Assembly (NCBI GenBank): GCA_965208735.1 | Contig: CBDBPM010000002.1 | Coordinates: 3,206,962 to 3,270,961 of the forward strand | DNA from: Candidatus Poribacteria bacterium | GTDB lineage: Bacteria; Poribacteria; WGA-4E; WGA-3G | Reading direction: 5' to 3' | DNA: 64,000 nucleotides | Shown: piece after piece, positions 1 to 64,000 of the stretch | How the letters are laid out: each line of letters starts with the position of its first letter | Position numbering within the stretch: the stretch's first letter is position 1 | Program-made: the position numbers and the translations under genes | The notes under the pieces: generated by a model | The model's database searches: none | What the model was told of the DNA's origin: nothing | Seen by the model: the letters and a program-made list of their open reading frames with translations, nothing else

Positions 1-1
1 T

Positions 2-133
2 CCAATTATTCTTCGGGATGGAATTCGTGGTAGATTGGCGATGGTCTACCAAACGCATCATGGAGATAATCCGAAAGGACAGGTTGCAGCGGAGATAATC
101 ATAAACTATCTTTTAACTGAATCGCAGCTTTAA
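2..133 (+). CDS. 3' end of a gene running in from the left edge; paralog of the C-terminus of the lipoprotein at 30464..31384
   Basis: Frame 2 reads PIILRDGIRGRLAMVYQTHHGDNPKGQVAAEIIINYLLTESQL*, matching PVILRDGDHGRLAIVLQT...PEGEVAAEIIINYLLAE of 30464..31384. Confidence 0.85.
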   Translation, partial: PIILRDGIRGRLAMVYQTHHGDNPKGQVAAEIIINYLLTESQL

Positions 134-148
134 CGCAAGTACTCACAG

Positions 149-188
149 AAACGGGACGGTAAATTGAATTTCACCGTCCCGTTTTTTT
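149..188. terminator. Intrinsic terminator, probably bidirectional, between convergent genes
   Basis: AAACGGGACGGT-loop-ACCGTCCCGTTTTTTT. Confidence 0.8.
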
Positions 189-206
189 GAGGTTGTAGAG
201 ACAATC

Positions 207-3200
207 TTACGTCAGTAACGGCTTCAGCCAACGTTTCGCTGTTTCGATGTCCATTCCAGTACGTTCTGCGTAATCCGCAACCTGATCCTCCCCGATTCTA
301 CCGATGCTGAAATACCGCGCTTCTGGATGCGAATAATACCACCCACTCACAGACGCTGCAGGGAACATCGCCAGACTCTCAGTGAGAGAGATACCCGTGT
401 TTTCCGTAGCCTTCAACAAGTCAAACAACACCCGTTTTTGGTTATGGTCGGGACATGCGGGGTAACCCGGTGCCGGACGAATCCCGCGGTATTTTTGGGC
501 GATTAATGCATCGTTATCCAACGTCTCATCAACGGCATACCCCCAAAGTTTTGTGCGGACGTGTTGATGCATCTTCTCCGCGAAAGCCTCTGCAAGCCGG
601 TCTGCCAACGCCTTCGCCATAATGCTGTTATAATCGTCCTGCTGCTGCTCAAATTCGGCACAGAATTCAGAGACACCGATGCCCGTTGTCACCGCAAACG
701 CGCCGATATAGTCTGGCACTGATGTCGCTTTTGGTGCAATGAAATCACCGAGGCTGAGATTCGGTCTCGTGAACGGCTGTTCCGTCTGTTGGCGTAGGTG
801 GTGCAGTGTAGCGATTGGTTCTGTCCGCGCTGCGTCCGCATAGATTTCAGTGTCTTCACCGACACCGTTGGCGGGGAAAAGCCCAACAGCAGCGCGCGCC
901 TGAAACCTTTTTTCTTTAATGATGATGCGGAGGAGTGCTTCGGCATCTTTTAGGAGTTTGCGCGCCTCCTCACCGACTTCCGGATTCTCCAATATATTTG
1001 GATATTTGCCACGGAGGCCCCAAGTCATAAAGAACGGACTCCAGTCGATATAGTCAACGAGTTTCTCCAAAGCGTAGTCATCAAAGACCGTAACACCCAT
1101 CGTCGAAGGTTTAGAGGGGCGGTAATTCTGCCAGTCCGGCATGAACTTTCGCTCTTGTGCAACAGGGAAGGAAAGCAAGGTCGCCTGTTTCCGATTTTTC
1201 GCACGGTGTTCCCGGATTTCTGTATATTCTTCACGGATCTGTTCGGTGAACGCCCCCTGTCTTTCACTGCTCATCAAATCGCTGACAACGCCAACACTCC
1301 GGGACGCATCTTTGACATGAATCGTTGAACCGTTGTAGGCAGGTTCAATTTGGACAGCGGTATGTATCTTGGAAGTCGTCGCGCCGCCGATGAGAAGTGG
1401 GATACGGAAACCTTCGCGTTCCATCTCTTCAGCGACATATACCATCTCATCTAACGATGGCGTGATGAGTCCACTTAATCCGATAATATCGGCGTTCTCT
1501 TGCCGTGCTGTCTCCAGAATATCTTCGGCTGGCACCATCACCCCAAGATCGATAACTTCGTAATTGTTGCACCCGAGTACAACACCGACGATATTCTTAC
1601 CGATGTCGTGTACATCGCCTTTCACCGTCGCCATCACGATCTTGCCGCGTGATCGGATAGCCCCTTCCGCCTGTTCCTTTTCAATAAAGGGTATGAGATG
1701 GGCGACCGCCTTTTTCATCACGCGCGCACTTTTGACCACTTGCGGTAGGAACATTTTACCGTCGCCAAAAAGTTCACCGACACGGTTCATACCGTCCATC
1801 AACGGTCCTTCAATCACCTGTATTGGACGTTCAGACTTAAGGCGTGCTTCTTCTGTATCATCTTCGATGTATTCGATAATCCCTTCGACAAGCGCGTGAC
1901 TGAGCCGTTTTTCAACCGGCAGTTTCCGCCATTTTCGACTCACACGCTTCTTTTTACCTTTCCCTTGCAGCGTGCCAGCGAGCGTGACAAGCCTATCTGT
2001 GGCATCTTCCCTCCGGTTGAACAGGACATCCTCCACTGCTTCTAAAAGCGTTTTGGGTAGATCGTCATAGACCGCAAGTTGCCCGGCATTGACGATTCCC
2101 ATGTCCATACCAGCATTGATGGCGTGGTAGAGGAACGCCGCGTGCATCGCCTCTCGCACTGTGTCGTTGCCACGAAACGCAAAAGAGATATTGCTAACAC
2201 CGCCACTCACTAAAGCGTCCGGACAGGTGGCTTTAATCGCCTCACACGCCTCAATAAACGCCTGCGCGTATGTGTTATGTTCTTCAATGCCGGTTGCGAC
2301 GGCGAAAATGTTCGGATCGAAGATAATATCCTCTGGTGGAAACCCAACCGCTTCTGTCAAGATTCGGTACGCCCGACGGCAGATCTCCACCTTCCGTTCG
2401 TAGGTGTCTGCTTGTCCTTTTTCGTCGAACGCCATGACGATAACGGCGGCACCGTATCGACGGATCAATCGCGCTTTCGCTAAGAAATCTGCCTCACCCT
2501 CTTTCAAGCTAATCGAGTTGACGATGCCTTTCCCCTGAACGCACGCTAACCCTGCCTCTATCACCTCCCACCGACTCGAATCCAGCATGATCGGCACACG
2601 ACTAATGTCGGGTTCAGCGGCAATGAGGTTCAAGAACTTAACGATTGCGGTTTTCGCATCTAACATGCCTGCGTCCATATTAATATCGATAAGTTGTGCA
2701 CCATTTTCCACTTGGTCGCGGGCAACCTCTAAAGCCGTTTCGTAGTCCTCGTTTTTAATGAGCGTCGCAAATCGGCGGGATCCTGTTACGTTTGTCCGTT
2801 CACCAACGTTAACAAAAAGAGAATCGGGTGTGATGTTAAACGCCTCTAAACCGCTCAGACGGCAGGCGCGTTCTTGTGGCGTAGGTTGACGTGGCGGGTA
2901 TTCAGCGGCGACTTTCACAATCGTTTCGATGTGTTCAGGTTGACTTCCGCAACATCCACCGACGATATTGACGAAGCCGTTTTGCGCGAATTCATGCATC
3001 CAATCTCCCATTTCCGCTGGCGTTTGTGTATACTGGCCGAGTTCGTTGGGGAGTCCGGCGTTCGGATAACAGATAACGGGTATGTCCGCCATCTTTGCCA
3101 TCTCTGCGAGGTAGGGACGGATTTGTTGTGCACCAAAACCGCAGTTCAATCCGACAGCGAGCAGGTTGGCATGCCGAACGGAGTTCCAGAACGCTTCGAC

Positions 3201-3881
3201 TGTTTGTCCTGAGAGGTTACGTCCACCACCGCCACTTCTGTCAGAGGAGACGATAAGCGGGATGTCGATGCCGCGCGTCTCTGCGAGGGTTTGTATCGCA
3301 AAAAGTGCTGCTTTACAATTGAGCGTATCCATGACGGTTTCAACGAGAAGGAGATCAACACCACCGTCAATTAAGCCTTCTGCTTGCGTTGTGTAGGCAG
3401 AAACGAGTTGTGAGAACGTGATATTTCGATAGCCGGGATCGTTGACGTTCGGCGAGATGGTGCAGCTGCGATTCGTCGGTCCCATGCTTCCGGCAACGAA
3501 ACGCGGTTTATTTGGCGATGTCCATTTATCTGCAACTTCACGAGCGATGCACGCAGCCGCATAGTTCACCTGATACGCGATATCTTGGAGTTGATAATCC
3601 GCCATTGAGACAGAAGTACTCGTAAAGGTATTGGTTTCAATGATGTCCGCGCCAGCACTACAATAGTTTGCGTGTATTTCTCGGACAATATGCGGCTGGG
3701 TTATAGAGAGCAGATCGTTGTAACCTTTCAGGTCGCAGGGGTGATCTGCAAACGGGTCGCCACGAAAATCTGCTTCTGTGAGCCGATAGGTCTGTAACAG
3801 CGATCCCATCGCACCGTCAAGAATCAGGATCCGTTTCTCCAGTTCGTTTTTAAGATATGTTATCCGTTCAGAATTTGCCAT
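207..3881 (-). CDS. metH: B12-dependent methionine synthase
   Basis: LDGAMG start, GGCCG Zn motif, GERTNVTGS pterin domain, DVHDIGKN cobalamin motif, [12 protein letters not shown] activation domain. ATG at 3881 (MANSER) is preferred over the GTG at 3911. Confidence 0.97.
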
Positions 3882-3944
3882 ATTTTTAATTTTACTTTGC
3901 GGAAGAACCACATGTATTTCAACTATGAATTATATTATACTATA

Positions 3945-5034
3945 TAGGACTTACGCAAAGTTGACGACAATAGAAGGCTTTTTGATCTCTCGTCGCAGAT
4001 AGTCCTCGTATAAACTTTCTTTCAGGCGGTAAATCGTTTGACCCGTCGTGCGCGCAGCACGCGTCAAACTGACCCAGACCCACAAACAACAGGCAATATG
4101 ATTGCGTTGTCCACGATGTTGACGACTTTGGCACTTGCTGATACCTGTCGTTTGCTTGAGCTCACGATGAAGTTGCTCAATCTTCCAACGAACGCGACAT
4201 TCTTGCTGCGTCGCAGTCACATCCGATTGAGATAAATCGTTGGTGGCAATATATTCCGTGCGTCTGGTGCCGGACGCTATCCGAAACAACTTCACTTGGT
4301 GGCCTTTCGGAAACTTGTAGATATGAACACGTTTACCCTGTCGCAACTCTGATTCTGTCCACGTCAGATCATCTATCCGTTTGTGCGGGTCAACACCCTC
4401 AGTGTCATTGACGAGACGATTGCGTTTCAAGGGAGCATAATAGATTTTTGAGAGACTCTGAATCGTTTTTAGCACTGCCATTGAAGCATACCAAGAATCT
4501 ACTAACACGACCCGAAACGGGAGATTTTTCACGAAGTAGGCGTTCTGCAACATCTCCTGAAGGTGTTGAAGTTTGGTTTTCGCGTCTCGGTCTGGATCAT
4601 AGATACGGTAATCAATAATCCAATACTGATGCGTCTTCGGATTGACATAGACACATGTCACGAGACCGATGCCTTGGATGACACGTTTTTCGGAGCCACT
4701 CCACTGCCGGCGAACAGGTTCTATCTGTTTCGCATAAGGTTTTGGCATGACGGTATCATCAAAAAGAACGTATCCGTCTTCATCAAACTCAATATCGTTT
4801 CGCACCGAACGCCAGAGTTCACGGGCAGGGATACGTTCGGTATTCAGGAGACGATTGAGTTGATCATGGCTCCATTTCTCCGTATGATTGGCAAAGTGTG
4901 TCTGTGTGAAGTTCTGAAAACCGGCTAACAAAAATTGGCAATAATCCGAGAACAGCGGTTGTCTCTTTTCAGAAAGATTCATGCTCATCATAATTAAAAA
5001 CTATAACACATTTTAATTCATTGCGTAAGTCCTA
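3945..5034 (-). mobile_element. IS701-family insertion sequence, copy 1 (1090 bp)
   Basis: 13-bp terminal inverted repeats TAGGACTTACGCA/TGCGTAAGTCCTA; flanking CTATA duplication (3940-3944, 5035-5039); same length and same protein as the copy at 57904..58993. Confidence 0.92.
3951..4991 (-). CDS. IS701-family DDE transposase
   Basis: FDDTV...VDSWY...RWKIEQLHRELKQ DDE motifs; stop codon lies inside the terminal inverted repeat. Confidence 0.9.
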   Translation of the reverse strand: MMSMNLSEKRQPLFSDYCQFLLAGFQNFTQTHFANHTEKWSHDQLNRLLNTERIPARELWRSVRNDIEFDEDGYVLFDDTVMPKPYAKQIEPVRRQWSGSEKRVIQGIGLVTCVYVNPKTHQYWIIDYRIYDPDRDAKTKLQHLQEMLQNAYFVKNLPFRVVLVDSWYASMAVLKTIQSLSKIYYAPLKRNRLVNDTEGVDPHKRIDDLTWTESELRQGKRVHIYKFPKGHQVKLFRIASGTRRTEYIATNDLSQSDVTATQQECRVRWKIEQLHRELKQTTGISKCQSRQHRGQRNHIACCLWVWVSLTRAARTTGQTIYRLKESLYEDYLRREIKKPSIVVNFA

Positions 5035-5097
5035 CTATAGTTAATAATATACCACATAAAAAGCCACTTTGTCCATTTAAAGCCGATCTAACTCATC

Positions 5098-5478
5098 ATG
5101 CAAACACAAAACAGAGAACGCGAACGCGCCCCACACGCCCATAAATACGCCATCCATTTCGACATATTGCCAGAGATTTCCTATCTCAATCAGGACTTAA
5201 CAGTCTTAGTGGCGGACCTTTTACCGATCTTTCACGATTTCCCGAAAGATGTCCATATCTCCGAACGTTGGGTAGACGAAGGTCTCGACTTTTGTCGCGT
5301 CATCTTTTGGGTGGCTGCTGAATCTCCAGATGCCATCAAGTCTTTTGCGAACTGGTTTCAGGCAATATTCCGAGAGGCATCCATTGCCGAAGTATTGGAG
5401 CGTCTTGTCGTCTGTGCTTTAGATGAACCCGACGGTATTGAAGTTATCCTGTCAGATTGGACGCGATTAGCCAATTAA
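5098..5478 (+). CDS. Hypothetical protein
   Basis: 126-aa ATG ORF with globular composition; no motif recognised. Confidence 0.55.
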   Translation: MQTQNRERERAPHAHKYAIHFDILPEISYLNQDLTVLVADLLPIFHDFPKDVHISERWVDEGLDFCRVIFWVAAESPDAIKSFANWFQAIFREASIAEVLERLVVCALDEPDGIEVILSDWTRLAN

Positions 5479-5617
5479 ACCAACTTACCCCATTTCCACT
5501 TCTATATTTCTTATGTAGCATAGCCTGTTAGGTTGTGCCTCTTCGCGCCGAAAATAACGCCGAGCACTCCGAGAGAAGGTTGCAACGGGTGTCTATTTCT
5601 ACACACGCAAAGCAGGC

Positions 5618-5825
5618 GATTTCACCGCGACACGCAAGCTATTGATACGGAAATAGTATCATAAGACCATCAAATTGCCCTACTACAAGCGACATAGTTC
5701 GTAGTAGGGCAATTCTTATTCCCCATCCGCGTCGATTTCACAGCGACGTGCAAACTACTGATACGGAAATAACCATCAAATTGCCTTACTACAAGCGATA
5801 TAGTTCGTAGTAGGGCAATTTTTTA
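5618..5825. repeat. Imperfect tandem duplication (~100-115 bp unit), each unit containing an AATTGCCCTACTAC...GTAGTAGGGCAATT palindrome
   Basis: GATTTCAC.GCGAC..GCAA.CTA.TGATACGGAAATA...ACCATCAAATTGCC.TACTACAAGCGA.ATAGTTCGTAGTAGGGCAATT occurs twice. Confidence 0.8.
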
Positions 5826-5977
5826 TTCTCCAGTTGGGTTCGTAGTAGTGCGATTCTGCGGTGTACACACCCAAATGCGAAGTGCATTATCGCACGTTCT
5901 GATATTACCGAAAAATAATTTGACTGATATTTCTCAAAAGTTATTGTAAAGCAGTGATTATTAAGGTTCTTTTGGTA

Positions 5978-7168
5978 TTACTATAGTTTGGACAGTTTTC
6001 AGACATAGCACTCCGCTGGAGTGCAAGAGTCTCTAAACCACCGGTTTCTATAGACATATTGCTCCGCTGGAGCAAGGATACACCCCGTATCCGTGTGCCA
6101 GACGTAATCAATATGGAACTAACGATACCGACATTCAGATGTCTCCTCACGCCAGATGAAGATTAACAAATAAATTGGGTAATTTTCTAACCAGACCCGG
6201 TGCGGTTAGGAATGCAGATCGCAAATGTAAAGCTAAGACAAATTTTGCCGCGTGTGGGCAAAATTTGGGTGTGTACACCGCAAAACTGCACCATAGGTGT
6301 CAATTTAAGAGAAACAGACATATTTTTTAGTCCTGTAGGGACGGCATCTGTGTAGACACGTATTGCCAGAAGTCTTGAACCCCGTAGGGGTGACATCTAT
6401 AGACACTTCACTATTATACAGATGCCGCCCCTACGGGGAAACCGAGGGTTTAGGTTCATACGCGTACTACATAGATACCGTCCCTACGGGACTCAAGAGC
6501 AATTCTGAAATATCCAAAGCTTCTGCGCAAAATCCGACGTAGTTTCAAATAGTGCTTACCGTTTCTGGCGGCAACGACGGTTAATTTTTCTAAAATTGAC
6601 ACTTATAATGCGGTTAGGAAACCGCCCCATAGGTGTCAATTTAGCGATTTTCGCGATATTTTTTGAAGATTCTCTATAGATGCCGCCCCTACGGGGCTGA
6701 AACTTTGGCTCATACACGTACTACTACATAGATACCGTCCCTACGGGACTCAAGAGCAGTTTAGAAGTATCCAAGGTTTCTGCGTAAAATCCAGTGTAGT
6801 TTCAAATGGTGCCTACCGTTTCTGGTGGCAACGACGGTTATTTTTTCTAAAATTGACACTTATAGTGCGGTTAGGAATGCAGATCGCATTTGGGTGTGTA
6901 CACCGCAAAACCGCACCTACCGGGTCTGGGGAGTGCTGGAATTACCCATTTAAATACTTAATCTTCATGAGGCGTGATATTGCTTCGCAGTGAGAGTAGA
7001 AATAGCATGTAGAAGTCTCCGCACTCCAGCGGAGTGCTATGTAAAGGGGTCGGCGTTGGGCATAAATGCGTTTTTCGGCGAGTTATGCTGACCCCTAAAC
7101 GCGTAGAAAAATAGAAACATTCTTGAAAACAAGACACAAAACAGGCAGAAAGTGTCCAAACTTTAGTA
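5978..7168. mobile_element. Nested cluster of MITE-like and REP-like elements
   Basis: Concentric inverted end pairs: TAGTTTGGACA/TGTCCAAACT (outer), ATGAAGATTAA/TTAATCTTCAT, CCAGACCCGGT/ACCGGGTCTGG, and two ATAGGTGTCAATTT...AAATTGACACTTAT units (6293-6606, 6629-6863); no credible ORF. Confidence 0.75.
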
Positions 7169-7244
7169 TAAAAAGAAGATTTGAAAATTTAGAAAATCTG
7201 ATAATTTATCTAAAACTAAATAGTCCTGATATTTGGTGAAAAAG

Positions 7245-7305
7245 CGTTGACATCGAAAAATAAAATAGATATAACGTTGACATTGAAAAATAAAATAGAT
7301 ATAAT
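7245..7305 (+). promoter_or_regulatory. Tandemly duplicated sigma70 promoter (30-bp unit) upstream of the lolA-pgsA-thpR-recA genes
   Basis: TTGACA(7247)-17-TATAAC(7270) followed by TTGACA(7277)-17-TATAAT(7300), the latter a perfect consensus. Confidence 0.85.
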
Positions 7306-7353
7306 ATTAAGTGAAAATCAGTTTCCAAAACACGATTTGGAAAACGGGAGATA

Positions 7354-8091
7354 GTGATGATCCGACGAACCGATTGGCGTACTGTATTGCGGAAATCTGT
7401 GGGCTTCCAAAGTTTTCTACTGGCAGTGCCGCTCCTTTCTTTGCTGTTTGTTAGCAGTGCATATCCGCAAAATGTTGATGAAATTTTTCAGAATTTCAAG
7501 CAGGCTTACGACAAGTCTGATAATTTCAGCGCGAATTTTGAGGAAACAACACTATTTGCGAATAAGAAAAGCGTCGCTCGCGGGCGGATTGTTTTTCGGA
7601 AACCGAATTTACTCCGTAGGGAGTACGTGGGTCGAAAAGATGCCGCTAAAGTTATCCAAATTACTGTTTTTGATGGGACACACGGTTGGACGTATACACC
7701 GATGCTCAACCAAGTGAATAAGATGAAATTGGACAATCCGGAGGGGCAGTTGTTTCCGGGCATCGGGGCATCACTTGATGATTTTGAAGCGATGTATGAT
7801 ATGGTGCTTGTCCCTGACGAGTTCGCGAATCCGAAAGGTATACACAACATTGAGTTCACCCCTAAAAAAGGCTTGGCGAATCCGGGCGTAAAGGAGAAGT
7901 TTCAAATCTGGGTACAATCCGATGGGTGGCTCCCTGTTCAAGTTGGACACGAGTTTGAACTCGAAGACGGATCCCGTCAAAGCGCGATTGTTAAGTTCTC
8001 AGAGATTAAACGCGATAAAAAACTCGCACCGGACCTTTTCAAGTTTGTGGTGCCTGAAGATGCCGAGGTCATCAATCTTTCCGAAAATTAG
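7354..8091 (+). CDS. lolA: Outer-membrane lipoprotein carrier protein, LolA family
   Basis: Signal peptide, FSANFEE...GRIVFRKPNLLRREY, DG..WTYTP..NQV, C-terminal F.F.VPE.AEVI. Confidence 0.8.
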   Translation: MMIRRTDWRTVLRKSVGFQSFLLAVPLLSLLFVSSAYPQNVDEIFQNFKQAYDKSDNFSANFEETTLFANKKSVARGRIVFRKPNLLRREYVGRKDAAKVIQITVFDGTHGWTYTPMLNQVNKMKLDNPEGQLFPGIGASLDDFEAMYDMVLVPDEFANPKGIHNIEFTPKKGLANPGVKEKFQIWVQSDGWLPVQVGHEFELEDGSRQSAIVKFSEIKRDKKLAPDLFKFVVPEDAEVINLSEN

Positions 8092-8141
8092 AAACTATTT
8101 CCAACGATGGGATAATCTCTAATGTATCGGCACTATATATT

Positions 8142-8762
8142 ATGGATTTCGGTACCCTTTTTCGGTTGGCAAATCTCCTAACACTTTTACGGCTATTCCT
8201 GATACCGCCCTTCATTTTCTGTTTTCAGGCAGATATGATGGTGCCTGCCTTCGCTATTTTTGCGCTCGCTGCGCTAACAGACAATATTGATGGAAGAGTC
8301 GCACGGAAACAAGGTGTCACCAGTTTCGGGAAATTCATGGACCCGCTCGCGGATAAATTGTTGATCGGTGCCGCCTTAATCTGTCTAACCTTTTTTGAGG
8401 GCACCGGTGGCGGACTCATCCCGATGTGGATGGTTGTCGTCATTATGGGGCGCGAAGTTCTTGTTACGCTCTTGCGGATCGTTTTTGCTGCAAAGTACGG
8501 GCAGGTGGTCTCCGCAAGTCAGTGGGGAAAATACAAGATGACTTCACAACTGATAGTTATTTCTCTCGGTTTAGTTTTGCTTGCGATCCAGAACGACCAG
8601 ACTGCTACATTTGTTTTGAAAACCCGGGGGCCGATCTATTTTATGATGTATCTACCGTTAGTACTCACTGTCGGGTCTGGTGTGGAATTCCTCATTAATA
8701 ACCGAAAAGCGTTATCGGCACTGATTTTCTCAACCCGTTATGATCCAGAAGCAGGTGCGTGA
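8142..8762 (+). CDS. pgsA: CDP-diacylglycerol--glycerol-3-phosphate 3-phosphatidyltransferase
   Basis: N.LT.LR; TDNIDGRVARK..VTSFGKFMDPLADK CDP-alcohol phosphotransferase signature. Confidence 0.93.
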   Translation: MDFGTLFRLANLLTLLRLFLIPPFIFCFQADMMVPAFAIFALAALTDNIDGRVARKQGVTSFGKFMDPLADKLLIGAALICLTFFEGTGGGLIPMWMVVVIMGREVLVTLLRIVFAAKYGQVVSASQWGKYKMTSQLIVISLGLVLLAIQNDQTATFVLKTRGPIYFMMYLPLVLTVGSGVEFLINNRKALSALIFSTRYDPEAGA

Positions 8763-9343
8763 TGTCCACAGCTAAAGGTGACAGCGTTCGTTGTTTTGTA
8801 GCGATTGAAATACCAAAACCGGTACAGGCATTGCTGAAACCCGTGCAGACACACCTTCAATCCGAGATTTCCAAAGTTTCATGGACAAAGTCCGGTAACT
8901 TCCATTTGACCTTAAAGTTTCTCGGTGATGTCCATTCTGAAGCGGTTGGTGCTGTGAGCGAAGCAGTTCAGAACATTGCTGCTACACAGTCTCCATTTTC
9001 TATTGAATTCGGTGGTATCGGTGCGTTCCCCTCGCTTGCGCGTCCGCGGGTTATCTGGGTCGGGATCAAACACGGCGGGTCGATTGTCTCACACCTTGCG
9101 AAAGCCGTGAATCTTGAACTGAAGCGTCTCGGTTTTCCAACGGACAATCGCTTTCATCCGCATCTTACACTCGGACGGCTCAGGAACCCGATAAATCTGC
9201 AACCCCTAAAAAGCGTTCTACGTAAATATGATACACTTGATGGAGCCACGGTGAGTGTCAATGAAATCACTGTCATGCAAAGCCAACTTCACCCTAATGG
9301 AGCGATCTATACGCCTTTAAACGTATCTCATTTTTCGGCGTAG
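8762..9343 (+). CDS. thpR: RNA 2',3'-cyclic phosphodiesterase (2H family)
   Basis: Two HxT motifs (FHLTLKFLG, HPHLTLGR); usual position before recA. Confidence 0.92.
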   Translation: MSTAKGDSVRCFVAIEIPKPVQALLKPVQTHLQSEISKVSWTKSGNFHLTLKFLGDVHSEAVGAVSEAVQNIAATQSPFSIEFGGIGAFPSLARPRVIWVGIKHGGSIVSHLAKAVNLELKRLGFPTDNRFHPHLTLGRLRNPINLQPLKSVLRKYDTLDGATVSVNEITVMQSQLHPNGAIYTPLNVSHFSA

Positions 9344-9404
9344 TACAACATAATCCGGAGCACCACCTTTGATGGTAGGTGCGATAAAGGAGAAACCTTA
9401 GAAC

Positions 9405-10457
9405 ATGTTAGATGAACAAAAACAGAAGGCTATCGACCAAGCAATCTCACAGGTAGAACGTGAATTCGGCAAAGGTGCTATCATGCGCTTGACGGACGGT
9501 GAGATTGTACCTGTCGAAGCAATCCCGACCGGCGCACTCTCGCTGGACCTTGCCCTCGGTGTAGGTGGTGTACCGCGCGGCAGAATCATTGAGATCTACG
9601 GGCATGAAGGCACCGGAAAAACCACTTTGGCACTGCATATCGTCGCCGAAACACAAAAATTAGGTGGAACCGCCGTGTTTATTGATGTTGAACACGCACT
9701 CGACACCACCTACGCAAGAAATATCGGTGTCAACATGGAGAACCTATTGATTGCGCAACCCGATGCAGGCGAACAGGCGTTAGAGATTGTCGAGACGCTC
9801 ATCCGGAGTGGTGCTATTGATTTGGTCGTGGTTGATTCTGTGGCGGCATTGACACCCCAAGCCGAAATTGAGGGTGAAATGGGCGACTCACACGTCGGTT
9901 TGTTACCGCGCTTGATGTCGAAAGCACTTCGGAAATTATCTGGCGTTACGAATAAGTCTCAGACCTGCGTCATTTTTACAAACCAGATTCGGCAAAAGAT
10001 CGGTATTATGTTCGGTAACCCGGATACCACACCCGGTGGACTTGCACTCAAATTCCACGCCTCCGTCCGATTGGAACTCCGTCGTGGCACTCAGATCAAG
10101 GAAGGGAATGAGGTCGTCGGCAGCAGCGTACGGGTCAAAGTCGCGAAAAATAAGGTCGCACCCCCCTTCAGGGAAACGGAATACGACGTTACCTTCGGTA
10201 AAGGCATTTCCAAAGAAGGTAACCTCTTAGATATTGCCGTTGACAACGAGTTTATCCAGAAAAGTGGGTCTTGGTTTGCCTACAATACTGAACGCATTGG
10301 GCAAGGTAGGACGAATGCCAAGAAGTATTTAGAGGACAATCCTGAGATTGCGGCGGAAATTGAGGCGAAGATCCGTGAAGCTATGAGTATGGCACCAGAT
10401 GCTGGGGCTGGCGCGATTCCCGAAGAGGAAGATGAGACGGTTGAAAGCGCGGAATAA
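9405..10457 (+). CDS. recA: Recombinase A
   Basis: [43 protein letters not shown]. Confidence 0.99.
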
Positions 10458-10670
10458 GACGCAGCTGGATGACAAAGTTTTTGGGACTAAGGCCTAATCC
10501 TGATGCCGCGATACCTCGTGTACAGAGGCGCGGTTTCGGAGACAGTCTCGGCCTCGCGTATCAGACTAAAACGTTTCTTAGAAAAAACGTTTGATTGTGG
10601 TCAGAAATTCTCGTATAATAGGCAGGGCTATTTAGTTCTCGGTTTTTTCGTCCAATTTTGGACCCCCAGG

Positions 10671-10701
10671 CCCGGTAGGTGCGGTTTGGAACCGCACCGG
10701 G
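10671..10701. repeat. GTAG-type REP-like palindrome; further copies at 16541-16572, 25410-25440, 46456-46484, 53431-53461
   Basis: CCGGTAGGTGCGGTTT(nn)AACCGCACCGG; the 53431 copy has a compensatory change (TCGGTT/AACCGA). Confidence 0.85.
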
Positions 10702-10977
10702 CTTGAAAAAGAAAATTCAAAAATTTAGAAAATTCGATAATTTATCTAAAACTAAATGGCCCTGGTATAATAGGTGTATCTGCTCAACAGAAGTTGCCAC
10801 CTGGCACCTGTCAGTGTTTTCGTCCACGCTTCATAATGGACAAAGCAGATGCAGAAAACCAGAGGCACTACGAAAAAACGTTAATAAGTGGGTTCTGCAA
10901 CAGAGATTGGCACTTTGAAAATCCGATACCTTAATGTTACGGTACCGTCCAATAACAAAGCTTTCAGGAGGCTGATT

Positions 10978-11712
10978 ATGATGATGTTAAAGCGAGGTTT
11001 GGCATTCAGCTGTGGACTTTTGTTTCTTTTCGGGCTTAATGCGTTTTGCGACGTGTGGTACAGTGAGAATTTTGACGACTTCAAAGATGGTGACATCGCT
11101 GGGCAAGATGAATGGAAAACGGCAATGAACCAAAAGACTTGCCAAATTGGCAGCAAGGTGAAACGGGGTGACACAGGCAAAAGCATTCTGGTCACAGAAA
11201 ACACAATGGTCACGAGAAGTTTTGAAGGCACCCATGATGGCATTCAGTATGTTTCATTATTCACGCAGCGGGAAAAGGGCGCGGGTCTAATGCTGTTTTA
11301 TATCGGTGGAGATGCCATCAAGTGGGGCGGAGCAGCCGTATTTAATTTTCAGGCGGATGCCACTATCCATGCGCTCGACGGCACTACAGGACAACAAGTA
11401 GCGCAGGGGAAATTCGGTGAATGGCATCATTTCCGCATCGTGCTCGACTTTAAAGACAGATCTTATGATTTTTACGTCGATGACGAACAAGTCGCCGATG
11501 ATTTCGGTTTTAGAGGTGAGGGTGGCAAAGGCGGCGTGAATCCCGAACTCAGCTGGATCTTCTTCGGTTGGGACCACCCCGAGGCTCTGACCAATTATAT
11601 TGATGACATTGAAATGGGAGACGGTGAGGGCGAAACGGCTGGAAAACCGCAAGCGGTTTCCGCCTCAGACAAACTCACGACCTCTTGGGGAAGAATCAAG
11701 CGACGATTGTAG
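10978..11712 (+). CDS. Exported lectin/LamG-like beta-sandwich protein with C-terminal KLTTSWGRIK tail
   Basis: RBS AGGAGG, signal peptide, W.HFRI..D..Y.FYVD jelly-roll pattern, ends AVSASDKLTTSWGRIKRRL. Confidence 0.7.
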   Translation: MMMLKRGLAFSCGLLFLFGLNAFCDVWYSENFDDFKDGDIAGQDEWKTAMNQKTCQIGSKVKRGDTGKSILVTENTMVTRSFEGTHDGIQYVSLFTQREKGAGLMLFYIGGDAIKWGGAAVFNFQADATIHALDGTTGQQVAQGKFGEWHHFRIVLDFKDRSYDFYVDDEQVADDFGFRGEGGKGGVNPELSWIFFGWDHPEALTNYIDDIEMGDGEGETAGKPQAVSASDKLTTSWGRIKRRL

Positions 11713-11730
11713 CATTTGTTGACGTTTTTC

Positions 11731-11759
11731 TTGACACTATTTTTTCAAAGTGCTATACT
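11731..11759 (+). promoter_or_regulatory. Sigma70 promoter of the proteasome operon
   Basis: TTGACA-17-TATACT with extended -10 TGn. Confidence 0.75.
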
Positions 11760-11878
11760 TCTAATAAAAGTGTTGGGTTTGAATCTGAAACTCGACCGAA
11801 TCCGATTATCCATGACCCTAAATTTTATCATCACCAGTGAGGTCGGAAAAATCGTTTTGGAAAGTGAGAACTTGACGT

Positions 11879-13663
11879 ATGGCTATCAAAAGAGGAAATT
11901 CTGAGGATGTCTTTGAAGAGCAAAAGACGCTGGATGTTGTCTGGTATCAACAACAGATGCGTGCGCTTCAAGGGACAATTGACATGCTTGAAGGGGAACT
12001 CGAAAGCATGCGGCAGCAGCAGCGGGTCGTCCATGTCAAGGAACTTGAAACACAACTCTATGAAACGCAGCGTGAGTTGATGGCGACAGAACGGCGCAAC
12101 AAGAGGTTGACGAGCACCCTGCAAGAAGCGAAGGAGAAGCTGCAAATCCTCAAGGAAAAGGTCGCTCAACTCAGTGCGCCTCCGAATAACTACGGAGTCT
12201 TCCTCGGCGCGAACGCAGATGGTACTGTCGATATCGACATCAGCGGCAGAAAATGGCGCGTCAATATCGATCCTGCTCTCAAGGGTCAAACCCTCGCGGT
12301 CGGACAAGAGGTGATTGTCAATAGCGGAATGAACGTTGTTGCCATCAAAGGTGCTGAGAGACACGGGGACGTTGTGAAAATTAAAGAGCGCATTGAAGAT
12401 GAACTCGCTATTGTGAGCCTTCGCACCGATGAAGAACGCGTCGTTAGAATCGCTGAATCTCTCAAAGAGGAGACCTTGAAAACCGGTGATAATGTCCTTC
12501 TCAACCATACGACAAGTATGCTCATGGAAAAACTTCCGAAACGGGAAGTTGAAGATTTGCTGCTTGAGGAGGTCCCAGATATCGGTTATACGGATATCGG
12601 CGGACTTGATACACAGATAGAAGCGATTCGCGATGCGATTGAGCTGCCATACCTCTACCCGAAAGAGTATGAGGAGTTTAACCTTTCACCACCGAAGGGT
12701 GTTCTCCTGTACGGACCTCCCGGATGTGGTAAAACCTTGATAGCCCGAGCCGTGGCAAGTAGTATCGCAGAACGCGTCCGAAAAGAGAGCGGCAACGATG
12801 AAGTTCGCGGTTATTTCATCAACATTAAGGGACCTGAACTCCTCAATAAATATGTCGGCGAAACGGAACGTAAGATCCGAGAAGTTTTCCAAAAAGCGCG
12901 TGATAAATCGAGGGAAGGGTTCCCAGTTATTATCTTTTTTGATGAGATGGACTCACTCTTCCGCTCCAGAGGCATGGGGATCTCATCGGATATGGAATCG
13001 ACGCTCGTGCCGCAGTTTCTCTCCGAAATAGATGGCGTTGAAAACTTACGAGATGTCATTGTCATCGGGGCGAGCAATCGGCAAGATCTCCTTGACCCAG
13101 CGGTTTTACGACCCGGCAGACTTGATATTAAAATTAAAATTGATCGGCCCAACCAAAAGGGTGCTAAAGACATCTTCGCAATATATCTGACACCGGAGCT
13201 TCCCTTCGCTGAAAAGGTACGTCAGCAGTTTGAGGGAGATTCACAGGCGATCGCGGACCACTTTATTGATGAAGCCGTCCGTGAGATGTACGCACCCACG
13301 GATGAAAATCGGTTTATTGAGGTAACTTATGCCCGTGGCGAACGTGAAACTCTCTTTTTCAAAGACTTCGTCAGTGGCGCAATGATTGAGAACATCGTTT
13401 CACGCGCCAAAAAATCAGCGATCAAACGCTTTATCAGCTCCGACGGAACAGATAAAGGGATGTGTCTTGAGGATCTCAAGGCAGCCATCAGGGAAGAATA
13501 CCACGAAAATGAGGATCTGCCGAACACGACAAACCCTGACGATTGGGCAAAAATTTCAGGACGTAAAGGCGAAAAGATTGTCAATATCCGGGCATTGATT
13601 AATGAACCCGCACGCGATAAAAAACAGGATACACGAGTCACTCGAGGCGGGACATTTCTTTGA
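11879..13663 (+). CDS. arc: Proteasome-associated ATPase (ARC/Mpa)
   Basis: N-terminal coiled coil ending in PPNNYG, OB interdomains, GPPGCGKT, NIKGPELLNKYVGETER, NEDLPNTTNPDDWAKISG. Confidence 0.96.
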   Translation: MAIKRGNSEDVFEEQKTLDVVWYQQQMRALQGTIDMLEGELESMRQQQRVVHVKELETQLYETQRELMATERRNKRLTSTLQEAKEKLQILKEKVAQLSAPPNNYGVFLGANADGTVDIDISGRKWRVNIDPALKGQTLAVGQEVIVNSGMNVVAIKGAERHGDVVKIKERIEDELAIVSLRTDEERVVRIAESLKEETLKTGDNVLLNHTTSMLMEKLPKREVEDLLLEEVPDIGYTDIGGLDTQIEAIRDAIELPYLYPKEYEEFNLSPPKGVLLYGPPGCGKTLIARAVASSIAERVRKESGNDEVRGYFINIKGPELLNKYVGETERKIREVFQKARDKSREGFPVIIFFDEMDSLFRSRGMGISSDMESTLVPQFLSEIDGVENLRDVIVIGASNRQDLLDPAVLRPGRLDIKIKIDRPNQKGAKDIFAIYLTPELPFAEKVRQQFEGDSQAIADHFIDEAVREMYAPTDENRFIEVTYARGERETLFFKDFVSGAMIENIVSRAKKSAIKRFISSDGTDKGMCLEDLKAAIREEYHENEDLPNTTNPDDWAKISGRKGEKIVNIRALINEPARDKKQDTRVTRGGTFL

Positions 13664-13798
13664 TGGCGGTCAGCAGTCAGGGAAAGTTTCAAAGTGTTCT
13701 AAAGTTGAGAAGTTGATAGTTTTAGAACACTTTAGCTACGCTTTACAGGCTAATGGTTTCCGATGGCTGATGGTTTCTTTGCTGATGGCTAATAAAAA

Positions 13799-15310
13799 AT
13801 GGAAATACCAATAATAATGGGAACAGAGACTGAGTACGGCATCTCAGTCAAAAATGCACGTGAGCAGGACCCGGTCGCTGCCTCTACTTTGGTGGTCAAC
13901 GCTTATAAGACTTGTAGGAGCGATGTCCCGAGTACTGCTACTTCTGTCACATGGGATTATGATCAGGAGAGTCCGTTAATGGATGCGCGCGGATTTCTCG
14001 CAGAAGCGGAGACACCTATCTCTGAGGCGGACACCAGTAGTGCTGTTAATGACATCTTGATCAACGGGGGACGTTATTACGTCGATCACGCACACCCTGA
14101 GTATTGTACGCCAGAATGTGCAAACGCACGCGATCTGCTCCTATATGAAAAGGCAGGCGAATTAATATTAGAAGTCAGTAGGCTCGCAGCCGAGCGGCTG
14201 CTGCTTGACAATCAGGAAGTTATCATATATAAAAACAACACCGATTATAAAGGGCATAGTTACGGCGCGCATGAAAATTATCTCATGTCCCGTAAAGTGC
14301 CATTTGATGCTATCGTTGATGGGTTGATGCCTTTCCTTGTTACTCGGATTATCATCACCGGAAGTGGCAAAGTCGGTGCCGAAAATGGGAGTCAGGAGTC
14401 GGATTATCAAATCTCCCAACGCGCCGATTTCTTTGAAAAAGAGGTTGGGCTTAGCACGATGGTGAACCGTCCCCTGATTAACACGCGTGATGAACCGCAT
14501 GCTGATGACAAACTCTATCGACGTTTACACGTTATCGTCGGCGACTCAAACATGTCTGAATTCAGCATCTATCTCAAAGCAGGTATCACGTCTATCGCGC
14601 TCCAGTTAATCGAAAAAGGTGTTGTGGGAAAGAAGTTCAACTTGAAGGATCCCGTCGCAGCGATAAAGTGTATCTCGCGCGACCTGTCTTGCAAAGAGCA
14701 GATAGAACTTGCTGATGGAAAACAGTGGTCACCGATAGAGGTGCAACGCGCATATCTTAAACTTGCGCAGCAACACCTCACGCCTGAGGAGCGGACCCCT
14801 GTCGTTGAAGATGTCCTCGAAAAATGGCAATTCGTCCTCGATAACTTGGAAATAGACCCAACACGGCTCAGCCGCCATCTTGACTGGATTATTAAGAAGA
14901 AGTTGCTGGATGCCTACCGAAAACGGCACGGATACGAATGGGACGACGCACATGTTCGGATGCTTGATTTGCAGTACCATGATATTCGTCCGGACAAAGG
15001 ACTTTATATCAGGCTACTCAAAAATGGACATGTTAAACGCTTGCTGAGCCATGAAGAAATTGTGCACGCAATGCACTATCCACCTGTAGACACACGTGCC
15101 TATTTTCGCGGTACCTGTTTACGGAGGTTTCCAAAGCACATTTATAGTGCCAGTTGGAATTCGATGATTTTTATCGGTAAATCTGGGGGGCTTGACAAAA
15201 TTATGATGGATCGTCCCCACTTCGGGACACAAAAGATTGTTGGTGATCTGCTGAACAATTGTACAGCAGAGGAACTCGTTAAGGAAATCCGAGGCAATGC
15301 ATCAAAATAG
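13799..15310 (+). CDS. dop: Pup deamidase/depupylase
   Basis: GTETEYG, W.Y..ESPL.DARG Dop loop, NGGRYYVDHAHPEY, SYGAHENY, RRLHVIVGD. Confidence 0.95.
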   Translation: MEIPIIMGTETEYGISVKNAREQDPVAASTLVVNAYKTCRSDVPSTATSVTWDYDQESPLMDARGFLAEAETPISEADTSSAVNDILINGGRYYVDHAHPEYCTPECANARDLLLYEKAGELILEVSRLAAERLLLDNQEVIIYKNNTDYKGHSYGAHENYLMSRKVPFDAIVDGLMPFLVTRIIITGSGKVGAENGSQESDYQISQRADFFEKEVGLSTMVNRPLINTRDEPHADDKLYRRLHVIVGDSNMSEFSIYLKAGITSIALQLIEKGVVGKKFNLKDPVAAIKCISRDLSCKEQIELADGKQWSPIEVQRAYLKLAQQHLTPEERTPVVEDVLEKWQFVLDNLEIDPTRLSRHLDWIIKKKLLDAYRKRHGYEWDDAHVRMLDLQYHDIRPDKGLYIRLLKNGHVKRLLSHEEIVHAMHYPPVDTRAYFRGTCLRRFPKHIYSASWNSMIFIGKSGGLDKIMMDRPHFGTQKIVGDLLNNCTAEELVKEIRGNASK

Positions 15311-15420
15311 TTATCAGTTGTCAGTTATCAGTTATCAGTTAAGAGGTTTTCGGAGGATCCCAACTCTCTTTCTGACAACTGACAGGTTTTTTTGAAAAAA
15401 AAACCGTACTGACAACTATT
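15310..15420. repeat. Heptamer-based (GTTATCA/GTTGTCA) inverted repeat element; related copies near 16436-16490, 18820-19106, 35660-35700, 45480-45640, 47255-47366
   Basis: GTTATCAGTTGTCAGTTATCAGTTATCAGTT...CTGACAACTGAC; exact 48-bp direct repeat at 18935-18982 and 19059-19106. Confidence 0.75.
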
Positions 15421-15433
15421 AAAGGAGAAAACA

Positions 15434-15631
15434 ATGTCGACTGAAAAACAACAGGAACACCTCAAACGCCATGTTGATGAAACCGAAGACATGCAACCTG
15501 ATGTTGGAAACGGCGAAATGGATGAGGAGTTCGTTGAAGATTTAGACACACTGCTTGACGAAATTGATGAGATTTTGGAAGAAGATTCACAGGAATTTGT
15601 CGAAAACTATATTCAACGGGGAGGGCAGTAG
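15434..15631 (+). CDS. pup: Prokaryotic ubiquitin-like protein Pup
   Basis: 65 aa, acidic, LDTLLDEIDEILEE..QEFVENYIQRGGQ*; lies between dop and prcB; RBS AAGGAG. Confidence 0.95.
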   Translation: MSTEKQQEHLKRHVDETEDMQPDVGNGEMDEEFVEDLDTLLDEIDEILEEDSQEFVENYIQRGGQ

Positions 15632-15633
15632 GA

Positions 15634-16428
15634 GTGCTCGACCTCAGCGATTACGGCACCTCCGACTTTTTCCATATCCTCAAACGTCGTCACCCCGAAT
15701 TACTCGCGACGTTCAACCCGTCTGATGGTGCCTCAAATGTCCCCGCAACGGAAGCGTCATTCAGGCACTATGAAGGGACTACTGTCCTCGCAGTTGTCTA
15801 CAACGCCGGAATTATTATGGCAGGCGACCGGCAGGCAACAGAGGGCTATCAGGTCGGCGAGCGGCGAATTCAGAAGGTCTATCCAGTTGATCGGCACTCC
15901 GCAATCGCTGTTGCGGGTGCCGCCGGTCCCTGTATTGAAATGGCAAAACTCTTCCAAGTTGAGGTCGAATTTTACGAAAAGACGGAAGGTGTGAGCCTCA
16001 GTCTCGAAGGACAGGCAAACTTCCTTTCACACTTGGTCCGTTCAAACCTCGGACTTGCAATGCAGGGTTTAATCGTCTTACCGCTCTTTGCGGGTTATGA
16101 TCTAAAGCGGCAACGTGGTAGAATTTTTAAATATGATGCTATCGGCGGGCGTTATGAAGAGGATGATTATTACGCAATTGGTTCTGGCGGTAAAGATGCC
16201 CGTACGACCCTTAAAAAACGCTATACACCAGAGATTGACCGTCAAAACGCCTTAGAAATCGTTGCAGAAGCTATCTGGGATGCTGCCGATGAGGATATCG
16301 CAACTGGCGGTCCCGATCTTATCCGAAAAATTTTCCCAACACTTTACACTGTTACTGAAGAAGGAGTCGCCGAAGTTCCTGAGACGACTGTTGAGGAACT
16401 CTATCGCGAGCTTATCTCGCGCCTATAG
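15634..16428 (+). CDS. prcB: 20S proteasome beta subunit
   Basis: Propeptide then EG|TTVLAV, MAGDRQAT.G, AIGSGG, D.ATGGPD. Confidence 0.95.
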   Translation: MLDLSDYGTSDFFHILKRRHPELLATFNPSDGASNVPATEASFRHYEGTTVLAVVYNAGIIMAGDRQATEGYQVGERRIQKVYPVDRHSAIAVAGAAGPCIEMAKLFQVEVEFYEKTEGVSLSLEGQANFLSHLVRSNLGLAMQGLIVLPLFAGYDLKRQRGRIFKYDAIGGRYEEDDYYAIGSGGKDARTTLKKRYTPEIDRQNALEIVAEAIWDAADEDIATGGPDLIRKIFPTLYTVTEEGVAEVPETTVEELYRELISRL

Positions 16429-16637
16429 GAGAATAGTTGTCAGTTTTCAGTGCGATTTTTTCTACGAGAAAATCTTTCAGTTGTCGGTAATACCATTTCT
16501 AAAAGTTTATATCGCACTATTAACCGCACCATTCTCCAGTCCCGGTAGGTGCGGTTTCCTAACCCCACCGGGCATAACCTAAAACATTAGACTCTTTATG
16601 AGAAATCATCAATTAGAATTGGTATAAGAATACAGAC

Positions 16638-17357
16638 ATGTCCACACCCTATTATGTTTCACCGGAGCAAATTCGTCAGGATAAAGAGGATTTCGTCAGT
16701 CGCGGCATTGCGCAGGCGAAAGAGGTCGTCGTCTTAGAATACCGAGATGGACTCCTGATGGTGGCTGAGAACCCGCGCAAAACGACCTTTAAAATTTCTG
16801 AAATTTATGACCGCATCGCCCTCGCAGCAGCCGGTAGGATTGCTGAATATGAGATACTCCGTGTCGCGGGTATCCGTGAGTCTGAAGTTAAAGGCTTTCG
16901 CTACTACCGTGAAGATGTTACCGCAAAATGGTTGACGAATGTTTATTCGCAGCACATGGGAGCCGTTGCACAGGCGTGGGACGCCAAACCCTTGGAGATA
17001 GAACTCCTTGTATGTGAATTAGGTATAGCGGATGCCCCTGCGAGTTCAGGACTGCAGGACAATCAGATTTATCATATCGCATTTGACGGTATCTATTCGG
17101 AAGAGGAAAAGTATGCTGTTATCGGTGGGCGTGCGACAGAGATAACAGAACTTCTGGAGCAGCGTTACACAGATGGGTTAGAGATGCAAGCAGCGCTCCA
17201 ACTCGTAACAGAGACCTTTCGGACTATTGAAGCGAATGCCGCAGACGATTATCAAATAAACCCGCAGACAATAGAAGTGGGGTGCCTTGAGCAGACCACT
17301 GAACGCCGAAAATTCCGACGACTCTCTACTGATGAGGTCACAACCCTTTTGTCTTGA
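16638..17357 (+). CDS. prcA: 20S proteasome alpha subunit
   Basis: MSTPYYVSPEQ...DK, KISEIYDRI, KPLEIELLV.E, RKFRRL. Confidence 0.95.
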   Translation: MSTPYYVSPEQIRQDKEDFVSRGIAQAKEVVVLEYRDGLLMVAENPRKTTFKISEIYDRIALAAAGRIAEYEILRVAGIRESEVKGFRYYREDVTAKWLTNVYSQHMGAVAQAWDAKPLEIELLVCELGIADAPASSGLQDNQIYHIAFDGIYSEEEKYAVIGGRATEITELLEQRYTDGLEMQAALQLVTETFRTIEANAADDYQINPQTIEVGCLEQTTERRKFRRLSTDEVTTLLS

Positions 17358-17460
17358 TATGTGCTTCTCGGTTTATGCGAAAATGGAATCTGCTTGGAGT
17401 GATGGCGTTTAAAAACGTAAGCAAACGCATAGCACAAGAAATGCCTCTGATGAGGGACTT

Positions 17461-18819
17461 ATGAAGCGTAGAATTTATGGACTGGAAACTGAGTTCGGAA
17501 TCATCTGGACACCAGATGTCGCGCATAGAAAGACGCTTACTGTTCAAAACGTTGTGATGTACCTCTTCCGAGAAATCGTAGCGGGGAGAATGTACCCGGA
17601 TGTCTTCCTTGAAAACGGGGCAAGGTTTTATCAAGACATCGGATGCCATCCAGAGTATGCAACCCCAGAATGCGATGACGTTGCCGAGCTTGTCGCCCAT
17701 GATAAAGCAGGCGAACGCATTATTACACGTCTCGCCAGTACCGCAGAACGGCGCATGCGAAATGACGGGTTCTACGGAAAAATCTCCATTTTCAAAAACA
17801 ATTTGGATACCCCCGGAAATACTTATGGATGCCACGAAAACTATCTAATGGAACGGCACGTTGATTTCCGTCAATTAGCATCGCAGCTGATCCCCTTCTT
17901 TGTCACACGTCAGGTCTTCGCAGGTGCCGGAAAAATCAAGCCGAGCCATCGCGGCTATTATGCAATCTCACAACGTGCGGAGCATATCCGAGAGGAAATT
18001 TCTATCGGAACAACGACGGCACGCGGCATTATTAACACACGCGATGAACCCCATGCTGACCGAGAGAAATATAGGCGTTTACACGTTATCGTCGGTGATT
18101 CCAATATGTCCGAATTTTCGACTTTTTTGAAGGTAGGGACCACCGGTATTATTCTCCGTATGATTGAAGACAACTTCATTCAGCAACGGTTCGCGCTCCG
18201 AAACCCTGTCAAAGCCATCCGAGATATTTCTGACGATGTCACATGCAAGCACCCCATCGAACTCCAAAACGGGAAACGACTCTCCGCAGTCGAACTGCAG
18301 TGGCAATACCTCGAATGTGCGAAGCGTTACCTTGAGCAAGCCGAATCCGATGCAACGACGACCCAAATTATGGCGCGCTGGGAGTATGTCCTCACCTGCT
18401 TGGAAAGTGATCCGATGCAGTTGGACCGAGAATTGGATTGGGTCATTAAGTGGAAATGGCTCCAAACTTACCTCTCTAAGCGCGGATTTGAGTGGGACGC
18501 GCCACAAGTGAAACACCTTGATTTGAAATACCACAATGTGCGACAGGAGGAAAGTCTTTACTATACCCTTGAAAACCGATCGGAGGTCGAGCGGATCGTC
18601 AAAAATGAGCAAATTCGACATGCTGAGCACTTTCCGCCTGAACGGACCCGCGCAAAGTTCCGGGGTAAATTCATCAGGAAAGTCAATGAGGGGAAGATTT
18701 TGTGCGGTGTCAATTGGAGTTACATCCAACTTTATGAACCCTACCAGATTCTTTACCTCTCGACAGATCCATTTAAGCCAGAATTTGACGAAGCAAGTCG
18801 CACTATCTATTCAATCTAA
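17461..18819 (+). CDS. pafA: Pup--protein ligase
   Basis: MKRRIYGLETEFG, FLENGARFY.DIG.HPEYATPEC, YGCHENY, TT.ARGIINTRDEPHAD. Confidence 0.96.
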   Translation: MKRRIYGLETEFGIIWTPDVAHRKTLTVQNVVMYLFREIVAGRMYPDVFLENGARFYQDIGCHPEYATPECDDVAELVAHDKAGERIITRLASTAERRMRNDGFYGKISIFKNNLDTPGNTYGCHENYLMERHVDFRQLASQLIPFFVTRQVFAGAGKIKPSHRGYYAISQRAEHIREEISIGTTTARGIINTRDEPHADREKYRRLHVIVGDSNMSEFSTFLKVGTTGIILRMIEDNFIQQRFALRNPVKAIRDISDDVTCKHPIELQNGKRLSAVELQWQYLECAKRYLEQAESDATTTQIMARWEYVLTCLESDPMQLDRELDWVIKWKWLQTYLSKRGFEWDAPQVKHLDLKYHNVRQEESLYYTLENRSEVERIVKNEQIRHAEHFPPERTRAKFRGKFIRKVNEGKILCGVNWSYIQLYEPYQILYLSTDPFKPEFDEASRTIYSI

Positions 18820-19121
18820 CAGTTGTCAGAGTACTGGTTATCAGTACTCAGTACGCTACGCTTTTAGTTATCAGTTAAAGAGGTATATTGTGGCAGTAGC
18901 AGGAAAGCCGACCTCCACAATGTGTTAACTGAGTACTGAAAGATTTTTCGCAGAAAAATCGTACTGACAACTAAAAACCAATTAACAGTTTTCAGTTAAG
19001 AGTCCCTTGTGGTAGTCACGTTGACTGTATCCACCATAGAAACCCTCTTTAACTGACAACTGAAAGATTTTTCGCAGAAAAATCGTACTGACAACTAAAA
19101 ACCAATAACAGGAGGCTTTTG

Positions 19122-21758
19122 ATGCCACAACCAAAGTATGTCTACTTCTTTGGAGGCGGTGAAAGTGATGGCAACGCCACAATGCGCATGCTGCTTGGCG
19201 GAAAAGGGGCAAATCTTGCGGAGATGAGTAATCTCGGCGTGCCAGTCCCGCCAGGATTCACTATCTCCACTGAGGTATGTAAATTATACTACGAAAACGA
19301 CAAGCAATATCCCGCCGGACTTGACGAACAGATTGACGGGAATTTAGAGAAATTAGAAACCGCACTCGGCGCGAAATTCGGTGATACCGAAAATCCACTT
19401 TTACTCTCTGTCCGTTCCGGTGCCGCTGTCTCAATGCCCGGTATGATGGACACGATTCTCAACCTCGGCTTGAATGATAACGCTATCAAAGGACTTATCG
19501 CCAGATCTGGAAACGAACGGTTCGCTTACGACTCGTACCGGCGCTTCGTCCAGATGTTCGGAAATGTTGTACTCAATGTCGATCACGATGAATTTGAGCA
19601 CTTACTCGAAGAAAAGAAAAAGGCGAAAGGTGTTGAATTAGATACCGAATTAGAAGCCGGTGATTTAGCAGCACTCGTTCACGAATTCAAGAACGCCGTC
19701 AAACAGCATACAGGCAGCGATTTTCCTGATAACCCGCGTCAGCAGTTAGATATGGCACGGGATGCCGTTTTTGAATCCTCTGGGAACCCCCGCGCGATTA
19801 CCTATCGTCGTCTCAACGATATTTCCGAAGAAATGGGACGGACCGCTGTCAACGTTCAAGCAATGGTGTTCGGAAATATGGGCGGAACCTCCGGATCAGG
19901 TGTCGCCTTCACGCGTAACCCTTCGACCGGCGCGAACCAATTTTACGGCGAATTTCTCATTAACGCACAGGGTGAAGACGTGGTCGCTGGCATCCGCACC
20001 CCGCTTCCGGTCATCGAATTGAGAAATATCTTGCCCGATGTGTACGATGAATTGGTCGATATCGGTTTGAAACTTGAGAAGCACTATCTTGATATGCAGG
20101 ATGTAGAGTTTACCATTCAAGACGGCACGCTTTTCATGCTCCAGACCCGTAACGGGAAACGTACAGGGCAGGCGGCTGTCCGCATCGCTGTTGAGATGGT
20201 TGAAGAAGGTTTGATTGATAAACAGACTGCCTTGACGCGTGTGCCAGCAAACGATCTCGATCAGTTATTACATCCGAGCGTTGACCCGGATGCGAAGGTC
20301 GAGGTTATCGCCCAAGGGTTACCCGCTTCCCCGGGTGCTGCTGTCGGTAAAGTGGTCTTTACTGCGCTCCATGCCGAGGAACTCGCAGCTGCTGGAGAGA
20401 AGGTTATCCTCGTTCGTACCGAAACATCGCCAGAAGACATCGGCGGTATGGATGCCGCAGAGGGGATCCTCACGGCGCGTGGTGGTATGACGAGCCACGC
20501 CGCTGTCGTCGCACGCGGTATGGGAAAATGCTGTGTCGCCGGTTGCTCCGCGCTCTTTATCAATGAAGAAGCATTAGAATTTTATGCCGAAGGGAAACGC
20601 TACACCGAAGGCGATTTCATCACGCTCAACGGCTCCACAGGCGATGTCCTCAATGGACAGGTCGCACTCATCCAACCTGAGCTCAGCGGGCAATTCGGGG
20701 TGCTTATGGAATGGGCAGACGAAGCCCGTTCGTTGGACATTCGCACGAATGCCGATACACCCGAAGATGCCAAAAATGCCCGACAATTCGGTGCTGAAGG
20801 TATCGGACTCTGCCGAACCGAGCACATGTTCTTCGGCACAGGGATTGACGCGGTTCGTGAGATGATTCTCGCGGATGAAACCCCCGAACGCGAAGCGGCA
20901 TTGGCAAAACTGCTCCCACATCAACGTTCAGATTTCATCGGGATCTTCGAGGCGATGGCTGGCTATCCTGTCACGATTCGCACGTTGGATCCGCCGCTTC
21001 ACGAGTTCTTACCGAAAAACGAAGCCGAGATCCATGAACTTGCAGATCGGATCGGCGTTGAACCGCGCAAACTTGGTGAGCGTGTTGAAGAATTGCACGA
21101 ATTCAATCCGATGCTCGGACACCGTGGATGCAGACTCGGTATCGTCTATCCAGAGATAACCGAGATGCAAGCGCGGGCAATCTTTGAAGCCGCTGTTGAT
21201 GTTGCTAAACGCGGGATCACGGTACTCCCTGAGATTATGATTCCGCTTGTCGGGCATATCAATGAGTTCTCGCTACAGCGCAAAGTCGTCGTTGACACCG
21301 CCGAAGCCGTCTTTAAAGAGACCGGTACGCGGGTCGAATACCTTGTTGGAACAATGATTGAGCTGCCCCGTGCAGCATTGACGGCTGACAAAATTGCCGC
21401 TGAAGCCGAATTCTTCTCCTACGGCACCAACGACCTCACGCAGACAACGTTCGGCATGAGCCGTGACGACGCGGCGAAGTTTCTTGACGACTATGTTAAG
21501 GAAGGTGTGCTTGAATACGATCCGTTCCAAGTCCTCGACCAAGAAGGTGTCGGCACTCTGTTACAGATCGGTTCTGAGAAAGGTCGCTCGGTACGTCCGG
21601 ATCTGAAGGTCGGTATCTGTGGTGAGCACGGTGGCGAACCGAGTTCCGTGAAGTTCTGCTACGGATTAGGGTTCAACTACGTATCGTGTTCCCCGTTCCG
21701 TGTCCCGATTGCACGGCTCGCTGCAGCACAGGCTGTCATTGAAGACGAGGCTGAGTGA
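19122..21758 (+). CDS. ppdK: Pyruvate, phosphate dikinase
   Basis: [43 protein letters not shown]. Confidence 0.99.
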
Positions 21759-21782
21759 AGCATAACGTATATTGTTATAATG

Positions 21783-21815
21783 TAGGCGTGCGCTCTTCGT
21801 TGCTGCGCACGCCTA
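21783..21815 (+). terminator. Hairpin after ppdK, likely terminator
   Basis: TAGGCGTGCGC/GCGCACGCCTA 11-bp stem; weak U tract. Confidence 0.55.
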
Positions 21816-21950
21816 TCTTATAAATGCTACCCTCAAAATGGTGAAATAGCAATTGGATTCCATACGAGTATTGTGGTAAAATGTCAATTTGTAGGAGCGA
21901 GCTGCGCTCGCGATCTTTCGACTTAACAATGTATCACAGGAGGACAAGAA

Positions 21951-22520
21951 ATGGATGCGCAAGAAACTCACCAATTCTCTCAAGAAAACCTCCTTCCTGA
22001 AACTACTACAATGACGTTGGAGGAATTCCTTGAAAGCGGTTTAGAGAGGTATGAATACGTTAAAGGAGAATTAATACCGGTGCCACCAACCTCATTGGAA
22101 CACGGTAATATTACTACGAACTTGTTTTTACCGTTAGGTTTGTACGTTCGCCAAAATCAGTTGGGGAGTGTCTATATGCCAGATACAGGCTTCAAAGTTG
22201 GCGAACGTGTGCTAATGCCAGATATTGCCTTTCTTGCAAACACGCGAATACCTGATGACCTTAGCAAAGCGTCGCCCGTCCCGCCAGACCTTGCCGTTGA
22301 AGTGGTTTCTCGGACAGATGTATCGCGCCAGATTGAGGAAAAAGTGTTTACCTATCTGGAAGCAGGTACACAGTTAGTATGGGTGCTTAAGCCTCGATCT
22401 AAAACAGTAACAGTCTATCGTTCAGAGACGGATATCGCGTTGCTTACGCGGAATGATACGCTTAGCGGTGAAAAAGTCGTTGAAGGGTTTTCCTGTCAGG
22501 TGGCGGAACTTTTTGAGTAG
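21951..22520 (+). CDS. Uma2 (DUF820) family endonuclease-fold protein
   Basis: YEYVKGEL, PDIAF, PPDLAVEVVS, Y.EAG..LVW. Confidence 0.9.
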   Translation: MDAQETHQFSQENLLPETTTMTLEEFLESGLERYEYVKGELIPVPPTSLEHGNITTNLFLPLGLYVRQNQLGSVYMPDTGFKVGERVLMPDIAFLANTRIPDDLSKASPVPPDLAVEVVSRTDVSRQIEEKVFTYLEAGTQLVWVLKPRSKTVTVYRSETDIALLTRNDTLSGEKVVEGFSCQVAELFE

Positions 22521-22598
22521 CACTGGTTTTGTAACGTGCATATACCAGTGTATGGAAACCGAAGTTGAGCTAACCGCTTATTCTTGGAGGCATCGCTA

Positions 22599-22901
22599 AT
22601 GAAATGGATGAAAGACCACGAATCACCACCATGGACTTACCTTTTAGGGACGTTGTTAATAGCCTCTGGAGTTTTTATAAACCTCCTAATTAAAACTGTT
22701 TTGCTGGGTACAATCACCGTCCTCTGCGGAACTTGGTTGCATCGCTGGTGGTACGAAGTGCCAGTCGGACATCCAAGGTTTGAAAAAATGTCAGAGCGAA
22801 GGTTTCGTTTTTGCCGTAATATTGCAATTGTGGCAAGCTGGATAATACTTGTACTAACGGTTGCCGTTGTCTCTCTTACTGTTTTTGGCGTGTTACCGTA
22901 G
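22599..22901 (+). CDS. Small membrane protein
   Basis: GGAGG RBS; about three hydrophobic segments. Confidence 0.6.
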   Translation: MKWMKDHESPPWTYLLGTLLIASGVFINLLIKTVLLGTITVLCGTWLHRWWYEVPVGHPRFEKMSERRFRFCRNIAIVASWIILVLTVAVVSLTVFGVLP

Positions 22902-23020
22902 CGGAGAAAAGGAAACGCTTTAAGGCTGATTTTTCGATTTCCGCCTTACAAATCGGGAACAAGATCACAAATTTATCGGAAACCGGATTGCCAATCCGGA
23001 ATAGAGGATTGAAAACAAAA

Positions 23021-23464
23021 ATGTTAATCGCAGATCTAAATGAAATTGAAGGGCGTACTTATCCTGCCCGTAGACGCACCAAAAATCTTGTTGGCGGCGC
23101 GTCCGCAATCCAGATCAATGAATTCTGTATGGGGTTCGTCGTTTTAGAACCCAACGGTGGGCAAGTACCGTGGCACAACCACGAACAGGAAGAGATCTAT
23201 TTCATCGTCGAAGGTGAAGGCGAAATGTGCCTCGGTGAAGAGCGGCAAACGCTCTCGGCAGGTCAGACGGTTTTTATTCCGTCGTGGATCTTTCACCAGT
23301 TGACGAACACCGGCGATACACCGATGCAGATGGTTTACTGTTATGGACCCGCGGGCGATGTGGCGCACTGGAAACAAGAACTCGCTGGCACGCTCCCGAA
23401 AGCCGGCGTTGACGCACCACCACTCCCCGAAGGCGCAGCTCCGCAATGCACTGACAAAGCTTAG
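23021..23464 (+). CDS. Cupin-domain protein
   Basis: PWHNHEQEEIYFIVEGEG...FIP..IFHQL.N. Confidence 0.9.
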   Translation: MLIADLNEIEGRTYPARRRTKNLVGGASAIQINEFCMGFVVLEPNGGQVPWHNHEQEEIYFIVEGEGEMCLGEERQTLSAGQTVFIPSWIFHQLTNTGDTPMQMVYCYGPAGDVAHWKQELAGTLPKAGVDAPPLPEGAAPQCTDKA

Positions 23465-23486
23465 AAGGACGCAGAATTAATAAACG

Positions 23487-23825
23487 ATGCGTAACGTATA
23501 CCCGAGAGAAGTAGAAATCTACCGTTCTCGGAATGGTCGAGAACCTTTCACAGAATGGTTGAACGCAATTCGAGATCAGAAAACACAAAGACGCATTCGG
23601 ACCCGGCTTGCAGCTCTTAAATTAGGCAATTTCGGAGATTACAAATCTGTGGGTGAAGGGGTTTTTGAGTTGCGTTTTCGCTTCGGGGTAGGTTATCGAA
23701 TTTATTTTCGTGAAGTAGATAACACCGTTGTTCTTCTGCTCTGTGGAGGTGATAAATCATCGCAGGCGCGCGACATTGAACGGGCAAAAGCCTATTGGTT
23801 GGACTACAAGGAGACGTACCCATGA
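23487..23825 (+). CDS. Type II toxin, RelE/ParE (addiction module killer) family
   Basis: PF.EWL, GNFGD.KSVGEGVFELR...G.GYRIYF, LLLCGGDKSSQ..DI. Confidence 0.9.
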   Translation: MRNVYPREVEIYRSRNGREPFTEWLNAIRDQKTQRRIRTRLAALKLGNFGDYKSVGEGVFELRFRFGVGYRIYFREVDNTVVLLLCGGDKSSQARDIERAKAYWLDYKETYP

Positions 23826-24223
23826 AAAAAATGAGAACCTACCGCGAGTACCTTATTGAGATATTCACCGATCGCGATGAAGCGATTGGGCACCTCCAAA
23901 TAGCACTTGAAGATTACCAAACTCACGGCGATACAGACATATTTCTATTCTTGCTCGAAACTGTCGTAGAAGCCCAAGGCGGGGTTGCTGAATTAGCAAA
24001 GCAAACCGATATCAAGCCACGCGTTCTTTCGGACGCACTCACCAGTGACGATGTCCCCCTGATTGACAGACTCGCAACGATTCTTAAAGCCCTCGGATAC
24101 CGGCTTTCAATCGAACCGTTAGAAGTGGAAAGCCTCAATCTTGAAACTGTTACCACGGACGGACAAGCTGCAACAGCACCTCTGTCAGAAAATCAAGGCA
24201 CATCACAACAAGTAAGTAAATAA
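23822..24223 (+). CDS. Putative HTH antitoxin (addiction module antidote)
   Basis: ATGA overlap with the toxin stop; V.EAQGGVAELAK.T HTH pattern, ILKALG..L. Confidence 0.85.
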   Translation: MKKMRTYREYLIEIFTDRDEAIGHLQIALEDYQTHGDTDIFLFLLETVVEAQGGVAELAKQTDIKPRVLSDALTSDDVPLIDRLATILKALGYRLSIEPLEVESLNLETVTTDGQAATAPLSENQGTSQQVSK

Positions 24224-24233
24224 TAGGAGACCC

Positions 24234-25403
24234 ATGACCCATCACGGAGAAAAAACACACCGCGTCGGCATCATCATGAACGGTGTCACCGGTAGGATGG
24301 GAACAAACCAACACCTCATCCGTTCTATCTTGGCAATCGCAGAGGAAGGCGGCATCCCGATCGGTGACGGTGAAGTCATTATGCCCGATCCGTACCTCGT
24401 CGGTAGAAACCCCGCAAAACTGGAGAAGCTCTCCGAAACTACCGGCGTTGAGAAATGGAGCACGGACGTTGACGCTGCCCTCGCTGATGAAGATTACAGT
24501 GTCTATTTTGACGCACAGGTTACCTCACGCCGCGTCGATGCAGTCGAAGCCGCAATATCCGCTGGCAAACACATCTATTGCGAAAAACCGACAGCGACTA
24601 CCGCTGCGGATGCCTATCGCCTCTATGAACAGGCAGCAAAGGCAGGACTCAAAAACGGAGTTGTTCAGGATAAACTCTGGTTACCCGGTATTCAGAAACT
24701 CAAACGCTTGATAGATGCGGGTTTTTTCGGACAGATTATTGCTGTTCGGGGTGAGTTCGGTTATTGGGTTTTCCAAGGCGACGCCATCCCGACCCAACGT
24801 CCCTCGTGGAATTACCGTACTGAAGACGGTGGCGGCATTATTCTCGATATGTTTAGCCACTGGCGATACGTTATTGACAACCTTTTTGGTGCTGTCAAAG
24901 GTGTTTCCTGTATCGCTGCGACACACCTCCCGCAACGGTGGGATGAGGAAGGTAAACCCTATCCGTGTACCGCTGAAGATGCCGCTTATGCGACGTTTGA
25001 ATTGGAGAACGGCATCATCGCACATTTTAACTCATCTTGGGCAGTCAGAGTCCGTCGTGATGACCTGCTAACGATACAGGTGGACGGCTTGAACGGTTCC
25101 GCCATCGTCGGTCTCCGGGATTGTTGGATTCAACCACTCTCAGGCACACCACGTCCTGTCTGGAACCCCGACATCGAACAACCGATCAAATTTTTTGATG
25201 GATGGCTCAAGGTACCGGAACAAGAGACTTACGAGAACGCATTCAGAGCACAGTGGGAGTTGTTCCTCCGACATGTCGTCGCTGATGAACCCTTCCCGTG
25301 GACGCTCCTCGCTGGTGCGAAGGGTGTGCAGTTGGCAGAGAAGGGTATGGAATCCTGGCAGACCCGCAAGTGGATAGAATTACCAGAGTTAGCAGCACTG
25401 TAA
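24234..25403 (+). CDS. Gfo/Idh/MocA family oxidoreductase
   Basis: NGVTGRMG, GKHIYCEKP, GGGIILDM..HW. Confidence 0.92.
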   Translation: MTHHGEKTHRVGIIMNGVTGRMGTNQHLIRSILAIAEEGGIPIGDGEVIMPDPYLVGRNPAKLEKLSETTGVEKWSTDVDAALADEDYSVYFDAQVTSRRVDAVEAAISAGKHIYCEKPTATTAADAYRLYEQAAKAGLKNGVVQDKLWLPGIQKLKRLIDAGFFGQIIAVRGEFGYWVFQGDAIPTQRPSWNYRTEDGGGIILDMFSHWRYVIDNLFGAVKGVSCIAATHLPQRWDEEGKPYPCTAEDAAYATFELENGIIAHFNSSWAVRVRRDDLLTIQVDGLNGSAIVGLRDCWIQPLSGTPRPVWNPDIEQPIKFFDGWLKVPEQETYENAFRAQWELFLRHVVADEPFPWTLLAGAKGVQLAEKGMESWQTRKWIELPELAAL

Positions 25404-25503
25404 CCGAAACCCGGTAGGTGCGGTTTCCTAACCGCACCAGTTTGGAATGTCTCATTAATTCTAAGACCCACTATAAACAGCACTATTCTTGCTTAAAAAA
25501 TAT

Positions 25504-25532
25504 TTGACAAAATTCACGTTTTATCGTATCAT
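25504..25532 (+). promoter_or_regulatory. Sigma70 promoter candidate
   Basis: TTGACA-17-TATCAT. Confidence 0.6.
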
Positions 25533-26107
25533 AACCGTTAAGGCATAAATAATACGACAGGCGCAGATTCTTGAAAACCAGCACTGAACATCAGGTGACA
25601 AGTATGCTAAGTCGACCTATCCATTTTCACAGCACTAAACCGAGCTTCGCTGCCCCTCAAATTGAGCGTGGCCCCACTGATCCTGTAGGCCTATGCAGTT
25701 CCGCCTACGTACCGACAACTCGTTATGCGAACTATCAGTTAATAACGCCCCCCCCCCCACTTTACAAAAATTAAGTATTTTACTTCACACGGTCTGTCCG
25801 GTTTCCATTTTACCGGCTATGGTACCTTATGTTCCCGCGCGCTGCCTTTGTCGTAGACAACGGACTGCCCCGCGGGCTTTTTGTGTTGCATCAAAGACGA
25901 TATCGAAAAGGACGCGCCTTCGTAAGGCTCTTTTCGGAGAGACTTGATCTTTTACAGAATATTTTTAGGCCCTACACATGCTGCTCTTTTGTCGCACAAA
26001 CTTCATAGTTTGTGGCAGGAGACCACTGTGTTTCCCGAAAATTATCATCTAACAGAACGGGCAACAATCAAAATTGCGTCCGTCCTGATTTTGATAGGAG
26101 GAAGACA

Positions 26108-26557
26108 ATGCAAATGACTGACCAAGAAATGAAAGAAGCGATGGAACGTGCTGACGGGATTGTGGAAAAAGTACGCGCACTGACCGCTTTGGAAGACGAA
26201 GTCCTCGCGGCGCGAGAATCCGCGCGCCAACATTCTGTCAATGGTGGCAACGCATCTGCAGCACACCTACAGGAAGATTTAGCAGAATTAGAGGCACAGT
26301 TGAAAGAAAGCGTCGCAGAATTGGATAGCATCACCGAAGATCTCCACCTCGCAACGCCCTGTTTCAGGGCTTACGTCTTGCCCCAGATGAGTGAGATTGT
26401 CGGAACCCTCAAAGCCTGTGACGCAGCCGAACGGCGCGAACTCACAGAACTCATAACCGCACTCACAGACGAGAGCACCGAGACAACCGAGCAATTAGAA
26501 AAAGCAATTATAACCCGACTCAAGCACAACCTTGAACGCACATTTAGCCCGACGTAA
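26108..26557 (+). CDS. Hypothetical alpha-helical/coiled-coil protein
   Basis: AGGAGG RBS before ATG 26108; heptad-rich E/L/A sequence. Confidence 0.7.
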   Translation: MQMTDQEMKEAMERADGIVEKVRALTALEDEVLAARESARQHSVNGGNASAAHLQEDLAELEAQLKESVAELDSITEDLHLATPCFRAYVLPQMSEIVGTLKACDAAERRELTELITALTDESTETTEQLEKAIITRLKHNLERTFSPT

Positions 26558-26615
26558 ATGCGCTTGTGTCTCTACATTCCAAACCGCGGTGGGCGAGGCA
26601 CCCACCCACCGCGAC

Positions 26616-27788
26616 TCATTCACACACATCCGCTCTTTTCGCATACGAAGACAGGGTCCGCGAATCTATTTCTAATGAGTCTGCCGCCGCTGTCAATGTT
26701 CCATGTTTCTCTATCCGCTGCCGGGCAGCCAGTCTAAGGATTTGATCCCTATTCAGCCCACCGATCCGAATCACATCCTCCTGACCACCCAACAATTCTG
26801 ATAGATAAGCAGAGGCCTCTCCGATCACCCGACGCTGCACTTTCGCGGGAAGTGCACGCCAAACAGATTTCGGTACGCCACCGAAAAATAGGACGAACTC
26901 CTCTACAGAAAAAAGCGTCAAAACTTGGCGCACCTCCGCCGAAATATCCGAAGCTGCGCCTGAATCTGATAAGCTTTCAAAATCCTCTACCGCATTTTCT
27001 ACCGGTGGCACAATCATAAGATCGGACGGCAATTCACTAAAACCTATCTCATTAGCACTTGTTAAAATCACCATCTTTTCAAGTATATGTTTAAGCTCCC
27101 GAATATTACCAGGCCACGCAGAATTTGTGAAAACATCAAGAACTTCAGGCGACATCTTCATACCCTGTTTACCATGTTTAACGCTGAACGCCGAAAGAAA
27201 AGCATCCACTAAAGGCGGGATATCCTCGCAACGCTCCCGCAACGGCGGTATATGAATCTCAAAGAATGCCAAGCGGTAGTAAAGGTCCTCTCTAAACTTT
27301 TTCGCTGCCACCAGTGCTTTAATATCTTTATTCGTCGCAGCAACAATCCGAACATCTGTCTGAATCATCCGGGTACCCCCAAGCCTCGTGAATTCCTGAT
27401 GCTCTAACACGCGTAAAAACTTCGGCTGCGCCTCAATATGCATATCACCGATCTCATCCAAAAAGAGCGTCCCCGTATCCGCCCGTTCAAAATCGCCCTT
27501 CCGTTGACGCGATGCATCTGTGAACGCACCCTTCTCGTGACCAAATATTTGGCTCTCCAACAGTCCGTTATCCGGAAATGTACTGCAGTTGATAGCTATG
27601 AACGGATTGGCATTTCGGACACTCTGTCGATGTATCTCCCGCGCAATAATCTCCTTGCCAACACCCGTCTCCCCCGTAATCAGAACAGGGACATCTCTTT
27701 GAGCAAAACTCGCTACCTTCTTATAGACCTCTTGCATCGCCGACGAAGGCAGTCGAACAGGACGCAACGCATCTCGCATATCTGTCAT
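26616..27788 (-). CDS. Sigma54-dependent enhancer-binding protein lacking an N-terminal sensory domain
   Basis: AAA+ core starts at about residue 15: GETGVGKE, ES.IFGHEKGAFTDA, LFLDEIG, FREDLYYRL, WPGNIREL; C-terminal HTH-like segment. Confidence 0.92.
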   Translation of the reverse strand: MTDMRDALRPVRLPSSAMQEVYKKVASFAQRDVPVLITGETGVGKEIIAREIHRQSVRNANPFIAINCSTFPDNGLLESQIFGHEKGAFTDASRQRKGDFERADTGTLFLDEIGDMHIEAQPKFLRVLEHQEFTRLGGTRMIQTDVRIVAATNKDIKALVAAKKFREDLYYRLAFFEIHIPPLRERCEDIPPLVDAFLSAFSVKHGKQGMKMSPEVLDVFTNSAWPGNIRELKHILEKMVILTSANEIGFSELPSDLMIVPPVENAVEDFESLSDSGAASDISAEVRQVLTLFSVEEFVLFFGGVPKSVWRALPAKVQRRVIGEASAYLSELLGGQEDVIRIGGLNRDQILRLAARQRIEKHGTLTAAADSLEIDSRTLSSYAKRADVCE

Positions 27789-27944
27789 ACCTCAATGTTT
27801 TATATAATTGTACCACAAACTTCATAGTTTGTGGCGTATATGATGTCCATTAACAGTGGACGCTACATAAGTCCAACATTTATCAAACTCACGTTAGTAT
27901 AACTTAACTGCTAATTGTGAACAACCCAAAATTGCCCAATTAAG

Positions 27945-27990
27945 CAATTTTTGCGTATACAATTTTTGCGTATACAATTTTTGCGTATAC
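27945..27990. repeat. Triple 15-bp direct repeat AATTTTTGCGTATAC
   Basis: Three tandem copies read directly. Confidence 0.9.
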
Positions 27991-28066
27991 AGAACTGCTA
28001 CCGGCTCTGATTCATTCAATCTTTAGCACTTACCCCGCCTTTTGTAAGCACATCGCTAATTTTCAG

Positions 28067-28188
28067 TAGGACTTACGCATTCCTTCTTAAAGTCCCCCTG
28101 ATACGGGGGATTTAGGGGGTTTAAGGGACGGAAATTACTACTTTTTGCGTTTCAATGTCCAATATTTTCTCAATTTGCGTAAGTCCTG
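28067..28188. mobile_element. ~120-bp MITE sharing the termini of the IS701-family element
   Basis: TAGGACTTACGCA...TGCGTAAGTCCTG with internal CCCCCTGAT/ATTTAGGGGG palindrome; no ORF. Confidence 0.8.
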
Positions 28189-28238
28189 TTCAGATTTACT
28201 ATAAGCGAAAACTCCGTATAAAACGACCGTTTTAGATG

Positions 28239-28254
28239 TGGCATGAAACTTGCA
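28239..28254 (+). promoter_or_regulatory. Sigma54 (-24/-12) promoter
   Basis: TGGCATG-AAAC-TTGCA; divergent from the sigma54 activator gene. Confidence 0.8.
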
Positions 28255-28665
28255 TGTAACATCACTATGAGTGTGCATCTGCACCTCGTTTAGAGAAAAG
28301 AAAATGCTGACAACCGGTTAATATCCTACTCGTGTCCGAAAATCTCATAAGAAGTGAGTGAGATTTGCGGGACAAACCCACGGCAAGATGTGAACCCGTT
28401 GAAATCTAAGCATTGTTCCTGACTCTTATTTGAAGGAGGCTATCGCGGTTGTCCATTGACTTCGTAAACCGATGCCAATCGCGATAACCTTACACTTTAC
28501 ACAACCGAACCAAACAACGTAGGGGCGAGGTTTCCTCGCCCGATTCGATAGATACATATCTAACGACCCATTGTTGCGTAGACGCGAGGTTTCCTCGCCC
28601 GATTCGATAGATACATATCTAACGACCAAACATATTTTAATTTTTCACAGTTAAGGAGAAATCCA

Positions 28666-30123
28666 ATGCGAAAATACGCATACCTCATCGTTCTAACACT
28701 CATCGCCGGCACCGTCCTCTTCACCAGCTGCAAACGGATGGAAGAGATGATTTCGCCAGTCATGCCGGACGCTGAAAAGATAGAACCGCCACCAGAAATG
28801 ATGCCAATGGATGCGGAGGGAATCGGTATCTTTGACACCAACGTGATGCCCGGACATGGTCTAATCGCAGAAGCGTTTTACCCAGGAGTCACACTCACGC
28901 AGCTACCCGACTTTGAAACACTAACGCCGTTCCATACATGGATGGTGGCAAATATAGACGTTCCGGCGACACGGTATGAACAAGGTTTCCCAGCACTCGG
29001 CGTGGATGTGCTTGAAGATTTCGGAATCCGTTTGCGCGGGCAGTTGAAGATTGAAACCGCTGGCGACTATAACTTTAAAATCCAGTCTGATGATGGTGCC
29101 CAATTATACATCAATGGCGAACTGATTGTCGATCATGACGGACTGCATGATTTTATCTCTAAGTACGGGAGCGCAACGCTCGCTGCTGGGTATCACGATC
29201 TCGAAATTCGGTATTTCCAAGGACCCCGCTACTTCATCGGTTTGCAATGGTCTTGGCAGCCGCCGGGTGGGGTAGAGGTGATCGTGCCACCAGAGGTCCT
29301 CTATCCACCCGGTACAGGACAGGTTTCTGTTGAACCGATGGTAGAGATGCCTGTAGGGATTCCAACTGTTAGTAAAATTTACTGGACACAAACGGATGGC
29401 GTAATCCGGCGCGCAAACCCTGACGGTTCAAACGTTGAAGATATTGTTACAGGGTTGGGTTATGCAAGTGGTATTGCTATAGACAGTACCGAAGGCAAAG
29501 TGTACTGGGTAGATCACGCCCGGCACGGCATCCAACGCGCAAACCTGGATGGCACCGGTATCGAAACGCTCATATCCGCTGCTGATACACAGAGCCCAGC
29601 GGACCTCGTTTTAGACCTGTCTGCTGGCAAGATGTACTGGACAGGCTACGCTATGAACAGTGTCCGGCGCGCGAACTTGGATGGCTCAAACGTCGAAGAC
29701 TACATCACCGGATTAAGTTCACCGAATACCGTCGTTTTGGACGTGCCGGGGAACAAAATCTATTGGACAAGCGGCGCCTCAACCTATCGTGCCAACCTTG
29801 ATGACCTCTCAAACACTGAGGAGTTATTCGCTGGCACCGCCAGATCCCACGCCACATTCCATCCATCTCTGGAGAAAATGTTCCTGGCAGGCGGCGGCAG
29901 TGTCCGGTGTGGGAACTTGGATGGATCCGACCTTCAAACCCTCGTCACTGGATTGGGGAGCCCCGGAGGTATTGAGTTAGATATCCACGGTGGCAAAATG
30001 TATTGGCGGGATTGGAGTACCGATAAAATCCAACGCGCAAACCTCGATGGCTCAGACGTAGAAGATGTCGTTACAGGCGTACACGATCCCGATTTCATCA
30101 GTTTCCTTTATTCTATCCAATAG
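28666..30123 (+). CDS. Lipoprotein with PA14 domain and YWTD/LDL-receptor class B-like beta-propeller
   Basis: Lipobox FTSC; SDDGAQLYING.LIVDHDG PA14 motif; repeated K(I/M)YW...RANLDGS..E. Confidence 0.88.
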   Translation: MRKYAYLIVLTLIAGTVLFTSCKRMEEMISPVMPDAEKIEPPPEMMPMDAEGIGIFDTNVMPGHGLIAEAFYPGVTLTQLPDFETLTPFHTWMVANIDVPATRYEQGFPALGVDVLEDFGIRLRGQLKIETAGDYNFKIQSDDGAQLYINGELIVDHDGLHDFISKYGSATLAAGYHDLEIRYFQGPRYFIGLQWSWQPPGGVEVIVPPEVLYPPGTGQVSVEPMVEMPVGIPTVSKIYWTQTDGVIRRANPDGSNVEDIVTGLGYASGIAIDSTEGKVYWVDHARHGIQRANLDGTGIETLISAADTQSPADLVLDLSAGKMYWTGYAMNSVRRANLDGSNVEDYITGLSSPNTVVLDVPGNKIYWTSGASTYRANLDDLSNTEELFAGTARSHATFHPSLEKMFLAGGGSVRCGNLDGSDLQTLVTGLGSPGGIELDIHGGKMYWRDWSTDKIQRANLDGSDVEDVVTGVHDPDFISFLYSIQ

Positions 30124-30463
30124 CCGAAAGCACAGTGAGTGTTCCAAATGTGAGAGTTTGCGACCTCGTAGGGGCGAGGTTGCCTCGCCCTACACACTAA
30201 CCCCGATTTCACAGTACACAACATCGCTCATGTCAAAAGTTTGTACGAATAGTAGTCTTTCAACATTGAACTTGAGAGCAGGTTCGTAGTAGTGCGATTT
30301 ATCGCACTGCTTCGCAGTGAGAAGAACGGGAGATCATAAATGGTTTCCCTACTACGAACAGGATCACCTATAAACTCAACATTGAAGAACTAATAGTTTC
30401 AGTTTTTTGTAGCATAGAAGCCCCTTAGTTTCCTATGTCATTTACACTTAAGGAGAACAATCA

Positions 30464-31384
30464 ATGCGAAAATATGTATGGATAGCCGTTATGGTGCTCA
30501 TCGCCAGCACCGTCTACTTCACAAGTTGCGAACGCATCCCGAAGGAAATGATGGATACGATTATGCCGGACGCTGAAACGGCAGAAACGCCACCAGAAAT
30601 GGTCGAAACACCACCAGAAATGATGGAAACGCAGACCGGCCTGGTTGATGTTATGATTTATACAGGTGCCTCTTGGTGGATAACACCAGAAAACGCAACA
30701 ATCGAAGCGGAAATCACGCGAAACCTCCTGCAAACCGCTGAGATAGCAACCACAATTACCGAAAGCGAAGAAGAGGTTAGAAACTGGACGCTCCAGACAA
30801 CTGCTAACGGCACTGTTAATGTTTTGGTCGTTTATGGGGTTATTCCGAACAGTATCTATCCTTCAGAGAACACCCAACCCGATGGCTCTATTGCTGAAAA
30901 CTGGATTGAGACGACAGATGGGGACACGATCTTGAATCAGTCGGATTATTTCGGTTACAGCAGTACAACAACAGATGAAACAGTCAGAATAGCAAGCCAC
31001 GGAAACCTATATCACGGAGCGAACTCGTTCGGGAACTTACGGCACCTTATGGACCACCCTAACATTTTCTTAGATACTGGATTGTCAGATGTTTCTATGC
31101 TTGTTACAGCAGAAGGTAACATATTAACCCCGAGTTTAGTCAATCCGACATCTGATAGACCCTTCCCTTTGAATGAACTCCAAGGTGATTGGTTTGCTGA
31201 AAAGGTTTTTGCAAGTGATACAGGTGACGAGAACGCCACTCTTGCGGACCCAGTCATTTTGAGAGACGGTGACCACGGTAGACTTGCCATCGTCTTGCAA
31301 ACAGGAAATGAACGCATAGCGGATGATGATCCGGAAGGCGAAGTCGCAGCCGAGATTATCATCAATTATCTTCTCGCGGAATAA
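30464..31384 (+). CDS. Lipoprotein of unknown function
   Basis: Lipobox FTSC; leader similar to 28666; C-terminus paralogous to the partial gene at 2..133. Confidence 0.8.
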   Translation: MRKYVWIAVMVLIASTVYFTSCERIPKEMMDTIMPDAETAETPPEMVETPPEMMETQTGLVDVMIYTGASWWITPENATIEAEITRNLLQTAEIATTITESEEEVRNWTLQTTANGTVNVLVVYGVIPNSIYPSENTQPDGSIAENWIETTDGDTILNQSDYFGYSSTTTDETVRIASHGNLYHGANSFGNLRHLMDHPNIFLDTGLSDVSMLVTAEGNILTPSLVNPTSDRPFPLNELQGDWFAEKVFASDTGDENATLADPVILRDGDHGRLAIVLQTGNERIADDDPEGEVAAEIIINYLLAE

Positions 31385-31705
31385 ACGCTGTTCAGGTTAG
31401 AACTTACGCACTAAAAGATGGGTAAGTAACGCGAGTTTGAAAAAAGTTTACGGAATGCATCCGATTCACAAGTCCGTATTGTAGGGGTTTTGCTTGGGTG
31501 TTTCTTCAAGGCACCCTCGCCCCTACACACTAACCCTGATTTCAGGGTAAACAACAGAATGCACACCCCTTGTAGGCGGGGTTGAAAACCCCGCCACATC
31601 CAACAACCGAAAACTATCCAATCACAAAAACCACAGAAATCCCATCAATCACAGTTCAGTTCCCAAACGTTAATCCCTAACAACCCATAGCGGAGGCACA
31701 ACTTC

Positions 31706-34700
31706 ATGAAAACCCAAAAAAGACTACTTTTCATCTTAACACTGCTCATCATCTCAACAACGTATCCACCCATCGGCTTCACACAAGACTACACAACCTT
31801 GAACCTACCGGAAAGCGCAAAAGCGCGTATCGGGAAAGGAATCGTTGAAGATCTACAATTCTCGCCGGACAACAAACTGCTCGCGGTGGTGACCTCCATC
31901 GGTATCTGGATCCATGACATCACTACCGGCGAAGACCTGGAACTCCTTACCGAACAAAACACCGGGGCTTACACGAGCGTCGCCTTCAGTCCCGACGGCT
32001 CAATGCTCGCAAGCGGGCACTCAGACGGCACAATCCAATTGTGGAATGTCGACAACTTCACATTAATCAGGACACTCACAGGGCATGGAGGAAAGGTTAG
32101 ATACATAGTTGGAACGAGACCTCTTAGCGGTGTCATGAGCGTCGTCTTCAGCTCAGACGGCATAACACTCGCAAGTGGCGGTGGCGATAAGACCGTCAGG
32201 TTGTGGGATGTCAACACCGGTAGACAGAAAAAAATCCTCAAAGAACATACGGACGTTGTCACCAGTGTCGCCTTCGGACCCGACCCCAACGATGTAGATC
32301 CACGTTGCCCAAAGGAAATACTTGCCAGTGCAAGTTGGGACAAAACCGTCATCCTTTGGGACCTCTCCACAAATCAACCGAAGCAAACATTCACCGGGCA
32401 TACCCACATCATCACAAGTGTAGCGATCAGTCCAAACCCTATGATTCCTGTCCTCGCCAGCGGCAGCTGGGACGGAACAATCCAAATGTGGGACCTCTCC
32501 ACAGGGGAATTAAAACATACACTCACAAATGAGTACAAGTCACGAACAAATAACATCTGTTTCAAATCCGACGGTTACATTCTCATGAGTAGTTCGGAGA
32601 GGGGCGTAAATCTATGGGCAACATTAAGCGGTGCACACAAACAGCAGTTGGAAGGCACCTTCGCGTGTTTCAGTCCCGATGGAAGCCTTATCGCAACAAG
32701 TAGTGCTATACCTGAATTAGATTATTCTAATTTCGAAGAATACAAATATGGAGTCAAAATATTGGCGATGCACCCCGCCCAGATATGGGGAGTAGAAGAA
32801 GGTTTAAGCACAATATATGGACGTTCTTCTGTGCTGAGCCGTGATGGCAAAACCACAGCATTAGGCAGCGTAATATACCCCCCTAACGACGCTAAGCACC
32901 GTAGACATTTTGAGTTTTATATCTACGATACGACGCAAAGACCTCAAGAGTATCCGCCGATCATAAAACCGAAAACGATAATCTCCACAGCAGACTGGGC
33001 GGAAGTCCCTGATATCTGTTTCGATTCAGACGCTAAGATAGTTCCCGATAGTTCTTATTGGACTTCCTCAGAGCTCGTATCATTTGGGAAAGCAAATCCG
33101 GATATAAACACAGTTTGCGCTGTTGGAGGATTGGACCAATGGGTTGTGGATTACGCGTTAAGTCCGGATGGTCAAACGCTTGCGGTTCTGTTGGATTGGG
33201 CAATTGCTAAGCCTTTCGAGCAAACTGTTAATATGGAGCGTGAAGATGGGCTTCATATTGGTCCTGGTTTTGAACCGAGAAAATTCCAATCGTTAGATCT
33301 TGAGGGGTTCCGTAGTGTGCTACTGTTCGATACTGCCACCGGAGAACTCGAAAGCCTATACAATCTTTGGACACCAGGTGGTTATCGTGGTAATGGTTAT
33401 GTATTTAGTCCTGATGGATTGACACTGGCATGTAAGGAGTCAGAATGGGATTCTAATGTTGGAGCGTCTATAGAATATATCGTTTTAAAGGATATCCGGA
33501 GCGGTAGCACAAGACAGAGCATTCGTATCCCTCCTGGCGATGGCGATTTTGCCGGGAGCATCTACATCGGCTTCAGCCCAGATAGCGAAACGATCATATA
33601 TTCTGATAACTCTGACACGTCCATTTATATGTGGGATGTCGCAAGCGGCTCCCTAAAACAGACACTCTCTGTAGGCAGTACAGGAAGCGTGTCCGATATG
33701 GCATACAGCCCGGATGGCGAAACGATAGCGATAGCGATGCGCCATAGTGATCAGATCAATTGGTGGGACGTAGAGACCGGTAAACACCTATTCACAAAAG
33801 GTAGTCTGGGGGGTTATGGCATCGCCTTTAGTCGAGATGGTAAGACGATCTGGGAATACCAGTACCCACTGACTATGATATGGGATGTCTGTACTGGTGA
33901 AGAAATACAGTTTGAAGCACAGAATATCGTAAGCCATTCCGAATATAGTAAGGATTATTCCCAATATCATGATCCGTATGATAGAGCGGAACTTCTTCCA
34001 GATGAAGAGGGATTGACACTACAAACAGATAAATATCTTTCCGGTTTCGGGACTGTGGGATTGTACGATCTATCAGGGGTAGTCCACTCCGGTTTAGTAT
34101 TCACAGGGTATGAGAGAGACGCACAAAGTATCAACCAAGTCTCGTTTAGTTCAGATGGCAAAACGCTCGCAAGTGCGGGGAATTATATCAGATTGTGGGA
34201 TGTCGAAACGGCAACACCGAAATCCAATCATACATTAACATTAAATACTCTTTCTGCCAGTAACGCTGTGTTCAATCAATTCGGGATCGAAGCACTCGCG
34301 ACCAGCTCTTGGAATGAGATTTCGGTGTGGTCTCCATCTGACGATAGACGAGTCGCGAGGCTCACTGGACACAAGGACCACATCACGAGCCTCGCGTTCA
34401 GCCCCTTCCCCGGCAGCAGCACCCTTGCAAGTGGAAGTTACGACGGAACAGTCAAGGTATGGTATCATGTGAGAGTTGGTGATTCGTCAGCCTCAGTAAC
34501 ACTCAGCGCGCATACGGGAGTAGTCACGAGCGTAGCGTTTAGTAATCCCCACGGGTACGGGGCCGGCAGCACCCTCGCAAGTGGAAGTCACGACAAAACA
34601 ATCAAGTTGTGGTACCCTGCTGATCCTATTGTTGCGGATACATTCGAGAATAGGCTGCTCGGGCTGACACCAACACGCTCAGTAACACTCACCGGGCATG

Positions 34701-35647
34701 CGGAGAGAGTCACAAGCCTTGCCTTCGGACCACTCTATCCAGCAGCATTCGGACCAAAGCATTCAGGAACACTTACACTCGCAAGTGGAAGCTTTGATTC
34801 AACAGTACGACTGTGGAAGGTCAAAGCTGGCGAACTGAACGAAGACTCAGTCTCCCTCAAACATACCCTCACCGGTCATAAAGGGCCAGTCACGAGCGTG
34901 GCATTCAACCGGATGGGCACTCTCGTTGCATCAGGAGGTATGGATAAAACAATCCGTATCTGGAATCCTTTCATCGGTAAACACCTGAAAACGCTCAAGG
35001 GACATAAAGGCGCGGTTAATAGCGTCTCGTTTAGCCCGGATGGCAACACCCTCGCATCAGGAAGCGCGGACGGCACAATCTTGCTCTGGGACATTGACTT
35101 CCATCGTATTGTTGTTGAATTAAAAGTTGATGTTAACGGAGACGGCACCGTCAACATCCAAGACCTCGTACAAGTCGCAGCCGCATTCGGTGAAGGGGCA
35201 GCCGCACCCGCCGCACATGCCACAATCATCGAACACCTCACCGCTACTGAAGTCAAACATTGGCTATACGCAGCACAACACGCAAACCTCACCGACCCAA
35301 CTTTCCAACGCGGCATTGAAGTCCTAAAACAACTCCTCGCAGCGTTGATCCCCAAAGAGACAGCACTCCTGCCGAACTACCCGAACCCGTTCAATCCAGA
35401 GACATGGATACCGTATCAGTTGGCAAATCCAGCAGATGTCGCGCTCCGTATCTATGCGGTAGACGGAAGTTTGGTACGCGTGTTATCATTAGGGCATAAA
35501 GCAGTAGGCACCTATCAGACCCGGGCGCGTGCGGCGTATTGGGACGGCAGAAACGCAGTCGGTGAACCCGTCGCAAGCGGCGTATATTTTTACACACTCA
35601 CAGCAGGAGATTTCAATTCAACACGAAAACTGTTGATACGGAAATAG
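31706..35647 (+). CDS. Exported WD40-repeat protein with dockerin-like motif and FlgD/T9SS-like C-terminal domain
   Basis: Signal peptide; GH...V.SVAFSPDG..LASG..D..I.LWD repeats; DVNGDGTVNIQDL; NYPNPFNPETWIPY...GVYFY...RKLLIRK. Confidence 0.9.
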   Translation: MKTQKRLLFILTLLIISTTYPPIGFTQDYTTLNLPESAKARIGKGIVEDLQFSPDNKLLAVVTSIGIWIHDITTGEDLELLTEQNTGAYTSVAFSPDGSMLASGHSDGTIQLWNVDNFTLIRTLTGHGGKVRYIVGTRPLSGVMSVVFSSDGITLASGGGDKTVRLWDVNTGRQKKILKEHTDVVTSVAFGPDPNDVDPRCPKEILASASWDKTVILWDLSTNQPKQTFTGHTHIITSVAISPNPMIPVLASGSWDGTIQMWDLSTGELKHTLTNEYKSRTNNICFKSDGYILMSSSERGVNLWATLSGAHKQQLEGTFACFSPDGSLIATSSAIPELDYSNFEEYKYGVKILAMHPAQIWGVEEGLSTIYGRSSVLSRDGKTTALGSVIYPPNDAKHRRHFEFYIYDTTQRPQEYPPIIKPKTIISTADWAEVPDICFDSDAKIVPDSSYWTSSELVSFGKANPDINTVCAVGGLDQWVVDYALSPDGQTLAVLLDWAIAKPFEQTVNMEREDGLHIGPGFEPRKFQSLDLEGFRSVLLFDTATGELESLYNLWTPGGYRGNGYVFSPDGLTLACKESEWDSNVGASIEYIVLKDIRSGSTRQSIRIPPGDGDFAGSIYIGFSPDSETIIYSDNSDTSIYMWDVASGSLKQTLSVGSTGSVSDMAYSPDGETIAIAMRHSDQINWWDVETGKHLFTKGSLGGYGIAFSRDGKTIWEYQYPLTMIWDVCTGEEIQFEAQNIVSHSEYSKDYSQYHDPYDRAELLPDEEGLTLQTDKYLSGFGTVGLYDLSGVVHSGLVFTGYERDAQSINQVSFSSDGKTLASAGNYIRLWDVETATPKSNHTLTLNTLSASNAVFNQFGIEALATSSWNEISVWSPSDDRRVARLTGHKDHITSLAFSPFPGSSTLASGSYDGTVKVWYHVRVGDSSASVTLSAHTGVVTSVAFSNPHGYGAGSTLASGSHDKTIKLWYPADPIVADTFENRLLGLTPTRSVTLTGHAERVTSLAFGPLYPAAFGPKHSGTLTLASGSFDSTVRLWKVKAGELNEDSVSLKHTLTGHKGPVTSVAFNRMGTLVASGGMDKTIRIWNPFIGKHLKTLKGHKGAVNSVSFSPDGNTLASGSADGTILLWDIDFHRIVVELKVDVNGDGTVNIQDLVQVAAAFGEGAAAPAAHATIIEHLTATEVKHWLYAAQHANLTDPTFQRGIEVLKQLLAALIPKETALLPNYPNPFNPETWIPYQLANPADVALRIYAVDGSLVRVLSLGHKAVGTYQTRARAAYWDGRNAVGEPVASGVYFYTLTAGDFNSTRKLLIRK

Positions 35648-35976
35648 GCGAGTACGCGGTTGTCAGTACTCAGTACGCTGCGCTTTCAGTACTCAGTTAA
35701 CAACTTGTGACGGGTGTGTAAAGTTTTTGTCACGGTTTCCTTGATTTTTTGATAGGACCGGTTTGTTTACATAGCACTCCGCTGGAGTGCAAGAATGGAT
35801 ACCGGTTTTTCTATAGATATGTTGCTCCGCTGGAGCAAAGAGGCATCTTTACAGATTTTTCTATAGATATGTTGCTCTGCTGGAGCAAAGAGGCATCTTT
35901 ACAGATAAGACTTCTTCACGCCAGAGACGTGATATATCTATAGAAATCTGCCGGAATGTTTACACACCCTATATTC

Positions 35977-36141
35977 CAGGGTCATTCAATTGTACGCTTT
36001 TTGTGTTGTATTTTTTGCAGGTGTTAATACTTTATATATGTTATGTTTTAAAACAAACCGCTGAAATTTTCGCAGCATTTCGCACCGGATCCTGAAAAAA
36101 AGACGTAAAATCCAATAATTTCTTAAAATTGAATGGTCCTG
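35977..36141. mobile_element. 165-bp AT-rich MITE-like element
   Basis: Terminal inverted repeats CAGGGTCATTCAATT / AATTGAATGGTCCTG. Confidence 0.6.
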
Positions 36142-36357
36142 GGAGGTAAAAACCATTATCTTGGATTATTTCCGAGACCGTGCTAATATTACTGTGTAAA
36201 TCTACTATGAATCAATAAGCGGTTATACATCAAACAGTGTCTTTATAAGGTTTTAGCAACTTGTCGAACTGGACAATAACTGATTACCAGTTCCTTTTAT
36301 CATGGCAATCACATATATCAAAAAAAATACAGTTCAGATCAGCGGAGGCAAGGTGTC

Positions 36358-38802
36358 ATGGAAATAAGAAAACGCTATCTCCTTTTCGTCTCACTATTAA
36401 CAATCGTCGCGTTCATAGCACACGCACAGGACACCGACGACCACGAAGCCGAAGCAGCCCAAACCTATTTCGACCACGTTACACTGTTTTCGGGTGGCAG
36501 GATCACGCGCTTTACACAGATGCCGATTCGCGTACATATCTCGCCGACGCTCAAAGCACTCCCCTATCTAAACGAGATACGCTATGCCATGAACACATGG
36601 GAATCCGCCACCGGTGGCAAAATCCGGTTCCAAGAGACCGAAACCCCGGAACAGGCAGACATCCGCGTTAACCCAACCTACAGCGGTCGCTTAGCGTTCT
36701 TGGACACACGACTCGGCAGTGCGAAATTAACGAGGCTTTCACAAGGCACATCCACCACTGCTCAACGTTCAAGCACGACAATCGACTTCACCGTAGAAAT
36801 TGTTCTCATGTTAGAGGGCGATGGCACCATCGGTGAACTCTCAGAAGAAGAGATGCGGACGGTCTGTCTCCACGAATTGGGACACGCCATCGGGATCTGG
36901 GGGCACAGTCCAGACACAGATGATGCCTGCCACGCAACAGCGACAGCGCAGCACCCGACCCCGCGCGACATCAACACGCTCCTGAAACTTTACGACACAC
37001 CGCTCCATACGCCGCAGCACGACATTGCTATCGATCTCTTAAAAAAAGAGATCCAAATGGCTCCGAGACTTCCGCGTCCGCACTACCTCCTCGGTGCCGT
37101 CTACTTCGATAAAGGCGATATGACATCAGCCATCACCAACTTTCAGAACTGCCTCGGTGTCGATCCGAATTATGAACCGGCGAAGGAGAAACTGATTCAA
37201 GCGTATCAAAAGACAGGACAATCGAACGAAGCCGTGCGTCTTGTTGAACAGCGTGTAAAAAGCCAGCAGGGACACCGTTCCCTCCGCGACAGTGCCGAAT
37301 CCTATAACTCCCTCGGCACGCTCTACTACAAAGAAGGCGATACGGACAAGGCGATACAGGCTTTCGAGAGCGCGCTGAAACGTTCACCGCACCACAAAAT
37401 CGCGAAAAAGAACCTATGTCAGCTCTACCGTCAGAAAGCGTTCAACGCCTTGAAAAGTCGCGCTTTTGCGGAAGGCACCACATATTTTCAGAAAGCCATC
37501 CGTCTCGACCCGGAGAACGCCACCACCTATCGCGTCATGGGAGACGGATATGCACTCGTTTCCGAGTTCGCCCAAGCGATTACACACTACCAAAAAGCAC
37601 TGGAGCTCGCACCCGACGATGCGGAGACACAGAAGAACCTCGTACTCAGCTATAATAACCACGGGGTAGCACTCAGGAACAAAGGCGAATGGGACGCGGC
37701 GATTCGCGCCTATCGCGACGCGTTATTACTACAACCCACCTATCAACTCTCTAAAACGAACCTGAGCGATGTCCTCTGGCAAAAGGCGAATGCCCGTCGG
37801 CAAGCCGGACGTTCCACCGAGGCAATTGCGACCTATCTCGAACTGCAAAAACTGCAACCAGACGATACGGCTATCGCCAGCCTACTTGGGGAACTATACC
37901 TCAAAGTGAAAGACTATCCCGCTGCGATCTCCGCATTTCATAAGGTTCACACCGCACAGTCCACCAAACAGGCCACCAACGCACAGGCACAACGCAACCT
38001 CATCGCCGCGTATCAGCAGTATGCAGGCGCCTTGAGAAACCAGAGAGATTATAGTGCTGCACGGGTGCAGCTCCAGAAGGCGGTAGATATCTTTCCGACT
38101 AACATCAATCTCCGTTTGAGCCTGTCGCAGGCGTATCAACACCTCGGCAAATATGAGCAGGCACAAACCGAATTGGAACAGATTTTAGCACAAGACCCAG
38201 AAAACAAAAACGCAAAAACAGAACTCGTGAACATCCAGATCCGACGTGGAAATACCTTGATGAACCGGAAGAAATACGCAGCGGCACTCGCTGTCTTTGA
38301 AGGGATTCCGGCATCTGCAAAAACTATAGATATGCACAACATGATCGGCTACCTTTATCTCGTGCAGGATGAACACCTCAAAGCGTTGGCGACTTTTGAG
38401 ACCGTCCTCGCGAAACGCCCGAAGAATGCTGTCGCATATCAAAATCTGCTCTCGCTTGAATCGCAACTCGATGTAATGCTGAGTAAAGCGAGAGCCGCAG
38501 CCTCGCCAACACCCGGCACCGGCGAGGCTGCACCAAACTCTGGGACAGAAACCGCCGACCCGACCGCGGAGAAGTTGACTCGCGTGCAGTGTGCACTCGT
38601 GCGTTGTTTAATGAACCGAAAAGCGCCGAAGAATGCGATGGAGAAATATCAACAGGCGTTAGGTGTGAAACCCTACGCGCCAAAATCGCGAGACCTGCTC
38701 ATTGAGACCGGTAAGCAGCTCGCCAATTGGTATCAGAAGCGGAACGATGTTGATAGACATGAGGCAATTGTGCGTTGGATAACAGAATTGGACACCAATT
38801 AA
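36358..38802 (+). CDS. Exported metzincin (matrixin-like) metalloprotease with long TPR array
   Basis: HELGHAIGIWGH zinc motif followed by more than 10 TPR-like repeats. Confidence 0.88.
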   Translation: MEIRKRYLLFVSLLTIVAFIAHAQDTDDHEAEAAQTYFDHVTLFSGGRITRFTQMPIRVHISPTLKALPYLNEIRYAMNTWESATGGKIRFQETETPEQADIRVNPTYSGRLAFLDTRLGSAKLTRLSQGTSTTAQRSSTTIDFTVEIVLMLEGDGTIGELSEEEMRTVCLHELGHAIGIWGHSPDTDDACHATATAQHPTPRDINTLLKLYDTPLHTPQHDIAIDLLKKEIQMAPRLPRPHYLLGAVYFDKGDMTSAITNFQNCLGVDPNYEPAKEKLIQAYQKTGQSNEAVRLVEQRVKSQQGHRSLRDSAESYNSLGTLYYKEGDTDKAIQAFESALKRSPHHKIAKKNLCQLYRQKAFNALKSRAFAEGTTYFQKAIRLDPENATTYRVMGDGYALVSEFAQAITHYQKALELAPDDAETQKNLVLSYNNHGVALRNKGEWDAAIRAYRDALLLQPTYQLSKTNLSDVLWQKANARRQAGRSTEAIATYLELQKLQPDDTAIASLLGELYLKVKDYPAAISAFHKVHTAQSTKQATNAQAQRNLIAAYQQYAGALRNQRDYSAARVQLQKAVDIFPTNINLRLSLSQAYQHLGKYEQAQTELEQILAQDPENKNAKTELVNIQIRRGNTLMNRKKYAAALAVFEGIPASAKTIDMHNMIGYLYLVQDEHLKALATFETVLAKRPKNAVAYQNLLSLESQLDVMLSKARAAASPTPGTGEAAPNSGTETADPTAEKLTRVQCALVRCLMNRKAPKNAMEKYQQALGVKPYAPKSRDLLIETGKQLANWYQKRNDVDRHEAIVRWITELDTN

Positions 38803-38908
38803 AGGTAACCCCGTTTGTAGTAGGGAAACCATTCATTGCCCGTTTCTAACCTGTGGCTGCGTGATTTGAACCTGAAGGTAAGCCCATTTGTAGTAGCGAT
38901 GGAGTTCC

Positions 38909-39145
38909 GGTAGGTTGGGTTGAACGGTATTGAGAAACTCATATCGGACGCTAAATACCGCTGAAGGCAACAACGCATCCGATACACAAGAACACAGTGA
39001 AACCCAACTTCATACCGTTAGCGTGTGAAAAACCGCAATAGCGTTGGGTTTCACTCGGTTTCTGTTTAATATGGCATATATGGAGAGATTTGATTTTTCT
39101 ATTGCTTTTCAGGGTTTTGGTGGCATCCGTTCAACCCAACCTACG
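38909..39145. repeat. REP-doublet / REPIN-like palindromic element
   Basis: CGTAGGTTGGGTTGAACGG ... CCGTTCAACCCAACCTACG enclosing GTGAAACCCAAC/GTTGGGTTTCAC. Confidence 0.75.
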
Positions 39146-39311
39146 ATACTGGCAACCGACAACAGAGTCTTGGAAACTATTACAGCAATTATAGTAGATT
39201 CCATAATTATTTTCATATACGCTAACTCGTAGGGGCTGGGTAACCCAGCCCCTACGAAAGGGCGAAGTGTAAACATATTTCCTGATTTTACTATAACAAC
39301 GGAGCGTAATT

Positions 39312-40547
39312 ATGAATCTTTATAAATCAACGCAGATAAGTGTGGTCATCCTGTTAGTCCTCCAAATCGCCATCTTCAGCGGTTGCGATCAGTACGAGGA
39401 ATTCACCAATGACCCACCTGAAATCACCAACCTCACTGTTCCAGTGGAGGTCGAATACGGTGAAACCGTTCAACTCCGAATTAGGGCTTTTGATGCGGAT
39501 AACGACGATCTAACCTATATATGGGATGTTTCCGAAGGCACATTGGTGAGCGACACGGGTCCCGAAGTTCAGTGGACTGCCCCAGAATCATCGGAAAAAA
39601 TGGTGCCATCGAAAGTCGTAACCGTTAATGTCTATGTCCGAGACGGTAGCGAGAAAGATGCCTCCAAAACAGCAACGATCCTCGTCTACTCCAAACCCTA
39701 CAGAATCGCCGAGACACTCAGCGGCACCTATACGCTCGTTTCCAAAAGTGTTCACGGCGACCCTGTCCAAGTGACAGGTGCCCTGCGCCTCACGCCCACA
39801 ACGTTCACCCAGGAGTTCCAGGAGGTTTTAGAAGGCGAAGCACAATCCCTGAAACAGTTCGTCACCGGTTCCTACAAACTCATCAGGCCGTTTGCCCAAA
39901 GCAGCGGGACAATCCACTGGTTCACGCATGGAAACCCCAGGCCTTCTGTAGGTACATATACTTGGGATGGACAATTCTTGGCTTTAGTCTTTCGCGCCGA
40001 TGCTACGCAGTATATCTACAACCGTGCAGGCCCGGACCCCGAAGTTGTCGAAACCGATGATGCCGAGCCAGAACCGATTGATCCCGAACCCATTGAAGAA
40101 GATATCGAACCGGAACCGATTGATCCCGAACCCATTGAAGAAGATGTCGAACCGGAACCGATTGATCCCGAACCCATTGAAGAACTCGAAGATGAGGTTA
40201 ACCCGGATCCGGTGAATACCGATGGGAAACCCGTTGTCATTACCGATGCAACGTTCAAAACCGAGGTGTTGGATGCTGAATTGCCGGTTGTGCTTGAATT
40301 TGAAGCCGATTGGTGTCCGTTCTGCAGACAGATGAAGCCAATCGTTGCGTCCGTCGCGTTGGAACACCGGAACACTTTCATCATTGGGAAGTTGGATATC
40401 GACGAAAACCGGCAGACGACAGAGAAATATAAAGTTAGGGGGATCCCAGCGTATATTGTATTCCGAAACGGTGCAGAGGTCGCAAGGTTCGCAGGCGCGA
40501 TGCCTAAACAAGTCTTTGAAAATAGAATCCTTGATGCACTCAAATAG
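39312..40547 (+). CDS. Lipoprotein: PKD/Ig-like and beta domains, acidic Pro-rich linker, C-terminal thioredoxin (WCPFC)
   Basis: Lipobox FSGC; three 39-bp EPEPIDPEPIEE repeats; F.ADWCPFCRQMKP...GIP...F.G. Confidence 0.9.
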   Translation: MNLYKSTQISVVILLVLQIAIFSGCDQYEEFTNDPPEITNLTVPVEVEYGETVQLRIRAFDADNDDLTYIWDVSEGTLVSDTGPEVQWTAPESSEKMVPSKVVTVNVYVRDGSEKDASKTATILVYSKPYRIAETLSGTYTLVSKSVHGDPVQVTGALRLTPTTFTQEFQEVLEGEAQSLKQFVTGSYKLIRPFAQSSGTIHWFTHGNPRPSVGTYTWDGQFLALVFRADATQYIYNRAGPDPEVVETDDAEPEPIDPEPIEEDIEPEPIDPEPIEEDVEPEPIDPEPIEELEDEVNPDPVNTDGKPVVITDATFKTEVLDAELPVVLEFEADWCPFCRQMKPIVASVALEHRNTFIIGKLDIDENRQTTEKYKVRGIPAYIVFRNGAEVARFAGAMPKQVFENRILDALK

Positions 40548-40582
40548 GTTTCATGTGGACATCAGGAAAAAGGAGATTGCCA

Positions 40583-42826
40583 ATGAAACGCATGCTATTT
40601 TCAATTTTGATCCCTATGTTTATGGTGCTGGGCGGCGTGTCCCACGGCCAGGGTTTGGGCATACAGCCATACGAACGTGAGAGGGTGCGCTTAATCTATT
40701 TCCGCCCAAGCGACCGTCCACATCGCCAAACTATTGACACAGAGTTGGACATCTTGATACGATGGTCACAGTACTTCTTCGCCGAACAGATGCAAAACTA
40801 CGGGAGAAAAACATTTGCTTTTGAAACCGATACTACCGGTCACGCGAAGGTCCACCATGTTACCGGAAAGTTCACAGATACCTATTATCACAGTGATACC
40901 TACGACAAAGTAGTGAACGAGGTTATGGAGCAGTTTGATACCTCAAGGGATGTCGTCCTCATCACCGTGGACGTGAGTAGCGAATTCATTAACAACGAAG
41001 GCACGTGTGGGATAGGCGGCGGCGGTTGGAAATCGCACGACAGCGAATTGTGGTGGCGAGATTTTGGCGGAACGGCTGTTATCCCTGCCTCCGGTGTCTG
41101 CATTAACCCGAGTATTACCGCGCATGAACTCGGACACGTCTTCGGATTAGAACACGATTTTCGCGACGATGCGTATCTCATGGCTTACGGCACGCAAGAA
41201 CGCTTATCGCAGTGTGCTGCGGAATGGTTGGACGCCCACCGGTTCTTCAACAACGATCCAGTGCAGCTCAATGATGCAGCGACGATGGATATGCATGCCT
41301 CGAACACTGCGACACCGGGGAATCTGAGTCTGCAATTTGAACTGACCGATACCGATGGCCTCCATCAGGCGCAGCTGATTGTCCCGGCAACTGCCGCGGA
41401 TCCTGCACAAGGCACGAAGCTCCATAGCTGCAAGTCACTGAAAGGTGAAAACCAGACTGTTGGATTCCTCACGACGGATTTAGCAGCCGAAGCTGGAAGC
41501 GAAGTAACGCTGCAAGTGATTGATGATAGGGGGGGTATTACCAAACAGACCTTCGCCCTTAAAATAGAAGGTAGAATCTCAAACCGGGCACCCATAGCCG
41601 TCGGCACAATTCCTGACCAAAATTTGACGCTCGGCGGCAGTGCTACGATGCTTAACATATCGCCTTACTTCAGCGATCCAGACGGTGATGTTTTAAGTTA
41701 TAAGGCTGAATCAAATAACACAAGGGTGGTAGCTGTGCGTTTGGCTGGAAGCCAAATAACAATCGCACCGAGGGGTATAGGTAGTACGAGCGTGGCGGTG
41801 ACGGCGAGCGATGGTAAATTGCTTGTCACGCAGCGCGTCTCAGTTCAGGTCGAGGGCGCGCCTGTCGCAGATGCCACAGATACCTTTGACGACCCTTTTG
41901 AAGGCACGGCACTGCAAAACCCGAATTGGCAGTGGCAAAATGAACCCGTGAATTGGGATGTCGGCGAAACACGAGACGGTTTCCTCCATATCAAGAGCGA
42001 AACCAACCGGAATCTCTGGGCATCAGATACCACGCATTTCTTGTATCAGGAGACCAGTGCCGACGCATTTGACGTCGAAACCCACTTCTTCACCAGATGG
42101 GATACATCTTCCGGTGTCAATGGACTGGTCGTGAAAAGTCCGGCGGACAATAACTGGGTGACAATAAAATTCTGGGCACGCGATGCTGTCTCGAAAGGAC
42201 AAATCCAGTATCAAACCAAGCAAAATGAGGGTGGAGACGGCTTGACAGATAATGCCGGGTTCACACCGACCTTTGGCAACACCGAACTCTTTTTCCGGCT
42301 CCGTAAACAAGGAAACACCTACACAGGATGGTATAAAACCCGCGAAGCGGACCCTTGGATAGAGATTGGCGTTACGAATTTTGCTTTGACACCGCCGCTA
42401 CACGTGGGCATTTATGCAGGAGTTACCGCGGGGGCAGGCACCTTAACGGTTGACTATGATTACTTCCGAAGCACAGTTGACACGGGTGTTCTCGCATCAC
42501 CGCTGCTCCATGTCGCTGCCATGGAGACACCAACGGAAACGACACTCTTGCCGAACTATCCGAACCCGTTCAACCCAGAGACATGGATACCGTATCAGTT
42601 ATCATCGCCATCGGATGTGACGGTGCATATCTATGCAGTAGATGGAAGTTTGGTACGCGTGTTATCATTAGGACATAAAACGACAGGCATCTATGAATCA
42701 CGCACCCGTGCTGCCTATTGGGACGGCAGAAACAACTTAGGTGAACCCGTCGCAAGCGGACTCTATTTCTACACACTCACCGCAGGCGAATTCACCGCAA
42801 CACGTAAAATGTTGATACGCAAATAG
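40583..42826 (+). CDS. Exported Zn-metallopeptidase with Ig-like, lectin-like and FlgD/T9SS-like C-terminal domains
   Basis: HELGHVFGLEH plus Met-turn; NRAP...FSDPDGD.L.Y; NYPNPFNP...RKMLIRK. Confidence 0.85.
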   Translation: MKRMLFSILIPMFMVLGGVSHGQGLGIQPYERERVRLIYFRPSDRPHRQTIDTELDILIRWSQYFFAEQMQNYGRKTFAFETDTTGHAKVHHVTGKFTDTYYHSDTYDKVVNEVMEQFDTSRDVVLITVDVSSEFINNEGTCGIGGGGWKSHDSELWWRDFGGTAVIPASGVCINPSITAHELGHVFGLEHDFRDDAYLMAYGTQERLSQCAAEWLDAHRFFNNDPVQLNDAATMDMHASNTATPGNLSLQFELTDTDGLHQAQLIVPATAADPAQGTKLHSCKSLKGENQTVGFLTTDLAAEAGSEVTLQVIDDRGGITKQTFALKIEGRISNRAPIAVGTIPDQNLTLGGSATMLNISPYFSDPDGDVLSYKAESNNTRVVAVRLAGSQITIAPRGIGSTSVAVTASDGKLLVTQRVSVQVEGAPVADATDTFDDPFEGTALQNPNWQWQNEPVNWDVGETRDGFLHIKSETNRNLWASDTTHFLYQETSADAFDVETHFFTRWDTSSGVNGLVVKSPADNNWVTIKFWARDAVSKGQIQYQTKQNEGGDGLTDNAGFTPTFGNTELFFRLRKQGNTYTGWYKTREADPWIEIGVTNFALTPPLHVGIYAGVTAGAGTLTVDYDYFRSTVDTGVLASPLLHVAAMETPTETTLLPNYPNPFNPETWIPYQLSSPSDVTVHIYAVDGSLVRVLSLGHKTTGIYESRTRAAYWDGRNNLGEPVASGLYFYTLTAGEFTATRKMLIRK

Positions 42827-42953
42827 ATAGACCCACTGTAGGCGGGGTTTTGAACCCCGCCAAAACCAGCAAACGATAATGACCTTATCACAGAAATCAC
42901 AGTTCAGATACCAAACGCCAATCGCTAACACCGCATAAAGGAGACACAACCTC

Positions 42954-45467
42954 ATGAAAACGAGAAAAAGACTACTTTTCATCCTAACACTGCTCATCCT
43001 CTCAACAACCGTTCTATCAACAGGCTTCACCCAAGACTACACAACCTGGAGCCTCCCCGAAGGCGCCAAAGCACGGCTCGGCAAAGGTAACATAAACGAG
43101 ATCGCATATTCACCGGATGGAGCACTACTTGCCGTCGCAAGCTCCATCGGTGTATGGCTTTACGACACGAACACCTATCAAGAGATCAACTTGCTCACGG
43201 GACATACGAGTTCGGTTCTTAGCGTCGCGTTCAGTCCTGATGGCACCACCCTCGCAAGTGGTAGTAGGGACAGGACTATCCGTTTGTGGGATGTCGCTAC
43301 AGGCACCCTGAAAAACACACTCACGGGACATACGGACTGGGTTTTTAGCGTAGCGTTCAGCCCGGATGGCACCACCCTCGCAAGTGGGAGTAGGGACACC
43401 ACGATAGACTTGTGGGATGTCGCTACAGGCACGTTGAAAAACACACTCACGGGACATACGAGTTCGGTTAGTAGCGTCGCGTTCAGTCCTGATGGCACCA
43501 CCCTCGCAAGTGGGAGTAGGGACGACCCCGTTGTCAGATTGTGGGATGTCGCTACAGGCACGTTGAAAAACACACTCACGGGACATACGAGTTCGGTTAG
43601 TAGCGTCGCGTTCAGTCCCGATGGCACCACCCTCGCAAGTGGGAGTAGGGACGGCATCCGTTTGTGGGATGTGGATACTGGCACAACTAAACACACGCTC
43701 ACTGGACATACGAGTTCGGTTCTTAGCGTCGCGTTCAGTCCCGATGGAAACACTATCGCAAGTGGGAGTGGGGACGGCATCCGTTTGTGGGATGTGGATA
43801 CTGGCACCCTGAAAAACACATTCACGGGACATACGAGGACGGTTTATAGCGTCGCGTTCAGTCCCGATGGAAACACTATCGCAAGTGGTAGTGGGGACAG
43901 GACTATCCGTTTGTGGGATGTCGCTACAGGCACCCTGAAAAACACACTCACGGGACATACGAATAGTGTTAGTAGCGTCGCGTTCAGTCCCGATGGTACC
44001 ACACTCGCAAGTGGGAGTGGGGACACCACGATAGACTTGTGGGATGTCGATACTGGCACCTTGAAAAATACACTCACAGGACATAGGGGTTCGGTTAATA
44101 GCGTAGCATTCAGCCCCGATGGCAACACACTCGCAAGTGGAGGTTGGGAAAACACCATCCGCTTTTGGGATGTCGCTACAGGCACCCTGAAAAACACACT
44201 CACGGGACATACGAATAGTGTTAGTAGCGTCGCGTTCAGCCCCGATGGAAAAACACTCGCAAGTGGCGGCGGACGGGACGACGGCACCATCCGTTTGTGG
44301 GATGTCGCTACAGGCACGTTGAAAAACACACTCACGGGACATACGAATAGTGTTAATAGCGTAGCGTTCAGCCCAGACGGAAACACCCTCGCAAGTGGGA
44401 GTTTTGACAATACCATCCGCTTTTGGGATGTTGAGACAGGCACGTTGAAAAACACACTCACGGGACATACGGACTGGGTTAATAGCGTCGCGTTCAGCCC
44501 GGATGGCACCACCCTCGCAAGTGGCGGCGGACGGGACGACGGCACCGTCGGCTTGTGGGATGTTGAGACAGGCACCCTGAAAAACACACGCACGGGACAT
44601 ACGGACAGGGTTCGTAGCGTAGCGTTCAGCCCCGATGGAAACACTATCGCAACTGGTAGTTGGAACGACAACGACCCCGTTGTCAGATTGTGGGATGTTG
44701 AGACAGGCACCCTGAAAAACACACGCACGGGACATACGGACAGGGTTCGTAGCGTAGCGTTCAGCCCCGATGGAAACACTATCGCAACTGGTAGTTGGAA
44801 CGACAACGACCCCGTTGTCAGATTGTGGGATGTCGCACCCACAGAGCCACCGCCGCTCGCAGCCGATGTTAACGGAGACGGCACCGTCAACATCCAAGAC
44901 CTCGTACAAGTCGCCGCAAACTTCGGCGAAACCGGCGAAAACCCGGCAGATGTCAACGGCGATGGTCAAGTGAACATCCAAGACCTCGTCGCTGTCGCAG
45001 CCGCATTCGGTGAAGCAGCAGCCGCACCCGCCGCACAGTCCGCAGCCCTCGAACACCTCACCGCTACCGAAGTCGAACGCTGGCTACACGCAGCACAACA
45101 CGCAAACCGCACCGATCCGACTTTCCAACGCGGTGTTGAAGTCCTAAAACACCTACTCGCACTCTTGACACCCAAAGAGACGGTGTTGCTACCCAACTAC
45201 CCGAACCCGTTTAACCCAGAGACATGGATACCGTATCAGTTGGCAAATCCAGCAGAGGTCACCCTCCGTATCTATGCGGTAGACGGAAGTTTGGTACGTA
45301 TGCTATCATTAGGACATAAAACGATAGGCATCTATCAGACCCGCGCGCTTGCGGCGTATTGGGACGGCAGAAACGCAGTCGGTGAACCCGTCGCAAGCGG
45401 ACTCTATTTCTACACACTCACCGCAGGCGAATTCACCGCAACACGAAAAATGTTGATACGAAAGTAA
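42954..45467 (+). CDS. Exported WD40 protein, 13 near-identical repeats plus one divergent repeat, dockerin-like pair and C-terminal domain
   Basis: Repeats conserved at DNA level; last two are exact 135-bp copies (44553, 44688). Confidence 0.93.
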   Translation: MKTRKRLLFILTLLILSTTVLSTGFTQDYTTWSLPEGAKARLGKGNINEIAYSPDGALLAVASSIGVWLYDTNTYQEINLLTGHTSSVLSVAFSPDGTTLASGSRDRTIRLWDVATGTLKNTLTGHTDWVFSVAFSPDGTTLASGSRDTTIDLWDVATGTLKNTLTGHTSSVSSVAFSPDGTTLASGSRDDPVVRLWDVATGTLKNTLTGHTSSVSSVAFSPDGTTLASGSRDGIRLWDVDTGTTKHTLTGHTSSVLSVAFSPDGNTIASGSGDGIRLWDVDTGTLKNTFTGHTRTVYSVAFSPDGNTIASGSGDRTIRLWDVATGTLKNTLTGHTNSVSSVAFSPDGTTLASGSGDTTIDLWDVDTGTLKNTLTGHRGSVNSVAFSPDGNTLASGGWENTIRFWDVATGTLKNTLTGHTNSVSSVAFSPDGKTLASGGGRDDGTIRLWDVATGTLKNTLTGHTNSVNSVAFSPDGNTLASGSFDNTIRFWDVETGTLKNTLTGHTDWVNSVAFSPDGTTLASGGGRDDGTVGLWDVETGTLKNTRTGHTDRVRSVAFSPDGNTIATGSWNDNDPVVRLWDVETGTLKNTRTGHTDRVRSVAFSPDGNTIATGSWNDNDPVVRLWDVAPTEPPPLAADVNGDGTVNIQDLVQVAANFGETGENPADVNGDGQVNIQDLVAVAAAFGEAAAAPAAQSAALEHLTATEVERWLHAAQHANRTDPTFQRGVEVLKHLLALLTPKETVLLPNYPNPFNPETWIPYQLANPAEVTLRIYAVDGSLVRMLSLGHKTIGIYQTRALAAYWDGRNAVGEPVASGLYFYTLTAGEFTATRKMLIRK

Positions 45468-45658
45468 GCGAGTACGCAGTTAACAGTTGTCAGTTTGCAG
45501 AACTCGGCACGCTTCCTCCATGCGGGCGGGATTTGGAACCCCGCCATAACTGAAAACTGATAACCGAGTACTGAAAACTACTGAAAACTATTAACCGAAA
45601 GGTTTTCGTAGAAAACCGTACTGAAAACTGACAACTATTTTAACAACGGAGCGTAATT

Positions 45659-46378
45659 ATGAATCTCTTTAAGTTAACCGAGACAGGTTTGGTTGTTCTG
45701 TTCATTCTCCAAGCCGTTATCTTAACTGGATGCGATCAATACGAAGAACTTACCAACGACCCACCTGAAATAACCACTTTCACCATCCCGAATGAAGTCG
45801 AATACGGTGAAACCGTCACATTTAAAGCAAGAGTCTTTGACCCGGAAGACAATCCTTTGACCTATGCGTGGGAGGTATCCGATGGCGTTTTGGAGGGCGA
45901 AGCGGGCCCCCAAGTCCAGTGGACTGCCCCCGAACTGCCGTCGGAGGAGATCGTCCCGCCGAAAGTCGTAACCGTCTACCTCTACGTACGCGATGGCGGC
46001 GAAGAAGATGTCCACAAAATGGCAACCATTACTGTTTTCTCCAAACCCTATAAAATTGCGCAATTCTTCACCAGCACCTATACGCTCATCTCCAAACAGG
46101 TCAGGGGCGACCCGGTCGAAGAAACGAGTACCCTGCGGCTCACACCGACGACCTTTACACGCGAAATCAAGTCAAACCCTGAAGCCGAGGTACAAACACC
46201 GACGCAGTTCATCACTGGCTCCTATAGATTCATTGAACCATTTGATAATAGCAGTGGGACAATCCACTGGTTCCCTACGGGCAGCCTGAACCCCGAAATC
46301 AGTACGTATACGTGGGACGGTAGACTCTTCGTCATCTTCTACCCCGAAACCGCCACCAGTTATATCTATGAAAAGTAA
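45659..46378 (+). CDS. Lipoprotein, paralog of the N-terminal part of 39312..40547
   Basis: GCDQYEE.TNDPPEIT...EVEYGETV...YVRDG.E.D...LRLTPTTFT...YTWDG shared. Confidence 0.88.
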   Translation: MNLFKLTETGLVVLFILQAVILTGCDQYEELTNDPPEITTFTIPNEVEYGETVTFKARVFDPEDNPLTYAWEVSDGVLEGEAGPQVQWTAPELPSEEIVPPKVVTVYLYVRDGGEEDVHKMATITVFSKPYKIAQFFTSTYTLISKQVRGDPVEETSTLRLTPTTFTREIKSNPEAEVQTPTQFITGSYRFIEPFDNSSGTIHWFPTGSLNPEISTYTWDGRLFVIFYPETATSYIYEK

Positions 46379-46621
46379 CGCTTCGTCCAGTTTCAAATCA
46401 TACAACAAGTTGCAGGCGGGGTTTGCAACCCCGCCGTATCCAAGTGCCTCCAGGTCCGGTAGGTGCGGTTTGCAACCGCACCGGATTCTACGCGGAAACT
46501 TTCCTTCCAATCCTTCGCATTTTCCACACTTGCACTCCTACATCAAACTATGATACAATACTAATTACAGCAAAATTGAATGTTATTGAATGTTTCCGTT
46601 AGATCGTTAAGGAATCACCTT

Positions 46622-47101
46622 ATGCACACCTTACGCAAAACTTGCACTTTACTGATCATCGGTTTAGTCGCAATCTACACTGCCGGCTGCGGTGAAAATG
46701 TTGAACAGGAGATAGACCCCGTAGTGTTTGACACAGAACCCGCCCGCGAAGAGCCTTCTGAACCCATCGCGACCGATGGGAAGCCGATCACAGTCACCGA
46801 TGCGACCTTTGAAGCCGTTGTATTGGGTGCTGAATTGCCCGTCGTGCTTGAACTCGGCGCGGAATGGTGAGGCTTTTGCCGGTCAATGCGACCCACCGTT
46901 GATGCAGTTGCATCAGAACATCGTGAAACCTTTATCATCGCGAAATTGGATATTGATAAGAACCGTGAGACCGCGGGAGAGTACGGCGGACAAGGGATTC
47001 CGGCTTACATTGTCTTCCGTGATGGCGAAGTCGTAGGAAAATTTGTAGGCGCGATGCCCCAAGGAGAGTTTGTCCAGAAAATTTTCGATATACTCAAATA
47101 A
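46622..47101 (+). CDS. Selenocysteine-containing lipoprotein thioredoxin (UxxC), read through TGA 46868-46870
   Basis: ORFs 46580..46870 and 46886..47101 are in one frame; GAEW-TGA-GFCRSMRP aligns with EADWCPFCRQMKP of the paralog; lipobox TAGC; hairpins downstream of the TGA. Confidence 0.82.
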
Positions 47102-47373
47102 CGCCAGTTTGATTAATCATTCCGGCTGTGTTGCGGTTCTTTTCGCATCACAGAGACATCAATTGTAGCACAAACTTCATAGTTTGTGGCGTATATGACA
47201 TCCATTAACAGTCGACGCGACATAAGTCCAACATTTATCAAACTCACGTTCAAATAGTTATCAGTTTGCCTTGCAGTGAGAGTTAAAGAGAGATTTGATT
47301 AACCAGAGCATCTCTTAACTGAGTACTGACAACTGTTAACCGAAAGGTTTTCGCAGAAAACCGTACCAATACT

Positions 47374-48831
47374 ATGGCACAACAAAACATAACACTCCAG
47401 AAAATCGACGAATACCGCTGGCGTATCCCGAAAAGTTACATGAAAGGCATGCGCGTGGACGGCATCGTCTATGCCAACGAGAAACTCCTCGAACAGACAA
47501 ATAGCGGCGAGGCGTTGCAGCAGGTCGCAAACGTAGCGCACCTTCCTGGCATTGTCAAACACTCGCTCGCAATGCCCGATTTACATTGGGGATACGGGTT
47601 CGTCATCGGTGGTGTCGCGGCGACCGATCCGAAGGCAGATGGTGTCGTCTCTCCCGGCGGCATCGGATACGACATCAATTGCGGAGTCCGCCTCATCCGG
47701 ACGAACCTCGATGTCTCGCAACTTGACGGTAAGCGGAAAGCACTCATCGCTAAGTTGTTCGAGAACGTTCCGTGCGGTGTCGGCTCCAGCGGCAAAATTC
47801 GGCTCACCGTCCAAGAAGAACGGCGGATGTTGGAAAAGGGCGCGCAGTGGTCAATTGATCGGGAATACGGACACCCTAACGACCTCAACTTCACCGAGGC
47901 GACCGGTTTCCTCCAAAATGCAAACGCCGACGCTGCAAGCCAACGCGCCTTAGAACGTGGCAAAAACCAACTCGGCACTCTCGGTTCCGGCAACCATTTC
48001 CTTGAAGTCCAAGCCGTTGATCGTATCTTCTACCGAGAAGCCGCCGATGCGATGGGGTTAAGCGAAGGCAATATCTGTGTCATGATTCATACCGGTTCAC
48101 GCGGCTTCGGTTATCAAATTTGCGATGAACACGTCAAGAGTTGGGTCAAAGTCGCCGAAAGATACGGCATCAGGCTTCCCGACCGGCAGCTTGCCTCCGC
48201 ACCGATTAACTCACCGGAGGGACAGGACTACATCACCGCGATGGCGTGTAGTGCCAATTATGCGTGGAACAATCGGCAATGTATTATGCACCTCGTCCGG
48301 CAGACCTTCATGCAGTTTTTTGGTGCCACAGAAGACGAACTCGGCTTAGAGCTCGTCTACGATGTCGCACATAACATCGGAAAATTCGAGAAACACACCG
48401 TTGACGGCAAAGAACGTGAACTCTTTATTCACCGCAAAGGTGCGACCCGTGCGTTTCCGGCAGGACATCCAGAGATTCCTGACAAATACCAGAAGGTCGG
48501 GCAACCTGTGCTGATTCCGGGTGATATGGGAACCGCCTCTTACGTGCTTGTCGGCAATCCGGGCGCGATGGCGGAGACATGGGGCACCACCTGCCACGGT
48601 GCGGGGAGAGTCCTCTCACGGCGGAAGGCGATCGCCTTAACGAAAGGACGTTCTATCCAAAAGGATTTAGAGGCGCAAGGCATCTTCGTCCGTGCGGAAG
48701 GCAGACGTACCCTCCAAGAAGAGGTACCTGAAGCTTACAAGGATGTCGATGAAGTCGTCCGTGTCGTTGACAAAGCCGGACTTTCACGGCGCGTCGCACG
48801 TCTCCGTCCCATCGGAGTCGTGAAGGGTTAA
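47374..48831 (+). CDS. rtcB: RNA ligase RtcB
   Basis: MPDLHWGYGF.IGGV, GYDINCGVR, LGTLGSGNHFLEVQ, IHTGSRG, HRKGATRA, HGAGR. Confidence 0.97.
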   Translation: MAQQNITLQKIDEYRWRIPKSYMKGMRVDGIVYANEKLLEQTNSGEALQQVANVAHLPGIVKHSLAMPDLHWGYGFVIGGVAATDPKADGVVSPGGIGYDINCGVRLIRTNLDVSQLDGKRKALIAKLFENVPCGVGSSGKIRLTVQEERRMLEKGAQWSIDREYGHPNDLNFTEATGFLQNANADAASQRALERGKNQLGTLGSGNHFLEVQAVDRIFYREAADAMGLSEGNICVMIHTGSRGFGYQICDEHVKSWVKVAERYGIRLPDRQLASAPINSPEGQDYITAMACSANYAWNNRQCIMHLVRQTFMQFFGATEDELGLELVYDVAHNIGKFEKHTVDGKERELFIHRKGATRAFPAGHPEIPDKYQKVGQPVLIPGDMGTASYVLVGNPGAMAETWGTTCHGAGRVLSRRKAIALTKGRSIQKDLEAQGIFVRAEGRRTLQEEVPEAYKDVDEVVRVVDKAGLSRRVARLRPIGVVKG

Positions 48832-48895
48832 ATTTTTAAGAAAAATAAACAACTGACGGCCGATGGTGGATGGCTGACGGCTACGGGAGAAGCAA

Positions 48896-49582
48896 ATGAA
48901 AAAATTAGTGCTGGTAATATTCACGGTTGCAAGCCTGATTGGAAGCCTACTTTTTGTATTGACATCCTGCAATACCCCAATCGAAGCACAAGATATCATA
49001 GAACCTTCGAGTGTCACTGTCGACGACCTGACGGCTATCCTTGAAGGGATGCCGCTTTCGGATGTTAAAGAGGCAATATTGAAGGTAGATCCTAACGTTC
49101 GGTCATTAATTGGGGTCCATGCTTTAAATAGTCTACCCAGTGAAATCGCTTTTGATGCGGGCAAATTGTTAAACGGTGAAGTTCGGGAGGGTGCTACCTC
49201 AGTATCGCTTGATGACTTCCTCAAGGTATACCTGAATGACCTATCGGGTGTGGACCCTGAGGTTCAAGCATTAATTGGGGTTCGGACGTTAAATTCTCTG
49301 AATGATGTGTCCGATGAACTCGCTTTTGATAACGGTAAGTCATTAAAGGGTAAGGTCCGGGATGGTGCTGCCTCAGCACTACTTGATGAACTTGTCAACG
49401 CATGCTTGGTGGAAGTGCCGCATCTGATAACGCCAGACATCACTGACGAGCAGGTAGAGGAATTTGTCAACAGTTTATGCTTTACAGATATGCGACGCAA
49501 ATTCAGGGAATTGAATCAGTTATACTCTATTATGTTAGAGGAAGCGCTGTCTAAACAGTACACGCTTCCACCACTGGAGTAA
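48896..49582 (+). CDS. Lipoprotein with an internal two-fold repeat
   Basis: Lipobox LTSC; VDP.V..LIGV..LNSL...E.AFD.GK.L.G.VR.GA occurs twice. Confidence 0.75.
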   Translation: MKKLVLVIFTVASLIGSLLFVLTSCNTPIEAQDIIEPSSVTVDDLTAILEGMPLSDVKEAILKVDPNVRSLIGVHALNSLPSEIAFDAGKLLNGEVREGATSVSLDDFLKVYLNDLSGVDPEVQALIGVRTLNSLNDVSDELAFDNGKSLKGKVRDGAASALLDELVNACLVEVPHLITPDITDEQVEEFVNSLCFTDMRRKFRELNQLYSIMLEEALSKQYTLPPLE

Positions 49583-49754
49583 AGATGGCTGTATCCGACG
49601 CTGAACGGTTAAGGTTTTTACCGAATCGTTAATATTTTGTACCCTTACTTAGTTTTCTGCCGTTATTAAAAATAGTGTCTACTTTTTTATCAGAGTGTGT
49701 TCAAAAAATAGGCAACACAGGCGCGCGTGTTGCCTAAAATAGACACTTTCCGAT

Positions 49755-49770
49755 TGGCACGGAAATTGCA
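49755..49770 (+). promoter_or_regulatory. Sigma54 (-24/-12) promoter
   Basis: TGGCACG-GAAA-TTGCA, perfect consensus; upstream palindrome TAGGCAACAC/GTGTTGCCTA. Confidence 0.8.
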
Positions 49771-49781
49771 TATATCTAAAT

Positions 49782-49912
49782 AAGCCTCCTTGGGTAAGCC
49801 GGAAGCATAATTTCTAAAAGGTAGAGTTTGCAAACCTATATTGCATGCGTTAGGTTAGAATCCCTGAAACCTTAAAACCTCTTAGGAACATCGCTTCCGG
49901 TCCCTTTTTTCT
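49782..49912 (+). ncRNA. Candidate ~130-nt small RNA or structured leader
   Basis: CCGGAAGC(49799)/GCTTCCGG(49893) closing stem, inner helices, followed by a T-run. Confidence 0.45.
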
Positions 49913-49933
49913 CTTTCTCTCAACTATTAAGCC

Positions 49934-52900
49934 ATGCCGAATCTCAACATCAAAACTACACACAAACCGATAAAAACATACTACACTGAACTCGAAAAGT
50001 ACGCACAACTCGGCGAAGAGAACGAAGGCACCGTCCGTGCCGCTTTCCAAAACCTCCTCCAGCACTACTGCGGTCAATCCGACCTCACACTCCTCTGCGA
50101 AAAAAGCCACTACACGCCGGAGAAGCGACGGATAACGCCTGACGGTGAAGTCGTCGATGGCTTCGGTCTACCACACGGCTACTGGGAAGCAAAAGATACA
50201 CAGGACGATCTCCACGTCGAAGCGGGTAAAAAGTTCGCCGCAGGCTACCCTTCAAAAAATATTGTTGTCCAATTCCCGACACATGCGCTCCTCTATCAAC
50301 ACGGGCAGCTGCAGCTTGATGTGGACATCACCGAACCGAGAAACCTTGTCCACGTCCTCGAAACCTTCTTCGCGTATCAGGAGGAGAATATCGCTGCGTG
50401 GCATACCGCAGTCGCCGAATTCAGAGAGATTGTGCCAGAGCTCGGTGAGAAATTGGCGGCACTCATCGAAACCGAACGCCAGAGCAACGCGCATTTTCAG
50501 AAGGTGTTCACCGGTTTCCATGAGCAGTGCCAAGTCTCCATCAACCCGAACCTCTCTATCGCCGCCGTTGAGGAGATGCTCATCCAGCATTTACTCACCG
50601 AACGGATCTTCGCAACGGTTTTCGATAACCGCGACTTCACACGCCGAAATATCATCGCCCGCGAAATCGAGAACGTTGTCGATGCACTCACCGAACGGAC
50701 CCTGAACCGCTCCGAATTCCTCCGTCCCTTGAACCCGTTTTACGTCGCGATTGAGCAGACCGCCAGCACAATCACGGACTTCTCACAAAAGCAAGGGTTC
50801 CTCAACACCGTCTACGAGCAGTTCTTTCAAGGCTTCTCCATCAAGGTCGCAGACACGCACGGTATCGTCTACACACCGCAACCGATCGTCGATTTCATGG
50901 TCAAAAGCGTTGAACACATCTTACAGACCGAGTTTGAGCGTTCCATGTCCGATACCGGTGTGCATATCATCGACCCGTTCGTCGGTACCGGCAACTTCAT
51001 CGTCCGCATCATGCAGGCACTTGATTCCATCGCATTGGAGCGGAAATATACCGCCGATCCCCCGGAACTCCAGTGCAATGAGGTGATGCTCCTGCCGTAC
51101 TATATCGCCAGCATGAACATTGAGCATCAGTTTTTCACCGCAACAAACCGGTATCTGCCTTATGAGGGGATATGTCTCGTAGACACGTTTGAGATGGCAG
51201 AAGGACAGCAGATGTCGCTTTTCACTGCTGACAATACGGCGCGCGTCGAGAAGCAGAAAGAGACCGATATGTTCGTCGTCATCGGCAACCCGCCTTATAA
51301 TATGGGACAGGTCAACGAGAACGATAACAACAGAAACCGGGAATACAAGACGATGGATGACCGGGTTTCGGACACGTACGCAAAAGACTCCAAAGCGACG
51401 CTCAGAAATAAACTTTCAGATCCGTATGTCAAGGCGATTCGGTGGGCATCTGATAGAATTGGAGAAGAGGGCGTTGTGGCTTTTGTGACGAATAACGGTT
51501 TTCTTGACGGTATAGCGTTCGATGGCATGCGAAAACGCCTTGCAGAAGAATTTGACGCTATTTACATTTTGGATCTGGGTGGTAATGTCCGAAAGAACCC
51601 GAAACTGTCAGGGACAACACACAATGTATTTGGAATTCAGGTTGGGGTGAGTATTAATTTTTTCATCAAAAAGATTGACAACACAAATTCGCAAACGCAA
51701 ATTTTCTACACTTGTGTTGATGAATTTTGGCGGAAGGAAGACAAGTATAACCATCTCAATTCAAAACAGCATTACCAGAATATTGAGTGGAAGCAAATAA
51801 CACCTGACAAACGGAATACGTGGCTCACCGAAGGTCTTCATACTGAATTTGATACTTTCATCCCGATGGGGAGTACGGAAGCGAAAAGGTCTGCTAATGG
51901 AGGGAAGGCAATTTTCGGCACCTACTCTTTGGGCGTTGTTACGAGTAGAGATAATTTGGTGTACTCATTTGATCTTGAGTTGCTGCAAGAACGGGTTGGC
52001 ACATTTATTGAAATATATAACACTGCCGTTGACCAAAAAAAACGACATAATCCAAAAGACCCTATTGAAAATTTTATTGACACGACTGACGCGCGCATCA
52101 AGTGGAGTCATCGGGTTAAGCAATCTCTGAAAAATTTGGCGTTTAGCGACTATGAAGCATCACACTTTCGGATCTCGTTATATCGTCCATTTTGTCAACA
52201 ATATCTCTATTTTGACCATTTATGGAATGAAAGGCGTTATCAACAGTATCGGATTTTTCCTACGCCAGAAACCGAAATCGATAACCGTGTGATTTGTGTG
52301 AGTGGAGTAGGACATGATATTTTCAGGTGTCATATTTCCAATAAAATCCCTGAATTGAAATTTTCAAATTCCGCAAACGGCGGTTCTCAATGCTTCCCGT
52401 TCTATACCTACGACGAAGACGGCACAAACCGCCGCGAAAATATCACCGATTGGGCATTGGCAGAATTCCGTACCCACTACCACGACGACACCATCACCAA
52501 GTGGGACATCTTCCACTACAACTACGGACTTTTACACTATCCAGACTATCGCGAAAAATACGAAGCGAACCTCAAACGTGATTTGCCGCATATCCCTTTC
52601 GCTAAAGACTTCTGGGGATTTTCAAAAGCAGGCGCGCAACTTGCTGATCTCCACGTTAACTACGAATCCCAATCCGAATACGATAAACTGAAGTTCATCC
52701 AGACCCCGGATGTGCCGCTCGATTGGCGCGTCGAGAAGATGAAACTCTCAAAGGACAAAACGCAGATTGTCTACAACAAATTCTTGACGCTTGATGGGAT
52801 ACCGCCAAAAGCCTTCGACTACCGACTCGGCACCCGTTCCGCCTTGGATTGGGTCATAGACCAGTATCGTGTGAAAACGGACAAACGAAGCCGCATCGTC

Positions 52901-53020
52901 AACGACCCGAACCGCACCGACGATCCGCAATACATCGTCAAGTTAATCGGCAAAGTCATCACCGTCAGCGTGGAGACAGTGGATATTGTTGACGGCTTAC
53001 CAGCGTTAGAGATGGCGTAA
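49934..53020 (+). CDS. Single-chain restriction-modification enzyme (type IIG / type ISP-like, no helicase domain)
   Basis: N-terminal PD...EAK nuclease-like motif, GIVYTP, DPFVGTGNF (motif I), GNPPY (motif IV), type ISP-like C-terminal specificity region (YRPF, LP.IP). Confidence 0.85.
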   Translation: MPNLNIKTTHKPIKTYYTELEKYAQLGEENEGTVRAAFQNLLQHYCGQSDLTLLCEKSHYTPEKRRITPDGEVVDGFGLPHGYWEAKDTQDDLHVEAGKKFAAGYPSKNIVVQFPTHALLYQHGQLQLDVDITEPRNLVHVLETFFAYQEENIAAWHTAVAEFREIVPELGEKLAALIETERQSNAHFQKVFTGFHEQCQVSINPNLSIAAVEEMLIQHLLTERIFATVFDNRDFTRRNIIAREIENVVDALTERTLNRSEFLRPLNPFYVAIEQTASTITDFSQKQGFLNTVYEQFFQGFSIKVADTHGIVYTPQPIVDFMVKSVEHILQTEFERSMSDTGVHIIDPFVGTGNFIVRIMQALDSIALERKYTADPPELQCNEVMLLPYYIASMNIEHQFFTATNRYLPYEGICLVDTFEMAEGQQMSLFTADNTARVEKQKETDMFVVIGNPPYNMGQVNENDNNRNREYKTMDDRVSDTYAKDSKATLRNKLSDPYVKAIRWASDRIGEEGVVAFVTNNGFLDGIAFDGMRKRLAEEFDAIYILDLGGNVRKNPKLSGTTHNVFGIQVGVSINFFIKKIDNTNSQTQIFYTCVDEFWRKEDKYNHLNSKQHYQNIEWKQITPDKRNTWLTEGLHTEFDTFIPMGSTEAKRSANGGKAIFGTYSLGVVTSRDNLVYSFDLELLQERVGTFIEIYNTAVDQKKRHNPKDPIENFIDTTDARIKWSHRVKQSLKNLAFSDYEASHFRISLYRPFCQQYLYFDHLWNERRYQQYRIFPTPETEIDNRVICVSGVGHDIFRCHISNKIPELKFSNSANGGSQCFPFYTYDEDGTNRRENITDWALAEFRTHYHDDTITKWDIFHYNYGLLHYPDYREKYEANLKRDLPHIPFAKDFWGFSKAGAQLADLHVNYESQSEYDKLKFIQTPDVPLDWRVEKMKLSKDKTQIVYNKFLTLDGIPPKAFDYRLGTRSALDWVIDQYRVKTDKRSRIVNDPNRTDDPQYIVKLIGKVITVSVETVDIVDGLPALEMA

Positions 53021-53793
53021 AAATCGCTATGTTCTCATCGTCTGACAACTAAGTACTGATAACTGAAAACCAACCCCTTGGTAACATTTTTTTCTAAACG
53101 GGACATCACAGAAAAACGCCTATAAACCCACACAGTGACTGGGTTTTCAACCGTTTATGGAAAATTGACAAAAAGCAGAAAAAGATACCATTTGGTATCT
53201 TTTTAAGGAGATTGGTATCTTTTTTCCGTATCGCTGAAAACGTTCTCACAGAATTGAAATCTTGATTTCCGCCTGATAAGGAAAACTTGCTCTTTATACC
53301 CCATAGGGGTGTTATGTCTATAGAAAATTGGACATTCAAGGCACTGCACCCTATAGGGGTGCTATGTGAATAAAAAAGTGGCAACCATAGGTGTCAATTT
53401 TAGAAGCAAACAGCCGTTGCGGTCCCCAGACCCGGTAGGTTCGGTTTCCTAACCGAACCGGATTCTACGCGGAAACCTTGAAGATTTCAAAACCCTCTTC
53501 AGTCCCGTAGGGTTTATTTGCTTGGGTGTTTCTTCACTATGTTTATAGCAGCATGTGGTCAAAAAACACCCAAGCCCTGTAAGGGCGGCGTGTATAGAGA
53601 CTGAAACTTCATGAAACCGGACTACCAGTAAAGTGCGTAAATCCTGTTTATTGAGCGTATGAAAAAATATTATGCACCCTTTGCCCTTAAAAATAGTCTC
53701 TTTAATAATTGGATAATAGTGCCATGCCGACACGCGCGACAGAATGACGGCTTTGAGTCATTGGTCCTAAAATTACGAATCGGAGGAATAGTT

Positions 53794-54777
53794 ATGAGAT
53801 TGAAGTCAATTTTTTCTATCACGCTCTTGATGCTGATGTCTGGAACAATGTCTCCGCTTTTTGCAAAAGCACCGGAAACTGCCAAAATCGTATTCGTATC
53901 AAGGCGTGATGGCAATTTTGAGATTTATATCATGAACCCGGATGGATCTGATCAGACAAACTTAACCCAGCACCGTGCCAAGGATTCCGCCCCTATCTGG
54001 TCGCCGACAGGTGAACAGATTCTTTTCGTCTCGGATCGCGGCGGGGTAGAGGATCTCTACCTTATGGATGCAGATGGAACAAATGTGCGTCAGGTTTTCA
54101 AAAAATTAATAGGCAGAGAGTTTCCAACTTGGTCGCCTGATGGAAAAGCACTCGCGTATCACCGATTTCATACATCCTCTATCTACACCGCCTCAATTGA
54201 CGGAAAAGATGAGACAAAAGTTGCGGATGGCTTATGGCCCGCGTGGTCTCCTAACGGTTCTGAAATAGCCTTTATGGCAGCCAAGTTCGTTTGGGCTGAA
54301 AACGGAAATCTCCAAGCACCGAACATCAGGGTCGAGATTATTAATCTACGAACGCATGTAGAAGAGAAGCTTCTTCCGGGGAAGATTGGGATGTTTGACC
54401 CAACTTGGGCACCCGATAGTACGCAGATAGCCTTTTCTTGGAGAGGTAGGCACGAGATAGGAGCCACTATGGGTATCTATGTTGTGAATCGAGATGGTAG
54501 TGGACTCAGAGAGATTATTGATGCCGAAGATGCCGTCGCGTCAGCGTTTAACTCTACCTGGTCACCGGACGGGAATGAACTCATTTACAACAAGCGGATT
54601 GGTGGCGTCAGAGACCTCTTCAAAGTCGCTTTGGACGGCGGTGTTCCAGAACGACTCACACACCGACAGGGTGATAACTTCAACTCGGATTGGTTTGATC
54701 CGACGTATGCGTTGCCGGTATCGCCGCAGCCAGCGTTGCTAACGACGACCTGGGGAGAACTGAAATTGGAGAAATAG
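53794..54777 (+). CDS. Exported TolB-like (PD40) beta-propeller protein with TTTWGELK tail
   Basis: Signal peptide; P.WSPDG repeats; ends [21 protein letters not shown]. Confidence 0.88.
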
Positions 54778-54779
54778 TC

Positions 54780-55805
54780 ATGAGATTACTATTGATTTTT
54801 TCTATCATCCTCTTGATGCTGATATGTGGAACGATAGGTTTGGTTTTTGCGGAAGCCCCGACAAGGCCGAAAATCCTGTTCACGTCTACCCGGGATGGGA
54901 ATTATGAAGTGTACGTGATGAACCTGGACGGCTCCGAACAGGTGAACTTGACCCAACATCCGCGCGAGGATCTGAGTGCTGTCTGGTCGCCGACGGGTGA
55001 TAAAATTCTGTTCGTCTCAAATAGACAAGGCACGCGTGTGCGAGACCTGTATCTGATGGATCCTGATGGCTCGAATGTCCGTCGCGTCTTCAAGAAAAAA
55101 GCAAAGGGTCGGAGAGGAAGTCCGGCATGGTCTCCGGATGGCAAACAGTTTGTTTACAGGTACACGGACTGGGATCGTTGGGAGTTCGGTCTGTATCTTG
55201 GGACGTTTGGCGAAGAAGATGCCGAGCTTCTCCCGTCTGGGAATTCCCCGGAATGGTCTCCTGACGGTTCCGAAATCGCATGCTCTAAACCTCACCCACC
55301 ACGGGGGTATCAACTTGCATTTATTAACGTTGACACATGGGAGGCGGAGCAACCTCTACCCATGAAAGTAATACAATGGCAATTCGATCCGTCCTGGTCT
55401 GCTGCAGGCGATAGACTTGCCTTTGCAGGGAACAAACATCCGTTGCCAGTCATCTTGGATCGGGATCTGCACAACGCATGGAAGAACAAACAGACGATCT
55501 ACATCGTCAATCGCGACGGCACGGGTCTGCGTCAACTTGTCGAGGAAGCCGGTCCCTATGCGGCGACACCGGTGTTATCGCCAGACGGATCGGAAGTGCT
55601 TTATACACAGGAGATTAATGGACATTCCCAAATCTTCAAATTAGATATCAACAGCGGGGTTCGGACGCAGTTGACGCATCTTGGGCGGAATACTGGGGCT
55701 GATTGGTTTGATCCGACGTATGCGTTGCCAGTATCGCCGCAGCCAGCGTTGCTAACGACGACCTGGGGGAAACTGAAAACGGAGAATCCGGATGGTAGAA
55801 AATGA
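54780..55805 (+). CDS. Exported TolB-like (PD40) beta-propeller protein with TTTWGKLK tail
   Basis: As above; 3' ~70 bp nearly identical to the preceding gene. Confidence 0.88.
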   Translation: MRLLLIFSIILLMLICGTIGLVFAEAPTRPKILFTSTRDGNYEVYVMNLDGSEQVNLTQHPREDLSAVWSPTGDKILFVSNRQGTRVRDLYLMDPDGSNVRRVFKKKAKGRRGSPAWSPDGKQFVYRYTDWDRWEFGLYLGTFGEEDAELLPSGNSPEWSPDGSEIACSKPHPPRGYQLAFINVDTWEAEQPLPMKVIQWQFDPSWSAAGDRLAFAGNKHPLPVILDRDLHNAWKNKQTIYIVNRDGTGLRQLVEEAGPYAATPVLSPDGSEVLYTQEINGHSQIFKLDINSGVRTQLTHLGRNTGADWFDPTYALPVSPQPALLTTTWGKLKTENPDGRK

Positions 55806-57903
55806 TGTTCAATTAATCCAGAGAACCTTAGCAGGTGATGAGGCGGCGTTCACTGCTTTAGTCCGAAAATACCAAAAAGGCGTTCACGCACTCGCGTGGC
55901 GGAAAGTTGGCGATTTTCACATCGCTGAAGAGATTACGCAAGATACCTTCCTCCAAGTCCACAAAAAACTCACTACACTGCAAAACCCCAGCCAGTTTGC
56001 GGGGTGGTTATATGTAATTACGAATCGGATGTGCATCAGATGGTTCAAAAATAAAAAACCGACAATGCTATCACTGGAAAAAACATCGCGGACAGAGGTA
56101 GACCAATCTTCTTATAAACTTTATGTAGCGGAGCAACGCGAGACGAAAGCCGCGGAACATCGCTACGAAATCGTTAAGGAACTACTGAAAAAACTGCCCG
56201 AAAGTGAACGTACCGTCGTAACGCTCCACTATCTTGGCGAGATGACAGCGAAGGAGATTGGCAACTTCTTAGGCGTATCCGCGAACACGATTAAGAGTCG
56301 GCTGCAGCGGGCGCGAAAGCGTCTATAAGCGCAGAACGGGGAACCCTTGGTGCGTGAAGTGCTTGGGAGTGTGCAATTTCCTACTCATCTAACAGAGAAT
56401 ATCATGCGGCACGTCTCCGATATGCAACTGACACCGCCGCAGGTCGGGAAACCGTTGCTACCGTGGGCGGCTTTTGGCGCGGCTGTGCTTTTGATCGTTT
56501 TGATGCTCGGTACGCATAACCAGTATCTCGCGCGATTCCAGCAGCCATATAGTTTTGAAGCACAATCTGAATCGACGGTTGAAATCGTTGATGCACCGAT
56601 CAGGCTTCATCTTCTTTCCAAACCGGCTGTCCGAAATCAGGTCGGACGAGCTGCTACCCCTACTAAAAACATCGGAACCGGTTTACAGACTTCTGAGACG
56701 GCTGTCGCAACCCCGACAACGGCGGATTTCCGCGCTACATTCTCGACCGCGCCGTGGACACAGATGGGCGGACCACCAGGCGGATTCGTGTTTGACATCT
56801 TTGAGACATCTAAAAAGACACTCTACGTTCATTCGTCAATGGGTATCTACAGATTGCCAGCTGGTGCAACTGTCTGGACACCCGTAAACGTCAATATTCC
56901 AAACAGGGTGTTCCGAGTCCCTATAGCAGAGCATGCAGACACCCTCTATATCGTCGCTGCCGATGAACTATTGGCTTCAACCGATGATGGCGAGACGTGG
57001 CACGCGTTAGGAACTCGACCCGAAGGGAATCTTGCTGAACTCATCGTGGTAGATGCAGCAGATAGACGCAACGCACACAAGACTGTTACAATGTATCTCG
57101 CACTTTCGGATAACGGCATCTTCCGATCTACCGATGCCGGAAAACGCTGGACACCCGTGAACAACGGGTTGACAGACAAGAAGATTTACAAGCTTGCTGC
57201 AGTTAGAAACACGGTATTCACCGGTACAGACAGAGGCCTCTACCGCCTCAACGCCGATGTTTGGGAACAGTTACCCGTAGATACAGCCAGAGTCGTACAC
57301 GAATTGGTGGCCTTTGAAGATAATCTATATGTCGGAACAGGTCGCGAAGCTGAGGATCAAATGCGACTTGATCCCTCACGGGCAGGCAGAATTTTCAAAT
57401 CAAACGATCTTGGAACGTCGTGGACCGAGATAACGCCTACAGACAAAAATTATCCCTTTATAGCAGCATCTGCTATGGCAATGGCTGTTAAAGGCGAAAC
57501 GATCTTAGCACGCGGTCTCAGGCTATTTTGTTCAAAAGATGACGGGATAACCTGGACAAATCTTGGAGCTACCTCAAACACCTTTGCCTATTTAGCAGTC
57601 GATGAAAATACCTTTTACGAAACCGGAATCTACGGTCTCTACCGCACAACCGACGCGGGTGAATCGTGGCATCATTTTATGGAAGGCATGATCGGCACTG
57701 GCGTACAAGATGTCGTGGTGTTCAATGATAGACTCTACGTACAGACCGACAACGATATTGTTCAATCAGATGACAACGGCACATCTTGGACAACCGTTGA
57801 GATGGAGGCACCTAAACGCGTATCTAACTCGGAAAGGATAAATCTGCTTAACAAAGGCACTCTGGATGTGCATTCAAAATTTGTCATTGTCGGTAACCTT
57901 CTT

Positions 57904-58993
57904 TAGGACTTACGCAATGAATTAAAATGTGTTATAGTTTTTAATTATGATGAGCATGAATCTTTCTGAAAAGAGACAACCGCTGTTCTCGGATTATTGC
58001 CAATTTTTGTTAGCCGGTTTTCAGAACTTCACACAGACACACTTTGCCAATCATACGGAGAAATGGAGCCATGATCAACTCAATCGTCTCCTGAATACCG
58101 AACGTATCCCTGCCCGTGAACTCTGGCGTTCGGTGCGAAACGATATTGAGTTTGATGAAGACGGATACGTTCTTTTTGATGATACCGTCATGCCAAAACC
58201 TTATGCGAAACAGATAGAACCTGTTCGCCGGCAGTGGAGTGGCTCCGAAAAACGTGTCATCCAAGGCATCGGTCTCGTGACATGTGTCTATGTCAATCCG
58301 AAGACGCATCAGTATTGGATTATTGATTACCGTATCTATGATCCAGACCGAGACGCGAAAACCAAACTTCAACACCTTCAGGAGATGTTGCAGAACGCCT
58401 ACTTCGTGAAAAATCTCCCGTTTCGGGTCGTGTTAGTAGATTCTTGGTATGCTTCAATGGCAGTGCTAAAAACGATTCAGAGTCTCTCAAAAATCTATTA
58501 TGCTCCCTTGAAACGCAATCGTCTCGTCAATGACACTGAGGGTGTTGACCCGCACAAACGGATAGATGATCTGACGTGGACAGAATCAGAGTTGCGACAG
58601 GGTAAACGTGTTCATATCTACAAGTTTCCGAAAGGCCACCAAGTGAAGTTGTTTCGGATAGCGTCCGGCACCAGACGCACGGAATATATTGCCACCAACG
58701 ATTTATCTCAATCGGATGTGACTGCGACGCAGCAAGAATGTCGCGTTCGTTGGAAGATTGAGCAACTTCATCGTGAGCTCAAGCAAACGACAGGTATCAG
58801 CAAGTGCCAAAGTCGTCAACATCGTGGACAACGCAATCATATTGCCTGTTGTTTGTGGGTCTGGGTCAGTTTGACGCGTGCTGCGCGCACGACGGGTCAA
58901 ACGATTTACCGCCTGAAAGAAAGTTTATACGAGGACTATCTGCGACGAGAGATCAAAAAGCCTTCTATTGTCGTCAACTTTGCGTAAGTCCTA
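57904..58993 (+). mobile_element. IS701-family insertion sequence, copy 2 (1090 bp)
   Basis: Same terminal repeats; CTTCTT target duplication (57898-57903, 58994-58999). Confidence 0.93.
57947..58987 (+). CDS. IS701-family DDE transposase
   Basis: Protein identical to 3951..4991. Confidence 0.9.
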   Translation: MMSMNLSEKRQPLFSDYCQFLLAGFQNFTQTHFANHTEKWSHDQLNRLLNTERIPARELWRSVRNDIEFDEDGYVLFDDTVMPKPYAKQIEPVRRQWSGSEKRVIQGIGLVTCVYVNPKTHQYWIIDYRIYDPDRDAKTKLQHLQEMLQNAYFVKNLPFRVVLVDSWYASMAVLKTIQSLSKIYYAPLKRNRLVNDTEGVDPHKRIDDLTWTESELRQGKRVHIYKFPKGHQVKLFRIASGTRRTEYIATNDLSQSDVTATQQECRVRWKIEQLHRELKQTTGISKCQSRQHRGQRNHIACCLWVWVSLTRAARTTGQTIYRLKESLYEDYLRREIKKPSIVVNFA

Positions 58994-59897
58994 CTTCTTT
59001 ATACAATTGTCCCTGAGCCAGACAACCTACGTATCTCCTATTTATCCGCCGATGGCAATACGTTCGTTCCAGTTCAAGGGGTCCCTATTTTGGGTGAGAA
59101 AGATCTCTCCACTGCTGTGTTGAAAGAGATCGCAGAAGCACAAGGCATTCACTTTTCGGGTAATCAGAAAAGCGATCGTAATTTACTACATAAATTGCGT
59201 GTTACTGAAGACCATAGGAAAGTCGGCGCGTTTGCAGTCAGCGGTGGAACATTCTATGTGGAATACAAGCGGAAACTTTTCAAGTGGAAACCCGGCGATC
59301 CTGAATGGAAAAATACCGGATTAATCGATACCGGTCCGCATGCGAATGACGGTTCAAAAAGCGGGTTTAAATTGGCAATCTCAGCGGAAACCGTCTACGT
59401 CGGTAAGCGAGATGGCAGGCTATTCCAGTCGCTTGATGACGGCGACAGTTGGCGCGACATTACACCGAGCCTGCCCCTGCGTTTTACCCAGTTCAAGGAG
59501 ATCGTCTTTGTCGATTCAACGGCTTACGTCGCAACGGACAGGGGTATTTTAACTTCACAAACCGGCGCATATTGGCGTGTACTGACCGATAGCGCGGGCG
59601 AGCGTATCCTCATAGACACCTTCGCTGTTGATGGTACCACAATTTATGGTGCCGGTAATGCCGGTGTCTATCGTTTAGATGACCGTAGACAATCGGAGCA
59701 AATTTTTCCAAGTGTTCCTGATAAGGTCTTATCTCTCGTTGTTAAGAACGACACACTTTATATTATCACCAAAGGCAGCGGGATGTTTCAGATTCCCGTT
59801 GAAGGAGAAGGGCAGAGTTTAGTTCGCAAATAGGCATAATTCCGTGATTTTGCGTAAGTCCTATGAGTGTTCGCTTAGAACTGAGGTGACAAATGCT

Positions 59898-60644
59898 ATG
59901 AAATTTCTAATTATTGTAACAGTTCTGTCTTTATCTCCTGTATCTGTTTTTGCAGGTACATTTCTGGATACCTTTGAGGACGGAAATTTGGACGGATGGC
60001 GGGAAGTTGTTCCGTGGGATAGGGAGCCGGGGTCTTGGGAGATTGTTGCTGGTGGACTTCACGGGGCAGTTCATGATGGGTATCCGCGTCTATTCACAAC
60101 TGGGGATGATACGTGGAAGGATTATACAGTCGAATTTGATGTCAGGCCCCTTAAAAAGCACGGTCGTCCAACTATTTCGATTGCGGCGCGGATTCAGGAG
60201 AAATGGTTGGTGGAGTGCAGTCTTATGGAACCAGTAGTTGTGTTGCCTGGTGGTGCCAATGCACCTGAAAAAGGTTGGGTGTTTTGTTCCGCTGGCAATT
60301 TGCACCGTGCAAAAGCTGATCTGCTTTTCTTTGACCCGCATCCACTTTTAAAATTAAACAGATGGGCACACTTCAAGTTAAGCGTTGAAGGCGATATCTT
60401 CACCTTCTGGATTAATGGTGAGCTGGTGATGGAACCTACGGAACTTCGTATTATTAGGAACCGTGAAGGCTTTGAGGACTTTCCTGAGTTTCAGACCGGG
60501 GGTGTCGGTATCGGTCTCTCGAATTATACGGCGCGCTTTGATAACGTCACTGTTACAGGGGATAGCATTCCCGACAGCGGCGCGTTCGCCGTAACGCCCC
60601 CAGGAAAACTTGCGACAACCTGGGGAAACTTGAAAAAATTTTAG
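59898..60644 (+). CDS. Exported DUF1080/lectin-like protein with KLATTWGNLK tail
   Basis: Signal peptide; TTGDDTW.DYT..FDV; W.H.KL; GGVG.G...FDN. Confidence 0.8.
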   Translation: MKFLIIVTVLSLSPVSVFAGTFLDTFEDGNLDGWREVVPWDREPGSWEIVAGGLHGAVHDGYPRLFTTGDDTWKDYTVEFDVRPLKKHGRPTISIAARIQEKWLVECSLMEPVVVLPGGANAPEKGWVFCSAGNLHRAKADLLFFDPHPLLKLNRWAHFKLSVEGDIFTFWINGELVMEPTELRIIRNREGFEDFPEFQTGGVGIGLSNYTARFDNVTVTGDSIPDSGAFAVTPPGKLATTWGNLKKF

Positions 60645-60678
60645 CGTTAACAGCGATAGCATCAAAAGGAGAATTATT

Positions 60679-61422
60679 ATGAAATCTGTGATGATTGTAG
60701 CCATCCTTTTCCTCCTACCTCTTTCTGTGTGGGCAGGCACGTTTTTAGAAACCTTTGATGGCAAAGAGTTGGACGGATGGCAGCAAATTTGGGCGGATAA
60801 GGGACCCGCTGTCTGGGAAATTGTTGATGATGAACTGCACGCAGAAAGTCGTGAGGCGTATATTCATTTACTCACAACTGGGGATGACACGTGGGAAGAC
60901 TATACTATGGCGTTTGATGTCAAACCCGTGAAAAAACACGGTATTGGCGGTATCTCGATCGCTGTGCGGGTTGATGGAAATTGGTTAGTTTACTGCAGTA
61001 TTTATGATCCCGTGATTATAAGGGGTGATGATCCCCCGTTTCAAGAGAGACGAATAGGTTGTCACGCTGCCGGTTTGCACCTGCCACCACATGTTATCCT
61101 TATCACTGAACCGCACCCACTTTTAAGATTAAACAGATGGTCCCATCTGAAGTTAAGTGCTGAAGGCGATATCTTTACCTTCTGGATTGATGGTGAGCAG
61201 GTCATGGCACCGACGCAACTGCGAATCTTCAGGCAGCAGATTGATGTCTTTGCTGATTTTCCCGATTTTCAGACCGGGGGTGTCGGTTTTGGTCTCTGGA
61301 ACTATACGGCAATCTTTGATAACATCACTGTCACGGGGGATAGCGTTCCCAACAGCGGTGATTTCGCCGTAACACCCCAAGAAAAACTGGCGACAACTTG
61401 GGGACACTTGAAGAAATTTTAG
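60679..61422 (+). CDS. Exported DUF1080/lectin-like protein, tandem paralog
   Basis: Aligns along its length with the preceding ORF; ends KLATTWGHLKKF. Confidence 0.8.
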   Translation: MKSVMIVAILFLLPLSVWAGTFLETFDGKELDGWQQIWADKGPAVWEIVDDELHAESREAYIHLLTTGDDTWEDYTMAFDVKPVKKHGIGGISIAVRVDGNWLVYCSIYDPVIIRGDDPPFQERRIGCHAAGLHLPPHVILITEPHPLLRLNRWSHLKLSAEGDIFTFWIDGEQVMAPTQLRIFRQQIDVFADFPDFQTGGVGFGLWNYTAIFDNITVTGDSVPNSGDFAVTPQEKLATTWGHLKKF

Positions 61423-62155
61423 ATACCTAATTTATTGGAGAATCTAAAAATGAAACGGACCTATACAGTCTTTGGCATAGCACTACTGCTGAGTCTATTT
61501 CTTTTCAGCATAAATGCTTGGGCGGATACATATATTTCCTTCAGTTCCAATCGAACTGGGAACTCTGACATCTATGTCATGGATATATTTGGAAACAATC
61601 TACGCAACTTGACGAATCACCCCGCTTATGATGGTGACGTAACATGGTCACCGGACGGGGATTCTTTCGCTTTTGTGTCGAACCGGGATGGACACCGCGA
61701 TATCTACATTATGGATGTTGATGGGGTAGAAACTCGACGATTGACAGATCATCCAGAGGAGGCTACCCAACCTGACTGGTCGCCTGATGGACATTGGATC
61801 GTATTCACATCGGACAGAGCGAGCAGAGAAAACTATGATATCTACAAAATAAATGTTAACGGTAGAAATCTACAACGGCTCACTAACAATAGAGCATACG
61901 ATATGAGCCCGGTATGGTCGCCAGACGGGAAACAGATTGCTTTCTCTTCGCATCGCGATGGAAGTTGGGGTATCTTTGTGATGAATGCCAACGGGAAACA
62001 TCTTAGACGCGTTACACAAGCAGAGGTTGGAGGGATATCTCCGAGCTGGTCGCCAGACGGGAAACAGATTGCTTATCCAATTCTTCGGTGTCAAAACCCC
62101 CTTGCTTTAGCTGGGGGATGTAGACACCGCCTCCTATATTGTGCTAAAAAAACAC

Positions 62156-62184
62156 TTGACTTTTGGTCTAAAATTTTGTATGAT
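62156..62184 (+). promoter_or_regulatory. Sigma70 promoter inside the element
   Basis: TTGACT-17-TATGAT. Confidence 0.8.
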
Positions 62185-62190
62185 ATTACT

Positions 62191-62640
62191 ATCTACGGGT
62201 TAGGATACGCGACTTTCAGTTTAACTCTGATTGATCCTAACCACCCCTTCGCGGGGGTTGCGTAGACGTAGAACCGAAGCTACAAAAAGGACACATTAAA
62301 CTACCTTGAAATATAGGCAATCCCCAAATCTTGCGAGGTTTGGATGTCCAAGTTCTGACGTAGGAAATACCTACCAGAAGTATCGGTCGCTTCCGACGGT
62401 TTCAGGAAGTTTCCGTAGTGTGCTAAATGGTCACACTTCCATTCAAGAGTGTTGACAGCATGACCCGCACCTTGTTTTCGCGAACATGTTGCCTTAGCTT
62501 AGACCTAAGGAATCTACCTATAAGGTAGTCAGATGGCCCCATACCGTTAAACCTCATGTGGAAGTGATGGTAAAGGTTGAGAAACTCGCTTGGGAGTTCT
62601 TTCAAAGAATCCCCCAAGCTTCAGCTGGGGGAGCGGTCAA
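62191..62640 (+). ncRNA. Candidate ~450-nt highly structured RNA carried by the element
   Basis: More than 10 helices starting at the predicted transcription start; G-U wobbles favour the + strand; no credible ORF. Confidence 0.65.
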
Positions 62641-63071
62641 TCTGCAGGTTTTGCGGGCAGTGGTATCTACGTCATGGATATGCGTGGGAAAGATTTGCGC
62701 CGCGTGACACCTATGGGTATTTGGAGTCGGCATCCGGTGTGGTCACCCGATGGTGATTGGATTGCCTACGATATGGAACCTGAAAAGCAGTGGGGCAACC
62801 CGAAGGAGTTGGATCAAAACATTTATATCGTCCGCGCTGACGGAGGTAGACCTCGCCAAATCACAGTGGATGCGGAAAAAGATCGTGATCCTGCCTGGGT
62901 ACCGGAGGCGTTTTTCTCTGTATCCCCGAATGCGGAGATGCAGACGACGCTCTGGGGTAGACTCAAGCAAACCGACAATTAGGGGCACCTTGCCAATGGG
63001 AGTAGAGTCATGAACCGAAACGAACGTCCTTTATCAGAAATGATGGCTTGAATCATTTAGGAGAAGCAGGT

Positions 63072-64000
63072 ATGAAAGTGGTGTTGATTTTTTGTTTAAT
63101 GCTTTTGGTGCTGATGTTTGGGGGGGTGTGTCAGGTTTTTGCCGAAGCCCCGAAGACCCCGAAAATCCTATTTACCTCCAGACGGGACGCGAATCTGGAG
63201 GTGTACATGATGAATCCTGACGGTTCCGAACAGGTCAACCTCACGCAGCATCCCGCTATTGACCTTCAGGCAGCTTGGTCGCCGACCGGTGAGCAGATTC
63301 TGTTCGTCTCGGATCGCGGGGGCAAGAGAGACCTGTATGTGATGGATGCCGATGGTGGGAATGTCCGCCGCGTCTTCAAGCAAAAAATAGATGTTTGGAG
63401 AACAGCACCTACATGGTCGTCCGATAGCAAACAGTTTGCTTACCAGTGCGTGGACTGGAGCTTTATCAAGAACGGTCTCTATCTTGGGACGTTTGGAGAA
63501 GAAGATGACGAACGCATCGCGAATTACAGTTATCCGGCGTGGTCTCCCGATGGTTCAGAAATTGCTGGTTCTATAGCGCATAAACTGGGGTCTCGACTTA
63601 TGTTTATCAACGTCCGCACACGCGAGACGGAACAACCGCTCCCGGATGAAGCACTCCTATTTCAATTCGATCCGTCCTGGTCCGCTGCAGGGGACAGACT
63701 TGCGTTTTCAGGGAACAGGCATCCGTTGCCGGTGATCTTGGATCGGGAGCTGCACCGCGTATGGAAAAACAAACAGGCGATCTACATCGTTAACCGAGAC
63801 GGCACGGGGCTGCGGCAGCTTGTTGATGAAGCGGGCCCCGATGCGGAGTTTCCTGTGTTATCGCCGGATGGCTCGGAAGTGGTTTATACACAGGGATCCC
63901 AAATTTTCAAAGTTGATGTCAACAGCGGGGTTCGGACACTGTTGACACCTGTTGGGCAAAATGTTGGTGGGGATTGGTTTGATCCTAACTATACCTTGCC
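63072..64000 (+). CDS. Exported TolB-like (PD40) protein, paralog of 54780..55805, running off the right edge
   Basis: MKVVLIFCLMLLVLMFGGVCQVFAEAPKTPKILFTSRRD...; open to the window end at DWFDPNYTL. Confidence 0.85.
   Translation, partial: MKVVLIFCLMLLVLMFGGVCQVFAEAPKTPKILFTSRRDANLEVYMMNPDGSEQVNLTQHPAIDLQAAWSPTGEQILFVSDRGGKRDLYVMDADGGNVRRVFKQKIDVWRTAPTWSSDSKQFAYQCVDWSFIKNGLYLGTFGEEDDERIANYSYPAWSPDGSEIAGSIAHKLGSRLMFINVRTRETEQPLPDEALLFQFDPSWSAAGDRLAFSGNRHPLPVILDRELHRVWKNKQAIYIVNRDGTGLRQLVDEAGPDAEFPVLSPDGSEVVYTQGSQIFKVDVNSGVRTLLTPVGQNVGGDWFDPNYTL

Follow-up and report, generated by a model that had tools for sequence, protein, structure and literature searches.

The 64,000-nucleotide stretch of Candidatus Poribacteria DNA analysed here (the window) very probably carries, on its plus strand at 46622-47101, one undisrupted gene encoding an exported thioredoxin that uses selenocysteine (Sec, U) as its catalytic nucleophile. 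The gene is a single frame of 159 codons with one TGA, at 46868-46870. Translation table 11 returns it as two open reading frames sharing that frame, 46580..46870 (96 aa) and 46886..47101 (71 aa); when the TGA is read as U, translation runs from the ATG at 46622 to the TAA at 47099-47101 and gives a product of 159 residues with U as residue 83. The TGA lies in the motif W-U-G-F-C, which aligns with the W-C-P-F-C of a paralogue ending at 40547. A preliminary description of this DNA had noticed the common frame of the two halves and the single TGA at the nucleophilic Cys position, and had proposed a hidden UxxC selenoprotein. All of its coordinates were recovered, and the proposal holds. The features of the locus are the following:

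46609..46613, plus strand: AAGGA, Shine-Dalgarno-like, 8 nt 5' of the start codon (direct reading)
46622..47101, plus strand: complete coding sequence of a predicted Sec-thioredoxin lipoprotein precursor (translation with TGA as U; 17 of 17 orthologues collinear; dN/dS)
46622..46690, plus strand: lipoprotein-type signal peptide (residues 1-22) and lipobox T-A-G-C (G22-C23 in 17 of 17 orthologues; Lgt and LspA encoded; lipidation predicted)
46691..46786, plus strand: acidic, Pro-rich linker, residues 24-55 (indels and low conservation in alignment A2)
46787..47083, plus strand: thioredoxin domain, residues 56-154 (PF00085, 77.5 bits; solved thioredoxins, E 1.8e-22)
46868..46870, plus strand: UGA as selenocysteine U83, N-terminal nucleophile of U-G-F-C (all 17 orthologues have TGA in this column, where 7 Cys homologues have Cys)
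46877-46879, plus strand: codon of the resolving Cys86
46880..46898, plus strand: hairpin 1, containing GGTC-aatgc-GACC, a possible accessory structure and not a canonical SECIS (76.5% of cells paired)
46899..46916, plus strand: hairpin 2, proposed SECIS apical stem-loop with a 7-bp stem and loop AGUU (conserved pairing, 35 nt after the UGA)
47000..47002, plus strand: codon of Pro127, conserved cis-Pro position (G-I-P-A-Y), invariant in alignment A2 and aligned with I-P-T of 6zom_A

The start position is backed by the orthologues, the frame opening just a few codons 5' of the aligned Met; in one strain (run X4) the proposed start codon is ATA. A scan of 46300-47400 returned no sigma-70-like promoter and a single terminator-like site, on the minus strand.

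Full-length orthologues were found in 16 of the 36 other genomes of the genus, at 55-91% identity and with exactly one TGA each. The TGA is kept at the active-site codon in all 17 sequences (the window gene and the 16 orthologues, from separate species), and all of them read W-U-G-[F/A/V]-C. The observation in a single sequence was only suggestive; it goes beyond chance because it is conserved in 17 of 17 orthologues. The dN/dS was 0.18 before the TGA (136 pairs) and 0.20 after it (134 pairs), which indicates purifying selection on both halves, and no frame-breaking indel separates the two halves in any of the 17 species. TGC or TGT at this codon in close relatives had been named at the outset as the sign of a private nonsense mutation; the relatives have TGA (16 of 16 full-length orthologues), and Cys homologues exist alongside them.

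A pseudogene, in which such a mutation, or else a fault of sequencing or assembly, splits an ordinary Cys-thioredoxin gene, is therefore extremely improbable. It would account for the two table 11 frames, and an intact Cys paralogue does lie 6 kb upstream, but the same codon is TGA in orthologues down to 55% identity, the downstream dN/dS is as low as the upstream one, and two further paralogues bear TGA at the same catalytic position. The TGA is also kept in contigs from two other studies, one with 0 differences (X2) and one with 1 difference elsewhere (X4). Two RNA-library contigs span it and keep it as well (X15, 46648-46975; X16, 46684-47056). These come from related strains, with 16 and 21 differences, cover the gene in part and may reflect DNA carry-over, and an RNA library is not in itself proof of transcription; the contigs bridging the TGA thus give a weak hint that the gene is transcribed.

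The two open reading frames could also be taken literally, with the UGA terminating a functional 82-residue lipopeptide and the 71-codon frame 46886-47101 translated separately or not at all. Both pieces start with ATG and both are listed as ORFs. Termination would nevertheless break the thioredoxin fold at the active site, and a CxxC would be missing from both halves; the Pfam domain spans the TGA (residues 56-154), purifying selection is equal on the two halves, which stay in one frame without indel in 17 species, and the stretch between the TGA and the ATG at 46886 is conserved as coding sequence (C-R-S-M). This reading is considered highly improbable.

By hand count, at least one TGA-bearing thioredoxin match occurred in each of the 36 other genomes of the genus and in none of 24 genomes of other families. 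Among the genomes searched, the Sec-thioredoxin lipoprotein clade was found in one Poribacteria genus only, and the 17 Sec orthologues form one clade in the tree (support 90/86). This tree contains 36 rows (locus L050 gave no row, and duplicate sequences were dropped). Cys homologues in the set include WCPFC fusions and a WCPPC lipoprotein in genome G019; opposite U83, 7 Cys homologues have the first Cys of their WCPFC, WCPPC or WCGPC motif. The idea that Sec arose once in the family was not retained and no direction of change is claimed: the tree needs 2 Sec/Cys changes, while its well-supported branches also allow 1.

The genome encodes the machinery for Sec insertion, with tRNA-Sec, SelA, SelB and SelD all above curated cut-offs. 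The tRNA-Sec scores 78.1 bits against a cut-off of 47 (ARAGORN: tRNA-SeC, anticodon tca) and adjoins selB (353 bits; about 40 nt apart); selA scores 601.8 bits and selD 361.8 bits, the latter with a TGA of its own and an AGG-loop hairpin 17 nt 3' of it. A lack of Sec machinery, which according to the preliminary description would speak against a selenoprotein, is hence contradicted by selA, selB, selD and tRNA-Sec. Of the 1588 open frames with 400 codons or more, 314 end in TGA, so there is no reassignment of the genetic code. Passages of earlier reports describe selA and selB as enriched in sponge symbionts (PMC5649159) and a Sec-containing [NiFe] hydrogenase variant from Poribacteria (PMC13582414).

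Two hairpins follow the UGA. The second has the arms TGATGC (46900-46905) and GCATCA (46910-46915) around the loop AGTT (46906-46909); extended to 46899-46916 it comprises 6 Watson-Crick pairs and a U.G. All 17 orthologues have it, 35 nt after the UGA in each and with loop AGUU or AGUC, and 97.5% of its cells are paired across them. Three of the 17 lose the outer pairs, leaving 5 bp at -4.9 kcal/mol. Covariation amounts to one compensatory change in 1 of the 17 sequences (U-A to G-C, in G028), with an RNAalifold covariation term of -0.2 kcal/mol. Synonymous diversity at four-fold sites was 0.136 inside hairpin 2 and 0.433 outside it (one-sided Mann-Whitney p 0.004, a value that overstates the evidence, the sequences being related). 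In the 7 Cys homologues a SECIS-like hairpin is absent, the best structure reaching -4.9 kcal/mol and the rest -2.3 or weaker.

The legend of Fig. 2 in PMC13188914 gives the bSECIS consensus as a loop of 3-9 nt, a stem of 4-16 bp, a G in the first two loop positions, a distance of 16-37 nt from the UGA and a minimum free energy of -7.5 kcal/mol or lower. Hairpin 2 fits this consensus: its loop of 4 nt has G in second place and U next to it, its stem is 7 bp long and its spacing is 35 nt. That spacing is near the upper limit, against 23 nt in two paralogue types and 17 nt in selD. The fit to the energy rule is narrow and depends on flanking or extended pairs: the bare gapless helix, at -7.1 kcal/mol, just misses -7.5, and the value is -7.9 with flanks and -8.9 when extended. 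A gapless hairpin fitting the consensus at -7.0 kcal/mol or lower followed 29 of 1153 sampled genomic TGAs (2.5%), which gives the chance level. Folding of 63 nt gave a z of -1.69, with 14 of 200 shuffles folding as well, and is unexceptional.

Hairpin 1 (arms GGTC 46881-46884 and GACC 46890-46893) has two pairs with compensatory changes and was not recovered by RNAalifold across the orthologues. It was rejected as primary SECIS, its loop having no G among its two leading nucleotides and its spacing being 14-15 nt against 16-37; an accessory role is possible. Both hairpins had been put forward in the preliminary description as candidate SECIS elements, of which the second (46900-46915) is retained for its consensus features and conservation and the first is set aside for its loop and spacing. 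Hairpin 2 is accordingly proposed, from sequence comparison, as the candidate SelB-binding element; with its compensatory changes, hairpin 1 may bear this role instead. Rfam returned no match at E <= 1 in 46300-47400; as we know of no Rfam model for the bacterial SECIS, this says little.

The energy and spacing of hairpin 2, at the edge of the bSECIS consensus, would suit decoding of the UGA as something other than Sec, either by genome-wide TGA reassignment or by near-cognate read-through with Trp or Cys. Such decoding is judged very unlikely, given the use of TGA as terminator in long frames, the complete Sec machinery, the occurrence of UGA, in three types of paralogue, at no site other than that of the redox Cys, and the conserved hairpin with a G-U loop that follows the UGA and is missing in Cys homologues.

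The domain around the UGA is a thioredoxin. The PF00085 match runs across the TGA and scores well above its cut-off of 23.5 bits, and the best solved relatives are classical thioredoxins. Alignment A2 shows no variation at W82, U83, C86 or P127, all of which align with the solved thioredoxin. The canonical TrxA equivalogs were missed (TIGR01068, 75.7 against 96.8; NF006898, 77.9 against 138): the protein is a member of the thioredoxin family and not the housekeeping TrxA, and a separate canonical WCGPC thioredoxin is encoded at C2:3859944-3860252. An AlphaFold2 model built on an 18-sequence alignment (mean pLDDT 54.3, pTM 0.45) was too poor for a fold search.

The N-terminus has a basic n-region (R5/K6), a hydrophobic core and the lipobox T-A-G-C at residues 20-23, with the Cys23 codon at 46688-46690. 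In the orthologues the lipobox follows the pattern [T/I/A][A/I/M]-G-C, and the G-C is present in 17 of 17 while its surroundings vary. The linker behind it varies in length and sequence, with an extra insert in the orthologue of G011. The genome encodes Lgt (PF01790, 140 bits) and LspA (PF01252, 140 bits). Similar lipobox ends occur nearby, L-T-G-C in the gene 45659-46378 and F-S-G-C in the Cys paralogue.

The usual residue at lipobox position -3 is Leu, Val or Ile; it is Thr in the window gene and T, I or A among the orthologues. The Thr would suit a genuine Sec-thioredoxin that is not lipidated, being instead a substrate of signal peptidase I or held by an uncleaved anchor, an alternative that concerns localisation only. 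It is rather unlikely, since the G-C ending the hydrophobic core is kept in every orthologue while its neighbours vary, the gene 45659-46378 and the Cys paralogue share the arrangement, and both lipoprotein-processing enzymes are encoded. The lipidated export claimed in the preliminary description is thus plausible on the conserved G-C and on Lgt and LspA.

For the exported Sec-thioredoxin, the following course may be proposed from the sequence. With the ribosome on the UGA at 46868-46870, SelB bearing Sec-tRNA(Sec) would bind hairpin 2 (46899-46916, loop AGUU), and Sec would be placed as residue 83 without termination. The N-terminal signal peptide would export the precursor, Lgt would diacylglycerylate Cys23 and LspA would cut before it, and the thioredoxin domain would then be tethered to an extracytoplasmic membrane surface by the linker of about 30 residues. 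There U83-G-F-C86 may cycle between selenol/thiol and selenenylsulfide and reduce or exchange extracytoplasmic disulfides. Re-reduction would probably pass through a DsbD-type membrane protein (DsbD_TM), one of which is encoded elsewhere in the genome.

The UxxC Sec-thioredoxins are an already recognised selenoprotein family, to which the window gene adds a member. Known Sec-thioredoxins are generally short cytoplasmic proteins; the window protein shares with them PF00085, UxxC, Sec as N-terminal nucleophile and an in-frame UGA followed by a hairpin within the coding sequence, and differs by its lipoprotein-type signal peptide, its linker of about 30 residues and its U-G-F-C motif. The work of Kim et al. 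2015 reportedly concerns a Treponema Sec-thioredoxin. A passage of PMC13188914 (citing Kim et al. 2015) places Sec-thioredoxin (Trx, PF00085, UxxC) among the experimentally supported prokaryotic selenoproteins, and a table in PMC1794560 lists Sec-Trx for Treponema denticola, Geobacter, Anaeromyxobacter and Carboxydothermus.

Classical thioredoxins (relatives of E. coli Trx1; 6zom_A, 1skr_B) match over about 95 residues at E 1.8e-22 to 6e-21 and align at the W-C/U-G-x-C motif, at the position of the buried acidic residue and in the loop with the cis-Pro; they have WCGPC where the window protein has WUGFC, and the window protein has an export signal and a tether in addition. DsbA-like, thiol-disulfide isomerase-like and TlpA families usually act outside the cytoplasm. 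Their selenoprotein forms are, like the window protein, thioredoxin-fold thiol:disulfide oxidoreductases with Sec-x-x-Cys, but they belong to other sequence families, and the window domain best matches classical thioredoxin. The predicted thioredoxin-fold selenoproteins named in a passage of PMC13188914 are a DsbA-like form 1 (PF01323, UxxC), a thiol-disulfide isomerase-like form and a UGC-containing TlpA family (cd02966). The scan included models of extracytoplasmic reductases, of which neither DsbE nor DsbD matched the window protein at E <= 0.001; the Cys paralogue alone was matched, far below cut-off (DsbE 20.0 against 123, DsbD 19.9 against 330).

Within the full-text literature retrieved for Poribacteria and selenocysteine, no item was on thioredoxin as judged by titles and passages, and none was relevant by title or abstract for selenoprotein with dockerin or selenoprotein with lipobox. 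No selenoprotein-specific NCBIfam cut-off was reached (sole hit seleno_TsoB, 17.6 bits against 805), so rule-based annotation will not rescue the gene. Gene callers would give two fragments or a pseudogene for the window gene, for its 16 orthologues and for at least two paralogue types in each sampled genome of the genus. With this gene the selenoproteome of Poribacteria gains a thioredoxin predicted to lie outside the cytoplasm.

The two further paralogues of this genome with TGA at the catalytic position both combine a dockerin with a Sec-thioredoxin. In both paralogue types a signal peptide and a dockerin accompany the thioredoxin domain; one of the two also has an Ig-like Big_5 domain and additional repeated segments. 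The genome has 19 cohesin matches. A tentative extension, to which we give somewhat less than even weight, is that the gene for the lipid-anchored type belongs to a set of selenoenzymes, hitherto undescribed and present throughout the genus, which sponge-symbiotic Poribacteria would display on their surface. The dockerin forms would dock on cohesin proteins, and highly nucleophilic selenols outside the cell could then reduce disulfides in matrix or defence proteins of the host, or reshuffle them.

The Cys paralogue at 39312-40547 is composed of a PKD/Ig-like lipoprotein N-domain, an acidic linker and a thioredoxin domain with W-C-P-F-C. Its thioredoxin domain is 57% identical to that of the window protein, a lipobox-type N-terminus is common to both, and the two genes lie in one neighbourhood, with 5-19 kb between them in the 8 genomes whose coordinates were compared. 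It differs by Cys in place of Sec, by the lack of a SECIS-like hairpin (best -0.9 kcal/mol) and by the fusion of its thioredoxin to the N-domain; the Sec locus has the N-domain as a gene of its own (45659-46378), upstream. Lying 6 kb from each other, the predicted membrane-tethered Sec-thioredoxin and this Cys paralogue offer a natural comparison for the role of selenium in an exported disulfide oxidoreductase. As for the Sec paralogues, their candidate SECIS loop lies 23 nt after the UGA in two types, compared with 35 nt in the window gene, and seems to be shifted by four codons in one family.

The window gene (46622-47101, + strand) had been described as one reading frame divided by ORF calling, and under translation table 11 it does appear as two ORFs in a common frame (46580..46870 and 46886..47101). 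When the TGA at 46868-46870 is read as selenocysteine (Sec, U), a single product of 159 residues is obtained, running from ATG 46622 to TAA 47099-47101 with U as residue 83. This codon occupies, as proposed, the position of the nucleophilic Cys, W-U-G-F-C being aligned with W-C-P-F-C of the Cys paralogue (39312..40547). ATG 46622 was taken as the start because the open frames of several orthologues open just a few codons upstream of the aligned Met; AAGGA lies 8 nt 5' of it.

The stretch 46457-47169 is covered by contigs of two other studies (sequencing runs X2 and X4), both of which keep the TGA; the X2 contig has 0 differences and the X4 contig a single one, G>A at 46624. In the X4 strain this A turns the proposed ATG start into ATA, and translation there might use ATA itself or ATG 46580, which is in frame. 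Contigs from two RNA libraries of related strains (16 and 21 differences) also span the TGA and retain it, which is a weak hint of transcription. In the genome of the window, TGA is considered a working stop codon because it closes 314 of the 1588 frames that span 400 codons or more from stop to stop. Its genome-wide use as a stop and its retention in the contigs of other studies rule against alternatives to the Sec reading.

Searches for selA, selB, selD and tRNA-Sec in the same genome (a 6.2-Mb assembly of two contigs) detected all four. The tRNA-Sec gene scored 78.1 bits (cut-off 47) and was reported by ARAGORN as tRNA-SeC with anticodon tca; selB (353.1 bits) is located about 40 nt from it, and selA scored 601.8 bits. 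The selD gene (361.8 bits, at 5740493 of contig C2) contains one internal TGA of its own and is itself a selenoprotein gene (Sec context C-A-G-U-A-S). Its hairpin GCUCC-AGG-GGAGC (5 bp, AGG loop, 17 nt after the UGA) was used as an internal example of the SECIS of this organism. No tRNA genes were found within the window.

Homologues keeping the TGA and homologues with Cys, both anticipated in the preliminary description, were recovered by searching 60 related genomes in all six frames (36 congeneric ones, and 24 from three other families of the order). Among the matches listed, full-length orthologues with exactly one TGA each were present in 16 genomes of the genus (55-91% identity), and after extraction and translation W-U-G-[F/A/V]-C fell at one column in all 17 sequences, window gene included. 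Pairwise Nei-Gojobori dN/dS was 0.18 over the 30 codons upstream of the TGA (136 pairs) and 0.20 over the 76 codons downstream (134 of 136 pairs usable); purifying selection is therefore equal on both halves. A hand count among the matches listed gave one TGA in 76 of about 150 rows, with 33 more matches beyond these; in the same list the TGA-bearing rows were all within the genus, with at least one in each of its 36 other genomes, and among the rows of the 24 other-family genomes none bore a TGA. The coexisting Cys homologues comprise WCPFC fusion proteins, a WCPPC lipoprotein in genome G019 and the canonical WCGPC thioredoxin. The closest public loci belong to Candidatus Poribacteria, mostly metagenome-assembled genomes.

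The bacterial SECIS consensus, as given in the Fig. 2 legend of a 2026 review (PMC13188914), is a hairpin whose loop measures 3-9 nt and whose stem has 4-16 bp, with a G among the first two nucleotides of the loop (as a rule with G or U next to it), a UGA-to-loop distance of 16-37 nt and an MFE (minimum free energy) no higher than -7.5 kcal/mol. The two candidate hairpins of the preliminary description are present where it placed them (sequence 46400-47300), but only hairpin 2 (46899-46916) fits this consensus, hairpin 1 (46880-46898) being weaker. Hairpin 2 has a 7-bp stem and an AGUU loop, the latter 35 nt downstream of the UGA. The bare helix has an energy of -7.1 kcal/mol; with flanks the value is -7.9, and for the extended form seen in the MFE fold -8.9, which places the hairpin only narrowly within the energy limit. 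It is found at equal spacing in 17/17 orthologues, with energies of -7.1 (12 sequences), -7.4 (one), -9.3 (one) and -4.9 (three, in which outer pairs are lost), and 97.5% of cells are paired in the 17-row alignment. Covariation is limited to one event, U-A to G-C in genome G028, through an Asp-to-Glu change and a synonymous Ala change. Mean pairwise synonymous diversity at five four-fold-degenerate codons within the hairpin is 0.136, versus 0.433 at 16 codons elsewhere in the domain (one-sided Mann-Whitney p 0.004, overstated because the sequences are related). An identical scan of seven Cys homologues gave a best hairpin of -4.9 kcal/mol, the rest being -2.3 or weaker, and a consensus-fitting hairpin <= -7.0 followed 29 of 1153 sampled genomic TGAs. 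Hairpin 1, which encloses GGTC/GACC, has 76.5% of cells paired and two compensatory changes, and was not recovered by RNAalifold. In the window gene neither of its first two loop nucleotides is a G, and its distance from the UGA, 14-15 nt, is short of the 16-37 nt range; it is possibly an accessory structure.

The protein matches PF00085 over residues 56-154 (77.5 bits, cut-off 23.5), and its best solved relatives are classical thioredoxins (6zom_A, E 1.8e-22; E. coli Trx1, E ~6e-21). Its scores stay under the cut-offs of the NCBIfam thioredoxin equivalogs and under those of all selenoprotein-specific NCBIfam models; structure prediction gave a model of poor quality. The alignment shows no variation at W82, U83, C86 and P127 (the cis-Pro position). 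At the N-terminus, basic residues precede a hydrophobic core and a G-C dipeptide, the latter retained in 17/17 orthologues; an acidic, Pro-rich linker that varies between orthologues comes next. One orthologue (locus L042, G011:C46) has about 85 additional residues, Ig-like, inserted between lipobox and thioredoxin domain, which makes the tether a site of domain gain. At other places the genome encodes Lgt and LspA (140 bits each) as well as a 620-residue frame with a DsbD-type transmembrane domain (174.9 bits).

Two further thioredoxin-domain genes of the genome, adjacent to each other, carry a TGA at the matching catalytic position:
C2:5368980-5369588 (L025:1237-1845): paralogue with F-U-I-Y-C at C2:5369340, secreted, Dockerin_1 and thioredoxin domain
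C2:5369724-5371556 (L026:13-1845): paralogue with W-U-P-F-C at C2:5371311, secreted, Dockerin_1 and thioredoxin domain

Repeated segments and a Big_5 Ig-like domain are further parts of the W-U-P-F-C protein (610 residues). Across the genus both types have counterparts that carry a TGA, with motifs such as T-U-P-F-C, W-U-P-S-C and G-U-P-S-C. By inspection, candidate loops GGU and AGUU lie 23 nt after the UGA in the two types; they scored weakly in a gapless hairpin scan of the window's own genome, and these paralogues are therefore supported mainly by TGA conservation. A maximum-likelihood tree built from 36 thioredoxin domains unites the 17 orthologues as an all-Sec clade (support 90/86) and the two other Sec types as a second clade (93/88); two Sec/Cys changes would be needed on this tree, one being possible.

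Cohesin-domain matches over the Pfam cut-off occur at 19 places in the genome (e.g. C2:2153373-2153741), and these proteins are possible docking partners of the dockerin-bearing Sec-thioredoxins. The 233-residue frame that contains this example (C2:2153100-2153741) also shows weak similarity to the window protein in its signal peptide and linker (35%, residues 8-57). Genome G019, which is without a Sec orthologue of the window gene, encodes a 45% identical Cys-form lipoprotein thioredoxin of the same architecture (W-C-P-P-C; L049, G019:C114), adjoining a URO-D family gene, the same gene that precedes the dockerin Sec-thioredoxin in the window's genome.

As proposed here on comparative evidence for the recoding steps, SelB with Sec-tRNA would recognise hairpin 2 and Sec would be inserted at UGA83. 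The precursor would then be exported, and LspA would cleave it after acylation of Cys23. Outside the cytoplasm, the tethered domain would use its U83/C86 selenol-thiol pair for disulfide reduction or exchange and would probably be recycled through the DsbD-type protein; localisation, redox direction and substrates are what we infer. DsbA-like and TlpA/thiol-disulfide isomerase-like families usually act outside the cytoplasm. These are further UxxC thioredoxin-fold families of predicted selenoproteins (PMC13188914), and thioredoxin (PF00085, UxxC) is listed in a table of that review among experimentally supported prokaryotic selenoproteins and is tabulated for several anaerobes in PMC1794560. 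As UxxC thioredoxin is already a recognised selenoprotein, the window gene adds a member to a known family. Neither a Sec-thioredoxin in Poribacteria nor its lipoprotein or dockerin-bearing forms were found in the literature searched; supplementary tables of the papers cited might list Poribacteria selenoproteins.

The window gene is located between a PKD-like lipoprotein gene (45659-46378) and rtcB (47374-48831). The Cys paralogue, 6 kb upstream (5-19 kb apart in 8 genomes compared by coordinates), is a fusion of a PKD/Ig-like domain homologous to that of the neighbour, an acidic linker and the thioredoxin domain. This arrangement suggests that the locus arose by duplication, the thioredoxin part having turned into a lipoprotein gene of its own that putatively uses Sec. 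The two copies of the PKD/Ig-like lipoprotein module (39312-about 40050 and 45659-46378) are separated by two genes, one for a reprolysin-like metallopeptidase (40553-42826) and one for a WD40 protein with 13 repeats (42954-45467). Both proteins have a near-identical C-terminal FlgD_ig-like segment (LLPNYPNPFNPETWIPYQL...), a common domain that probably serves in sorting or anchoring. The upstream flank (46445-46490) contains a palindromic unit of ~35-45 nt (GGTGCGGTTTGCAACCGCACC-like; ~87 BLAST matches in the genome) and the downstream flank (47100-47250) a ~150-nt repeat (~18-34 copies, 91-93% identity); summed contig depth in sequencing runs is very high for both.

What the first reader, a model, noticed from the sequence alone, without database searches (positions are those of the whole stretch)
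62077..62640. IS200/IS605-ended element whose only cargo is a promoter and a ~450-nt structured RNA
Seen: a 564-bp insert splits a TolB-like gene exactly (IAY|SAG) after TTAT (62073-62076) with no target duplication. The right end is GAAT-hairpin-TCAA and the left end is AAAA-hairpin. Inside is TTGACT-17-TATGAT, and from about 62191 the sequence is almost continuously paired: TCTACG 62192/CGTAGA 62261, GGTTAGGAT 62198/ATCCTAACC 62234, ACCCCT-tcgc-GGGGGT, GGACA 62289/TGTCC 62345 enclosing CCAAATCT-tgcg-AGGTTTGG, TTCTG..GTAGG-aaata-CCTAC-CAGAA, GGTCA 62429/TGACC 62461, TGTTT-tcgc-GAACA, CCTTAG/CTAAGG, CTACCT-ata-AGGTAG. G-U wobbles work only on the + strand. Known: IS608 has right guide GAAT with cleavage site TCAA, and left guide AAAG with target TTAC; guide-target pairing predicts that AAAA selects TTAT, as found here. 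TnpB omega-RNAs are transcribed through the right end and take their guide from the 3' flank. Inference: this is not a simple deleted IS but a mobile RNA gene moved by TnpA in trans. It may be an unusually long stand-alone omega/guide RNA (guide TCTGCAGGTTTTGCGG..., TAM TTAT, i.e. aimed at the empty allele) or an undescribed large ncRNA or ribozyme.
Basis: partly seen in the sequence, partly recalled or inferred. Interest (0 to 1): 0.9.

Follow-up and report, generated by a model that had tools for sequence, protein, structure and literature searches.

The report
Mobile stand-alone TnpB guide-RNA element
This is a 564-bp protein-less jumping element of sponge-symbiont bacteria that keeps only its ends, a promoter and a roughly 450-nt folded RNA of the kind that guides the transposon nuclease TnpB; the kind is known, but this family carries an unusual extra 5' RNA domain.

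Summary
Window 62077-62640 is an ORF-less IS200/IS605 element (a PATE). It has 4 identical copies and 2-3 diverged ones in this genome. It sits precisely 3' of TTAT with no target duplication, and 5 of 5 related genomes carry the uninterrupted TolB-like allele. Sixty-nine related copies, all ORF-less where inspected, were found in Candidatus Poribacteria genomes.

The cargo is a conserved sigma-70 promoter plus a ~450-nt RNA with strong covariation: 108 pairs, 90% paired against 74% in shuffles and 35-44% in slid controls.

The 3' 290 nt are homologous to the omega-RNA region at the 3' end of tnpB in tnpA-tnpB elements of the same genome. They include the pseudoknot made by nucleotides -6 to -2.

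The 5' 95 nt (D1) are not new cargo. D1 is the pseudoknotted 5' leader found upstream of tnpB in tnpB-only elements. The element therefore has the layout of a tnpB IS that lost its ORF.

There is no Rfam match, no intron signature and no orientation bias in host genes.

Stand-alone omega RNAs and omega-RNA-bearing PATEs are already in print, so this is a new variant of a known kind. The new points are the retained leader, a covarying long-range pairing between D1 and an omega-RNA hairpin loop, and reuse of D1 upstream of host genes.

The parts
62073..62076 (+). TTAT target tetranucleotide, the presumed TnpB TAM
   Evidence: All 7 G000 copies follow TTAT (6) or TTAC (1). 45 of 45 copies of the 589-bp family follow TTAT when the left end is located independently. 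Empty sites in 5 of 5 relatives read TTAT followed directly by the right flank.
62077..62132 (+). Left end: guide AAAA 62093-62096, imperfect hairpin 62097-62117, outer stem CGGTGTC 62086-92 / GACACCG 62123-29
   Evidence: Sequence. 98% identical over 53 nt to the left end of the tnpA-tnpB element at G000:C2:3015880.
62156..62184 (+). Sigma-70-type promoter, TTGACT-17-TATGAT
   Evidence: The -35 and -10 boxes are kept at the same distance from the first helix in the family members.
62191..62283 (+). D1, the pseudoknotted 5' domain. H1 62192-97/62261-66; H2 62198-206/62234-42; H3; H4 62244-47/62254-57; PK1 S 62208-12 / L4 62249-53; H5 62268-71/62280-83. The H1 3' strand and the H5 5' strand form a tandem repeat b1 b2.
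   Evidence: Covariation. A model built from PATE copies alone finds the 5' leaders of tnpB-only elements (E 0.0018, 0.002 and 0.018).
62284..62352 (+). D2, a variable linker with local hairpins. At least two alternative modules occur in the family.
   Evidence: Not alignable across subfamilies. RNA contigs of other variants replace 62274-62350 (table 5).
62353..62640 (+). Omega-RNA-like scaffold. H6 62353-79, H7 62390-409, Hx 62420-23/62467-70, optional hairpin 62429-57, H8 62471-88 (loop L8 62477-82), H9 62492-510, H10 62514-28, helices in 62542-72, RE hairpin.
   Evidence: Nucleotide homology to the 3' end of tnpB and the omega-RNA region of IS_A and IS_D. Covariation.
62461..62466 (+). 5' strand of pseudoknot PK2; pairs with 62634-62639 (positions -7 to -2 before the element end)
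   Evidence: helix 12: 86.5% of cells paired, 2 pairs changed on both sides. IS_A has the matching variant UGACA/UGUCA (sequence). Same position as the ISDra2 omega-RNA pseudoknot (passage in PMC10097598).
62607..62640 (+). Right end: guide GAAT 62607-10, imperfect hairpin 62611-31, cleavage site TCAA 62637-40
   Evidence: Guide and last base covary in 18 of 21 members. Ends among 72 copies: TCAA 60, TCAG 8, TCAC 2, TCAT 2.
62641..62656 (+). Presumed guide segment taken from the 3' flank (TCTGCAGGTTTTGCGG). Inferred, not shown.
   Evidence: By analogy with TnpB omega RNAs. RNA-library contigs run 12 and 39 letters past the element end into flanks of other copies (table 7).
61450..62076 (+). 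5' part of the interrupted TolB-like gene
62641..62982 (+). 3' part of the interrupted TolB-like gene

Best explanation
The 564-bp insert is a non-autonomous IS200/IS605 element (a PATE). It descends from a tnpB-only element that lost its reading frame but kept every RNA and DNA signal.

Shown:
- It has left and right ends of the type recognised by the Y1 transposase TnpA, including the AAAA/TTAT and GAAT/TCAA guide-target pairs.
- It is multi-copy and was recently mobile.
- It inserts precisely 3' of TTAT without a duplication.
- It encodes no recognisable protein.
- It carries a conserved promoter, followed from about 62191 by a ~450-nt RNA whose helices are kept by compensatory changes.
- The last ~290 nt of that RNA are homologous to the omega-RNA region that overlaps the 3' end of tnpB in IS_A and IS_D elements of the same genome. 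The homology includes the pseudoknot formed by the nucleotides just before the element end.

Inferred:
- TnpA from the tnpA-tnpB elements moves it in trans.
- The RNA runs a short way into the 3' flank, which serves as the guide.
- A TnpB of the IS_A/IS_D clade loads the RNA in trans and cuts the empty site (TAM TTAT plus the flank sequence). Excised or empty alleles are then repaired from a filled copy, so the element is retained and spreads without paying for a nuclease gene.

The 5' domain D1 is the leader that precedes tnpB in full elements. There its duplicated strand b2 adjoins or contains the start codon, which suggests translational control. In the PATE, D1 is kept, and its single-stranded segment S covaries with the loop of omega-RNA hairpin H8. 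D1 therefore probably docks on, or gates, the omega-RNA fold. That role is unproven.
For: Mobility and ends:
- Copies, flanks and targets.
- Empty sites in 5 of 5 relatives. An RNA-library contig also joins 62076 to 62649 with 8 other letters (table 5).
- The left end is 98% identical to that of a tnpA-tnpB element.
- Y1_Tnp (E 1.8e-39) and OrfB_IS605 plus the Cas12f1-like TNB domain are present in that element. Its TnpB matches solved TnpB/Cas12f chains.

No coding cargo:
- tblastn of 4 transposon proteins against the element: best E 0.02 over 24 aa.
- 0 Pfam families for the 3 internal ORFs of 49-64 aa.

Family:
- An exact core pattern found 70 loci among GTDB species genomes: 69 in Candidatus Poribacteria and 1 chance hit in a Fibrobacter coding region.
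- Every cluster representative inspected has the ORF-less 510-590-bp layout.

Structure:
- 21 distinct sequences, 108 pairs. 90.3% of cells are paired, against 74.2% in shuffles (0 of 500 reach it) and 35-44% when partners are slid. 74 pairs have changes on both sides.

Omega-RNA homology:
- Local alignment to the 3' end of IS_A.
- An nhmmer profile of the PATE core hits all 5 IS_A 3' ends weakly (E 0.003-0.23).
- Alignments to IS_A and IS_D.
- Pseudoknot PK2 at -7 to -2 lies where the ISDra2 omega-RNA pseudoknot lies (PMC10097598, passage).

D1 is a tnpB leader:
- Model R1, built from PATE copies only, hits the leaders of tnpB-only elements at the expected place (L008 E 0.0018, L010 E 0.002; IS_D E 0.018).
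- It does not hit IS_A, which has no leader.

Presence in RNA libraries:
- Contigs of 4 RNA libraries from 4 studies cover 62193-62641 (X19) and 62224/62238 to 62640/41 (X15, X17, X20).

Co-occurrence:
- 46 of 54 genomes with a D1 hit also have an IS_A-clade TnpB at E<=1e-80, against 31 of 97 without a D1 hit. This is a hand tally. It assumes the same draw, because the per-genus denominators are identical. Kin are not independent.

Precedent:
- PATEs 'often encode omega RNAs' that TnpB must act on in trans (PMC10055086, Discussion passage).
- Stand-alone omega RNAs work in trans (PMC10691335, introduction passage).
Against: - No binding or cleavage by TnpB was tested, and none can be with these tools.
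- The 3' end of the RNA, and so the guide, is not shown. Contigs cannot give ends or strand.
- Presence in RNA libraries is not proof of transcription.
- Sequence similarity to the IS_A and IS_D omega regions is modest (nhmmer E 0.003 at best). The PATE scaffold carries about 75-110 extra nt that those elements lack.
- No tnpB-linked element with the exact PATE core motif was found.
- 8 of 54 D1-positive genomes show no IS_A-clade TnpB at E<=1e-80.
- Part of the covariation could have been inherited from different parent elements rather than selected within the ORF-less lineage.
- The S-L8 pairing has exceptions. In a column-fixed count, only 10 of 21 distinct S/L8 combinations are fully paired, although some failures are register shifts of the alignment.
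Confidence: 0.7

Rival explanations
1. Passive relic. The element is only an internal-deletion derivative that TnpA still moves. Its transcript has no function of its own. The conserved folds were inherited from functional parents (the tnpB leader and the omega RNA).
For: The layout equals a tnpB-only element minus its ORF. Subfamilies are mosaics of modules, so some variation may come from different parents.
Against: - The same ORF-less layout is kept in three genera of two families.
- Promoter boxes are conserved.
- Helices show many independent compensatory changes within ORF-less copies.
- Segment S of the leader covaries with a loop of the omega part (93% of cells paired, 4 of 5 pairs changed on both sides). 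IS_D, the one full-length element with both modules that was examined, lacks this pairing (by eye).
Confidence: 0.12
2. A structured non-coding RNA that works independently of TnpB, for example a regulatory or scaffold RNA of the symbiont, and merely rides in IS200/IS605 ends. D1 would be the active part.
For: - D1 also occurs without the omega part as a 5' leader of host genes: a D12-class DNA methyltransferase gene in three genomes (R1 79 and 78 bits for the two scored; Pfam E 3.7e-28) and window 10772-10883.
- No Rfam family matches.
Against: The largest and best-conserved part is homologous to tnpB-linked omega-RNA regions and keeps the guide-adjacent pseudoknot and right end. D1 precedes tnpB in full elements.
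Confidence: 0.1
3. An IStron-like self-splicing intron (group I or other ribozyme) that removes the insert from host mRNAs.
For: The window copy lies in the sense orientation inside a gene. PATEs with IStron ends are known (figure legend passage in 10.1101/2023.11.20.567912). The RNA has alternative pairings and a long-range loop contact.
Against: - No group I or II intron match, even at E<=10 with permissive filters.
- The element ends in A, not G (the terminal-G rule of group I introns is recalled, not taken from a call).
- It has its own internal promoter downstream of the would-be 5' splice site.
- Of 64 evaluable copies, 39 are intergenic, 13 sense and 12 antisense in ORFs.
- The one RNA contig that joins the flanks differs at 14 other positions plus 8 junction letters, so it is another strain's empty allele, not a spliced product.
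Confidence: 0.02

Closest known systems
Stand-alone omega RNAs and PATEs that encode omega RNAs (OMEGA systems). Sources read as passages: PMC10691335 introduction, citing earlier work; PMC10055086 Discussion.
   Same: A mobilised IS200/IS605-ended unit without nuclease or transposase, in the same genome as effector-bearing elements. It carries an omega-RNA scaffold at the right end whose guide would come from the flank.
   Different: This family has its own conserved promoter and keeps the tnpB 5' leader (D1) fused upstream, giving a ~450-nt RNA. D1 covaries with an omega-RNA hairpin loop. Trans activity is not tested here. I could not see the supplements of those papers, which may list similar architectures.
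ISDra2 TnpB omega RNA (cryo-EM structure, PMC10097598; passages read)
   Same: The scaffold ends at the transposon right end. The nucleotides just before the guide (-6 to -2) pair with a distant upstream segment to form a pseudoknot. There are several stems.
   Different: The ISDra2 scaffold seen in the structure is 116 nt. Here the homologous part is ~290 nt, with extra hairpins and a further 160 nt upstream. There is no detectable sequence similarity to any Rfam model.
tnpB-only (IS1341-like) elements of the same genome, e.g. G000:C2:3983300-3985017 (IS_D) and C2:5306393-5307803 (IS_B)
   Same: Same promoter position, same D1 leader fold (H1, H2, H3, S/L4 pseudoknot, tandem b1 b2), and an omega-RNA region and right end of the same type (IS_D).
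   Different: They carry a 387-405-aa TnpB between leader and omega RNA, and b2 adjoins or contains the start codon. The PATE has a 70-nt variable linker instead, and b2 forms a hairpin (H5).
IStron-derived PATEs and IStrons (10.1101/2023.11.20.567912; passages read)
   Same: ORF-less elements with IS605-type ends that carry structured RNA, with competition between RNA folds at the right end.
   Different: No group I intron core was detected and there is no orientation bias. Splice-site features are absent.

Membership tests
IS200/IS605 non-autonomous element (PATE) | Subterminal imperfect hairpins at both ends, each preceded by a tetranucleotide guide | tested here: met
   LE AAAA plus hairpin 62097-62117; RE GAAT plus hairpin 62611-62631. 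Guide and last base covary in 18 of 21 members.
IS200/IS605 non-autonomous element (PATE) | Insertion 3' of a specific tetranucleotide, with no target-site duplication and no terminal inverted repeats | tested here: met
   TTAT or TTAC before all 7 G000 copies. 45 of 45 for the 589-bp family. Empty sites in 5 of 5 relatives.
IS200/IS605 non-autonomous element (PATE) | No transposase or other protein gene; a cognate TnpA elsewhere in the genome | tested here: met
   (no coding signal). The tnpA-tnpB element has a left end 98% identical.
IS200/IS605 non-autonomous element (PATE) | Excision and integration by TnpA | not testable with these tools
   Inferred from 4 identical copies at different sites.
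TnpB omega RNA | Scaffold encoded at the 3' end of the element, overlapping the right end | tested here: met
   Conserved, covarying scaffold 62353-62640 that ends at the RE cleavage site.
TnpB omega RNA | Homology to the omega-RNA region of a tnpB-bearing element | tested here: met
   (E 0.003-0.23 on all 5 IS_A copies). Similarity is modest.
TnpB omega RNA | Pseudoknot formed by the nucleotides just 5' of the guide | tested here: met
   62461-66 pairs with 62634-39: 86.5% of cells paired, with compensatory changes. Compare the passage in PMC10097598.
TnpB omega RNA | Transcript continues into the 3' flank to give a ~16-nt guide | tested here: inconclusive
   RNA-library contigs extend 12 and 39 letters beyond the end into flanks of other copies. 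Contigs cannot show RNA ends.
TnpB omega RNA | Binds TnpB and directs TAM-dependent DNA cleavage | not testable with these tools
   None.
Group I intron / IStron | Group I catalytic core; terminal G; sense orientation in host genes | tested here: not met
   No Rfam intron hit at E<=10. The element ends in A. 13 sense against 12 antisense copies.
HEARO / IscB omega RNA (RF02033) | Match to the family model at or above the gathering score | tested here: not met
   17.4 bits against a gathering score of 83, on the minus strand, covering only the LE hairpin and host gene sequence.

The most novel reading that the evidence does not exclude
The RNA is not just a guide scaffold with leftovers. It would be an integrated two-domain riboregulator. 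D1 can switch between a:b1 and a:b2 pairings, and its segment S can pair either with its own loop L4 or with loop L8 of the omega scaffold. In this reading D1 gates when the omega RNA is competent to load TnpB, or sequesters it. The same D1 module would be a previously undescribed portable 5' leader that controls tnpB translation and has been exapted by host genes such as a DNA methyltransferase gene.
Probability: 0.2. Interest if true: 0.75.

Novelty: new variant of a known kind. Interest (0 to 1): 0.5.

Why it matters
This is a clear, multi-genome natural example of a guide RNA that spreads as its own mobile gene, with its own promoter, and would rely on a nuclease and a transposase encoded elsewhere. 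It bears on how OMEGA components became modular on the way to tracrRNA-like and CRISPR-like arrangements.

The family gives a covariation-supported secondary structure for a large TnpB-clade scaffold, which could help guide-RNA engineering.

D1 is a candidate new RNA motif with no Rfam match. It appears to control tnpB expression and is reused on host genes.

In one Candidatus Poribacteria genome 47 near-identical copies interrupt genes in both orientations, so the element is also a force in the genome evolution of these sponge symbionts.

Tried and rejected
- **Decayed tnpA/tnpB coding sequence.** tblastn of TnpA and three TnpB proteins of this genome against the element gave nothing below E 0.02. 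The three internal ORFs have no Pfam match. Rejected at protein level. The homology to the tnpB 3' end is at nucleotide/RNA level only.
- **Rfam.** In E-value mode on 61800-62900 all five matches fell far below their gathering scores. Nothing was found at E<=1 on four loci with full elements or the second D1 site.
- **HEARO/IscB and intron readings.** Rejected (see membership test).
- **Strand from folding energy.** Uninformative.
- **Structure-aware MAFFT (Q-INS-i).** Not installed (one search failed), so alignments are sequence-based and undercount pairs in H3, PK1 and the RE region.
- **Whole-genome search with model R1.** It missed the tnpB leaders because only part of the candidates was scored. 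They were found with filters off on the loci. The IS_C leader reached only 6.9 bits (E 3.9), so I count it as D1-like by eye only.
- **Alternative pairing of the conserved loop CUUGGG (62590-95) with the 5' strand of the RE hairpin.** 81% of cells paired, with weak covariation. Left open.
- **RNA runs.** Word depth was hundreds to thousands over about 62207-62641 in all four RNA libraries. It was 0-2 over 62133-62169, 0-10 over the host gene on both sides, and low over the left end in three runs. The tool states that depths of contigs cannot rank parts and that uncovered parts prove nothing, so I do not use these figures as evidence. The variable promoter region may also simply fail the 90% likeness cut in other strains.
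- **Adapter junction at 62191.** Adapter letters abut 62191 in two X19 contigs. The window's ATCT at 62191-94 equals what I recall as the last four letters of the Illumina adapter, so the fragment start is ambiguous (62191-62195). Other adapter junctions lie inside the RNA. This is no TSS mapping.
- **The search of earlier findings.** Closed, so no earlier findings were seen.
- **Supplementary files.** Closed. Those of PMC10055086, PMC10691335 and the IStron preprint may list comparable PATE architectures.
- **Searches for prior description.** (TnpB, PATE and stand-alone terms; Poribacteria + TnpB: 0 papers).
Full report
**1. What is there**

The window comes from a 6.2-Mb genome (G000:C2:3206962-3270961). 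Related records found with the element's core motif are titled Candidatus Poribacteria, which are sponge symbionts.

At 62077-62640 a 564-bp insert splits a TolB-like gene between ...IAY and SAG.... TTAT (62073-76) precedes it. The left end carries AAAA (62093-96) directly before an imperfect hairpin (62097-62117). The right end carries GAAT (62607-10) before an imperfect hairpin (62611-31), and the element ends in TCAA (62637-40).

Five of five orthologous loci in related genomes read ...GCTTAT|TCTGCAA... without the insert. The insertion is therefore exact and has no target duplication. A 566-nt contig of an RNA library also joins 62076 to 62649 with eight other letters between. It has 14 further differences, so it is an empty allele of another strain.

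**2. It is a mobile family**

G000 has four copies at 564/564 identity, one at 95.6%, one at 93.7%, and one mosaic copy whose last 266 nt match at 84%. Flanks differ in every copy. Six follow TTAT and one follows TTAC. All end in GGTCAA.

An exact pattern from the most conserved core found 70 loci among one-genome-per-species records. Sixty-nine are in Candidatus Poribacteria, and 47 of those are near-identical copies in one genome. One is a chance hit in a Fibrobacter coding region, which I dropped.

Boundaries could be set for 72 of 76 copies. The search required TTAT or TTAC before the left end, so that count (70 and 2) is partly circular. Locating the left end of the 589-bp family independently gave TTAT in 45 of 45. 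The last four bases were TCAA in 60 copies, TCAG in 8, TCAC in 2 and TCAT in 2. The fourth base of the right-end guide is complementary to the last base of the element in 18 of 21 distinct members.

**3. No protein cargo**

TnpA and three TnpB proteins of this genome find nothing in the element (best E 0.02 over 24 aa). The three internal ORFs of 49-64 aa have no Pfam match.

The genome holds about 35 tnpB loci. These include five IS_A elements: a Y1 TnpA plus a 412-aa TnpB, confirmed by Pfam and by matches to solved TnpB/Cas12f chains. The left end of one IS_A is 98% identical to the element's over 53 nt.

**4. The cargo is a promoter and a structured RNA**

TTGACT-17-TATGAT (62156-84) is the only sigma-70-like site in the region. 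That count alone is no more than chance. However, both boxes keep their place in all family members, 6-8 nt before the first helix.

On a sequence-based alignment of 21 distinct members, a hand-built structure of 108 pairs is 90.3% paired. Shuffles give 74.2% (0 of 500 reach the observed value) and slid controls give 35-44%. Seventy-four pairs show changes on both sides. One lies in a variable linker and is untested, and one is reassigned (see the observation check).

Rfam has no family for it.

Contigs of four RNA libraries from four studies cover 62193-62641 or 62224/62238-62641. Some run 12 and 39 letters past the end into flanks of other copies. Contigs show presence in RNA libraries. They do not show strand, ends or level.

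**5. The 3' 290 nt are an omega-RNA-type scaffold**

Region 62375-62525 aligns to the last 170 nt of IS_A, which span the 3' end of tnpB and the right end. A profile of the PATE core finds all five IS_A 3' ends, weakly (E 0.003-0.23). The same blocks align with a second TnpB element, IS_D.

The segment UGACC(C) at 62461-66 pairs with (G)GGUCA at 62634-39, which is positions -7 to -2 before the element end (86.5% of cells paired). IS_A shows the compensated version UGACA/UGUCA. In the ISDra2 TnpB structure, the nucleotides -6 to -2 likewise pair about 100 nt upstream to form the pseudoknot next to the guide (PMC10097598, passage).

The PATE scaffold is longer than those of IS_A and IS_D. It has an optional hairpin (62429-57, present in 11 of 21 members) and about 75 nt more between H10 and the right end.

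**6. The 5' 95 nt (D1) are the tnpB leader**

D1 (62191-62283) folds into H1, H2, H3 and H4. A pseudoknot forms between segment S (62208-12) and the H4 loop L4 (62249-53). A hairpin H5 follows.

A covariance model built from PATE copies alone finds, at the expected position just after the promoter, the 5' leaders of tnpB-only elements. The hits are L008 (E 0.0018), L010 (E 0.002) and IS_D (E 0.018). The model finds nothing in IS_A, which starts with tnpA.

IS_D (C2:3983300-3985017) has, in order: promoter, D1, tnpB (58% identical to the IS_A TnpB), an omega-RNA region and a right end. The PATE therefore has the architecture of such an element without its ORF.

In the full elements the 3' strand of H1 (b1) is followed by a near-copy (b2) that adjoins or contains the start codon (read by eye). 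In the PATE, strand a can pair with b1 or with b2. Both pairings covary, and a:b2 is paired in 100% of cells. This points to a translational switch in the parents. That is an inference.

**7. A link between the two domains**

Segment S is complementary to L4 and also to the loop L8 of omega hairpin H8 (62477-82), 270 nt away. S:L8 is paired in 93.3% of cells, and four of five pairs change on both sides. Examples of matched S/L8 variants are CGCGA/UCGCG, UGUAA/UUACA, GACAA/UUGUC, UGUGA/UCACA, UGUUA/UAACA and UACGA/UCGUA.

Adding 19 further copies from three genera gave a stricter, column-fixed count. Ten of 21 distinct S/L8 combinations are fully paired, against 9% of cross-combinations. Several failures are register shifts, and some are real 4-of-5 cases in mosaic elements.

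IS_D lacks this complementarity (by eye). I read this as evidence that the ORF-less lineage evolved as one integrated RNA. What the contact does is unknown.

**8. Not an intron**

There is no intron model match and the last base is A. Of 64 evaluable copies, 39 are intergenic, 13 lie sense and 12 antisense in reading frames restored by removing the element.

**9. Distribution**

D1 hits (E<=0.01) occur in 54 of 151 genomes of the phylum. They fall in four genera of two families. Most inspected loci are PATEs.

Three loci in one genus have promoter plus D1 in front of a D12-class adenine methyltransferase gene, with no transposon ends. The window itself has a weaker D1-like leader at 10772-10883, before a host gene.

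An IS_A-clade TnpB (E<=1e-80) is present in 46 of the 54 D1-positive genomes and in 31 of the 97 others (hand tally; related genomes are not independent).

**10. Comparison with what is known**

Stand-alone, mobilised omega RNAs that work in trans, and PATEs that often encode omega RNAs, are already described (passages in PMC10691335 and PMC10055086). No paper in the library holds both 'Poribacteria' and 'TnpB'.

The finding is therefore a new variant of a known kind. It is well supported as an element and as a structured RNA. The step from RNA to TnpB-guided homing is inferred.

The new points are:
- the retained tnpB leader;
- its covarying contact with the omega scaffold;
- its reuse upstream of host genes;
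- the size of the family in these symbionts.

Noticed in passing
window 10740-10980: A TGGTATAAT-type promoter is followed by a degenerate D1-like leader (R1 29.8-29.9 bits, E 8.7e-5 and 3.4e-4), 95 nt upstream of a host gene starting at 10978. There are no transposon ends. It looks like an exapted remnant that supplies a promoter and 5' UTR.
   Followed up: partly
L159, L160, L161 (three genomes of genus g9), about 1460-2520 in locus coordinates: Promoter plus a strong D1 match (79 and 78 bits for L159 and L160; L161 read by eye) form the 5' leader of a D12-class N6-adenine DNA methyltransferase gene (Pfam E 3.7e-28). There is no LE, RE or omega part.
   Followed up: partly
G000:C2:4499750-4501750 (L170): An apparently intact TnpB (GTG start; 59% identical to the IS_A TnpB; RuvC D/E/D motifs seen by eye). 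It has no D1 leader, no recognisable omega-RNA region and no right end. It is a candidate user of stand-alone guide RNAs.
   Followed up: no
G000:C2:3931940-3932406 (-) and C2:5356830-5357299 (-) (L133, L132): A second ORF-less family of about 470 bp. It has a similar left end and promoter, no D1, and a right end like that of the IS_B tnpB-only elements (...GGGGTCTATCAC).
   Followed up: no
G000 whole genome: About 35 tnpB loci in at least four sequence groups, but few tnpA genes, in a 6.2-Mb symbiont genome (tblastn).
   Followed up: partly
window 62476-62483: In this subfamily the H8 loop reads UCGCGA, a palindrome. Two RNA molecules could therefore also kiss through L8. Other subfamilies lack the palindrome.
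   Followed up: no
window 59844-61422 and 63048-64000: Two tandem paralogous genes of 266 and 247 aa lie upstream of the interrupted gene, and a second TolB-like paralogue lies downstream. None was examined.
   Followed up: no
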